DNA from: Somniosus microcephalus
Taxonomy: Eukaryota
Assembly: GCA_052327205.1 (NCBI GenBank)
Contig: CM126211.1
Span: 153,264,001 to 153,328,000, forward strand
Length of the DNA stretch: 64,000 nucleotides
Reading direction: 5' to 3'
The notes beneath the pieces were generated by a model that was given only the letters and a program-made list of their open reading frames with translations, did not search any database and was not told where the DNA came from. Below, piece by piece: positions 1 through 64,000 of this stretch. Both the position numbers and the translations under genes were made by a program. Positions within the stretch are counted from its first letter, which is position 1, and the number at the start of each line of letters is the position of its first letter.

Positions 1-1511
1 ATTACACTTGGTCCTTTCATCCAAGTCATTAGTATATAGATTGTATAGTATAGTTCAGGTCCCAGCACTGATCCCTGCGGCACCCCACTAGTTACAGTTT
101 GCCAACCTGAAAATAACCCATTTATCCCGACTCTCTGTTTTCTGTTAGTTAGCCAATCCTCTATCCATGCTAATATATTACCCCCAACCCCATGAGCTCT
201 TATCTTGTGCAGTAACCTTTTATGTGGCACCTTATCGAGTGCCTTCTGGATATCCAAATACATGACATCTACTGGTTCCCCTTTATCCACCCTGCTCGTT
301 ACATCCTCAAAGAACTCCAGCAAATTTGTCAAACATGATTTCCCTTTCATAAAACCATGCTGACTCTGCTTGACTGTATTGTGATTTTCTAAATGTCCTG
401 CTACCATTTCCTTAATGATGGACTCCAGCATTTTCCCAATGACAGATGTTAGGCTAACTGGTCTATAGTTGCCTGCTTTCTGTCTCCCTCCTTTCTTAAA
501 TAGGTTTTCCAATCCGCTGGGACCTCTCCAGAATCCAGGGAATTTTGGTAGATTACAACCAATGCATCCACTATCTCTGCAGCCACCTCTTTTAAGACGC
601 TAGGATGCACACCATTGGGTCCGGGAGACTTGTCCACCTTTAGTCCCATTAGTTTGCCTAGTACTTTCTCTCTAGTGATGGTGATTGTTTTAAGTTCGCC
701 CCCACCCCCCACCCTCTTGATTATCCATTATTGGGATGCTTCTAGTGTCTTCTACTGTGAAGACCGATACAAAATATTTGTTCAAAGTCTCCGCCATTTC
801 CCTGTTTCCCATTATTAATTCCCCAGACTCATCTTCTAGGGGACCAACGTTTACTTTAGCTACTCTCTTCCTTTTTATATACCTGTAGAATCTCTTACTG
901 TCTGTTTTTATATTTCTTGCTAGCTTGCTCTCATAAGCTACCTTCTCTCTATCATTTTTTTAGTCGTCCTTTGCTGGTTTTTGAAAATTTCCCAATCCTC
1001 TGGCCTTCCAGTATTGTTCGCAACATTGTATGCCTTTGTTTTCAATTTGATACCATCCTTTACTTCCTTAGTTAGCCACGGATGGTTCATCCTTCTCTTA
1101 GAGTCTTTCTTTCTCACTGGAATATATCTTTGCTGAGAGTTATGAAATATCTCCTTAAATGTTTGCCACTGCTTTTCAACAGTCTTGCCCTGTAATATAT
1201 TTTTCCAGTCCACTTTAACCAAGTCTGCCTGCATAGCTTTGTAATTACCCTTATTTAAATTCAGGACATTAGTTTGAGACCTAGCTTTCTCACCCTGAAA
1301 CTGAATTTGAAATTCTACCATGCTATGATCACTCTTCCCAAGAGGATCCTTCACTTCGAGATCATTAATTAATCCAGCCTCGTTACACATTACCAGATCT
1401 AAAATAGTCTGCTCCCTGGTTGGTTCCATGATGTATTGTTCCAAGAAAGCATCCTGCATACACTCTAAGAACGCTTTCTCAAGTCTACCTTTGCCAATTT
1501 GCTTTGTCCAA
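1..1511 (-). mobile_element. CR1-type LINE, decayed ORF2 (endonuclease end, linker, start of RT); continues off the window
   Basis: ORFs 938-1573 and 449-712 contain CR1 ORF2 motifs (LEQYIMEPTREQTILDLV, LGKSDHSMVEF, KSPGPNGVHPSVLKE, SLDSGEVPADWK); stops and frameshifts lie between them. Confidence 0.9.
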
Positions 1512-2963
1512 TCAAGATTCAAGATTCTTTTATTGCCATATGTAACTGGTACAATGGAATGCTTACTCCCCACTCACTCCCACAATATAAGTATAAATAT
1601 AAAAAACAAAAGTAACAATAAGCAAATAAGTATAGCAATGACAGTCCAAGTTGCAGGATATGATGAATAGTGCAAAAAGCCTCTATTACCACTGGAAGTA
1701 ATAGTAATGTAATATGATAAGTATATGGTAGTATAAGTATAATATAAATAAGTATAAGTTAAAATGCAGTGTGCAATGTACAAATGAGTTATAAGTTATA
1801 TAAGTTATAAATTAAGGTTGAGGTACAAGAATCCTATGTGCACACAGTCCAGTGATCAAGAATGTTCTTGTGTGCTCACGGTTCAAGTGATATACAGTTC
1901 CAGGGTGGGAGGGAGAATGTGACTATGGTATGTGGGGCAGTGCGGTTAGCAGTTCAGTAGGCGCACTGCCTGTGGGTAGAAACTGTTCTTGAGCCTGCTG
2001 GTCCTGGTTCGAATGCTGCGGTACCGATGACCGGACCACAGGAGGGAGAACAGTTCATGTCCAGGGTGATTGGGGTCCTGGATGATGGAGCGGGCCTTGT
2101 TCTGACACCTGGTCTGAAAGATCTCCTCGATGGACGAAAGTGCACACCCGATGATCTTTTCTGCCGTCCTCACAACCCTCTGGATGGATTTCCTGTCCTG
2201 TGCAGTGGTGTTACCATACCACACATTGACACCACCTGTCAGGACGCTCCCTATGGTGCCGCGGTAAAAGTTCACAAGCCACTGTGTGCTTATGCCGCAT
2301 TTCCTCAGGCACCGTAGAGGGTAGAGGCACTGGTGTGCCTTCTTCAGCACTGCCTCAGTGTTGTGATTCCAGGCCAGGTCATCAGAGATCTACAGTCCCA
2401 GGAATCAGAAGCAACTGACAACTTCCACTGGTGTCACATCTATGCTGATGGGGCAGTGGTTCCCTCGGTGGCTTCTGAAGTCCACAATGAGCTCCTTAGT
2501 CTTGTCAATGTTCAGGGCAAGATTGTTGTCATTGCACCATCTCATCAGCTGGACTATCTCATCTCTGTACTACATCTCTTCATAGTTGCTTATCAGGGCG
2601 ATTACTGTGGTGTCGTCGGCAAACTTGATGATCCGGTTGTTGCTGTGTATGGCTGTACAGTCATGTGTAAACAGAGAGTACAGCTGAGGACTGAGGCAGC
2701 AGCCTTGTGGCGTTCCGGTGTTGAGGACCAGAGTGGATGAGGTGTTGTTCCCTATTTTCACCACTTGAGGCCTGCCAGTCAGAAAATCCAGAATCCAATT
2801 GCAGATGGAGGTGCCCAGGCCTAGGTCCCTCAGTTTCAGGACCAGCTTGGAGGGAATAATAGTATTAAATGCAGAGCTGTAGTCAATGAACAACAGTCTG
2901 ACGTAGGTGTCCCTCCTGTCTAGATGTTCCAGGGCAGTGTGTAGTGTTAGGGAGATGGCGTCG
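1512..2963 (-). mobile_element. Rex1/Babar-type LINE, 5'-truncated, inserted in CR1
   Basis: RT peptides LFIDYSSAFNTI, GTPQGCCLSPQLYSLFTHDC, KFADDTT and C-terminal KKAHQCLYPLR...SFYPQAVRLLN. The 3' end has AATAAA and a short GAATCTT repeat tail near 1512-1535. Confidence 0.8.
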
Positions 2964-3630
2964 TCAACATGAAGATTAAAATATCCCATGATTATAGCCG
3001 TATCTTTCTTACAAGCCTCCATTATTTCTTGATTTACACTCTGTCCTACAGTGTGGGTACTGTTTGGGGGCCTGTAGACCACTCCCACCAGTGACTTCTT
3101 ACCCTTATTATTTCTTATCTCCACCCAAACTGATTCTACATCTTGATCTTCTAAGCCAAAATCATTTCTCACTACTGCACTGATCTCATCCCTTATTAAC
3201 AGAGCTACACCACCTACTTTTCCTTTCTGCCTATCCTTACGAAATGGAAAATATCCCTGACTATTCAGTTCCCAGCCTTGGTTACCTTGCAACCACGTCT
3301 CTGTAATGGCTATCAGATCATACCCATTTATTTCTATTTGTGCTGTCGACTCATCTATCTTGTTATGAATGCTGCGTGCATTCAGATATAGAGCTTTTAA
3401 TTTTGTTGTTTTATCATTTTTCCCTACTCTGACCCCTCTTTCTGATGCACTCTTATGTGTATACGCTCTGTCCCTTCCAGTCACACTCTGGTTATCATTA
3501 CCCCTATCACTACCCTGCACTTTTGCCATCTCATTTTTCTTTGACTTTTTACATTTCCGCTCAGCGGATCCCTCCCTCCCACTATTTAGTTTAAAGCCCT
3601 ATCTACAGCCCTAGTTATTCGATTTGCCGA
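2964..3630 (-). mobile_element. 5' part of the same CR1 (APE endonuclease N-terminus)
   Basis: LYLNARSI, IAITETWL, FRKDR..GGVALLI, VGVVYRPP. The sequence MGYFNLHVD joins to WTKQIG on the other side of the Rex insertion. Confidence 0.88.
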
Positions 3631-3730
3631 TTGGCTCGGTGTCAAATTTTGTTTGATAATGATCCTGTGAAGCGCCTTGGGACATTTTACTACGATAAAG
3701 ACACTGTATAAATGCACGTTGTTGTTGCTG
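3631..3730 (+). mobile_element. L2-type LINE/SINE 3' tail
   Basis: gtgaagcgccttgggacattttactacg...tataaatgcacgttgttgttg; the same tail recurs at ~14440-14520, 15688-15760 (-), 7055-7140 (-) and 53350-53430. Confidence 0.7.
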
Positions 3731-3984
3731 CCTGACAGGCAGTCAGCCTATCAGTCTGGCTGGCTGACAAGCGGGAAACCTGTTGCAAAAATGTAAAAGA
3801 CGTCCTGCGATTCATTTCTGCAGAATACGCGGGAACCCTTATTTTTGGGTTTCCCGTCGCCGGTTCTCTTCCCGGCCTCAAGTAAATATCGGAGCCATTG
3901 GGGGTCATTTCTGGTTTCCCGTCCGGAACTCCTCCCTGCCCCCCACTCCCTCCCCGTAAATATCGGGCCATTGTGTTTAATTCT

Positions 3985-4470
3985 GGGAACCGCACTTTAG
4001 GAAGGATGTCAAGGCCTTAGAGCGTGTGCAGAGGAGATTTACTAGAATGGTGCCAGGGATGAGGGACTTGAGTTATGTGGAGAGACTGGAGAAGCTGGGA
4101 TTTTTCTCCTTAGAGCAGCAAAGATTAAGAGGAGATTTAATAGAGGTGTTCAAAATCATGAAGGGTATTAATAGAGTAAGTAAGGAAAACCTGTTTCCAC
4201 TGGCAGAAGAGTTGGTAGCCAGAGGACACAAATATAAGGCAAAAGAACCAGAGGGGGACAAGGAGACACTTTAAAGCAGTGAGTTGACCTGGAATGCACT
4301 GCCTGAAAGGGTGATGGAAGCAGATTCAATAGTAACTTTAAAAAAGGAATTGGATAAATACTTGAAGGGGAAAATTTGCAGGGTTATAGGGAAAGGGCAG
4401 GGGAGTAGGACTAATTGGATAGCTGTTTCAAAGAGCCAGCCACCTGTGCTGTATCATTCTCTGATTCTTT
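3985..4470 (+). mobile_element. CR1 LINE 3' fragment
   Basis: QRRFTRMVPGMRDLSYVERLEKLGFFSLEQQRLRGDLIEVFKI and WNALP, followed by an (ATTCT)-like tail. Confidence 0.85.
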
Positions 4471-4478
4471 GATATTAT

Positions 4479-5224
4479 GGGCTCGAATTTCCAAGCCCCA
4501 TGGAGGCGGGTTTGGAGGCGGGAGTGGGGGGAAAATTGCAGAATCGGGGGGCACGAACCCTTCCCGCCCCCATGCCCGTTTCCCAGGAGGCGGGTACCCG
4601 ACCTGTGCTGGGAGCCGCCTCCCTGAGGCGGGAAGGGGATTAGTGCCAATTAACTGCCTGTTAACAGGTAGTTAACAGGCAGTTTTTGGCCTAATCTCTA
4701 TTTTTAGCCCTGAAGTGTGGGCTGCCCGATGGCTCCAAACCACGCCAAGTTAGCGAGGCGGACCGTCGGGCTGAAGGGCTTGGAGAGTTCGAGATGTCCG
4801 GTGTTCAGGTGAGTGATGGGTGCATGAGTGCAGAGGTAAGTGTGTTTGGTGTGTGTAAAGTGTTTAAATAAGTTTTACTTACCTTTACTTACTAATGCAG
4901 GCATCCTTCCTTCAGGTCTCGTGAGTCCCTCATCTCACCGGCACAGAAAGCAGAATGGCCGCGAGCTTTCAAAAGTTGCAGCATTCTGCTTTCTGTTCTG
5001 GAGATATTTCTAACTGAGTCTGTGGAGAAGGACTCAAGTTAGAAGTCAGATTGTCAGTGTTTGACAGCTTCACAGAGCTGTCAAACGCTGATATTTCATC
5101 TGTCAAAAGCTCTTGACAGATGAAATGTCAATCCCTGACGTCACCTGTAACCGGGTGTCCCGTAATTGGCCTGCTGAGCCTGCTGGGCGGGCTCAACAAG
5201 ATCAATCAAGGGAAAATCGCGTGC
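4479..5224. mobile_element. Degenerate non-autonomous DNA element (MITE-like)
   Basis: GC-rich block starting gggctcgaatttcc and ending ggaaaatcgcgtgc (degenerate inverted termini); internal palindromes such as ctgcctgttaac...gttaacaggcag. Confidence 0.45.
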
Positions 5225-7345
5225 GTTGACCATAAATCGATGGAGGCGGGACAACAACCCAAAAAGTGGGAGTCCCACCTCCATCACATCCCCATTGACA
5301 AAATCCAGCCCATGTGTTCAATAGCATAAGATTGCATCTCCTCCAACTCATCATGAGAAATACCACAGGAGATGCACCAGTAGAAGTAAAGTCACTGCTT
5401 CTAGTGTGTGTTTTGTCCATTGTAATTGAGGCATTATATTTCTTGTATTACAACTCAGGCATCACACCTCGGGCATTGCACTTAATGCAAAGCAAGCATC
5501 ATACGTCACATGCTAAACTCAAATTTTATATCCATAAAACAGCCACAAGTCACAACTGAAGATGTCAAGTATGTACAAATCAAACAAGAGGAAAGTGGAT
5601 AGATAAGCTTCCAATAAAAAGATCTACTAAAGATATAATAAAGCAAAGAATCAAGCATGAGGGGTCAGCAAAATCTACCAATAGAAAAAGGGGAATAAAT
5701 CAAATCATTCCAATATTTTTTGAAAATCTGGTGTGTGTACATATGTGTGTGTGCATGTGTGTGTAGGGTATGTGTACACGGAGTAGTGGCCCCTGTTCTC
5801 GATTCTTCCAGTTTTTCTATGCTTCACCTTTTTGACATTCTTTTAAAATGAAAACTCTGAGCTCCACATGATCCATATTTCTTCCACAGAGCGCTCTCTG
5901 ATGCTGTTGATATTTTACTGCTGGCCAGCTCACTTTCAGCCAACTCTTGGGTGGGCAACCTAAAGACAACATGAGACTCTGCCCACAACGTGGAGACTGT
6001 GCAAGTGCCAAGATTCAATTTTACAAATGTGTAATACACCTCACATAAGCTTTTCTGTAGACTGGCTGTACACCAGCACATTCTATAAAAATGGTTGAAT
6101 GGTTCAAATCAGAATTCATAACTTTTAGACATCAGGTATGCCATTCTTGTTAGTTATGTTCAGACATTGGCATTGGTTATTAACTATTTTTAAAATTTAA
6201 GCAAGAGTTTAATATATATCTTTTTTTGCATTTCCTGTGTGCTTTATGTTCTGAACAGTGAAAGAGTGTCAAACTGTGATAAATTAAAAATGAATTAACT
6301 TTAAGTTGTTCAGGAGGTGTGCTTGTTTAATGTGTATTTCTAGCAACTCTGCCCCTTGTTTACCATGAACTTCTGTGTTGCTTGTGGATGTGCCCTACTG
6401 CTATGTATTTCCCTAACTGAGGGTGTAGCAATGGTGAATGATTACATGGCCAACTGCTGAAGTTCAAGGGATGCAGAAGGCCCATGACCTGTAAATGTGA
6501 CTAATGCTAACTAACCTGCATCAATGTCAAACATCTCTGTTGCTTTGCCCATTTTGCTCTCAGTATTTGAGGAAGTCTCTACCAGTTTTTCTGCAAGGTT
6601 ACATGATGGCACAAAAATGCTGCTGACATGAGTTACTTCATGCATGTCACTGGTGGAGAGCATCTCTGCGTGATGCTTGTCAATTGGGGTCGTCATTTTC
6701 TTAAGGTTTCCTGTCAGAATTGCCTCGATCCATGCTCCAAGCAAATGAAGGTGTTTCTACTTCAAAGTCTTTACGGGGTGGTAGTGGGTGTATTCATGAG
6801 AAATGAGATAGCCAATGAGATTGCCACAAGAGTTCCCATTGATGTTGCCATGTGCTCAATGGCAGATTGCAATGCTGCAACCAATATCCATGACATCACT
6901 TAAGGAAGATGGCAGCACATATCCAAATGTCAGACTCACTGAATTACTCAGCTCATCTTCCAATGTTGTGTGCAAGGAGGCAAATGATTATTCAATATTA
7001 TGCTGTTAATGTACCATCCTCTGTTTAAAAGCAGATCTCTAAAGTCGTCCTCATACAACAACAACTTGTACTTATGTAGTAGCACCTTTAATGTAGAGAA
7101 ACATTCCAAGGTGCTTCACAGAAGTGTAATCAGACAAAAATGGCACTCAGCTTTTTGGGATTGGCCCTTCATCAACAACCACACTGATATATTTCCCTCA
7201 CCAATGCTTGGTGCCTCATCCTGTGCAGCACATCACCATATATTCTCAATTAGTATGTGCATCTGGACTGCTGCCTGCTTCAAGTGTGCACCTGGTGGTA
7301 CACTGTGTTCTCCTTGTCCTCTGAAGAGAGCAAATGATACATTAT

Positions 7346-7549
7346 GGGGTTGAAATTCTGCTGAGCACTACGTTTAGCACGCACTTAATGTGCTCATGTA
7401 AAGTTCCTATCTACACTTTTTAACTAAGTCCTTTGCCCACTTCTTTTAAAAAGGTTAACAGTTTTGGTAAAATAGCTCACATAGGAATTTTAAACAAGCA
7501 TGATAAGCACGCTGCTAAAAAGAAATGTGCTCAGCAAAATTTCAACCCC
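7346..7549. mobile_element. Fold-back MITE, 204 bp
   Basis: Left ggggttgaaattctgctgagcac versus right gtgctcagcaaaatttcaacccc (22/23 inverted match); imperfect arms extend ~70 bp; flanks are TAT and TAA. Confidence 0.8.
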
Positions 7550-7831
7550 TAAGAGTAAATTAACACCCCTACCTTTGTGCATTGTATTGTCATATTATGC
7601 ACTTATGTACAATCACTTCATATGGACATTTTGATTTAAGATTCTCCAAATCAAGCATTAAATCCCTAGGTGAGTCGACCAGTGACCCCATATCTTCCGT
7701 GGAATGGAGAGCTGAATACTATTAGAAATGCCTGGAACAGACATTCTAGCTATTCCGTACAATATCGTTTGATGAACATCGAACAGGATGGATGACAGAG
7801 GGCCGCTTTGCCTCATTCCTCTTCTGAGACA

Positions 7832-8412
7832 GAGGTGATATTTTCAACTATGGCTCAAAATGGAGGTGAAATTAGCGTTTGCCCATGGCGCTTGCCCAAG
7901 ACTACAGTCAGGTGGCCTGCAGCTCACCAATTTCAGATGACGGAAAGCTGGCCAGCGTCTGCACGGAGATGGCTGGCAGGTAGGGCCTATTAAGATGGAA
8001 TGGATCCCGAGGGGGGAGGCGAGAATGGGCTAGAAGAGAGCTGGAAGATTTTTGCAGGATCACCAAACCAAAAACTTGCCTCTTCTGGAGTAACCTCCAT
8101 CGGTCCCTTGAAAGACCGGTGCTTAGGCCACCCAACATCTGGTACAACAAGGACTAGCATACACCGCATATGCTGTACGCATTTCTACATTAAAATTGCA
8201 ATCAGGATCCTACAAGAGGCGTGAGACCCCCAATTTGCATAAACAGCTTCCCGCCTGTTTTGGACATGATGCTGGGCCCCCATTTAAAGGCCTGCCTAAA
8301 AATTGAATCAGCGGGCAGGCAAATGGGTGTCCAAGGTCCCCACCAAATTTTCCTCTACCGGTCGCTCATTTTTCAGGCGGGAAATGGGCAGTCAGGAGTT
8401 GAAAATCTCCTC
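7832..8412. mobile_element. MITE-like non-autonomous DNA element
   Basis: Imperfect inverted termini gaggtgatattttcaact and agttgaaaatctcctc. Confidence 0.55.
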
Positions 8413-8789
8413 GTGATAGTTACTGTGATAGGTTCGATCACCTTTACTTGGATCTTGTAGTTGGAGTGGACATCCGGATAAAATGTAAGATTTGGCCCTG
8501 TGCTCCTATCATTTGCAGTTTCTTCACGAGAGCTGCATGAGTCACTATGTCGAAAGCCTTACAGAAATTGATGAAAAGATTAGAAGTGTGGTCTCCCTCA
8601 GCTTTAAGATGTTCTGTGATCTTTTATAAAGCCACAACCTGTTCCGAGACATTTCTTACGAGATTGAAATCTGTCTTTCTTTCCAATTGCTATGCTGTCC
8701 TCCAGAGAGCATCCGGTATTTGTGTTGTGACAACCCAAAGAGTTGCCTCAAAGCCACTGATAGCAGGAAGGCAGTTTTCAGGCTCACTA

Positions 8790-9350
8790 GGAGTCCCCAT
8801 TCTAATGACACCACGGTCTCGATATTAACCTCCCCCCACAATGGGTGGGGAGGGTCTGGCTGAGGTAAAAAAAAATTAAATAGGGAGCGCATCCCCAATC
8901 CGCCACGTACGCACCAGTTGCCATTTTTGCAGCGGCGGATAGTGTGCCGTGCGAGTGTTTCGCGCTCGAGCAACAGGACACATCATTAACATATTTAAAT
9001 CAGGCTCCCACAGTGCAATTCGGAGCCTGATTTAGATTTAACTGTTGTGGGCCAAGTTTCCCAGGGTTCGGAAATCCCAGCAGCGAAATGAAGGCTGGAG
9101 TTGCCGGCTCCAAAAGACAAGTCCCTTTTACAGCAATCCTTGTGAGACAGGAAGAGCAGGAGTGCTCCCCCCGGTCCCTCGAGGAAGCGTTCTGCCTCCC
9201 CTCTGCCGATAGCCGCTTCTCTCTCCCCTCCCCCCCTGCCGCAATCGGCGACTTTCCCCACCCCCCCACATGCCCCGATCTCTGGCTCCCTCTGTTCCGA
9301 TTGTCACTCTTTTCCTCCCCAACCCTCCCATTTTAGGCAAGAATCTACCG
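8790..9350. mobile_element. Fragment of a GC-rich non-autonomous DNA element
   Basis: CpG-rich block with motifs (atatttaaat..., gctccccccgg) resembling the other MITE-like elements; ends are not clearly resolved. Confidence 0.4.
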
Positions 9351-9571
9351 GAATAGGCAATTGGTCTCCCAAATCCTAAGACCAGCAGGGTTCAGACAAC
9401 GCAGTTTGGTTGCAAGCCATGATATCCTGGGTACTGTGCATGTGCAAACGCACATACAAGAAACACCTTTCAGTATGTCCAACTACTTTTAGGAGAAAGA
9501 AAGTGATAAGATAGGGCATTTTTGCTTTGGAGTGAGCAAATAGGTAACATCCACTGCAAGTATTCTGACCA

Positions 9572-9680
9572 ACAACAGAAAATGCTGGAAATACTCAGCA
9601 GGCCAGGCAGCATCCGTGGAGAGAGAAACAGAGTTGACGTTTCAGGTCTGGGACCCTTCATCAGAACTGGAAAAAGCTGG
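9572..9680 (-). mobile_element. Penelope-like terminal repeat fragment
   Basis: Shared module ...gaaacgtYaactctgtttctctctccacRgatgctgcc...ctgctgagtatttccagcattttctgtt, also seen at ~31016-31150 and ~53845-53978. Confidence 0.7.
9632..9668 (-). ncRNA. Minimal type-I hammerhead ribozyme (Penelope-associated type), intact core
   Basis: Minus strand reads AGUU-CUGAUGA-AGGGUCCCAGACCU-GAAA-CGUC-AACU: stem I AGUU/AACU, both catalytic boxes, stem II, loopless stem III and a GUC cleavage triplet. Confidence 0.7.
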
Positions 9681-9964
9681 AGATGTAACATATTAAGCAG
9701 GTGCAGAGACAGGGCGTGGGGGGTTAGGAGGGGAGGAAGAAATAGAAAGAACATCCTGTACTTTTGTAAGAGGCAGGAAAGATAAAATGTTGCAAATGGG
9801 AATGGCAAAAATCATCAGACTGTCCCTCCATTGGCAAGGTTAAATGGCCTTTCATTTTGACATTTTGAGTTGTAGTTACAATGGCTTTGACAGTGTTTGG
9901 ATGTTTCAGTGCAATTCATTATATAAGTGTGTTATTTTGTTATTTGCACAATATACGTCTTTGT

Positions 9965-11215
9965 ATAGAGTCTTGGAGTCATAACGGCACAGAAGGAGGC
10001 CATTCAGCCCATCGAGTCGTGCCGGCTCTCTGTAGAGCAATCCAGTCAGTCCCATTCCCCCGCTCTATCCCCATAGCAAGTTTATTTCCCTCAAGTGCCT
10101 ATCCAGTCTCCCCTTGAAAACATTGAGGGGGAAAAATTCAGTTGGTTTGCGCCTCCCGTTAACGCCTTAAGAGGGCGCTAATGGGGGCGCAAAGCAACTA
10201 GCGCCTGTGCACGGCGATGTTTGCGCCGCTCACAAAATTAACTAGACATTTTGCGGTGGCGCTAAACACTACTGCCACGATCTCCTGCACCGGCAGATCG
10301 TGACATCAGTTGAGTGTGCAACGCCCCGGTAGCGCCCTGGACCGAATATTGAGTGGTGCCCCCTGCCTTACTGCCTGCCGCTAGCAACGACAGGTTGAGG
10401 GGAGCATTTTGCAGTTAGGAAGGGACTGGGGGAGCGCTATTTAAAGGTGAACGCTTCCTGCCTTTTTTTGTTGGTGACATTTTTGCACCACGCATTGAGA
10501 GAGAGAGAGACTTCTGGAGAGATTCAACGCTGTGTGAAGGAGTTTTTGGTACAGAGCAGCACTTTGCAGATTCATTTTGATTTGCCCTTCCTTGTATCGA
10601 TTTAGAAGAGACTGTGGGGGCTGCACTCTGAGCTCTTTCCCTGGTTCTCTCCATTGTTCTTTCCAGCAGATTTGATGTACAGGTCTCTCCAGGCCAAGAT
10701 TCCAGGCTGCAATGAGCAGGATGTGGATGGAGAGCAAGGTCAACCCTCCCCTTTAAGAACTGGCAGGTGCCATTGTGTCTGTGTTCCATTGCTGACTGAC
10801 ATCACATGAGCTTCGCCAGCGCTCTGAGGTAGCACCTCGCTCCTCGGCCTTTGCGCCTTAAGACAGGTGTGAAGCACTCCAATCACCTCCAGGGGCGATA
10901 AAAGCCAAGTTTGCAGTCGGAGGCGATAATTAGCGCCAGGCGCTAATCTTTGCGCCCGGCCGATAATTGCACCCCAAATGGGGCGATACTGAATTTCTCC
11001 CCCTGAGTGTCTCCGCTTCCATCACTTCCGTTGGCAGCGCGTTCCAGGTCCTCACCACTCGCTGCATAAAGTTTTTCCTCACATCCCCCCTGTATCTTTT
11101 GCCCAAAATCTTAATTCTGTGTTCCCCTAGTCCTTGTACCATCAACTAGGGGGAACAGCCTTTCCCCGTCTAGCCTATCCAAACCCATCATAATCTTGTA
11201 CACCTCTATCAAATC
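9965..11215 (-). mobile_element. CR1 3' end split by the 10127-11003 element
   Basis: CR1 tail at ~9965-10126 resumes after 11006 (QRVVRTWNALPTEVMEAETL in ORF 10930-11145). Confidence 0.8.
10127..11003. mobile_element. Non-autonomous Harbinger derivative (877 bp)
   Basis: TIRs gggggaaaaattcagt (10127-10142) and actgaatttctccccc (10988-11003), 15/16 match. TGA is duplicated at 10124-10126 and 11004-11006. Both subterminal regions align by eye with 19328-23697. Confidence 0.9.
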
Positions 11216-11419
11216 CTCTCTGTTACTTCATCAAAAAATTCAATTAGATTAGTCAAACACGATCTGCCTTTTACAAATCCGTGTTGGCTCTACTTAATTA
11301 ACTTAAATCTCTCCAAGTGCACGTTAATTTGGCCCAATAAGTCTACACCGGTGTTTATCCTCCACATGAGCCTCCTCCTTACTTCATCTCACCCTATCAC
11401 TTGTTCACACAAAGGGAAA

Positions 11420-12535
11420 TATATTAGCATGGATGGATAGAGAATTGGCTAACTAACAGAAAGCCGAGAGTCGAGATAAATGAGTAATTTTTCGGTTGGC
11501 AAACGGTAACTAGTGGGGTGCCACAGGGATCGGTGCTGGGGCCTCAACTATTTACAATCTACATTAATGACTTGGATGAAGGGACTGAGTGTAATGTAGC
11601 CAAGTTTGCAGATGATACAAAGATGGGTGGGAAAGCAAGTTGTGCAGAGGACTCAAAGAATCTGCAAAGGGATATAGACAGGCTAAGTGAGTGGGTAAAC
11701 ATTTGGCAGATGGAGTATAATATGGGAAAGTGCGAGGTTATCCACTTTGGCAGGAAAAATAAAAATTCAAATTATTATTTAAATGGAGAGAGATTACAAA
11801 ATGCTACTATTCAGAGGGACCTGGGGGTCCTTGTGCATGAAACACAAAAAGTTAGCATGCAGGTACAGCAAGTAATCAAAAAGACAAATGGAATGTTAGC
11901 CTTTATTTCAAGGGGGTTGGAGTATAAAAGCAGGGAAGTCCTACTACAACTGTACAGGGTGTTGGTGAGACCACACCTTGAGTACTGCGTACAGTTTTGG
12001 TCTCCTTATTTAAGGAAGGATATACTTGCATTGGAGGCAGTTCAGAGATGATTCACTAGGTTAATTCCAGAGATGAGGGGGTTGACTTATGAGGAAAGGT
12101 TGAGCAGGCTGGGCCTATACTCATCGGAATTTAGAAGAATGAGGGGTGATCTTATTGAAACATATAAGATACTGAGGGGGCTCGACAAGGTAGATGCAGA
12201 GAGGATGTTTCCCCTCGTGGGGAAATCTAGAACTCCAGGGCATAGTTTCAGAATAAAGGATCGCCCTTTTAGAACTGAAATGAAGGGGAATTTCTTCTCT
12301 CAGAGGGTCGTAAATCTTTGGAATTCTCTGTCGCAGAGAGCTGTGGTGGCGGGGTCATTAAATACATTTAAGGTGGAGATAGACAAATTTTTGCAAGATA
12401 AGGGAGTGAAGGGTTATGGGGAGCGGGCTGGGAAGTGGCTTTGAGCCCAAGATCAGCCATGATCTTATTGAATGGCAGAGCAGGCTCGAGGGGCCAAGTG
12501 GTTTATTCCTGCTCCTATTTCTTATGTTCTTATGT
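11420..12535 (+). mobile_element. CR1 LINE 3' portion (RT domain to tail)
   Basis: [39 protein letters not shown]; in-frame stop at 12049-12051; tail cctgctcctatttcttatgttcttatg. Confidence 0.92.
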
Positions 12536-13249
12536 ATACTTCACATTTATGAAGCCCCACTCCTCAAGCTGATAGTACACTTTAAACTCCATCCTCTCCA
12601 CTTCTTCAATAACCCAGAGGAAATACGACCAAGGGTTTCTACTCTGGTGCTATAGAGGTCTCAAGGTTGATGAAACTCCTGTACGATTTTGGTTTCTGTT
12701 CTTTACTAATACCTTCTCCCTTGGTACTTTCTCGGCATCATTTCAAAGTATCGTACAGTTCTCCGTATCCTATTTTATGTGGAATGCATGCTTTGTTCTA
12801 CTTGTATTTAGCTTTTCGGCATGGTTCTGAATAAATATGCCTCAGCATCACTTCTGAATCCTGAACACAAGATTTACACTGTCTGGCAGGCTGCTACTTG
12901 TCACTGGTTACCACTTTCACCTCTTTTCTACCAGCATTCTTATCATGACCCTTGTTTAAAAGCTCATTTGGCTCAATGCCACTTTATTAAGATAATTCAA
13001 ATGCTTAATCATAGCTTTGCTGAAATTGGACAGTTGTAGCTGCACCTACAGTATGAGTACACTGCATTTTCCACTGTATTTTCCAATTACAAATTTATGT
13101 CAGATCTTCTTGTAGTTAAACGTGCTCTGGCTGTCTGAAAGCATCTTTTTAACCCAGTACGGTATTGTGGTACCTGTATACCAAAAATGATAAGTTATGC
13201 TATTACAATGCTTTTTTACTTAATTTGTACCGTGAAGTGTTAGAGGGAC

Positions 13250-13670
13250 ATGGGGAGAATTTTAACACCCCTCCAGCTGGCAGAAACTGGGTGGGCAGAC
13301 AGATAAAGTGCCCCATGCGACTTTCCCCTCCAATACCACTGCCTTCCCGTGGGTTCCAATATTAACCTGAGGGCTGAATGTAACTGTGCCTGGCGGGATT
13401 GGGTCGGGTGGATGGTCAAAATGGCAGTCAGGCACTTCCCGGTACATTTGCACCGCTGCCATTTTAACAGTGCTGATTTTGGTGTCAGGAAAGGCACCCA
13501 CCACAGGCAACCAGGAGCCTCATTAATATGTAAAGGTCATGGTCCAATGATGCAATTAGGGTCCTGACATGATTTTAACTCCAAGCCGTGCAAATCTGGA
13601 CCAGCCAGTGAAAGCTGGCTGCAACTTGTCCTGAAGAGGCCCAGTTAAGTTTTATTTTTTTATGGTTTCC
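13250..13670. mobile_element. MITE-like fragment (ttttaac family)
   Basis: Begins ggggagaattttaac; repeated attttaac motifs as in 19045-19327 and 24391-24930. Confidence 0.45.
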
Positions 13671-14520
13671 TTGTGAAAAAATGTCCCAAGGGGCTTCACA
13701 AATGGAAATATAGAGATCCAAGCCATGGAGGGAGAGGTTACAAGGGGTCACTGAAAGGTTAGTTGAAAATATGGATTTTGAGAAGGTTTTTCAACGTAGA
13801 GACACAAGTTGAGAGGTGAGGGGGTTTAGGAAGGAAGTCCAGATATGAAGGCTGAAGCAGCTCAAGGCTCTACCAGCAATAATGGGGCAAAGGGATAGGG
13901 AATGCACAAAAGGCCAGAGTTAGAGGACTGAAGGGTGCAGGAGGGGATTTAAAGCTGTAGACGGTCCAGAGATAGTTTGGGGCAAGGCCATGGAAGCACT
14001 TGGATAAGGATGATGATTTTAAATTTACTGCATTGGGAGATGGAGAACCAATTTATTTGTTAACTCAGGCATTAGCCTATTTATTTTAAATGGGTTAATG
14101 CCTCCATTAAAAGAGTGGACAGAGGAGTGTCGTGCCAACATGTTCTGCATTCATCCTTGTTTTCATATCACTCCATAGCATCACCACTCCCTATCTCTGT
14201 AACATCTTACAGCCCTACACACCTCTGAAATTTCTGTGCTCCTCCAATTCTGACCTCTTGCGCATCCCTGATTTTCATTGCTCCACCATTGGCAGCCGTG
14301 CCTTTAGCTGTCTAGGCCCTAAGCTCTGGAATTCCCTCCCTATTCTCTCCGCCTCTCTACCTCTTTCTCCTTCTTTGAGAAGCTCCTTAAAACCTATCTC
14401 ACCTGTAATGTCTTCTTATGTGGCTCAGTGTCAAATTTTGTTTGATATCGCTCCTGTGAAGCACCTTGTGATGTTTTACTATGTTAAAGGTGCTATATAA
14501 ATGCAAGTTGTTGTTGTTGC
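13671..14520. mobile_element. Two L2-type 3' fragments in opposite orientation
   Basis: The + copy gives GSRAFSCLGPKLWNSLP and ends tataaatgcaagttgttgttg; 13671-14050 is the decayed reverse complement. Confidence 0.65.
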
Positions 14521-15687
14521 ATTCATCTACCGATATCACTGGCAGTAATTTCTTTGTTATTGGGCCTGTGAAGATTGAAAGTTTTACAAGAAGCAGAATG
14601 ACATTATCGGGCAGGGAATAGGTAGGTGGGTTAAAGTGATTATTTAATGATAAAGAAAATTTTGATGTTTCACAGCATCAATGTGGTAAGAGTTTACATA
14701 GAATATGAGAATAAACTAGCAAGAAATATAAAAACAGGTTGCAAGTGTATAGAAAGGAAGAGATTAGCAAAAGTAAATGTGGGTTCCTTAGAGGCAGAGA
14801 CAGGAGAAATTATAATGGGGAGTATGGAAATGGCAATGATGTTAAGCAAATATTTTGTGTCTGTCTTCACAGTAGAATTCACAAAGAACATACCAGAAAT
14901 TGTGGGGAACCAAGGGGCTAATAAGAGTGAGGAACTTAAAGTCAAAGAAAAAGTACTGGAGAAATTAATGGGACTAAAAACTGATAAATCCCCTGGACCT
15001 GATGTCCTACACTCTAGGGTTTTAACAGAGGTAGTGGAGGCATTGGTTTTGATCTTCCAGAAATCCCTAGATTCTATAACAGTCCCCCCGTGGATTGGAA
15101 GGTAGCAAATGTAACCCGGCTATTCAAGAAAAGAGGTAGCGAGAAAACAGGGAACTACAGGCCAGTTAGCCTGACATCAATAGTAGGGAAAATGCTGGAA
15201 TCCATTATTAAAGAAGTGGTAACAGGGCACTTGGAAAATCACAATATGATTAGGCAGAGTCAACATGGTTTTATGAAAGGGAAATCGTGTTTGACAAATC
15301 TATTAGAGTTTTTTGAGTGTGTAACTAGCAAGGTAGATGGGGGGAACCAGTGGATGTAGTACATTTGGATTTTCAGAAGGCATTCGATAAGGTGTCACAC
15401 AAGAGGCTGTTACACAAAATTAGGGCTCATGGGATTGGGAGTAATATATTAGCATGGATTGAGGATTGGTTATTGGACAGAAAACAGAGAGTAGAAATAA
15501 ATGGGTGATTTTTGGGATGGCAAGGTGCAACTAGTGGGGTGCCGCAAGGATTACTGTTTGGGCCTCAGCTATTTACAATCTATATCAATGACTTAGATGT
15601 AGGGACTGAGTGTAATGTATCCAAGTTTGCTGATGATACAAAGCTAGGTGGGAAAGTAAGCTGTGAGGAGGGTGCAAAGAGGCTGTA

Positions 15688-16670
15688 ACAACAACAACAA
15701 CTTGCATTTCTATAGCACCTTTAACATAGTAAAAATTCCTATGGAGCACTTCACAAGAGTGTTATCAAACAAAATTTGACACTGAGCCACATGAGGGGAT
15801 ATTAGGGCAGAAGAAGGTAGGATTTAAGGAGTGCCTTAAATGACAAAAAAGAGGTAGAGAGTTGGAGAGTTTTAGGGAATTCTAGAGCTTAGGGCCTAGG
15901 CAGTGGAAGAAACGGCCACCAACGGTGTAGTGATTAAAATCAGGGGCCAGAATTGGATGACTGTAGATACCTCGGAAGGTTGTAGTGCTGGAGGAGGTTA
16001 CAGAGATAGGGAGGGGCAAGGCCATGGAGGGATTTGAAAACAAGGATGAGAATTTTAAAATCGAGACATTATGTAGCATAAGAACATAAGAACATAAGAA
16101 ATAGGAGCAGGAGTAGGCCAATCGGCCCCTCGAGCCTGCTCCACCATTCAATAAGATCATGGCTGATCTGATCCTAACCTCAAATCTTCTATCACTCTGC
16201 ATCCACCCGAACCCATGTGATCTCCCGGGAGAGGCGAAAAACCAGATAAAGACCCAATGGCCAATTTGGGAGAAAAAAATCTGGGAAATTCCTCTCCAAC
16301 CCATCTAGGCGATCGAAATTCTTCCAGGAGATCACTCTGTCCCTATATTTTCTACAGTACTTACCTTCTGTAAAGGCGATCTCCACCCCAGCCAGGAACA
16401 GGAATAAAACCATCTCCTGAAATCTAACACAGAATTAGAACACAAGAAGTAGGAGCAGAACCAGGCTACACGGCCCCTGGGCCCACTCCACTACCCACAG
16501 GGCCATGACCATTCCGAACCTAGACTCATGTCCAATTTCCTGCCCGCTCCCCGTAACCCTTTATTCCCAAATAACCGGGAGCCAATGTAGGTCAGCGAGC
16601 ACAGAGGTGATGGGTGAACGGGACTAGGATACAGGCAGCAGAGTTTTGGATGAGCTTCAGTTTATGAGTA
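15688..16670 (-). mobile_element. L2-type 3' fragment with (CAA)n tail, itself interrupted at ~16076-16570
   Basis: aacaacaacaacaacttgcatttctatagcacc tail; reverse-strand peptide GGRFFHCLGPKL. Confidence 0.7.
16076..16570 (-). mobile_element. CR1 3' end with extended, double-tailed 3' UTR
   Basis: On the minus strand: end of ORF2 (ggttacggggagcgggcaggaaattgg), a first tail-like motif ctgctcctacttcttgtgttct, an insert, then the canonical tail ctgctcctatt(tcttatgt)n. Confidence 0.7.
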
Positions 16671-17562
16671 GAGTTGACAAAGGGGTATAGACTGGTTAAG
16701 TGATTGGGCAAGAAGGTGGCAGATGGAGTATAATGTGGGGAAGTGTAGAATTATCCACTTTGTTAGGAAGAATGGAAAAGTAGAATATTTTTTAAAAGTT
16801 GAGAGACTCGTAAACGTTTGTATTCAGAGGGATTTGGGGGTCCTTGTACATGAAACGCAGAAAGTTAACATGCAGGTGCAGCAAGCAATTAGCAAGGAAA
16901 ATGGCATGTTAGCCTTTATCGCAATGGGGTTGGAGTACAAGAGTAAGGAAGTCTTGCTGCAATTGTACAGGGCTTTGTTGAGCCCACACCTGGAGTACTG
17001 TGCACAGTTTTTCTCTCCTTACCTAAGGAAGGATATACTTGCCTTAGAGGCAGTGCAACGAAGGTTCACTAGATCGATCCCTGGGATGAGAGGGCTGTCC
17101 TATGAGGAGAGATTGAGTAGATTGGGCCGATATTCTCTGGAGTTTAGAAGAATGAGAGGTGATCTCATTGAAACATATAAAATTCTGAGAGAGCTTGATA
17201 GAGTAGGTGCTGAGATGCTGTTTTCCCTGACTGGAGTCTAGAACTAGGGGTCATAGTCTCAGGTAAGGGGTCGGCCATTTAGGACTGAGATGAGGAGAAA
17301 TTCCTTCACTCAGAGGGTGATGAATCTTTGGAATTCTCTACCCCAGAGGGCTGTGGATGCTCAGTCATTGAGTATATTCAACAACAACAACAAGTATATT
17401 CAAGAATGAGATCGCTACATCTTTGGACACTAAGTGACTCAAGGGATATGGGGATAGGACGGGAAAGTGGAGTTGATGTAGAAGGGCAGCCATGATCTTA
17501 AGGAATGGCGGAGCGGGCTCAAAGGGCCGTATGGCCTACTCCTGCTCCTACTTCTTATGTTT

Positions 17563-18300
17563 TTAAGACCTCTATCAGGTCACCCCTCAGTCTTCTTTTT
17601 CCTCGAGAAAAGAGCTCCAGCCTGTTCAATCTTTCCTGGTAGGTATAACCTCTCAGTTCTGGTATCATCCTAGTCAATCTTTTTTGCACCTTCTCCAGTG
17701 CCTCTATATCCTTTTTATAATATGGAGACCTAACTGTTCACGGTACTCCAAGTGTGGTGGTCTAACCAAGGTTCAATACAAGTTTAACGTAATTTCTCTG
17801 CTTTTCAATTCTATCCCTCTAAAAATGAACTCCAGTGCTTTGTTGCTTTTTATGTCCTTATTAATCTGCATCGCTACTTTTAATGATTTGTGTATCCCTC
17901 TGCTCCTCTACCCATTCAGACACTTATTTTCCAAGGAGTATGTGGCCTCCTTATTCTTCCTACCAAAATTTACCACCTCACACTTATCTATATTGAAGTT
18001 AATTTGCCAATTACTGTACATGCCCATTCTGCAAGTTTATTAATGTCTTCCTGTATTTTGTCGCAGCCGTCCTCTGTATTAATCCCCCAATTTGGTGGTG
18101 ACTGCAAATTTTGAAATTGTACTTCTGATTCCCGAGTCCAAATTGTTTATGTGAATAGTGAACAACAGTCTCCCAGCACTGATCCTTGTGGAACACCACT
18201 TCCCACCTTTTGCCAGTCTGAATAACTACCTTTAACCCCTACGTTCTGTTTTGTAGCCAGCTTGCAATCCATTCTGCTACTTATCCCCTGACTCCACATG
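17563..18300 (-). mobile_element. Older decayed CR1 RT fragment
   Basis: The reverse strand has recognisable decayed SGVPQGS, KFADD-like and HLEYxxQ motifs. Confidence 0.75.
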
Positions 18301-19838
18301 TTTCTTTAAAGGAGCTTCTGTAGGAACTGAAACAAAGCAGCAAAGCTTGCACCTCATTGTTGAGTGAAGTTAGAAGAATGGAGCAAGTATTGGGCCCTCA
18401 TCCATCCAGACCCTCTGGCAGATCTTCCTTGTTTTTTCTCCTTTATTCACTGTGTGGCTGTGATTCATCCTTTCATTTTAACAGCACCAGGCAATAGTTT
18501 GAGGGGTTTTCCACAGGGCATTTTGTATAAAAGTTGACGGCTCCAAGTATCAACTTTGAAAATATTAACTAATCCTCTTCCAGAAAAACAACTTATTTTA
18601 AAATTATATTTGTGGTTGCATTTAGAAGGTTAGCTTCATAAACACAAATCCCACACTGATGGCTTTTTATTAGGGTATATGATCCCGCTTACCAGTCAAA
18701 AGGATCACTGGTTAGCTTCTACTCTGCTGATCCCCAGTGTGACTGAAACTATTTGGACTCAGAGTACCTGGGTGAGAAACAAAGAGGAGATTTATATTTT
18801 AGCTATTGGCCTGAGAGGAATATAAACATCTTGCAATCTCAGTACATATAATTAAGGTTTGAGTAAGTTTATAAAGTGCCCAAGATCTCCAAAGAAGCTT
18901 GAGAGCATTTTAAAACCGGTTTGACACCACAGTGGAGTTATACTCCATGTAGTGTCAAATCCAGGCAGCATGTGACAGCCTCTTCCAGGGGACTTCCACA
19001 ACTCCCCTCCAGGTTCAGGTTGGGACTTAACAGGTGAGTTATAAGGAGTGATTTTAACTCTGCTTGCCAGGTGAGCAGTTAAAATCACCTGGGGGGACAT
19101 ACTGCTGATGTCCAGTGCTCTTTCCGCAGGCTTCAAAATTTAACCTGCTCTTCTGAGCAGGTGAGAAGGACACACGCTGGAAACAAGTGGGGTCCTTCTT
19201 TAAATATGCAGATCTGGGGCCCAATTGCTATTTTAACCAATGACCTGAGGAGGGAAGTTGTTGTGCTTTCCCACCGAATCAACCTAGCAGGAAGAAGAGT
19301 CAGGCCAGAAGAGGCTCAAAGAAGTAAGGCCTAGAAATTCAGTTGTTTGCGCCAGCCGCTAGCGCCTTAGGAGGAGGAGAAGTGGGGCGCTAAGCGGCTA
19401 GCGCCCGGGCGCGGCGCGATCTGCGCCTCTCGTGAACTTCAGTTAAGATTTAGCGGTGGCGCAAAACCTTTGCGCGCGCTCAGCTGCGCACGCAGATCCT
19501 GACATCATTTCATGGTGCAACACCCTTTGTGCGCCCCGAACCGGAAATTCAGTGGCGCCGGCCTATTGTGCGCCTGGCGCCCCTAGCGACTGGTAGAGGG
19601 GAACGGTTCCCAGTCGCTGCAAGGCGCGGGGGGCGCAAATTAAAGGGGACTCCTCCTGCAGTATAAATGGCAGCCATTTTGCACCACTCCTTCTTTGTGA
19701 GAGACGGATCTTTGGAGAGAGACAAAGGTAGAGAGCTTTCTGGTTTGGCTCAACACTCGCACAGTTACTTGTGGCTTCAGGCCACAGCTTTGCAGTTGTC
19801 TTTAACTTCAGTGTCATAGCATTGATTGGAAACATATA

Positions 19839-20957
19839 ATGGGGGCTGCAATGGGTGGAAACGTTGGGCTTCTCCATTGTATTCAAAGGGCTCAGAGACG
19901 CCGTGAGAGAGTGCCAGTCATGGCCAGACGGAGAAGGGCCAACAGGCGTCGGCAAAGGAGGCCTTACCCACCCAGGGTATACCGCCAGCAGTTCTCATAT
20001 CTGAACATATCTGAGGAGCAGTGTGTTCGGAGGCTGCAATTCAGAAGGGCGGTGGTCACTGAGACCTGCCACCTGCTTCGCGGAGATCTGCAGCCACAGC
20101 TGAGGAGCAGGACGTCTCTGTCGGTGGCAGTGAAGGTGACAGTGGCTCTCAACTTCTATGCCACCGGCTCCTTCCAATCCGCTACTGGGGACATTTCCAA
20201 CATCTCCCAGTTTGCGGTACATTGCTGTATCCGCCAGGTGACCAATGCCCTTTTCAGAAGGAGACGTCAGTTCATCTCCTTCCCCATGACCGTTGACAAG
20301 CAGCAAGAGCACGCAATGGGCTTTGCAGCATTAGCGGGCTTCCCCATGGTGCAGGGCGCCATTGACTGCATGCATGTGGCTTTGCGGGCACCTCTAGAGA
20401 ATGCCGAGGATTACCGCAACCGGAAGGGCTACCATTCGCTCAACGTGCAATTGGTGTGTGACCACAGGCAGCTCATCCTAGCTGTCAATGCCTGCTTTCC
20501 AGGCAGCAGCCACGATGCCTTCATCCTGCGCCAGACTTTTGTGGCAGACATGTTCGAGGCCCAGCCTCACCCACGAGGATGGCTACTCGGGGTCAAAAGC
20601 TATCCTTTGTGCACCTGGCTGATGACCCCGCTCCATGCGCCCAGCACCCCTGCTGAAGAGGGATACAATGACAGCCATCAAGCAACCAGGAACATCATTG
20701 AGCAAACAATCGGCATGCTGAAGCAACGGTTCCACTGTCTGGATCGTTCCGGGGGAGCCCTACAGTACTCGCCTGAGCGAGTCTCCGATTTCGTTGTCGT
20801 GTGCTGCATGCTGCACAACCTGGCTCTCCGCGGGACTCAGCCACTGCCAGCAGACATTGGAGGACCACCGGAGGAGGAGGAGGAGAAGGACCAGCACAGG
20901 AGGGAGGCAGAAAGTGCAAGGGCCGCCCGTCGGCGGCTTATTGCAAGTCGGTTCTAG
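19839..20957 (+). CDS. Harbinger (HARBI1-like, DDE_Tnp_4 type) transposase, 372 aa; probably catalytically dead
   Basis: ALNFYATGSFQ, GAIDCMH (D176), NRKGYHSLNVQLVCD, FPGSSHDAFIL (D226), WLLGVKSYP (V252 where GDxGY is expected), RNIIEQTIGMLKQRF (E288), CCMLHN. Confidence 0.92.
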   Translation: MGAAMGGNVGLLHCIQRAQRRRERVPVMARRRRANRRRQRRPYPPRVYRQQFSYLNISEEQCVRRLQFRRAVVTETCHLLRGDLQPQLRSRTSLSVAVKVTVALNFYATGSFQSATGDISNISQFAVHCCIRQVTNALFRRRRQFISFPMTVDKQQEHAMGFAALAGFPMVQGAIDCMHVALRAPLENAEDYRNRKGYHSLNVQLVCDHRQLILAVNACFPGSSHDAFILRQTFVADMFEAQPHPRGWLLGVKSYPLCTWLMTPLHAPSTPAEEGYNDSHQATRNIIEQTIGMLKQRFHCLDRSGGALQYSPERVSDFVVVCCMLHNLALRGTQPLPADIGGPPEEEEEKDQHRREAESARAARRRLIASRF

Positions 20958-21151
20958 GCCCCTCTCAGGGAATGGCTTGTGCCAATGGCAGAAGATGAAT
21001 GTAGCCGCTCCACAAGCCCTCAGCCAAGCAGGGCAACCAGGACTTCCAAAAGAAAGCATGGACAGTGCGATTTAAGAATTTTTTTTACTGTGATACCTCT
21101 GTGCCCTTCCCACATGACAAACTAATGGAGAGAACCCCCCCCCCAAAACAC

Positions 21152-21348
21152 AAATACACCAGTCTCGGCCTTTACAATTAAAACAAATATACCAGTCTCG
21201 GCCTTTAAATATGAAACAAATACAGCAGTCTCGGCCTTTATATATGAAACAAATACAGCAGTCTCGGCCTTTATATATGAAACAAATACAGCAGTCTCGG
21301 CCTTTATATATGAAAAAATACACCAGTCTCGACCTTTATATATAAAAC
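21152..21348. repeat. 33-bp tandem array, 6 copies, between the converging 3' ends of the two Harbinger genes
   Basis: Unit aaatacagcagtctcggcctttatatatgaaac; central copies are near-identical and outer copies diverged. Confidence 0.95.
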
Positions 21349-21368
21349 AAAACATTTGGCCACACCTT

Positions 21369-23336
21369 CTACTTTTTCCCCTGCGAGGGTGATCCGTTTC
21401 GCTTCCGTGACTGGCCCCTACCCGCCCTGCAGCTCCTCCTCAATGGGACCCCAGTGGCTGCAGCAAGGCTGGGGGAAGGCTGCTGAGGGTCAGATGGTGA
21501 GACGGCAGATGCCCTTGGGGGTCGGCCTGGACCAGCTCTGGGCCTAGAGGGGCCGGCTGCTGACTGCTCCAACTCTGCTTGGGCGGCAGCAGTCTGTCCA
21601 ACAGCTGGTGGCAGCTGCAATGGAGGAGTGACCGTGTTGGCTGCAGGAATGCTACCAACCTGACAGATCACAGGCACTCCCTGGTCGGCTGATACATTGG
21701 CACGCGCATGGGCCAGCACTGCAGCATGCGCAGCAATCTGCTGAGGCACAGACTGCTGGGCTGCTGCGGCACGGCGAGTGCCCCGGCGATGCCTGGCCGA
21801 TCCAGCGAGTATGGCAGCAGTTAGTGCCCGTGTGCCTCTTGTCTGTGTCTGCATGACAGCAGCCAGTGAATGCACGGCACGACTGAGCACTTGGCTAGAA
21901 GCCGCCTGTGAAGCAGCGAAGTCCTGCTGACTCCTAGCCTGTGCTGCCGCGATGTCCTGCAGACTCCTGGCCTGTGCTGCACTTAATTGTTGCAGACTCC
22001 TGGCCTGTGCTGCACTGAATTGTTGCAGACTCCTGGCCTGTGCTGCCGCGACGTCCTGCAGACTCCTGGCCTGTGCTGCCCCGAATTCCTGCACACTCCT
22101 TGCCAGTGACTTTATGGAGTCAGGCATCCTTGCCACTGCAGCCATGAGCTCAGTGTGCCTGCGCTCAGCCTGGGCGCCCATTTCCGCTAGGAGCCGCACC
22201 TCCTCTGTGCTCACCGTAGCAGGACTGGAGGCCGCACTCACCCTCCGGGGAGAAGGCCGCCGAGCTTCCCCACCCCTCCCGCGTTGCTGCAGCCTGCTGG
22301 TCCCCAGAGCTTCACTATCCTCTGACCCTTCCCCCCTGCTCCCCTCCAGGGAAGACGTGTCACCATCATGGCCATGGGCTGCCTCAGCTGAGGGTGTCCC
22401 TGATGGGCTGGCTTCCTCTTCCTTCTCCTCTATGTCTGACTCGGACACAGTACCAGCTTGAGGGGCCACCTCCTCACCTGGCGAGTCACCATCTGAAAGC
22501 AGGGAGGCACAAGAGTTGCTTTAGAGTGAGGACAGGGCGGCAGCGAGGGAGGCATGAGTGCTGCTGTGCACTGCATTGGTTCGATAGTGGCAAAGGATGC
22601 TGGTGTGAGGCGCAAGTGGAAAGGGAGAGGTCAAAAAGGTGATGACCTTACCATTGGTTCCCAGAACAGGGTCAGCATCTCCAGTGGCGATGGGGCCACT
22701 CAGCCGGCCTGCCATGATCCGCTCCACTCGCTGCTCGAGGTCGCTCAGCTGTTTCAGGTCAGGACGGCCTCCCCCAGTCTGTCGCTGCTGTCTTCTGTTA
22801 TGCGCCAGCTTGGCCTGCAAGAGAAAGGACAGCCTCTAAGTACAGTGTCAAGCCCTGATCTTGCCCGCACTGCCTCCCATGGCCGATTAGCCCTGACAGT
22901 GTCAAGCCCTGATCTTGCCCGCACTGCCTCCCATGGTCGAATAGCCCTGACAGTGTCTAAAGTCCTGAATGCGCAAGTGCTTTTCATGACAGTCCCATAG
23001 CTGCTGGATGAGGGCTGGCCATTAGGGCTTTCAGACCCGTTTGGCCATAAAGTGAGGTGCACATGCAGGGATGAGGAGGATACTGGAAAGGGTACTCACC
23101 CTGACAACCCGAGTGAGGTCGTTGAATTTTTTCCAGCACTGGGTTGGTGTCCTGCCAACCACGCTGTTGGACGTGATCCTGTTTGCCACATCCCTCCATG
23201 CTTTCCGATATTTGGCGGGCAGCAGCCTCCTGCCACCCTCAGGGAAGAGGATATGGCACCTGCGGTCCACTGTGCCAACCAGCAGCCTCAGGTCACCCTC
23301 GCCGAAGCGCTGCGCTCTCTCCCTGGCCTTCTCCAT
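21369..23336 (-). CDS. Harbinger Myb/SANT-like DNA-binding partner, 3 exons (23336-23100, 22814-22652, 22492-21369), 507 aa predicted
   Basis: Exon 1: MEKARERAQRFGEGDLRLLV...KAWRDVANRI...RTPTQCWKKFNDL (Myb/SANT trihelix). Exon 2: RRQQRQTGGG...LSDLEQRV. Donors GTGAGT and GTAAG, acceptors ttctcttgcAG and gctttcAG; phases 0 and 1 keep one open frame of 1524 nt. Confidence 0.85.
21901..22108 (-). repeat. Coding 33-bp repeat (11-aa unit AAQARSLQxxx), about 6 copies
   Basis: Core gcagactcctggcctgtgctgc recurs every 33 bp on the + strand. Confidence 0.92.
22842..22967. repeat. 54-bp tandem duplication (about 2.3 copies) in intron 1 of the Myb gene
   Basis: acagtgtcaagccctgatcttgcccgcactgcctcccatgg... 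starts at 22842 and 22896, with a partial copy at 22950. Confidence 0.92.
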
Positions 23337-24390
23337 TCTCCTGGGCGTGGAGCTGTTCCAGAAGCAGTGTTCAGGCCTTGCCTTAGGGCTGCAGTGTGCA
23401 GGGCGTGGCAGCCAAGCAATTCCACCCTCCCCCTTTAAGTGCTGACCGGCGCCTGACTGTCTGCCCTCAATGAGCAACTCGCCGCACCTGCGCTGCGCCC
23501 GCCTTCGGTGTTTGCGCCCTGGATCGCCGGCTTGGCGCCTAATGATAGTCGTGCATCGCCTGCTTTAGCGCAGCAGCAACCTCTTGGGGCGATGCAACTG
23601 AATATCGGCGAAGGTGGCGCTAAGTTGCGCCGGGCGCAAAAGTTAGCAAACGCCATGCTGTAGCACCCCAAACGTGGCTATACTGAATTTCTAAGCCTAA
23701 GTCTTTTTAACTTTTTTTTTTACTTCCCTTGTGGGAATGCTCCTCTGGGCCCCACAACAAAGGTTTAGGCCTCTGCTGCCCTGGGCTCACCTCCCCAACC
23801 GCCCTCCCCCACCCCACCCCACCCTATCACAAGGCACTTCCAAAACCTCCTCCGCACGACTTACCTGAGCATCTGGGACTGTTGTTACGGTCACTGCCGA
23901 TGACCTCCTGCCGCCTGGCACTGCATCCCCACTGGCCGGCCAGTTGTCACTTCCTGAGGGTTACGGATGGGAAACTGACCGGGGGCATGCAGATGAGGCC
24001 CAGGAGTTAAAATCGCCCAGGTGTCATGCTGCTGAGATCAGGATGGTTTACCACCCACCTCGGCTGCGCTGGCCTGATTCCTGCACCAAGTTAAAATCAA
24101 CGTTAAGGTGTCACTTTTGTGTTACTGCAAAGCAGAACATTTTCACAGCAACACTAAAGTTGCCATATAAATGCCTCCTAAAGTTCCTAAATGCAGTCTA
24201 GTGTGTTTCCTCCTCAAGTTACATTTTGCTCTTTAAAGTGACACTCAGCTCTCATGTAAGAACTGTATGAAAATACACTGGCACTAATTTTAAATGATTT
24301 CTATAGAGACTAGCATTCATAAACATCATGTAGCCCATACCATTACAGAACCATCTCTGCAGAAAAATTAACTGCATAAGTCAAACAATG

Positions 24391-24930
24391 GGGATTGATT
24401 TTAACTCGGGCAGGATCAGTGCGTGGGTGGGCCTGACCCGGGCGGTGCACCCGAGCGTTATGAAGGAAATGAGGGCCAGCCGATTGTACTGGCTGGGCCA
24501 CATTTACATTTTTTAAATCAGTCTCTGCGGGAGGGATCGGGAATTGGGGCAGAAGCTGGTTGCCGAGCTGATGATGGTTGTGGGAGGGAGAGGTAAGCCT
24601 GGGGCTTGGGCGGCATGGGGGCAGCACTCCTGCTCCTCCTAGCCCACAAGGACTCCACATAAAATTTTAAAATTTTAACTTACCTTGGCCTCTTCTGCCC
24701 ACCATGACTTTCGGCATAATTTGGCCCCATGCAGATCTCCCGTGTGCTGAAGTTAAAATGCTGTCTTTTAGATTTATAGATTTAAATTAGGCCCCCGCCT
24801 GCCTGAAGCAGGAGCCTTGGCCGACTTCAAACTCGACAAAAATAAAATGTCACCAGGCGGAAAGGGCCGATAAGTAGATTCTGAATATTTTAACCCCTAC
24901 CAGGTGGGGGCTGGAGTTAAAATCAATCCC
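24391..24930. mobile_element. MITE, ~540 bp, with perfect 17-bp TIRs
   Basis: gggattgattttaactc (24391-24407) and gagttaaaatcaatccc (24914-24930). Confidence 0.85.
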
Positions 24931-24932
24931 AT

Positions 24933-25052
24933 AATGTTTTCTACATTACAACAGTGACTACACTTCCAAAAATAGTACTGCATTGTCTGTAAAGCGCTTT
25001 GGGACATCCGGTGGTCGTGCAAGGCGCCATATAAATGCAAGTCTTTCTTTTT
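24933..25052 (+). mobile_element. Deu-SINE-type 3' fragment
   Basis: ctacattaacaacagtgactacacttc...gtaaagcgctttgggacatcc...tataaatgcaagtctttc, similar to the 3' part of the 62790-63190 element. Confidence 0.65.
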
Positions 25053-25771
25053 CAGACCTGGAAAAACTACTCACAGATACAAAAAAAACACATCCCGAAT
25101 TCAAACTGGCAAAGATGGAAGAGAAACGGCACAAAGCACATGTGAACACTAACTAAAACCTAGAGGCACATGCTTAACAAAGATCGAAATAACATAGAAA
25201 GGTACAATACACAAGGACATTGTTGGGAACAAAGTATGAACATACAAATCACATCACTCATGAGTCATAGCTCAGTTACACAAAGCACGTAGTATGATGT
25301 ACAAAACCATTTGAATCATTCTTGTACACACAATGGAAGGAAACATTTAAGTATAAAGATGCACCATCGAGAAACATTAAAAATGAATCAGTACAACCAT
25401 GAGACACATAGAGGAACAAACAAGACAAATACATAACTGCCCATATATCGTCCCACACACACATACACATACAATAGTCTCACAGTCACACACATACATA
25501 AGCAGAGACAAACATTACTGTGATTACTGTTATATAAATAATTAACATAAGGTATATTTTAAATAGGTGAACATCTCTGTTAAAATAGCAGAGTGTGATT
25601 TAACATGATCCTGTATCACTCACAATAGTTTTCAGGCTATAATCTCACACATATATACACGATCACACATGTAAAATCACACATATACATAAACAGATGC
25701 ACATAGGCAGACACATACAGCCACATATTATCACACAATCAATCATAAATAGCCACATACGCAAACACATA

Positions 25772-26483
25772 GGCCTGGAATTTCCTGGAAAGTTTTAGTG
25801 TAACTGTAGAGTAAGAGTGGAGTTGCACGTTTCTTCCGAGGAAATTGCCCACAACTGATTTACTCTGGATTTACGCTGAAACATCACTACACATAAAGTT
25901 CCTCAACCATTTGCACAATCTGCCGAACCCCCACTTAGCTCATTAACGTAACTCCGCACCACCATGCATAAGACCTGGGAATGCAAGTTTCAGTGCATTT
26001 AATCCAGTTCCAAGCAGGTGTAAATTTACACCCAAATTTTAGGCGCAACACAACTCGAAGTACTATTCCTGGTGTTTTATAGTGATTATTTTGTTTTAGC
26101 AATTTTGTAAATTTCTCCTTGCTGAGACCTGCACTGTATTTTTTATAATGCTTCATTTATGGCATCAGAATCTGTTACATTTAAAAAAGTAAAACTTCCA
26201 CAATTGCATTTTCTTAAACATGTTGTTCTAATGTCCATAAATGATACTTTGTTTCAAACTTTAATTTTTGTAACATCAATAAGATAATGAGGGACTTAAA
26301 GAAGATGGATGGTGTATGTTCCGCACTTTCCTTGGGCCCTGATGTTTATGCAGATTTCCGCTTATTTTACGCCAGTATTTTATCCTGATAATTCTCAGGA
26401 AATTTCAGCATAAGTTTGGCAAAGAAAACAGCATAGATTTTGGTATAATTTCGGCATAAATCAAATTGAGTAAATTCCGGACA
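25772..26483. mobile_element. Old MITE-like element
   Basis: Degenerate termini ggcctggaatttcc and gtaaattccggac interrupt the CA-rich tract. Confidence 0.45.
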
Positions 26484-29289
26484 AAATTGTGCACATGAGT
26501 AGATGCCTACATAGTCACATACACATACAATCAAATAGCTAAAAACAAAGATATCCAGAGACAAAAATGAACAGGGACAGATACAATTACAGCAATGCTC
26601 TACCAAAACACACATCATCAACAATGAAGCATGCAGACAGATTTCCACCAATGTCAGAAAGGCAAACAGAATGTCACAGCCATGCTTTCGTATACTGTGC
26701 ATTCCAAGATTGGAAATACCCACACAGAAACACAGACAGGGATACATGCACAAATATTTAACTCACACACAGGCTTATCGCACAAATAACCCAGAAATCT
26801 CTCCCTCACTCGCACGCACACTCCAGTCACAGTCACAAATAATAACATGCTGAATAAATGAAACACAGAAACACAACTATTCTCATAGAACATGTGCCAA
26901 GAACATTAACGCACAAGAAACACGAATATGCAGGAACACTAACAGCCAACATTCAATCACCATATCTAACTACACAGCTAAATGCTGGTATATACAAACC
27001 TGCACACAAATATCAGTAATACCAAATTTCCTTTTTTTAAAAATTGCTTTCCTTCTTTTATCATCTATTCTATCTCTGTTCCTCTGAAATTTTATTGGGG
27101 ATTCTATGTTAAAATGTGTCCAGAGATCTGACAGGTTGCGGTAAATTCCTGAACGCAATATGTGTACCCCTAAAATGTTTTCCATGAACAGATATGGTTA
27201 ATTCACCACCTTAGTTTGCCTAGTAAGATGGTTAGGTGATCCACGTTTTACATTTAGATACTATTGTTGTGAAAATATGTGCATATCAAAAAAGCAACTG
27301 GATCCCCTATCTATGTCTGATTCTCTTTGACTGCTGTCATTCATTATATTGATTTATAGTTTATGACTGAGACACATAAAATAAACATTAAACTTTCTAG
27401 TAAGAAAAGTATAAATATCTAAAGCTATAAATTAGATGAAGGTCGAATGGTAGAAATTCCAGTCAGGGAAGTTCACATACCAACACCTAATGTGTTCATT
27501 TTTACCATAGGCATTATCGCGTTTAATATAAATGGATTAAGGCATGTGTAAAAACAGAGCACAAGAATGTACTATAAGCCAGCTGTTTTTACCTGATCTT
27601 CACCAATCTGAGTTTCTACCCTTGCAAAACAAATTGTCGCTCTCTCCCACATTTGGAATGTACACTCAGATTGTGATGTATTGAGTATGTGGGATGTAGG
27701 TGAGTGTTTTATGTGCCAAGTGTGTTGCTGTGTGAGTGCATTGCCTGAGATAGATCACATTTAAGTTTTGGGGGAGATAGTGTTATGCTGAGAGTGTTCA
27801 TGTGACAGAGTGTTTTTGTGTATTGGTGTGCACCCTTGTCTAATAGCACCTGTGTGCGTTAGAAAAAAACTGAGAAAGATTGAAAGAACTATAAGGGTAT
27901 GAAAGAAAAATTGTGTGGACAGAATTTGTTTGTGTGACAATGTATTTCTGTGTGTATTTTTGTGTTGGAAGAATGTATTTATGTTGGAGTTTGTGTGTGT
28001 GTCTGTATGCCATTGAATATTTCTGTGAGTGTGTGTCGTAAGTGTGGGTAAGGGTTTCTATGTGCATATGCTTGCATGTGTTTGTCTGTTTACATATGTG
28101 TGCTTGTGTATAATGACATTTATGCAAGTGTGTTCCTGGGTGTTAAGACTGATTGAAAGTATTACAAGATGAGAAAATATTTGCACTTGTCTATGTACGT
28201 CTGTCTGAGAAAACGTGTAAGAGTGTTTCTTGCTGTGATAGAGGATTTGTGGGAGAATGTGGTTGTGATTGTATATGAGTGTATTTTTCCGTGTCAGTGT
28301 TGTGTGTGAAAGGAAGACCAATGACAGTATGACAGTGTTGCCATGAATATTTGTATGGTTGTGTCTTTGTGCTTGTGTTAAATGTGTTTCAATATGTGTA
28401 AATGTTTCTTTATCTGAGCATGTTTAATAATAGATGGTTTTATAGGTACACTATTTTAGTTAGGATTCTAGGAGACCCAAATTCTCTGTACCATGGAATA
28501 TATCTATGGATGTGTAGTAATTATGAATGAGGATTTCTCTGTGTTACCATATGCTTACATGTACAAGTGCATGTGTGCGGAGTGCTTACATATTTTGCAA
28601 TAATAAAGTATTTGCATATGTCTGTGTATGTTTCTGGCTGCCTTATCCCAGTGGTAGACAGATGAAATTGATTTACAAATCTGCTCCCGGGATAAGGGAT
28701 TTGGATTTAGTAAATACTGAGAACTGTTTCATGAACACTGGTCTCCCAGAATCCAACTAAAAGAATAGCAGTACAAAAGCAGTTTATGTGTAGGTCAATG
28801 TTCTATGTGTGTGAGGGTCAGTGTGTTTCTATGTGTATTGGTGTGGCTATTAGTTTGGAACATTGTGTTTCTATATCTATATGTATGAGGGAGTCGCTGC
28901 ATCTCTAAGAGTGTTTCATGTGGGGGTTATTCATGTGAAACTGCTTATGTGAGGAGTATGCACAAGCATTTTTGTGCATGTGTGTGCTCCTATGAGAGCA
29001 TTTTATAAACATATATGCATGTATGTGTGTTTGTTTGTGTGTGTGTATGTATATATATATATGTAGAAATGTATATGTATATTTGTGTTTCTGCATGAGA
29101 CTGTATGACTGTACTTGTATGTGTATGAGTACTTGTATAAAGGTGTTTGTGTGTACATACAACTGTTTCTGTGGTAAACATTTTCTTTCTGTTTGTATGT
29201 GCATGTGTGTTTGTCTATTCTGTTTATAAGGGTTTGTATGCATAAGAGTGATGTGCCTTTGTCTCTGAGTGTTTGTGTCTATAAACAAT

Positions 29290-29392
29290 TCACAGAATCA
29301 CAGAATCACAGAAACCCCACAGTGCCGATAGAGGCCATTTCGGCCCATCGAGCCTGCACCGACACATATCCCACCCGATCCCCGTAACCCCT
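29290..29392 (-). mobile_element. CR1-type 3' tail fragment
   Basis: Repeated acagaatc units followed by gaggccatttcggcccatcgag. Confidence 0.65.
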
Positions 29393-30224
29393 ACACCAAT
29401 TGTGTTACTTCAATGTTTCTATATCTATGGAGTCTGTGTATATATTTAAGGGTTCTGTGTTATTGATGGAGAATGTATATACAGTACATGTTAAATCTTG
29501 TGAGAAGGATGTATTTTTGCAAATGGGTATTTTTGTCTGTGACAGTATCTGTGTATTGAATGTGTATGTATAATTTAGGGTTTTGTATGTAAATGAGGGT
29601 AAATATATAAAAAATGATTGCTTATCTATGACTGTTTATACATGTGAGTGTCAGTGCTTGTATGTGAGTGAAGGGGGTATTTGTGAATTTCTTTTAGTGT
29701 TTGGAGATTGTTAATACATGTATAAGAGGGTGTGTCTGTGGACATGGATATGTGTGCATGTTGGAGAGTGTTGTTAGTGCTTATATAAGGGTATTTTGTG
29801 CATGTGTTTTTGTGTAGAGAGTGTTATTACTTCTTGATAAGTGTGTGTGGGCATGTATGTGTGTTTGTGCATGTGAGTGTTAGAGCTTGTATGGGGTACA
29901 TATGAGTGTTTTGTTTGGGTATTAATACTTGTAGTTGTGTATACATGTTTGCCTGTGACTGTAACTGTTAGTACTTGTATGTGTGAGAGTTTGTGTATGT
30001 GAAAATGTTGTGCTTGTATACAAGTACTAACAGTCACATGCATATGATTATGAATATGTGCATGTGACTGTTATTACTTGTACATGAGTTATATGGGTAT
30101 GTGTGTGCACTGATATGTGGAGAAGTGTTAGTGTGTATATGAGTGTGTGGTTTATGTGTAGGATGTGTATAAATAATTGCACATGTGGGTTTTTTATTCT
30201 TTCGCGGACGTCGGTGTTGCTGGC

Positions 30225-30525
30225 ACATCCCTAGAAACTGAGTGGCTTGCAAGGCCACTTCAGAGGACAGTTAAGAGTCAACCACGTTGGTGTGGGACTG
30301 GAGTCACATATAGGCAGATCAGGTAAAGAAAGCAGGTTTCCTTCCCTAAAGAACATTAGTGAACCTGTTGGGTTTTTACAATAATGCTTCATGATCATTT
30401 TTACTCATACCTGCTTTTTATTTCCAGATTGTTTTAATGAATTCAAATTATCAAACTGCCATGGTGGGATTTGAATGCACATTTTCTGGATTACTAGACC
30501 AGTAACACAACCACTACACTACTGT
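30225..30525 (-). mobile_element. tRNA-derived SINE
   Basis: Minus strand has an A-box-like tagtgtagtgg and B-box-like attcaaatccc, followed by the body agggaaggaaacctgc...cctatatgtgactccagtccc. Confidence 0.7.
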
Positions 30526-31015
30526 GCCCTTTCTATTTGTGAATGTATGTGCATATAAAACCAGACTACATAAAATTGGGGCAATCAACATTCAAAATAT
30601 CACTTAAATGATCCACAAAGGGAATATGTTTTAAAATTGGAGTAATCTCCAAGGCTTGAACATTGCTGTCCCCTCTGAGAGGGCTCATCCTACCAATCCC
30701 ACACTCCTGCCCTCTGACTAGTTCCCTTTCTTGCTCTGGTGCCCAACCTCCCTATTTCTCTCCATTGTAACCTCCATTGAGACGTTTCTTGTCATCGTCC
30801 ACTTTATAGACACTCCTGTGGTCAGTGTTCCTCTGAACTTTTCTCTTTTCCTTCTAGCCTAAATGTGCTACCTTACACACATCCTCCTCATATCTCCACC
30901 GTGCTGAAATCAAAGTGGTAATTTGATTCAGCACTCCAGGGGAGTACTGGATCAGGCAATCACCCCTCAATATATATTTAAACATAACCTTATTTCCCAG
31001 GTTTTTCCAATTGGC

Positions 31016-31150
31016 CTTTCTGACTAAAGGTCATCGACCTGAAACGTTAACCCTACCTTCCTCTCTCCACAGATGCTGTCTGGCCTGCTGAGTTTTCCCG
31101 GCATTTTCTGTTTTTATTTCAAATTTCTACCATCTGCCGTATTTTGTTTT
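31016..31150 (+). mobile_element. Penelope-like terminal repeat with degenerate hammerhead
   Basis: ctgacta-aggtc-atc-gacct-gaaa-cgtt-aacc; the CUGANGA box is mutated to CUGACUA. Confidence 0.65.
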
Positions 31151-34100
31151 TTTCTCCTATATCCTAGTTTAGTTCTGATGCCACGCGGACTATTGGTACG
31201 CTCTTGTGTTTGCTCGCTCTTTTTTGAAGTCTATATACCTTTATCCCTGCTGCTATTTATTTTAGTTCCATTCTACGCTGACACTGGAATCTTCCACCCA
31301 TTTCAGTGAGGCGTTGATTTATTTTAAACACCATATATGCATATCCAACGTTTCCCCCAGAGAGGCTGCGAAGATGTGAATCTCTCTGATATTGCAGACT
31401 CTGTCATCTGCCCAGGTTACACTTGCGCTGGTTTACTGTTTGGCCAGCGCTCAGACGATTTTATGTAGATTTGTATAGTTGGAGTCAGAGGCTGTGTGCA
31501 GAGCACAATAATGTTTTGTAACGCAGTCAGGATGCTCTAACCTTCGTTCCAGTGATTTAGATTTTGCCTACTATTTGTGAGTGCTTATCTTGCTCTGTAT
31601 CACAATAATTGCAACTCGATGCACTCCCACCCGCTTCCTGCCCTGTCTTTGCTGGGAGGCTCTGCTCTTCTGTCACCGTGGCCGATATTCGGCAGCTGCA
31701 GTTCCCAGTGCTTGCCCTGGTTCGTGTTTGAAGTCATTGGATGCTGGAGTCCTGCGCATTGCCCTGACAAGCCCGAGATGTTTGCAATAGACCACTTATA
31801 ATGTAAAATATCCCCATGTCACGGTTGTAGTTATAGTTTGGTGTGGATGCAGTGAAGTTCGGGGAAGGTCCAAGATCGAAATCATTTGGTTTTGGTGTTT
31901 ATCTTAAGAGAACAGGTTACTTTGGTTCTCCATTTCTCAGCAATCCAATTTTATTAGGATTTACTATCATTTGTGTGCGGGAATCCCTCGGGAAATAATG
32001 CTTTGATTAATGTAATCCTAGGCAGGGATACGCCACATGCCCAGCTCCCTGGGGACGAGCCCTGTTTGACAAACAAAAACAGAGCGGCCATGCCGAGTGC
32101 AACTATTACAATCCGCACCCACTCGCGGAGACGCGTATTACAACAATGAGAAGTAAAAGAGCAGCGGCGGGGGCTGCAACCGCTGCGATCCGCACCCAGG
32201 CTCTGACAGCGGGCTCCATGCAGTCTCCAACCGCACGCTCACACTTAACCGATGGCAACTAACAGGAAACAGCGACAAAAATTCGCGTTGACTTAATACG
32301 TGTTCGAAATTCCTCCCAGGCTGCGTTGAAAAACAGATACATTTGAATATTTGGAACAATATTTCACGTCAAAGAGCCTTGCAACCGCTGCAAAAAGCTT
32401 ATTTATACAAGGATAATGTGTATATTCCAATGTCACGATTGCATCAAATAAAACGTGACAAGCTGCAGTCACATGACAGGTAATATGCACCTTCCAATAT
32501 CAAATCGATGTGAAGGTTTTAAAATAAAATAAATGGGCATGTGTTACAAATGCCGTCACCTGCAAGTAAACCAGAACCTGTGTGTAAAACACCAAAAGAA
32601 AAGCATTGCTATTGAGCTCTAACTATTACACGCCGTTACTGGCTCGGAGATAGGCACCATACACACAGATCTAATTCAAACTATATAAAATGCACAGGGC
32701 CTCTGGGAGACATAATACAGAATAGGTGACATACACATCCTGATCTTGAAACAATTGAAATATGTCCCCGGATAGATGCTATCCGGCTTCTACCATCGTC
32801 GTATGTAACCCCTAATACAAAACCAATATAAATACAGCCAAGAAACAGGGATGAATGATAAGCATATTCTAACATGAAACCAGTACACAACAAAGCACCC
32901 AGAGCAGTCACACTGTGAAGTAGCTATTGCAATCTACCACCAGAGCCCCATTCTTCAAAATAACATTCACGTTTTTCTATGACATAAAATAGCAAAAGGG
33001 AACATACCTTTTGCTATCCATATTTATTCCCTTTTAATATATGCTAAGTGTACACTGCTATATAAGTCATAAAACGAGGCTATATCGCACTAAAATAACA
33101 GCAATCCAAATTAAAATCGAACATGCTAAGATCCAGGTCTGTGCCGACCATTCGCGGTCCTAATCATTTATTATTTAACACCAAAATATATCTTTCAAAA
33201 AGATTTCGCGGCTACACAGTTCATGTTCGTGTTTGATTCGGTTTTTATCTTGTATAAGATTAAAACCCAATACGGTCGGGAATGGTTGGGGGTGGGGGGT
33301 GGGGGGATGGGGAGAGAGAAGGGCCCCCCACGTAAAGCTTCTATAAAATGCAATGAGATGGATATCTGTGTGCCTCTTCGGCCGATAACTGTTCTGATGC
33401 ACAGTTCCCAGCCTAGCAATTAATAAAATCTGATATATTGATATTCAAGAGACACCCGGACTGTCACTAATGGTACAGGTTATATCACACGAAGGGAAAA
33501 TCTGACTGCATATTTAGTACTTTATTTTCTGAAAACTCTAAGTATAACTTTTAAAAATAAAACCATTCAAAACATAACACAGTACGCAACAATGTTGATT
33601 CAGTATAATAAGCTTCTCATTTAGCGCCTAATAAGCGTTCAATAATTACTTACACCGTTTGAAAATGATTCACACCAAAAGTTTTCACTATCTTCCGTGT
33701 ACTATAGTTTTATATCTTATTAAAATGTTTCCTATGGCACTTGTCCACAACCTGAAACATACTATAACTTTATATGAAGCACGCGATCAACTTTCTTAAT
33801 ATTATAATCCTACCCACTGCCAGATTATAAAATAAACGTGTATGTCGCAATAGTTGATAGTCAATGTAAACCGGAATTTAGATTAAATACACGGTTAGTG
33901 AATCAACAAGTACATCTGTGTAACAACATCTTAGCAAGTCCCGAAAACAGCGGAAATGTTTTGCATGCTGACGTTTCAACACTTACTTTTCCAAAGTGCG
34001 CTTTTGTGTTGAGCTCGTATGTCGAAAACATTGTTCAGCGGTTTGATTCGTTTCCCAGTCACTGGCAATCAATTAAAACTATGGAAAGTTGCAGCTTCAA

Positions 34101-37100
34101 AAAAAGTTTTGTCATAATTTACACTTGCCACAAATTACCCTGTAGTGATTGAATTGTTTACCGTTAAATCTTAAAATGTGCAATTGCAAAATATATGAAA
34201 GTGCCCCCCGAGAAAGCCCTAATACTTCCCCGCACGCTGACGTCAACCAAAGGAGAATATAAATACGTTATTGCAAGATGCTCACTGCCAAGCAATAGGT
34301 TGATTTAAATGTTGGTCCGATATGCAGTCAGAAACTGCAGCAGTAAATGTAACACAAATTTACATCTTAAAATAATGCTGAATAAAACTTAATTTAAAAA
34401 AACAGTGTATGAATGAACAGGAACAGGGCGCTCTTTGGCTTTGTAATATCTCACTCCATTGAGTGCAGAGTTATGCAAACACATTGCAGGAGCCGAGTCC
34501 TTCTATAACTTTTCCTCCACCAAAAAGTAATCATTAGCGATGCTAATATAGATAACCAAACCCAATGTAGACTACGCCGATAAGGTCAGACTGTTAGAAT
34601 GGTAACATGTTAAATGGGAACAGTGGCGTAGATAAAAAGGGCCCGGAAACAATAGAAATTATATCATTTGGAAATGCCTGTGTGTTTTTTGGGAAGGTAT
34701 TTTTCATCTTCAGCAGTTAATGATGCAGTCAAGTGTCCATGGGAACCTCGAAACGGCTCACCCATAGCTTGGGGTCTCGTTTGATTCTGTGATGTTTCGA
34801 CTCGACGCCGATGAAAAACTTTTTTAAAAATTGAGTCTTTTTCTAATGTAGAAAACTAGTTGCCATTTATAAAATTGTGCAAACATTCTCAGACTAGAAG
34901 AAATTCTTTTAACCTTTCTTTGAAAGAAATGTAAAGCAGTCAGATGGATTCTCGCAGATGCAGGCATCGTTGCAGTCTGAGCAATGGGAGAGAGCGTGCA
35001 AATAATGAACGTCCCCAGAAAAGATATCCGATTTTTGGACGGGCAGAATCTCGCCTCTTTACACGTCGCTGGGCCTTTAAAGCTGATCTCCATCCTTTTC
35101 CTCACAAATAACACACTTCACGTGCCATTTCTCCTCTTCTATTCCTCGTGTTGTATCAGTGTTTTGATTTGAACATTTATTTCAGTGGAGGTCACATTGT
35201 CAGCAAACCTTTACCAATCCCTCAGATTCCTCCAAGGCTACAGATTTAACAATACTTTACCTGGGTTTCATCTCTCAAAGTGAAAGGAGTTTCTGGCCAT
35301 GGGCTTGCTTCTCGTGTCGAAATTAAGATTTTAAATGAGATTTTTCACAAAACCATCGTCATATTCTGTTAACTACACTCTAGTAGTACATCAGAAAGTT
35401 CACTTCAACATGCATCTTAAATCTTGAGGGACGCTCTATGTTTCTTTAATATTCAAGCTAATAGTTACAAAGTTAACTGGAAGCTCTTAAAAATAGGCTG
35501 GGGGAGTGGGGGCTGTGTAGAAAAAATCTGATACTTTTCTTCACCTTAAAACTTCATAACAAAACTGAGGTAGGTAATTAGTAACAACACGGACAAAAAT
35601 ATATATTTCACTTTCAAAACAACAAGAAAAAACAATTGAGGAGACTATTGCTGAACTATTGGCCTGCAGTTCCAGCTGGGTATTCGTCCGTCACAGGCTG
35701 TTACAGGGAAGTGCCCCAGTGAAGGACGAGTAATGCACAGTTGTCTCTAATTCTCCCGCCTGCGTTTCTGCTTTAGCAACCCTGTGCTCAACAACAGATG
35801 TAATTTCAAAAATAAAATCATCCTCCCCAAGACACCCCCCCCCCCCGCCCCACCACCACCCTCCATGTAAGTCCAATTCTTGTTGCTTTAATTCCTTTAC
35901 GTATATTTTTATATTGTGCCACATAGAATAAATGTCTTTTTTAAATCACTAAAACTTCCTACAGAAGTGACAGAGACACTTTATAATTAAAATTAGAGGC
36001 TGAGAGTCACGCCCATTGCATTCACTTTAACATAAATGGCTGTTATTTTGACTTTTTTTTCTTAACGCAACATCTTCCGCCCGGTTTTATAAACTGATTC
36101 TGTGCCCTCTACTTTTCCCTTCCTTTTCATTACTTGGTTCCAAACTCCGTTCATTTGTCTGCGCTATGCTGTATCTTTCCCCGCACGACAGTGCTCCCTA
36201 CCGCCCACAGCGTGCAAAAGCAGCGTCTTTCAAACTCCCCAAATTTGCATTGTGTACTCCAGACCCCGCGTCTTACGAAATTAACGGCACCCAGATAAAA
36301 AAAATAAGCTATATGTTTTAAAATGTCAGAATTGGGAATAGAAGACGGCTACCTTTATTGGGACTATATAGAGAGCTCTATACACTGACGTGGGGTCCCG
36401 AGTGTTCTTCCTGGCTGAAATGGAGTCCTTTATCTAAACCCGAGTGCACAAACATATAGGTTAATGTGACTACTGTTCTTTCCTTTTATTTGGTTCTCTA
36501 TGGCAACGAAAATGCTGTGCGCAGAAATGCACCCCGTCAAGAAAACAAATGATCTTCGGGGAGCTGCTCTACATGGCATCTGTTCCAAAGGGGCACAGAG
36601 GGAAGCAAGGAAGGTAAGAGTGCAAAATGTGTGTGAGAGAGTGAGTGAGGGAAAGTGTGTGTGAAACAGAGAGGACTGTATGTGTGGTTGATGGAGAAAG
36701 AATGGTGTGCGTGTGTGAAAGAAAAATAAAGGACAGACTGTGAGATGTAACAATGTAAAAAAAATGCTCCTTTAAAAACTCGATTTTTGTTACTGATGAT
36801 TCAACATTTCTTCGACTAGATGCACACTTTCAGCTTTATTTTTCATGCTATAATGAAATTGAGAAAACAGTGAAACGACGGGATCAAATAAAGGCTTTTA
36901 TGGCAGTATATATACACAAACACTTTACAAGGTAAAGACATCAATGTTTATAAAATCAATCACGCAGTGAAAATGGACATAAAATACCTACATCAAAGTT
37001 GAAAACGGTGTAAAACTATGCACCGTTATATCTTATAATCATACACACGCACACGTGTGTGCGCGTATACATACAAATGTGTGTTGTGTGTATTTAAGTA

Positions 37101-38899
37101 AGCTTGACATTCAAATTAATTCCACTCGTCACTACGCGAATCTTTTTTTGGAATCAATAATATGAAGTGCCTGGATTTAAAGACGGGAGCTGCGGAGGAG
37201 GACAACACTGTATGAAATGTCATATTTGGAAGATTTCTTTTACACTTGACCTTGACAATCGAAGTGCTTCCGGTGTGCACCGAGTTTTACCTTTTGTAAT
37301 CAATGGAAGGAAAGTTGCAGAAGATGCTTTTAATGTGGGGAGATGGCGGCCTGTTTGTGCCTGAGCAGGACGCTCGCACCCACCTCTCCGGAGAACTCAG
37401 CCAAGTTCTCGTTAGTTGTGATTGATCGTGATGCTGTGGACAGACTTCCAAGAACCAGAGGGCTCGTTTATAGTGTCTAATATGGTGTCGTTGCACGATC
37501 TGCTTCTGTGTGCACGTTTATTTCTGAGAGCTTTTAGAACGTTTTCGCTACCCAATTCATGCTAGAATCTGCTATTCATCGTGACCTTGCCCAGTGCTCT
37601 CTACTTGTGCATTTCCTCGACAGTAATGGTGAAGCGCAGAACGGCAGATCGATTTAACAAAATTTAAGCACAAAAAATATCGAGCCCAACGCTTCCGATC
37701 CTCAAATGCCCCAACTCCTAAAATCCAACTGAAGCTGTGAATGAAGCCTTTTGAGATAAGATAGCAGACTTACCAATGGGCTGTTCGCTGTTCAAACCAT
37801 AAACAGCGTTGAAAAGTTTCGTATGCTTGGAATATTTGCTTTGCTTTTTGCCTTCGCTCCGAATTGCTCTTCGTCGATCCTCGCTAAGATGCACCCTTGT
37901 ACTGGCTCCACTGAGCCCGGCACTCACTAGTCTATTATTTTCACCAAAATATATGAAAATTTATGCTAATGTAAATCAGTACAAATTGCTCTCTGATGTT
38001 TTACTTTTTTCATGGTGGGGAAACAAGATATAGAGGATATTTTTTTTTTAAAAGACAAAATATATTTTAGGTCTTTTACATCTTTACCATTGACCTTTAA
38101 GCTTTTTTTAATGGGGAGAAATGCAGTTCTTTTCAGCGGCGCATTCACGTTTCATCAGTCCACCTGAGACGCCTTTAAATGCGTGTACTGTGAAATTCGT
38201 AGCAGTAATTTAGACAAAATCCTCACTGTATATTAATGAAAGACGGCCCCATGGCACCGCTCCTATACTCCCCATTCAGTGTAAACAAAACCACGAGACT
38301 CGGTTTGAGAGTGGTCCAAGGAAAATCTGCTGGAAAGGAAAACATGCTGTTGGGGCTCTGGCACAGACTATTCAGCGTCTGCACCTGGAGATCTGAGATT
38401 TAAATGAGATCTGTGTTACATCTATAAACTCTTTAGCAGCCTAGAAATGAAGAAATTCGTACGGTCTGAGGGTTGAATTAGACTTAGGCTTCAGATCAGT
38501 TCCACATATAACGAGTCTACTAACACCAAGAAATATTTGTTTTTAAAATCCTGTGCCTGTTACCGTTCAAGATTTGGTCCCACTCAAATTTTGAACCTCA
38601 CACAAAGGTCTTAAGATCGTGCACTAAACGGAGTTTATTTTTGCAGGTCTGAGTGAATCGGTTAAGACGGAAACTAGCGCATTCGAACAGTTATGTTTCC
38701 AATGCGAAATGAGTCGGTTGCATTTCTCTCCTAGACACACAACTTATTCGTTTGCATATTCAGGACTAAGTTTATTTATTTTTCTTCACTCCCTCAGGAA
38801 TGGTCAACTTGTCCTTGTTTTGGTTGCTACTTTTTAAAAATCTATTCTCTTGATTCACCAACGCTGGCTGTTTGCAGCTTTTCTGCTTGGCCGCATCCA

Positions 38900-39075
38900 C
38901 CACCACCCCCCCCCCCCCCGCCCGTAACAACGACGTTCCCCTAATTAAAAAGCAGCCAATCGGAACCGCCGGAAGGAAGCCGCGCGCCCGAGTCGCGCAG
39001 TCGGAACGCGTCAATCACTCAGCGGGTAGCCAATCAGCGGGAGCCTCTGGCTGAACTTCCTCCTTTTTTCTGTGG
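38900..39075 (+). promoter_or_regulatory. Putative POU3F3 proximal promoter at the start of the CpG island
   Basis: GC-box-like cccccgccc near 38915, CCAAT boxes at 38956-38960 and 39030-39034 (both agccaatc), ETS-like ccggaag near 38969; 300-450 bp upstream of the ATG. Confidence 0.65.
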
Positions 39076-39348
39076 TGTGCGGGGAGAGCGCGGCGCGGCG
39101 GCCGAGGTAAACACTAGCTATGTGAGAAGGGAACTGTCAAACAGCAGCTTTACCAAGTCCCACCACCACCAGCATCCCACACACAACAACAAAACTCTCA
39201 GCAACAACAAAAAAGAGAGAGAGAGAAAGCAAAAAAAAGAGAGAAAAGAGGAACTTAAAAACAATCCAACCCACTTTATTTCTATTTATCTCTGGCAATC
39301 AAACAACTACTGCTACAAAACAAAAAGGACAAGAGAGGGGGAAAAGCC

Positions 39349-40521
39349 ATGGCGACAGCGACGTCCAATCCCTACATGCCGAGCAATAGCATCCTGTCGT
39401 CCAACTCTATCGTGCACAGCGACTCAGGCGGCATGCAGCAGGCGACCACGTACCGGGATCCCTCGAAAATGGTGCAAAGCGACTTCATGCAGGGGGCCAT
39501 CGCCAGCAACGGCCACATGCTCAGCCATGCACACCAGTGGGTGACGGCGCTGCCGCACACCGATGCCGGCTCGCCCTGGTCCTCGGCCATGTCCGGCAGC
39601 CCCTTGGGTCAGCAGCAGCAGCAACAGCAGCAGCAGCAACAGGACGTGAAGCCGTCGGTGCAGGTCGTGGGCCGGGACGAACTGCACACGGGAGCGGCTC
39701 CTCTCCATCACCACCGCCCGCCTCACCTGCCTCCTCACCAGCCGTCTCACGGCGGCCACCCGACCGCCTGGGGGGCGACCACCACGGCTCACATGCCTTC
39801 CATGGGCTCGGCCGTGCAGCCGCTCATCTACTCGCAGCCCGGGTTCACCGTCAACGGCATGCTGAGTCAGGCGGGAGGGCAGAGCCTGCACCCGGGGCTG
39901 AGGGACACGCCGGAGCTGGTGGACCACGGGCAGCAGCACCACAGCCACGACCACTCGGACGAGGACACGCCGACCTCGGACGACCTGGAGCAATTCGCCA
40001 AGCAGTTCAAGCAGAGGAGGATCAAGCTGGGCTTCACCCAGGCTGACGTGGGCTTGGCGCTGGGCACCCTCTACGGCAACGTCTTCTCCCAGACCACCAT
40101 CTGCCGGTTCGAGGCGTTGCAGCTGAGCTTTAAAAATATGTGCAAACTCAAGCCCCTGCTGAACAAGTGGCTGGAGGAGGCCGACTCGTCGACCGGCAGC
40201 CCCACCAGCATCGACAAAATCGCTGCTCAGGGGAGGAAGAGAAAGAAGCGCACCTCCATCGAGGTGAGCGTGAAAGGAGCGCTGGAGAGCCATTTCTTGA
40301 AATGTCCCAAGCCCTCGGCGCAGGAGATCACCTCCCTGGCAGACAGCCTTCAGTTGGAAAAAGAAGTTGTCCGGGTTTGGTTCTGCAATCGGAGGCAGAA
40401 AGAGAAACGCATGACGCCGCCGGGAGGAGTGCAGCAGACGGACGATGTGTACTCACAGGTCGGCAATGTAAACGCCGACACACCGCCCTCTCACCACGGA
40501 CTACAAACCGCCGTGCAGTGA
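39349..40521 (+). CDS. POU3F3: POU class 3 homeobox 3 (Brn-1), 390 aa, intronless ORF
   Basis: Complete POU-specific domain ([24 protein letters not shown]) and POU homeodomain ([15 protein letters not shown]). POU3F3-type termini: MATAx[47 protein letters not shown]. Kozak context gccATGG. Confidence 0.95.
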
Positions 40522-42341
40522 AAGCAAAACAGCAAACATAGACTGTTTAGACTGGATTTTTTTTTTAAAAAAAGGACAAAACGAAATCAACAAGATCAGG
40601 ACTATCGCAATGATAGCAGGTTTTCTACTGTGATTGTGAGGCTGGCGATTGCATCGAATGAGTGCACCAAAACTGCAGATGTCTTTTCTTTTAAAAAAAA
40701 TAGAAAAAAATATCCGAACCCCTTGGCTTGTGGTGATCGGCAGGTGGACCCCAGATACTTCCAGATAAGTGCGTCTACATGTGCCTGCTGTTTCAGAAGG
40801 ACTGGTTTATAAAATCATTTCAGATTTGGTCCAGTGAGATCGGCTGTGGACGCTGGTTGCCTGGAAGGTGCCTGGTGTACTTCCAGCGGCTTGTTTTTCT
40901 TGGCTCTATCAGGTGCATAGACAACATTGAAACAAAAAATTCTGTTATGTGAAATACTGAAGACTGTCCCTTATGTAAAACACGGTAATCTGCAGGAGAA
41001 AAGGAGGTAATCCGTACTGACTATAAAAAGACCAGTAGAAGGGGGTCTTAAAAACGCAAAACTTCAGAACAACATTAAACCTGCAAGGCAGGGGAAATTT
41101 CAAGACACAAAAATTAAATGGGTTGATCCAAAAATAATGACAGATGGAACTTTCAGCAGCAAGGCTTGTTGGAAAAGACAAGACAAAAGAAAGACTGGGG
41201 GATTTGGGCGAGAAATCGTCCCAGATGTGGCTTTGATGATTGGTTCATTATGTTGTGTTCGACCTCATCCCCCCCACCCCCCAAAAAACCTTCGCCCGAA
41301 TGTTTTCTAATTTCATCTCCAGCCGATTGGAGTAGAAGCATTTTTTAATAAAAAAAGAAAAAGAGAAAAAAAAAACACTCCACCATCTGCAGCTGCACTT
41401 ACTGAACTTATCCTCTTCTAAACCATTGCCAAGTTGAATGAATGGGTGCTGTGGATGCGACTGTATAAAACTGCCATTTCCAAGCAGTGTTCTTGGTAGG
41501 TTTCAATATAGACTTTTCAAAGACGGCAATATAGAGTCAGTAGATCAGTTACTGATCTAAAATATTTACTTTATATTTTCATCAAAATTGACTTCTTTTA
41601 ATATTTTATTCAGAATACCTATGAACTGCTGCAAAACGGTAATTTATTTTTCCCCAGATCTTGTATTAGATGTTTTCAAAACGAGCACAAATAAATGCGA
41701 TGAAAAATGGACAGTTGTTAGGTAATAAGGGTATCTTTTGATGTGATAATTTGATTGTAATTTAATTTGAGTAGTGATTCCGTAAGAGATGATTCAAGAA
41801 ATAAATTTGTTAGAGTCAAACGATTTTGTGGCTCATGTGTCTGATGTACAATGACAGTACCTCAATTTTTTTGCAGAAAAGCGTTAGTCTGTTTAAGATG
41901 TATATAGAGCATTTATTTATGAACCATAAATTCATTGCCATACCATTAAATTACACTTTAATATTTAATGTCGTTTTAGGCTTAAATATTCAACGTTTAT
42001 TTTTTTTAATTCCGAAAGTATGATGTAGGATAAAACTACGTTATGAATTTATAAATGAAATCCAATTAGTGTCTGATTTATATGTTATCAGAACTAGGTA
42101 AGCTTTTAATCACGCTTAAGTCCCGTGCTGAGTTTGGATGTTTGTCCTGTGTCTGTTTTCTGTATTTTAAGGAGTCTCCAAAATGCATAATACAACAAGC
42201 CTCTGCTTCTGTCCGAATGGGTTTACATGATTTTTCCAAGCCATTGGTTTGCCTTATTTTTGAGAACATAAATTAACCTTATCAAAAAATACCGGTCTTT
42301 AATCAGTCAGTTTGAATATGGAGTTATTTATCTAAAATAAA
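40522..42341 (+). other. Probable POU3F3 3' UTR with candidate poly(A) signals
   Basis: AT-rich and repeat-free; AATAAA at 41347, 41690, 41800 and 42336. The true end is unknown. Confidence 0.5.
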
Positions 42342-44433
42342 ACATGTTAGAAGTGTTTGGGAGAGGAGGCAAAGGAAATTTCTAAAAGAGGTTCAGCTGC
42401 AGGTCACAGCTTCATTGAATGGGTTGTGTTTATATAGTTTAGACTGGTTTACTCTGTATTTCCAAAACAAGACCCAGTGGAATAAGAGCGTCTGGATATA
42501 TATTTTTTAATCAAAGATGTCTTGTCTAATAACTCCCTATACAGTTCTGCTGGTAAACCGCGTTTCTTATTTAGGGAATATATTAAAATGAAAAAAGATT
42601 AGACCATCACAAAAACGTTTATTAACATTTAATATTTTACTTACCTATTGACAAAGGTCGTAAGACGCTTATTTGATTTACAGCAGAGTTCACTGCGGTT
42701 CAGGTTTTTTCACAAACATCTTTGCATGATTTATACCAGTAGCACCCTACTAAAAATGCAATCATTGGAATTACAAATGGGATGTAATTATATACTTTAA
42801 TAGTGTATTGCTGTTCAACAGTATAAGGTGAATATATGGGAATATACTTTTGAATATCCGCTTTTCCTACCATTTGATAGTTTAACGTTCTTCACAAATG
42901 TCTGGTTAACACTGAAGTGCGATATTACTGTGATGATTCCAGCATATCTATGTTCAGGTACAATACTTACAATCAGGTCTAGATATTTTCCACTGTCAAA
43001 ACGTTTAGGAGGAGGGGGAGGGGAAGGCTGATATGGTGAGATGCTAGGTGCAAAGAGATCCGTTATTGTTTTAAAATATAAAATGCCCACAAGAGGTGAC
43101 AAGGCATGTTAGGTTGTTGGCACGCTCTGTGTTGTATTTTTTTTGAACAGCTCGGTATGTGACGTCAGTGAAGTGCGATATTACAATTAGATCTTGGAAA
43201 ACCTGATCATGTTGCCGTTATTATTATTTTTTCTGCCGCTGCTTTAGTTTTTTTAAGGGGTACTATATGTGCGGTGTGTATCTATAGAAAGTTGTGGGTC
43301 AGCGCCGCGTTGTATTGGCAATTCGCAATCACAATACCACAAATTGATAGGTGGACGTATTTTGGCCAAATTTAAATATTTCTCGGCACCTATGGTCACC
43401 AGGAAACGCGTTAATAAGTAGCACAGCGATACTAATGAATAGCGGGGGCTATGGCAACATTAGGGTTGTCAGTAAGACAGAGTTCTGTTAGCAAATAATA
43501 ACACGTGATTCCAAAAATCCATTTTTTTACACATGAAGTGTGCTGCTTGTTAGGAAATGATCAAGACTGTATGAAGTGTCCTGGAGGATGTTGATTCGTG
43601 CACCCAGCGCAGAGTGGAATCCAGAATGATTTATGTGTCAATCCCGAGTGATTAAAAACTCTGAAACTCAGTCTAGTCTCTGATTTTGTAAGTTTGATGT
43701 TTGTGGGGAAATGAAGCGTTGAAGTCAGATTACATGGAAGTGTTCCATTAGATACGAGGAGAACCACTGGAGAATTGCGTGAAATAGGAAACATCGTTCT
43801 ATTGTTTTCCATATTAGTTCAATTTATTCTGCAGAAGTTGCATTTAAGGCCCCGTTTGAACCAAACCCCTCATTGTGCTCAATTCCGTGAAGATCCATTG
43901 GAAAAATAATTGAAATATGTGGGAAAAGGCAGAATCAGAAAAAGTGTAAGAGAATTTAAAATATATTTTCTGAGGTGGTAAATTTTGAATTGTATGATTC
44001 TAATCTGACAGCCTGGATCCAGCTACTCAATTATTCCGTTCCTCATATTTTTCAAATTGTGTTTTAGTATCACATTTCCTTAGCACTCACTTTTCTTTTT
44101 TTTTACTCATTTCATTCTTATTTCCGTTAGCCATACGCCGCGAATGGCTACACTAAATTAAATATGCTTGTAGGAAGATTCCTGCTGCGGGGATATCAAG
44201 CTGCATTAATTTCTGTCTCCTTTATCTGTATCTTTTAGTGACACCTTTAACTACTCTCGGTTACCAGCGGTTCACAATTTCTCAGATGTCTGGTTCCCCC
44301 TTCTTTGTCTCTCATACTGTAGAAGCCTTAATTGTCTCATTCTTGCCTCTTCCAAAACGTTTAGTTATCATTTATTTGCAGGGTAAATTAGTGTATTAGA
44401 GTGTATGTGCAAAAACTGCAGGGTAATTGAAGT

Positions 44434-44452
44434 ACACTCACACACATAATAT

Positions 44453-44483
<31 letters not shown>
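44434..44483. repeat. (CA)n-(TA)n-(TG)n quasi-palindromic microsatellite
   Basis: acactcacacacataatattatatatatatatatatgtgtgtgtgtgtgt. Confidence 0.85.
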
Positions 44484-47400
44484 TTCAATCTTATCTTTTG
44501 AACTTATTACTAAGTCTATATATATCCGTTAACTTGCTTCCTTCTCTGTTTCATTCTGCGAGACGTTATGCTTGTGAAAGTTCTGTTTGAGATAGCCATT
44601 GCTGTCGCTTTTATCCGTTGAAATCTATTCGCTTTTAAGTACAATAGTCGCAGAGGAGAAGGGGGGTGGATTGTTGAAAAGAGCTCGAGGTGGCGAGGTA
44701 AATTTTAAAAGAATTGGCGATTGAGTAGTGTTTGGCGTGATTAATCTTGAAAATAAACAGCAAGTTAGAAAAACATTCTGAAGTTACCTCACGAGCCCTT
44801 AGTTTATGTTGAAGTTGTGCTGCCAACTTAAATGTTAATTAATCAAAACTCACAAACTGGTGCAACAGGTGCATTTTGTACTGAACTTGTTCAATTCAGG
44901 TTGCATTAATTATGCAAGTTTTCCAAATCACGGCGTGGGCAACCAGTTTGCATCGTTTTCATTAAAAAAATACTTGCGTTATTTTTGAATACACATGGCT
45001 TATCTCGTAAACGGATTGCCAAGTCTATGCTTCCTCTTTTTGTTTAACTTGGATGGACATGAGAACAAATATGTGACACTGACGTTTGGGTGTAGGTTGT
45101 GTGGCTTTATAAATACAGCAGAAGCGGCGCCAAAAACAAATGTTGCTGGTGATCTTTACACTTTATGCGTTTTCGTGTTTGGGGTTGGGGGTGGTATAAG
45201 CAAAAGAGTTTCTAGTTAATACCTTGTGTTAACAAGGTGTGCAGTAACTCAATCTACGCAACAGTTGTACAGCATGTTACACGTCAGTGACAGAATGCAT
45301 TGTGAAACAATAGTGTTTAAAGCTTGAGTAAGCGAGATTGACCACTGCGTGTTCCCACAATTGATCTTAATTATTATCAAGATATAAAATACACAGCATG
45401 CATACCTAATGCTGTGAGGGATCTTCTTACTACATATCGAGATCAAATGGATTTCATTTTAAAAGACTATTGTAATGTTGAGCGCTGATAGGTGAAGCCA
45501 CATCACGCAGTGCTATTTTGCGAGGGGTTCTTTATCTTTGCTAATAAGACTATGTTGGGAACGATATGTAGTACAGAAATAGTCACATTTAAGCACAGGT
45601 GTATATTTGGATCTTTGCAAAAACGGATCTACATTTTAATTGCGAATCGCCATAGAAGCCCATCTTGGCTCAAGTCAAAGTGCTTCCATTCTGCTGAGAC
45701 TGCCCCTTTCCCATTGCAAAAAAGGCTGCAGTTTCAGCTGCCACAACCTCCCACTGACCCACCCACCCCCTCCCCCTTGAAAAATAACATTGCAATGCAC
45801 AAGTTTGTGCGTCCAATTTGCTGACATACTCCCAAATACAGACAGAAAAGCAAATATCTCAGTGCTGCAACCCTATCAACTTAACATGGTTTGTCTTCTT
45901 GCTGCACGAGAGAGGGCCTAGAGTTGGGGTGTCTGTCTCAGCCGGTGCTGGCGTATTGCAAGGGATTTTGCCGAGAGCCCCGACTGCTTTGCACGTAAGG
46001 CAGATGCTGCCCATCCTACAAGTTGTTTTTCTGGTGTCGACCATTCATTAAAACGCAGCAGCCTTTGAAAAAAAAATCGCATTTCTCGGATCGATTAGCT
46101 AACACCGGTTGCTTAGCAACTAAATTCAAGCGGAGTTGAAATAAAGTGCATTTTTATATTATTATTTATTGGGAGAACAATAATAATAGAACGACCGCTT
46201 GCCAGATTCTCTTGACTGTAGTGTGTTTTAATTCAACTCTGGAGATGTGTTCAGAACTTGGGAACCGAATACAGTTTTAATTATCATGAATAAGGGAATG
46301 TTGCAGGGAGTACAAACGGATTCTGCTCGGTTACACCACACTATTCAGTAGCATATAATACATTGACGTCCTCTGGCATTAGAATTATTTGTAAAAGTGG
46401 TTTGTGAAGGTGATTTCTGGGATACTTGATGAATTCAGATAGAGTCGCGCTCTGTGCTTATTTCTTGCTGTGCGATGCGGGCTGCTCTTTAGACGGTTCC
46501 CCATGCAGAGTGTTGCAGATTGACTGGTGAAACCGAAGCGTGTCCTTACCCAGCCTGGGTAGTAATTGAACAGGTCACTCCATCTGGTGGGGAAACATTT
46601 TCACTTCGGGCCTGAATCCGAGTGTTGTGATAAACCTCAATGTAACCAAGCGAGATTTCAAAACAATTCTCTTAAAGTTACAGTTTTTTGTTTATGATTA
46701 ATATACTATGCCGGATACTTTTTAAATTTCTGAATTGCACCGAGTTTTTATTTGCTTACCTTAACCGTTCCTTTACATATCAGTTAGTTTCTGATTGATT
46801 GCAGAAGCCGGCGCCAAAAGTGTATAATGCCTTTTACATAGCATCTTTTTAAAGGTCTGTATTTAATTTGCCACATTCAAGGTGGAATTGTATTAAAAGT
46901 GCATAGCTCGTCTTGTTGAAGGTTCGGACATGTAAGAATTAAGGCATGGTTGTGCATAGGTTTGATAGTTAAATTAGTGCCTAGAGGCACCTAGATACTG
47001 CCTTAGTAGATCAACCTATTCCGTTTTAAATATTATTGAAGTGTACAACTGAAGTTACACGATTATTTGAACTTTTCGTTTTATGGCCAGGAATGCTCAC
47101 TAGTTCTGATGGTCCAATAATTAAAATACTGTACGTTCATCCTTGGCTCTTTACCGACCTAAAGCAATGATTATATGGGGCAGAGTAATCGAGCTAGGCC
47201 TGAAGTGATACAGTAGAATTACACTCACACAAAATACCTTAAAGAAAAATATTAATTCGGTGACCCATGTGGGAACAGCCGAGTCTCCAAAGATTCCCGC
47301 ACAGCTCCACAAAGGTAGGGAGTTCTTTGTTCAAACTGCACTGTTGCAGCCAGAGGAAAGATACACTGACTTTATACAGACTGTATTACAGACTTTGAAG

Positions 47401-50400
47401 ATATGCGTCTGGACTCTGCTGCTGAAATTAACCGTCTATTTCACAACACTCACAATGCAGTTTATAGTTTCTGTCTGGCAGTTTCATAAAACCACATCGT
47501 TGGCTTTTTGGTGTCATGCTGGTGTGTGTGGTTTCCAGAAACAAAATGCTACGTATGTAAAAGAAAAGCATAATGTTTCTTTAATTGCACACATCACCGA
47601 TCGGTCACTGCTGTAATATTTACAAACTGGTCAACTTGACCTCATAAATTATCACTGAAAAAAAGTACAGTAAAAAGATTGGCAAATGTACGTTTTAAAG
47701 CACGCTTAAATACTTAGGTTTCATATTGTTTTACTATCTTGTTTTAATCGTATTTGAAGACTTTGTCAAATATTTATTGAAACTTTATAAGCTAAATTAT
47801 TGATTCTGCCAAATACAAAGGTACTTCCACCTTGTTGTTACTATTACTAGTTAGATGGCGAGGTTAATTATCGCTGCGATGCAGTAGAAATAATGGGAAT
47901 ATTATGTGTGTGTGTGTGTGTTTTGTGAATATTCCATTACTTGCTGTTTTTCTCGCGGCTAATTCTGATGCGGGTCGATGTGGAGCCTGGTGAGAAGAAT
48001 TAGTATGTGGAGGACAAGGATGTCAAAGTTAGAGCAATTCTGACGAGAAAGACAAAGTGACAGAATAGAGGGTGGGAGGGGGGAGGAGGGATAATATCTG
48101 AAACATCAAACAAGCCCCGGGGCGGATTAACCCTTTCAACCATAGACCTCATTTACAAAGGATACCATAAAATATTGCTGTTTAAATGTTTCCAGGATAC
48201 CTTCAGCTGAAGGTTAACTTCCTCATAAATGTTACTTTTTTTAGTATAATGGAAAACTGGAAGGAAAATATTTTCTTCAGCTTCTTATGACTAGTGAAAA
48301 CGCAAAATTTGCATTATGGATCACTAAAACATTATACATGGAAAGCGGCTAATTGCTGTTATGTTCTCCTATTTAATAATCAAATATGCACTAAAAGTTA
48401 GATCCTGAAGTTAAAATAATCAGATTTATGTAATGACACCGTTTATGTTAAAATAAATATTAATGCCAGTGATCATTAAAACCTGATAATAACGATTGTG
48501 TCGAGCTTAATGGAATCCGTTGACCAGCAGAAGTGCTGTTCTTAAATTGATCAGGTAGGTAAGCTCAACATTGTTACTGTTCGTAGTATTTGTGTTTTGT
48601 GTATATGCATGAACTATTGTGAGGTTAATCTTTGTCAACATGGAAAAGGTTATCTAGAACTGAAGTGCATTGACTACCAGACCAAAGGAGTCAACAACAC
48701 AAATTCCTATCAAAAATACGAGGCCTATAAATGTGTGCCATATAGTACACTGCAGTACTCATGAATATGTGCATATGAATGGTGGGACGAAATGCATGCA
48801 CACTAACAGGCATATGTTCTTATGAACCAATATACGGTACGACATGCCTGTGTACAACACATAATCAGTAGGACAGATTGTGCACGCACCTTAAGCACAG
48901 AAACTGAGACATGCTCATTAATTAGAATATGGTACATATGAATGCAATATGGAGCAACATGTAGGTACAAACGGTGAGTCTTATATCCTGGGTTTGTTAT
49001 GGCATTGAGCATAACGGTACGAAATGCTTGGACAGATGCTTAACAGCGCACTTTTTCTTAGATTGCTCTTCACAATGAACAACAGATGCCCTTTGCTATA
49101 GCTCCATTATATCCTGCTGCAGAATTTCAGATGGCACCATATGGCTGGTCAAGTCTGAGCTGAACAGGTATGTGCAATTTTGAAATACATTTCAGAGTTA
49201 CTTTGAATCTGGCGAGCCGTGTTCTGTAGATTGCGTAAGTCGCACAGTAAATGTAGGAAACCCCTAGAGTAGGAATGAGATGACAAAAATGGTCGTTCTT
49301 GAATACCGCTACACTTGCTTGGAAAAAAAGAGGTTTTTTTAAATAAGGAATTTAGAGGAGGTGAATTCGGATATTGTAGTCACTGCCGTTCATCTGCGTT
49401 TGAATCGGAAACATTTCCAGTCTGTGATAGTGTAAGTCCCGTTGGCCCATATAATGATTTTATCAGTATTTTAAATGTACAGGAATCTTTCATTCTGCCA
49501 TCACCACAGTCCACAACAATCCTTATAACAATTCTGTTAGCGCTAACAAAAATGCAGTGTGTTAACTGTCTTTATATCTTTTCCATTTTAAAATTAAATC
49601 CGTTAAACAAGCAAAGAAAACAGAAAGTTTTGTCTGCGATGATTTTGCTGCATGCATCTGAACTATCAGCGATGGGAAGAAGCATTCTTTCCAGAGCTGC
49701 CCTTGTAGTTATCTATCTCAATTACAATGTTATTTTCCCAATAATACTAATTAAGAAATGTGCATAGTTCCGCACATTTCTCCCATCTTGTTTGCTCATA
49801 TTCAGCGCACTAGAATTAGGAGAACATATGTGCATTTTTAAAGGAAATATGAGTTTTTTAAAGTGAGAGAAGTCTTAGAATTCGCAAGGGTTAGTACTTA
49901 TGGGAGTTAAATGTCACTGGTCACTGTCAATAATTTGGGCGTGAGCCCACGAGTCCATATTTTTTTTGCATTTTTAACTCAGTTACTTTTCCCACGGAAT
50001 CACACAGCCCTTGTGTACCAAATTACAACACGTAACGCATATACGAAAATCGGAGTTAAACTCAGCCGGTAGCCAGCTTCCACATCTGAGCTTATTTGGC
50101 TAATAATCTCTAGGCTTTAAACCATGCTGCAAATTCAACCCGTGCACAGTACAGATGGTCGGCAGCGCACACTGCGTTCGGGGAGTTCTTTTAAATCAAC
50201 CACCATCTTTGCTCCCAATCCATATTACACTACCTTACTGTAAGAAACAAAAATAGTGACAGTAAATCTACCAAACATTTTAGAGGAAATTAAGTTAATT
50301 GAACAACGCAGATAACTTGTCAATTGAAGAGTTTATGCTCAATGAGATTATTTGAGAAGTTCATACCCAGGAGAAATGCCTAAAGTGTATTATTGAAATC

Positions 50401-51323
50401 TCGGTCATTTCAGACGCCTAACTAATACTTTAATACTAGCCGAAGGTCAGTAGGCAGCGAAACTAAGGATCAACTCGTGTACAACTATTTGGTATTCTCT
50501 TTCCATCAAAATGGCTTTGAATACTGTAAGGACGATTAACCATATTTTTCTTCGAAAAAATGTGTCAAATCAGCTTCCCGAAGTGAATTGGGTTTGGTGT
50601 GTGGAACAGTGGAACACAAGTAACAACTGCTGTTAAGAACAATAAGAGTTCAACTTCAGTGGTTACAAGGCTTGCTGATAGTTTGTTACAGTACTCACAG
50701 GCACATGCTGAGCGCATTATGGTACATTATAATGGTCACTCCTATAGCTTGAGGTAAAATAGCTGCGTACCATCGTCAGAAAGCTGGCCACGTCTTTCGG
50801 AAGCCGGGGGATTTTGCAGCACGCAAGTCTCATCATAAGACTTGATTTGTTTAGAATGAGTTGCAAACGATACCGTTCTTTTTACGCAACATCCACGCAG
50901 ACACACGTTTGCTTGGGGAGTCCTACACTTTCCTATAACCCCGTAAAGCCGTATCTGGAATGTAGGGGCATATCGGCACTTTTCTGTAGAAATGAATAAC
51001 CTAGGTGTGTTCAGATTTGGCTCTTTATACGTAGCGATGCTGTTTTAATGGTCGATGAAAGCATAATACATCAACACAGGACATCAAATGAGGATGGATG
51101 GTGTCTGAGTAGATTTGCAGCATTGTGTTTATAGACGTTTCTATAGATGCAGGGCCAGTATAATGCGACAGGTGGGCAACAGCTTGTTGGGTGATGTTGG
51201 AGAGCAACAGTCAATACGTTCTTCCTTAGTCTCTTTTGCCACGTAAAATGACAGGCCTGTGACCATAAAACTGGCACATGAAAACCAAACTTAGACCTGG
51301 AAGATGAAAGGCTAAACTGCAAG

Positions 51324-51390
51324 GTCAGGCTTTATACATGAACTCTTAGCATCTCAACGTCAGGCTTTATACATGAACTCTTAGCATCTC
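51324..51390. repeat. Tandem duplication with 35-bp period
   Basis: gtcaggctttatacatgaactcttagcatctc occurs at 51324 and 51359. Confidence 0.9.
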
Positions 51391-52074
51391 TACCAATTGT
51401 CTTAAAGCAGCAATGGTCTCATCAGATAAGCTATGATAGCCAACAAGTGCAGGTAAATCCTTACAAATGCCAATAAATGTTATATTGCCACCAGCATTGT
51501 GCTTTGATATGAATATAATAATCCTGCTAGAACCACTACATAACGAGAATTATATATTGAAATTCTATGCTTGGGTCAGATAAGACTCCAGCGCGTAAAA
51601 CAAGCGCCATCTCATTTCCTGACATTAATACACTACAAATATTGAATACAATAAACATCAATAAAACTCTTACTAGTTGGAGAAATTACCATTGATGGTG
51701 CCTGTACACTGGAGATTGCTTCTATAATCTAAAGGACTAATCGAATCCTGAAAATTGCACAATATTTATTGTATGTACGAAAGTCAACCTTACATTGAGG
51801 TAGGAAATAGTTTCCACTTGAGTTTGGAAGAACATAGCTGGTGACTTGCGATGTTAGCAGCTCAATCTTTATTCAATCGGTGACTGACATCGAATAGTTG
51901 ATAATAGCGAGGCTGGGCTCCATCGCAGGTTACTGTTCTTTAACCAATCCTATTTAACACATCAGTTCAATGGTACAGTAGAATGGATATAACCCAATTT
52001 AATACAACATTTATGTATTTAGTTTTTTGAGTCATTCCCTCTCCTTCCTTATCTCCCTTTCTTGGTTCTCGGAT

Positions 52075-52225
52075 TCTTACTTGAATGGGGAAAATGTGCA
52101 AGGCTATGTGGAAAGAGCGGGGGAGTGGGACTAATTGATAGCTCGATTCAAAGAGCCGGCACGGGCACGATGGGCCGAATGGCCTTCTTCTGTGCTGTTT
52201 CATTCTATGATTCAATGGTTCTATG
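52075..52225 (+). mobile_element. CR1 3' tail fragment
   Basis: gagccggcacgggcacgatgggccgaatggccttcttctgtgctg followed by an (attctatg)-like tail. Confidence 0.75.
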
Positions 52226-53219
52226 TGCATTCTGTGACTTGGAAGATGATGAAGGGAAGGGGGTGGCACGATCCCTGACCTCTACCAATGCTGCACTGAA
52301 ACGGAACATTCAGAGATAGATGCATGTTATGTCCTCGTGATATTTATGTCATCTAATGCAACCAAGTGACTTATAAACAATCAATTTGTGAATGTACTAT
52401 GGTTTGGATTGATGAGTTCTACTAATACTGTATCACAAGTCCTTTGTTGTAATATTTAAAAAATAAAATTGCTAAGATATTTTACACTTTTATTATATTT
52501 AAGAGATCGTTTTCTCTATAGATATATTACCAATGATATATGTTTAACTTCATGAAGATATTCATTTTCACGGACATTGGATGGTACATAACATACTAAA
52601 ACATTGCAGTGCAATTTGTGTCATTGTTATGTGTTGTGTGGGAGTATCAATCCATCTGTTTTGTTCCATATCCCTTGGCTCACCTGCAGCTGAGAACGCA
52701 AATAGGTGTCCTGCCCTTAGGTCCCTGCCAGCTCTCTCACTGTGCTGGGACATCCACTGGGAAGCACCCAACGGTCATAATCACCTGGGGATAACTTTCC
52801 CTTCAATTGGTCTACTCTCTTGGGAAAGTGCCTGACCCTCTCGATACAGCAGCGCGGTTGAGAAAGAGGAGATTGCAGCTGCCTGCCAGCTCTGGTATGG
52901 TTGTGTGTGTGCATCACCTGTTATGATTGATCCCTAAAATTCCCTGTGGCCCCAACAAGATGTGATAACCATCAGCAGTGGTCTTATTAAATTATGTGAA
53001 GTATTATATATCGTGTGCGGAAATGTGTTACAAACAGTGTGGTGAATGGTTTATCTAGTGTAAGCCAAGTTCTTATATATAGTGTGACGAAATTGTATAT
53101 TTAGTGGGAACGATAATATAGTGTGGGAAATGAAGTTGTATCTAGTGCAAGGAAACATAGTTTGTACAGTGTAGGGAACAGCTTTATACTTTGTAATGGG
53201 AACAGTATTACATGTAGGG

Positions 53220-53430
53220 GTGTGGAACTCCCTCCCTAAACCTGTCCGCCTCGCTACCTCTCTTTCCTCCTTTTAGACACTCCTTCAAACCTACCTCTTA
53301 AACCAAGCTTTTGCTCACCCGCCCTAATTTCTCCTCATATGGCTCGTTGTCAAATTGTTTGTCTTATAACACACCTTGGGACGTTTTACTACGTTAAAGG
53401 CACTATATAAATACAAGTTGTTGTTGTGTT
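53220..53430 (+). mobile_element. L2-type 3' fragment
   Basis: tggaactccctccctaaacc...ttgggacgttttactacgttaaaggcactatataaatacaagttgttgttg. Confidence 0.75.
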
Positions 53431-53844
53431 GGTAACATATTTATAGTGTGGAAATTGTATTATATTCTTTTTAGGATTCCTGTAGCATCCAGCATGCCCT
53501 AAGAATGCAAGCAAGTTCCCCTCTCCTAAGACTCTGCTAGTGCCACTCTGGAGTGGGTTTCTAGAGATATATAAGTATGCTTGAGGTGATACCTGACTTT
53601 GTGATACACCAAGGGGTTGTGTCACAGCACTGTCACTAAGAGCAATTGATAAACCATCTATGAATTGAGGCATTAGGCTACAACCATTTCATTTACTCAC
53701 AACTACCCATCATTGTCCGTAAATTGCAGTGTGTAGGGAATTTTAACTTAATATTTTGTAGTTTTTTGTGAAATTTCATGGGTATTTTGAGCTTTGGGAA
53801 GTTATCATTGTGACAATACACCGAAGATAATATGAAGCGCCATA

Positions 53845-53978
53845 GAACTGACGAAGGGGCATCGACCTGAAACGTTAACTCTGTTTCTCTCTCCACAGAT
53901 GCTGCCTGACCTGCTGAGTATTTCCAGCATTTTCTGTTTTTATTTCAGATTTCCGGCATCCGCAGTATTTTGCTTTTA
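53845..53978 (+). mobile_element. Penelope-like terminal repeat with hammerhead core
   Basis: ctgacga-aggggcatcgacct-gaaa-cgtt-aact at 53848-53880; the 5' strand of stem I is mismatched. Confidence 0.7.
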
Positions 53979-56900
53979 CGATGGAAGTGTTGGAAGTGTG
54001 CCTGAGCAACCGGCAGCCACAGCAGCGCTCAAAGGTTTGTTATATTCACCAGTGACGTAGATTCATCTGCAAATAACTAGCAACAAAATACAGAGAAACT
54101 GTACACACAGTAGCTGGCAAACCTTTCACTTTTAATCAATGTATTAACATTGTAGTCTTCCAAGGTGATTAAAATGTGTCGTCTTGTTTGATTGCATTTT
54201 GTCATATGTATTTTTTATGATTTGTAAGTTAACGGTGATTTATCTAAATATTACAGCAGCGTCCGAATGTGACACCGTGACTGAAGCTATGAGGCACTGA
54301 CGTAATTCAAAGGTGGACTTTTTTTTAACCATTTTTGCAGGCCAACGGTTCTGATCAGATGAAGGATGTCGGTGCTTTTGGTGTGTTATTGGACCAGCCT
54401 TACCACCTAGTCTCCAAAGGCGCCCTCTTTCACAGCCTCGGAGTGAGGGTTTCAATCTGGGGGCTAATCCACGTTGAACTGCGGAGAGTTTAGTTGTAGA
54501 TTTGAAGTCACTAAGAATGAGGCCGAGTCTGTTCAAAATCATTTCAAGAAAGATTTTCGCACTGACCAGAGGGGAAACTTCCATCCCATCAGTCTGTGTT
54601 TGATTCGATCTCACGTCCCACAGTTGGAAGAGCAGTTGTTAATCCACTCACCACGCAGCTGCAGCCCGCTCACCACAGCCATTGTTCCAGTACAGTATTG
54701 GAAACACCTTCAGACGTGTTCATGCGCATTGCTGCCCTCTGCTGCTGAATGTAAAGTTTAAACTGTATTAACTCGATTCGCGTTCAATGCATTATTAGTC
54801 AGATCTAAGAATTAAACCTTTTTTTAGTAAGGGGATAAATACCACTTACAGTACAGTTATAAAACAATTTTAAAGAACTCTGATATGAAGTGACTTAAGA
54901 TAGAAAGACTTACTTTAAATTTTATTTGAAATTGTGGTGGAACAATAATAAGAACATACAAAAACACACCGTCACTAAACAACGTATAACTATTTAAAAG
55001 TATGTGCAGTCACCAGTGTAGAGGGATTCATCGGAATTGCATCATCTGAGCAATATCTGGATACTGTGGCGTGTTGTGCTGGCCACAGTCACTGTTACCA
55101 CTTATCCAATGGGCCGTGTTGCCAGTTATCGTGGAGACTGCCCATTGCTATGGAATGCGGTAGTTGCTAAAATAACAGAAAACAGATTTAAATTGAAGTT
55201 TTCTTAATAGTATTTAAATTATTATTAATATATAATAATAGTACATTCCTCATAATAGCGACTGTTTGTAACATAGCCGGTAAACTCCGGAGTGCAATGT
55301 CTAGGGGCATGTCATACATTCAATGTTACGCCAAGTTTGTGAAGTGTATGTTTACATTTTCTATCTGTCTACAGATAAAGTTAGTGAATTGCATTACTTC
55401 ATTGTTTTACTGTCCTTAATGAATAAACGTATTTTTCGAAACGAGGATGTGAAAAGTGTGAGTTTAAAGCACGTCATGGAATCTGACCATAGACTTGTGG
55501 GATCGCATAACCTCGGTTTCACTTAAAACCTGTAATCATTTGCGACGTAAGCTAAAGTCCGAAATATGTTTTAAACGTAGAACAAGAAATATTTTAATGC
55601 AAAACTTCCAAATATCACACGTGCATTGAGTGACCGTGATGTCCAAGTGTTGTAATGTTTGCCTGTGAACTCTCAACCATACTGGTATCTTATTAATGGC
55701 ACATTATCCACACCGAGCGTACCTGGTTGTGCTTATGTTTCTTATTCATTTTAAAATACACCTTCTTCGTTTCTACCCTAAAACAATCACCCAGTTTATG
55801 TTTATTCATTTAGTCGGTGGTATATATGAGCACCGGTGTAAAACTAGTCCTGACGGCGATGAAATATGTTTAATGGATGGGTGAAAGCTTGAAAGACCAG
55901 CTGGGAAAATACAGGTAAAGATTTTAAACCTTTGAATTGCGCTGTGAATTAAGCCGTACTGTTGGCGTTGTTCAGCTGAATATCCTCACCACCATCTCCC
56001 GAAAGTATTCTACAGGAGACTTTTGTAAGCACAGGGCTGTGGCAGAGTTGTAGGGAAGCATGTGTCTGTGATGCAAGGTGCAAAGCAAATCAGTCCCTTG
56101 CTTTGTAATAATAAAGCTAGCCCTGATGTCAAGGAGATCATGTTCCAGTCTCTGTCCTGTTTTCAATCTTGTTTCAAATCTAATGTATTAAATGGTATAT
56201 CCTTTAGGGTCTATTCCTCCCTCCCATCCCAGTAAGTGTTCACGCCAGCCTCGATCATGTGTTCTCCACTTGACATTTGCAGCGTCCCCTGAGTTTTAGT
56301 TCTGCGTTCATTTTGCCCATCAGTTGGCCACGGTTTGCGGTGCCGCGGAGAGATGCACGGAGCACTTTCAGCTCCTCGCTTTACCACACACGGAATCATC
56401 AAACGCATCGGCCATGCAAATACATCCCTCCGCGTGCTTTCATTTAAATCTCCCGCCCCCCGCATGCTTTCATTTGAAATACGCCGTTCTTATGACGCAC
56501 GTGTAGTATCATTTCCACAACAAAAAAAATCCCTTTCGCCCCCGAGAGGTGATTGATGGGGACACGCTCACAAAATGCTAGCGGCTGTTCTCTTCAGGCG
56601 CTTGGCAGCGTCCATTCCGGGCGCGCTTCCCATCATTTCAAACACCAGCACATTACTTTCACTTTTAACATATGGGTGATGTCGGCGCGACAGGAAAGTC
56701 ACGAGGATTTTCCTCCCGAGTCTTTAAATCTTGTCAAAGGTCAAGCAAGACGTGTCTTCTGTTTATTACGGTATGCGTGAACGTGGGGCTAAATGCAGAG
56801 GGATCTATATTAACATACAGCATTTTGTAGCGGGTCAAAGCAGTTCGTGCAAAGCTCTGCAGCTGGTAAATAAAGCAGCCGGCAATCAGTGTTGTGTACA

Positions 56901-57884
56901 AATAGGGAAGGCCTGCTTTTCACCATTGAATGGCCATAAGGGGCTCGCCGGCTTTTTACACGGACGTGCAAAGGATCGATATTAAACATGAAAAATTGGG
57001 AAGTGTGCTAATGTAAATTGCTGAGGCGCGCGTCGTTCACTTGGCTCCAGAATTTGCAGCAACGCTGCTGTCCATCATTCCTAATACGTGCTGTCAGTAG
57101 CAGTACAACAAGACTCCACAGCAACCGGAGAGGCAGAAGCCCAGACACAATATACACTGTGTCTGAATATATGTATATACCGTTCAATGTACAAAAATAC
57201 CGCCCCCCCAAAAAAAATCCTCCCCTTTTCTGGTGTACATTCGAATGAGGCGTTTCTGTAACTCAACCTTTCAAATAGAAGCCAGATTACACATTCACCT
57301 GGTAAATGTGTCGGCACCTATGTCTGTCACTGCACGGAGCGGAGAATGAAGTGAAGTAAAGGGACAGAGCTATCGGTAGTATCAAGCCTAACTTTACTCT
57401 TTAGCACGCACCTATACAGAGCAAAGGAATAGTCCTCGCTGACCAGGAGCACAGACCCCTCTACCTCAAACATAAAGTCAGATTCCCTTTCGAAGGATAG
57501 TTGCTTTGAACAGACATTAAAAACACACAAGAACTATCGGCTTTTTTGAATCCTATATTATATAGTCTAGTAGACGTTAGAGTTTACCAGTCACATTAAA
57601 GTTTATGAAGTTCTCACATGGTCGACTTATCAATGAGTATTTGCGGCGAGTTGTTAATCGAAATCTCTGAGTAGCTGTTTGGAATTCTGGCTTCGTGCGC
57701 TCTTTGATAAACACCCACCAGTTTATGGCACCTGGGCGAAATAGTTGTACAGAGAGGGAGCAGAGAAACAGGCGAATTAAAGATGCGCTGCTTATCAAAA
57801 CTAAATACGGCCCTCAAAAGCAAAACCGTAAAACTAAAAAAAAACCTGTAAACATGCTGTTAACTTTCCATCAAAGCGACACAT

Positions 57885-57993
57885 TGAATCATAGAAATTT
57901 GCGGCACAGGGTGGAGGCCATTCGGCCCATCGTGTCTGTGCCGGCAATATGAGACGCTTTTCACATCGATAGATAGATAGATAGATAGATAGA
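57885..57993. repeat. Short CR1 tail (-) followed by a (GATA)n microsatellite
   Basis: gaatcatagaa...ggaggccattcggcccatcgtgtctgtgccggc, then a gatagata run at ~57968-57993. Confidence 0.75.
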
Positions 57994-60900
57994 TTTATTA
58001 AAGAGCACTCCATGTCAATGTTTAAATCTGTTAGGTTTGTTGATAAGAAGGTTGCATTTATTCTATTTACTATACTTTTTATTTTTAATGTGTCGTTTAT
58101 TTGAATGTTAACTATTTGAATCGGTGACGTACACCATTAAATCAAAAAACAAGCAATCTAGAAATAAATACTCCAATTATATGCGATGGCGACACATAAA
58201 TTAAAGATTTAAAAGCCTAAACAAAGTGTCAGAAGATTAGTGTTGGTCACGATTTTGAGATGATCTGCGATGAGATTTCGGGTAGACTGTGAAAGACTGA
58301 TTGACTTTAAGCTGAAGGGATTCAGTGCAGAATGAGGTGAGTGGGGATTAGAATGGATCTGCTGAGAGATGCGGGCTCTGACACCAGTGGCTGATCGTTA
58401 CCAGTGGATCTCTGACGATTAAACGACAAATCCCTGCTCAGTAGATCTCCACCGATTGATGCCAATCCCCAGAGGGTTATAGCAGAGAGCGTTCAAGGCG
58501 TCTGTAGGGAACAACATCCAATGAGAATACGGTCACTTTAGATTATTATAACATATATATAATACTGGCAATGCTTGAGATCTGCTTTCATCTTTTGTCT
58601 CTTTATGATATTGTCTTCGAATTTCACTTTTGTTTTGTAATTTAAATACCCATTAAAAAAAACCAACACGCTTGCTATTTATCCTGTAAAAGTGGCATCA
58701 AATCCACCCCACGCAAACTCGGTCATTTTCAGTTCAATGACTATAAAAAGTTCTTCTTGTGTCAGATTCTAGCGGATGCCAATTACATCGTCTTCATTTC
58801 ACCGACTACAAATCCCAAGCTGCCTCGCTATTTCAGAGTGACCAGCGAATGGCTGACAAGGGACTTGGGACTGCCTATATTTATCAGCTCTCACTGTGAC
58901 CTGTCAGTATGTCACATGACCTCCCAATACCTCTTTGTCAGAAAGTGACTTGGGAGAACACGCCAGGGCAAATCCTAAGTTGCCAAGTGTCAGACATAAA
59001 GGCAGTGAGCAAGGTTACCACATCACAAAACTTTCCTCGTCAGCCAGAAACAAAAAGACAAGTTTGGCTGCTAGGTGCGAAAATCCCTGCTCTAATGCTG
59101 CACTGGTTCATTTCCGTAGTGAAATTCCTGAATTTCGTGTATATTAAGTATAGAACTGACGGCAGCACGTTAAAGCTCCGAATCCTGTATCGCTGGAGCT
59201 TTTAATAACTTTGAATATTTTCGAAAACATGACGAGAACAACTCAAAATTACTGACTCACTAAATTGTGCGACTTGATACACCTAATGAGAAGAGAACAT
59301 TCCTGAAAATGACCCTCTCACGGATAACTAATGGTCTAGAATCGCATTCTTGGCCAATAGATCTTGAATGACCTGCTCACAGTACTCTGCAGTGTGACCA
59401 ACCTTCCGTGACCACCGATTCTCAAGCCCCAGTCTGATAGATACATAATGATCAAAAAGGTAGAATCATACGCAATAAAGGATTCTGGAGGCCGATCTGC
59501 GGATAAACCCGAGGGATTGCAGAGATTCCATGTTTATCTGGTGCCATGGTGACCGTCTTTCTGCAGTTGTCCCCTTCGGTGGAGCTGGACACTGATCCCA
59601 TTAAACTGCTGCGAGGCAACATTTGCCTACTTTCATTCTTTAGCAATGGTCTCGCTTTCTACAGCAAATATTTCAGTCTTATAACCTGCATTAAAACTGA
59701 AAATCGGCATATTATTTAGTCCCAATGTATAGACTACATTTTAAACGGAAATATTGAGCTCGAAGCAACCGTTCTGATTTTTAAAAATTTATTTTAGAAT
59801 AAATAAATTGAAAATAAATCAGAAAACAACCATAACGACATTGAGTCCTTGTCATTTCAATGTATGTCAAGGAAAGCCCAAGGAAAAGCTTTCTGTACGA
59901 TTTCGAAAGCCTCGTATGCTGTCACTTAAAAACGCTAAACCCGCCTCGCACGGATGTGAATCCTAACTTATTTTTTCGTTTTTAGCACCATATTAGGTGA
60001 CAGAAATCATCACAGCACAAACCCTCACTCGCCTTGTTGACTTTTTACATGTCCTATCATCTCACAGGTCATCAGAAAAACTATAGACAAAAACATGAAT
60101 TAAGAAAACCTGCGCCCATCGGTATCTCAAATCCAAGCACCATTTCATTTTATTCGAAGCAAAATTCAGCTATGAATGCAACAGATTTGAACAAATTATG
60201 AGGGAGCGAAATCTTAACTTTTTAATCGGCTTTAATGCTAAGGCCTTATTTTAAAATAAAACGTATCTTGTCTAATTTAACCTAACTTTTCTCTGTGAAG
60301 AGTGAGCAATTTAAAATATATATAATTCGTGCAGTCCGACTAATACCATAACAGAAATTTCTGATCTGAAGTCTTATAGGCCTTTCAGATGGTGCACTTT
60401 ACTTTGAATATAAAATGCTTGGTCTGTATGGGAAAATTACAGTGCATTAATATATTCACATGTCCAACCCAATAGTATTTCTTACCAATAACAAGCAGAG
60501 CGCACTTTAGATAGGCGCCAATTTAAAACGTTCATATAATCGTTTCGATTCATTGCAAAGGGATTTTCTCTAAACTACATGGGGAGGCCTCCTTCAATTT
60601 CTCCACGATTAAACATACTTTCGTGTGACAAGTCTCTAATGAGGGCATTTCGCCTCAGATTTCTATAAAAACGCAGACCCAGAGCTCGAAGAAAACCCCT
60701 TGCTGATAATCTGAGAATTCAAACAGTTATCAGAAATGTTTGAACAATAAAACTAATTTTTAAAAAGAAATTAAAATTACAGAGCCCAAGAAAATGTCAT
60801 TGAAAGCTTTAATGCCACAGCCTTGGCGGTCAAATAAATAACAGACCTGTTATCGCAACAGAATAGATATTGGAAAACTCAAAATGTATAATGCAGGTAG

Positions 60901-62509
60901 TGGATGTGTATAAAGCACCCGTCTTGTACTTATCCCGCTCATACCATGGAAGGACATTGCATTGGGTGAGATTCTAGAGCCGATCATTCCCACTGTATAG
61001 AAACAATGACCAGCCATGCTGCAGTTTTAAACAGACCAGGCGCTAAAGCGAGACTAATCTTTTCACCCTCAGCCTTTCCGGTAATTACATGCCGAGTTAA
61101 ATAGATTGAAAAAATAAAAACAAATTAAAAAATAAAACAGTCCGGGCATGTAGTTGGTCTCTTCTTTTGACTCACCGATTGCTGGGCTGCTCCATGCTCA
61201 GCAGCAGCGGATCTGCCGACTTTGAAATGTTTTAGCAGATTTTCCAATCAGCCAACCTTTCACAATAAACGCCCTAACAAATTAAAATAGCAGAGTCACC
61301 ACACTTGCATATAACGAAGTCCGACTGAAAATTCCGTTTGCTTTATTTAAGCTGGCACTCAAAGTCTACAACAGGTCTTTGGAGATGCTGCAGAAAGAAG
61401 GGGTTTCTGCTTTGTTATGGAAACGACAAATCTGTTTAAACTAGAAAGGAGCGGGGGCACTGGACAGAAGCCCCTCATTATTATTATGCAAGATGAAGTC
61501 GAAATTCGTCGCAAAAAAACAAAACAAATTTGAATCTTGCCTGTATATATTTTCATGTGAAACTGTATTATTTCGATGTTAACGCCGGTCCTGTTTAAAT
61601 TTTTGCAAACGTCATCTATGCAGTGAGTGTAGCTTTAAATATTCATGCGGAAAGAATGAATTCTTAAAGGAGAACGCGCTAAAATTGCAGATTTATCCTT
61701 AAAGGTACGCATTTATGTTTTGACAATTGCAATATCTCGGACAGTGTGAATATGAGTGCTTTCCGCAGCGTTTCTTCTTCATCATACCGATTCCTTTTTG
61801 TTTGGTCTGATCCCATACATACGAATGTAAATTCAGACCCATCAATCATCCTTAACGATCTAGTCTGGTCTCACTTACTAAACCAGTCCCCAGAGACACA
61901 AGGAAGCTCTGCCGTGTTTGGAGCAACTGCTTACAAGAAAATACAAATTAGAAAAATAGGACTAAAGACTAAATATCCAATTCGAAAGATTCATATTACG
62001 GATTATACAATATTGACGAATAGTCGAAATCTAAACTATTTTAATCATTAATTCATTTGATAAGTGACTGCGAATTGCAAATGAAAAGTTTACAACCCTC
62101 ATTTATTTATAAAGTTCTGTACTTTTGCTCATATTTCGTCTTTATTGGAAATTTAAAATAGTATAACATCACGCTTTTGAATGTAGCAAATTCTTACAGA
62201 TGTAAGTTTGTTTCAAAACAGAATGCTTTTCTATTTAAAATATAAATTTAGTATATGTGTGTAATAAACAATTACATTAAACTAAGATTTTGTTTTAAGC
62301 TGAATAGTCAAATAACCTTTGTTAGTGTTGGTAGAATGCGAACGACTAATCAGTCACTAGAATTATTTTTTTTTAATTCAGATATCACTGCCATCTTATG
62401 CATACAAAAATTTCGGTTCTTAAATGTAATATTTTCCCAAATATACCCAATTCACATTTGTCTGACGGGAGAAGGAACAGATGATCCTCAGACTAATTTC
62501 CAAAGTCTT

Positions 62510-62528
62510 TAGCGCCATCTAGTGTTAA
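62510..62528 (-). promoter_or_regulatory. Candidate CTCF site
   Basis: Minus strand ACACTAGATGGCGCTA closely matches the CTCF core CCAC(C/T)AG(A/G)(G/T)GGCGC. Confidence 0.45.
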
Positions 62529-62789
62529 CATGAGTATTACGTGACACCTGAATCAACTGTACCCCATTTATTTAGTCGAAAGTCCGAACCGATGAAAATC
62601 TTTGGTGTGTTGAGAAACAAGTGAACATTTCTGTATACTCTATACAGAGGTACACAGAATACCCAAGCTATCTTTGAAACCTTTCTATCTTGCAATGTAA
62701 TAGCTACTGGACATCTAAGTTTGGATACATTCAACTTTGTACGAATTGGATGGCACCATGGGCAAGCACACTGTATCGTTTATCTATAT

Positions 62790-63190
62790 GGAGCCTAGCT
62801 CCGTGACCTGAGTACTATAGGCTGGCACTCCAGTGCAGGACTAAGGGGGTGCCATCATAGTTGGAAGTGCCCCGATTCACACCGGACAGTAAACTGATGC
62901 CTCATTTGCCTATTTCAGCGATTCAGGTTGACGCTAACGATTTCTTGGCATTATTCAAAGAATTGCAGGGAGCTCTCCCAGTGTCCTGGCTAACATTCTT
63001 CCGTTAACCAACATTATTAAAAACACATTAACTGGTCATTCATTTAATTGCTGTGTGATCCTGGTGTTGCAAAATGGCTGCTGCTCTCCCCTATATAACA
63101 ATATAGTGACTGTTCCAAAATCATTCATTGTATGTGAAGCATTGCGAGACATTTCTGGCAGACTTGGTAAGATGTTTTATGCCCCCTATA
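62790..63190 (+). mobile_element. Deu-domain SINE (SacSINE1/AmnSINE1-like), old
   Basis: ggcattattcaaagaattgcagggagctctcccagtgtcctggctaacatt...aactggtcattcatttaattgctg...aaaatggctgctg, recognised as the Deu core. Confidence 0.65.
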
Positions 63191-64000
63191 TGAAGTAAAT
63201 TTAAACCAGTTCTCAATTGGTGTGGCATCACAGAACAAAACTGATAATAATCTAGCAGACATTGGCAAGCCCACCCAGGCGATGTAAAATTCACACTGAT
63301 GCAATAAGGAGCACTCTCTTCTGAGTTTAGGGTTAAAGCACATTACCAAGGCAAAGGAATGGGGTTTACTCTGCATCTAGCCCACACTGTTCCTGATCAA
63401 GTAGCACTTTGACATTGACACCAGGCACTATTTTCCATTCCCTGGTACTGACATGCCTTACCTTGAAGAAAAACATCCTCAGAAAAAAGTGATTCAAATC
63501 TGAGCCTTATTTATGTGTGGCATATGGTAAATTCAGGAGCATATGAGAGAAAATAGCCATTGAAATATCTTGAACAGTGATACAAGATTGTCAGAGAGTA
63601 ATTTGTGTGTTACAGGACTTAAGTTATATGTTGAGCTGGTTGCCCTCGCTTTTTTACTGGCTGAAAGTTTGTCTCTATGTACTGCCCATATCATGGACTT
63701 CCTTTCAGGGTCTTCAACAGTCAATGAACCTTTCTTGTCAAAACCTGGGAATCACCCCAACAAATTTGCTCTCAGTGAAAGAACGAATTATGTCAAGCAT
63801 TCAGAGCTGGACCTGTTGGACCCTCATTTTCAACCTCTAGGTAAGCTCCTTATTTCCCTCTATTTCACCTCACCCTATTTCCTTGTACCAAGCCACTACT
63901 ATACATTGTTGTTTTTGAATAACCACGTTTATCCTGCTCTTTTTCCAATTAGTGGGAAATTGGATACCAGAAGGTCACTCTCACTAACACATTAGAGATA

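Follow-up and report, generated by a model that had tools for sequence, protein, structure and literature searches.

When a two-gene transposon is found with both reading frames still open, the question arises whether it is a live element or an ordinary passenger of the genome in which it lies. The Harbinger copy considered here spans positions 19328-23697 (4,370 bases) of the window, the whole stretch of 64,000 nucleotides that was analysed. In a preliminary description it was presented as a complete two-gene Harbinger with terminal inverted repeats (TIRs), a TAA duplication, a transposase ORF and a Myb/SANT gene, and every coordinate given for these features holds. The reading that is strongly favored is that the copy stems from a very abundant Harbinger family and was inserted at full length, that in this copy a catalytic aspartate of the transposase has been replaced by valine, and that it is likely unable to cut by its own means and likely decaying neutrally. 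The element is of a known kind, and this copy is likely dead and likely no more than an ordinary passenger.

The ends of the element are genuine and do not represent a chance repeat. The left TIR (16 nt, 19328-19343, plus strand) and the right TIR (23682-23697, minus strand) pair at 15 of 16 bases, and they are flanked by TAA target-site duplications at 19325-19327 and 23698-23700. Public sequencing runs were aligned to positions 18700-24400; 11 of 17 candidate runs, from 5 studies, contain the stretch or part of it, and four of the 17 were used, namely X1 and X4 (DNA) and X16 and X17 (RNA). In X1, the summed contig depth rises from 2,262 (19082-19272) to 988,092 (19273-19463) at the left edge and is down to 1,512 at 23857-24047 on the right. 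At exactly 19328, 289 reads of X17 leave the element and diverge into mixed flanks. In addition, X1 holds both element junctions without difference at depths of 18.8 and 26.3, which is near the flank depth, and no exact empty-site joint is present among the joints listed for this run, which may be the window's own source. The contigs of X4 do not extend over the flanks. A chance TIR or an assembly artefact is ruled out by the depth step and the junction contigs. Between the two stop codons lies a 33-nt tandem repeat (21117-21350) whose unit count differs among copies (joints 21172-21347, 21206-21347 and 21205-21145).

The element landed inside an older, MITE-like host repeat (19039-24100, of which about 19039-19327 and 23701-24100 are host sequence), as the flanks, when joined, match the reverse strand of a MITE at 24391-24930 in an alignment that spans the junction (66% identity, score 69, shuffle maximum 32). 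In this diverged paralog of the host MITE, a single GTAAGT was seen by eye near the junction. A related non-autonomous element of 877 nt, with the same TIR core and a TGA duplication, is found at 10127-11003; its identity to the main element amounts to 70% for the 5' end of the latter and 68% for the 3' end. Further along, the POU3F3 coding sequence (39349-40521, plus strand) is 96% identical to a POU3F3-like protein of the bamboo shark (Chiloscyllium) over residues 1-200, compared with 60% for the next match. Its ATG at 39349 lies 15,652 bases past the element end, in agreement with the distance of about 15 kb reported before, and the chondrichthyan host proposed earlier is borne out by the POU3F3 identity and by transposase matches that are nearly all from sharks and rays. 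An exact-sequence look-up in the protein collection returned no entry for the POU protein or for the transposase. Exaptation of the element near POU3F3 was considered and set aside, with nothing in its support and no functional link seen.

The transposase is encoded on the plus strand by an intronless ORF of 372 aa (19839-20957), which runs without interruption, as had been described, and matches Pfam DDE_Tnp_4 with an E value of 5.8e-34. The nearest proteins are nearly all from sharks and rays, the best match being P0001 (68% over 82% of the transposase), a model from Pristiophorus japonicus named 'putative nuclease HARBI1'. A PDB search by sequence returned a single, non-significant match (E 0.55), and Foldseek returned none at E 0.001 or better, its weak top rows including the Mos1, piggyBac and ISCth4 transposases.

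The triad positions of the window copy are D176, V252 and E288, in the motifs GAID176, G-V252-KSY and IIE288; the corresponding marks in Fig S3 of Han 2015 (PMC4482050, accessible parts) are GAID, GDxGY and IE. In an AlphaFold model (pLDDT 83), residue 176 lies in a strand, residue 252 just past a strand and residue 288 in a helix, which is the layout of the triad given in the accessible text of the same paper. Codon 252 (20592-20594, plus strand) encodes valine at the position of the second D in that figure, where the family, according to the variant at base 20593, has its second catalytic aspartate. Among 120 homologs, this column holds aspartate in 94 and valine in 1. At base 20593, the letter for aspartate accounts for 630,198 of 630,346 units of depth in X1 and for all 34,125 in X4, i.e., at least 99.97% of the DNA depth in both, and it is found in all mapped RNA reads (443 of 443 in X16 and 567 of 567 in X17), indicating that the lesion is private to the window copy. 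The family triad is D-D-E and that of the window copy is D-V-E. The adjoining substitution G254S also departs from the family majority. The replacement at residue 252 had been overlooked in the preliminary description, and it leaves the intact copy that the open frames implied there unsupported. In the accessible parts of the work on the Ping transposase, excision needs both element proteins, and the DDE mutation D295A lowers it about 150-fold (PMC2836001). By comparison with Ping, D252V would abolish function, and the window copy probably lacks the ability to cut on its own.

The family to which the copy belongs is very abundant, likely with thousands of copies. On the aligned stretch, X1 gave 66,449 contigs, of which 10,054 are at least 99% alike, 21,880 are 95-99%, 29,240 are 90-95% and 5,275 are 88-90%. 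In X1, bins on the element have depths from 95,000 to 2.6 million, and those on the flanks have 12-23. These figures are summed contig depth and not copy number, and overlapping short contigs may inflate them up to about 30-fold; even so, for the transposase region, we infer a thousand copies or more. In X4, which carries another organism label, the same likeness classes hold 2,166, 3,628, 4,696 and 978 contigs, and the majority letters agree among X1, X4 and the RNA runs, which carry a third label. The like spread and the shared majority letters across organism labels indicate that the expansion likely predates their split. The element had been called young, a claim that stands only in a relative sense, given at least 39 positions off the family majority and a spread of likeness common to two organism labels.

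These differences were counted in the best 40 of 1057 variant rows, of which the row at 24240, lying in the flank, was left out; of the 39 kept, a few (19814, 20294 and 22306) are mixed among copies and not private in the strict sense. The best-supported 40 rows include 27 coding differences, 17 non-synonymous and 10 synonymous, and about 70% non-synonymous changes would be expected under a neutral model (P 0.25, in a small, support-ranked sample of low power). The listed coding changes of the window copy therefore look neutral. The chance that no stop codon arises after 27-53 substitutions is 0.42-0.18 (indels not counted), which means that, given the size of the family, chance would leave both frames open in many of its members. 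At this divergence, both open frames require no selection.

Shortened relatives of the element are also found. Joints from 21158-21173 to 23417 suggest derivatives that keep the transposase and are without the Myb gene, and joints from 20357/20358 to 23363/23371 suggest shorter ones. Most copies retain the full DDE triad, and transposase-strand reads are 3- to 5-fold enriched in X16 and X17, provided that both libraries have the customary strandedness. A more far-reaching proposal to which these two observations would lend themselves, that the family ranks among the largest Harbinger expansions in a fish genome, still mobile in living sharks and driving the formation of transposase-only derivatives and MITEs, is regarded as unlikely. 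An active family would keep producing new insertions in a shark genome.

The second gene lies on the minus strand and is convergent with the transposase ORF. Exon 1 (23100-23336) has 79 codons and carries the Myb/SANT domain, with a match to Pfam PF13873 (Myb_DNA-bind_5; E 5.5e-7, 29.9 bits against a cut-off of 21.7). A word-indexed search of exon 1 against longer proteins returned nothing, whereas a full HMMER scan found 31 homologs. Intron 1 (22815-23099) is a predicted GT-AG intron of 285 nt in which 54 nt are duplicated in tandem (22842-22949), and it is followed by exon 2 (22652-22814, 163 nt), placed by homology, and by a predicted GT-AG intron 2 of 159 nt (22493-22651), placed by scoring splice models against the homologs. 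Exon 3 with the stop codon (21369-22492) contains, at about 21871-22134, a 33-nt repeat that stays in frame (11 aa), and its alignment with P0133 reaches model residue 493. Joined by GT-AG rules (23336-23100, 22814-22652 and 22492-21369), the predicted exons give 507 aa without a stop, and the product aligns with the sawshark protein P0133 over residues 2-493 (36%, E 9e-79).

The splicing of this gene is a prediction, and the probability that it is wrong in detail, with other splice sites in use and a family product different from the 507 aa, is considered low. Of the 3094 GT-AG combinations tried, 240 are open past 400 aa, so an open frame by itself is weak evidence for the gene model. The runner-up for intron 2 also scores close to the chosen one (3183 vs 3228). 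Neither of the predicted joints, 23100/22814 and 22652/22492, is among the best 15 of 142 joints in the two RNA runs, for which the tissue is unspecified and of which 24% and 31% were read. On the other hand, the three-segment model proposed earlier has the top score among the 240, whether summed over 10 homologs or taken for P0133 alone, and on this basis of homology to shark proteins it is upheld. Of 32 homologs, 19 show no gap at junction 1, whereas the other 13 have one nearby. Moreover, reads of related copies lose their match at 23094, directly behind the 6-nt donor GTGAGT (126 reads in X16 and 138 in X17), which suggests conservation of the intron 1 donor in an otherwise drifting intron.

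Against the splice model, the RNA depth on intron 1 equals that on exon 1, and both strands are represented among the reads. The aligned records of the two runs number 11,694 (of 16.7 million) and 17,789 (of 14.4 million), of which only 201 and 356, respectively, are at least 99% alike. This RNA looks like read-through of many copies for the greater part.

That the window copy is instead a young, competent autonomous element, as the preliminary description implied, with V252 either a sequencing error or tolerated, is judged very improbable. Its frames, TIRs and target-site duplication are intact, and two intact ORFs are the criterion for a 'potential active' element in the accessible parts of Han 2015 (PMC4482050). 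An error at this codon could in principle have entered during assembly: the window's letter at 20593 is unconfirmed by any listed contig, and the 148 remaining depth units in X1 cover all non-aspartate letters, without valine being singled out. However, four of the five listed X1 flank or junction contigs (records 1, 2, 6 and 7) have 0 differences, the fifth (record 8) having 4, indicating that the assembly is accurate nearby. V252 is also one of at least 39 positions off the family majority, with G254S adjoining it, and a tolerated change is at odds with the crippling effect of a DDE mutation on the Ping transposase (PMC2836001, accessible parts). 'Two intact ORFs', as a literature criterion for potential activity, can thus mislabel a dead copy.

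The last reading considered is domestication, in which the dead transposase and its Myb partner would persist near POU3F3 as a pair with a regulatory role, in the manner of HARBI1 and NAIF1. In a quick tree of 57 rows (the window protein and 56 of the 120 matches, chosen by rank, length and taxon), which gives coarse placement only, several short-branched, cross-species clades of shark and ray transposases have broken triads, indicating that domestication does happen in this lineage. Although these clades and a dead triad with both frames open would fit such a fate, we give it the least credence, as the TIRs and target-site duplication are retained in a multi-copy family, the listed private changes fit neutrality in the low-power comparison given above, the window protein joins transposon-like sawshark copies (support 89) outside the cross-species clades, and none of 1,010 RNA reads at 20593 carries the window letter (RNA from organism B, which may lack the insertion).

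The favored reading, a full-length insertion with a lost catalytic aspartate, can be placed in the route known for Harbingers. In the accessible parts of the literature, TIR binding and import of the transposase are tasks of the Myb-like protein, and neither protein can be dispensed with (PMC9179366, PMC9392472, PMC2836001). By analogy, the spliced Myb/SANT protein of this family would bind the element ends and carry the transposase into the nucleus, where the DDE triad would hold the metals needed to excise the element and to insert it into a TAA site, with duplication of that site. The window copy may have been inserted by this route inside the older MITE and would have gathered its private substitutions afterwards, including the one in the triad by which the catalytic aspartate was lost. 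With its ends intact, it could likely still be moved by a working sister copy that supplies transposase. The locus is a clean structural example of a two-gene Harbinger of elasmobranchs, with its ends, target site and exon-intron layout, and its importance is modest.

Compared with known systems, this is at family level a PIF/Harbinger (PHIS superfamily) element of cartilaginous fish. All family-level features tested are present: short TIRs starting with G or A, TAA as a TWA duplication at the one site seen, a DDE_Tnp_4 transposase with D-D-E in the family majority, a second ORF with Myb/SANT, and a dispersed multi-copy repeat with fixed ends. The intact triad of an autonomous copy is lacking in the window copy (V252). 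In the accessible parts of Han 2015 (PMC4482050), the PIF/Harbinger group likewise has a TWA duplication, TIRs under 60 bp starting with G and two ORFs, with a mean length of about 4,124 bp versus 4,370 here, whereas the D-V-E triad sets the window copy apart. A term search of the accessible text of three supplements of that paper found no shark family, with Callorhinchus in the genome list only.

The element may belong either to this group or to NuwaII (e.g., NuwaII-4_XTro), as covered in the same source. A G comes after the duplicated TNA at each of the two sites seen, which read G|TAA|G at the main element and T|TGA|G at the related MITE, and the GG ends and the 23-residue spacer before the second D are also alike. 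By eye, about half of 92 block positions in Fig S3 are identical between NuwaII-4_XTro and the window transposase. Unlike in the NuwaII target C|TNA|G, the 5' C is found at neither of the two sites. By eye, NuwaI-2_DRer is about as good a match as NuwaII, in a figure without rows of the PIF/Harbinger group (PMC4482050). NuwaI was rejected: its duplication is CWG and the target site here is TAA.

For cartilaginous fishes, the available part of Etchegaray 2022 states that Harbingers were not found in the elephant shark and suggests other members of the group for checking. In the whale shark and grey reef shark genome papers, as far as these were accessible, Harbinger/Tourist is listed only as a repeat class. 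A described shark Harbinger family was not found in the accessible literature, with subscription journals, Repbase Reports and shark-genome supplements outside its scope. RefSeq and UniRef hold many shark gene models of both genes. Dfam holds uncurated shark consensus sets. The nearest proteins, P0001 and P0133, are Pristiophorus japonicus models with automatic, uncurated names and belong to different families at the DNA level. If the large, mobile family considered above were real, it would be a described active two-gene Harbinger for cartilaginous fishes and would answer the question raised by the absence from the elephant shark.

Among the vertebrate elements, Harbinger3_DR of zebrafish shares the two-protein design and is the model for cooperation between Myb protein and transposase; according to the accessible parts of PMC2836001 and PMC9392472, it has already been reconstructed and moves in human cells, so that reviving a vertebrate Harbinger would be no first. 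Harbinger-Snek of sea kraits is alike in that it has expanded to a very large size and comprises full copies along with solo-ORF variants and short derivatives. In the accessible text on that family (PMC8437027), it was horizontally acquired and makes up 8-12% of the genome, whereas the nearest proteins here come from other sharks and rays, which suggests a long residence in the shark and ray lineage. Finally, HARBI1 and NAIF1/MSANTD derive from the same two gene types and, in the accessible parts of PMC9392472, are syntenic host genes of jawed vertebrates; a domesticated gene of this kind is single-copy and has lost its ends, whereas the window element is multi-copy and has kept them.

In a coarse tree of the window transposase and 56 of its 120 matches, proteins resembling Harbinger transposases form five clades with short branches, and every one of these contains at least two shark or ray genera. 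Based on this tree and on sequence clusters, these clades consist of the homologous proteins P0004/P0006, P0005/P0008/P0010/P0012/P0015/P0016, P0013/P0017, P0018/P0019/P0057 and P0029/P0030, respectively. Three of the five are limited to sharks alone or to rays alone, and in the tree the catalytic DDE triad is broken in most of them. These clades are candidates for several domesticated elasmobranch transposase genes. In a literature search on HARBI1 in sharks, no paper on these clades appeared among the results listed. In the same tree, one lungfish and one caecilian transposase-like protein (P0069 and P0082) form a joint clade with a support of 100. An intact triad is missing from both, and this clade could possibly represent an old domesticated gene.

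A Myb-like protein, represented by P0132, P0134, P0137 and one sequence cluster, is at least 90% conserved among several ray genera and is akin to the second (Myb/SANT) gene of the main Harbinger element. A close relative is carried by Heptranchias, and the Myb-like protein is likely the product of a domesticated gene.

In the window, joints from 21158-21173 to 23417 were found at a depth of 87-300 in the DNA run X1 and in a few reads in both RNA runs (X16 and X17), which points to a derivative of approximately 2.1 kb that has kept the transposase and lacks the Myb gene. A non-autonomous relative of 877 nt with a TGA duplication (10127-11003) sits within other repeat DNA. Further short Harbinger/Tourist-like elements with G-rich inverted ends were recognized by eye at 7346-7549, 24391-24930 and ~25762-26480, with decayed or indistinct target duplications. 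Upstream of the transposase, at 19661-19685, a TATA-like word is followed by GCCATTTT, a YY1-like motif. By eye, a stretch near 10440-10490 in the related MITE resembles this region. Open fragments resembling LINE (CR1/L2-type) reverse transcriptase or endonuclease, also identified by eye, are present at 938-1573, 2570-3598, 11488-12051, 14635-15105 and 16678-17241, which is nothing unusual in a shark genome.

The valine at the second catalytic position of the window copy (V252) is also found in P0032, a Heterodontus protein from an unrelated Harbinger lineage, where it is likely an independent change.
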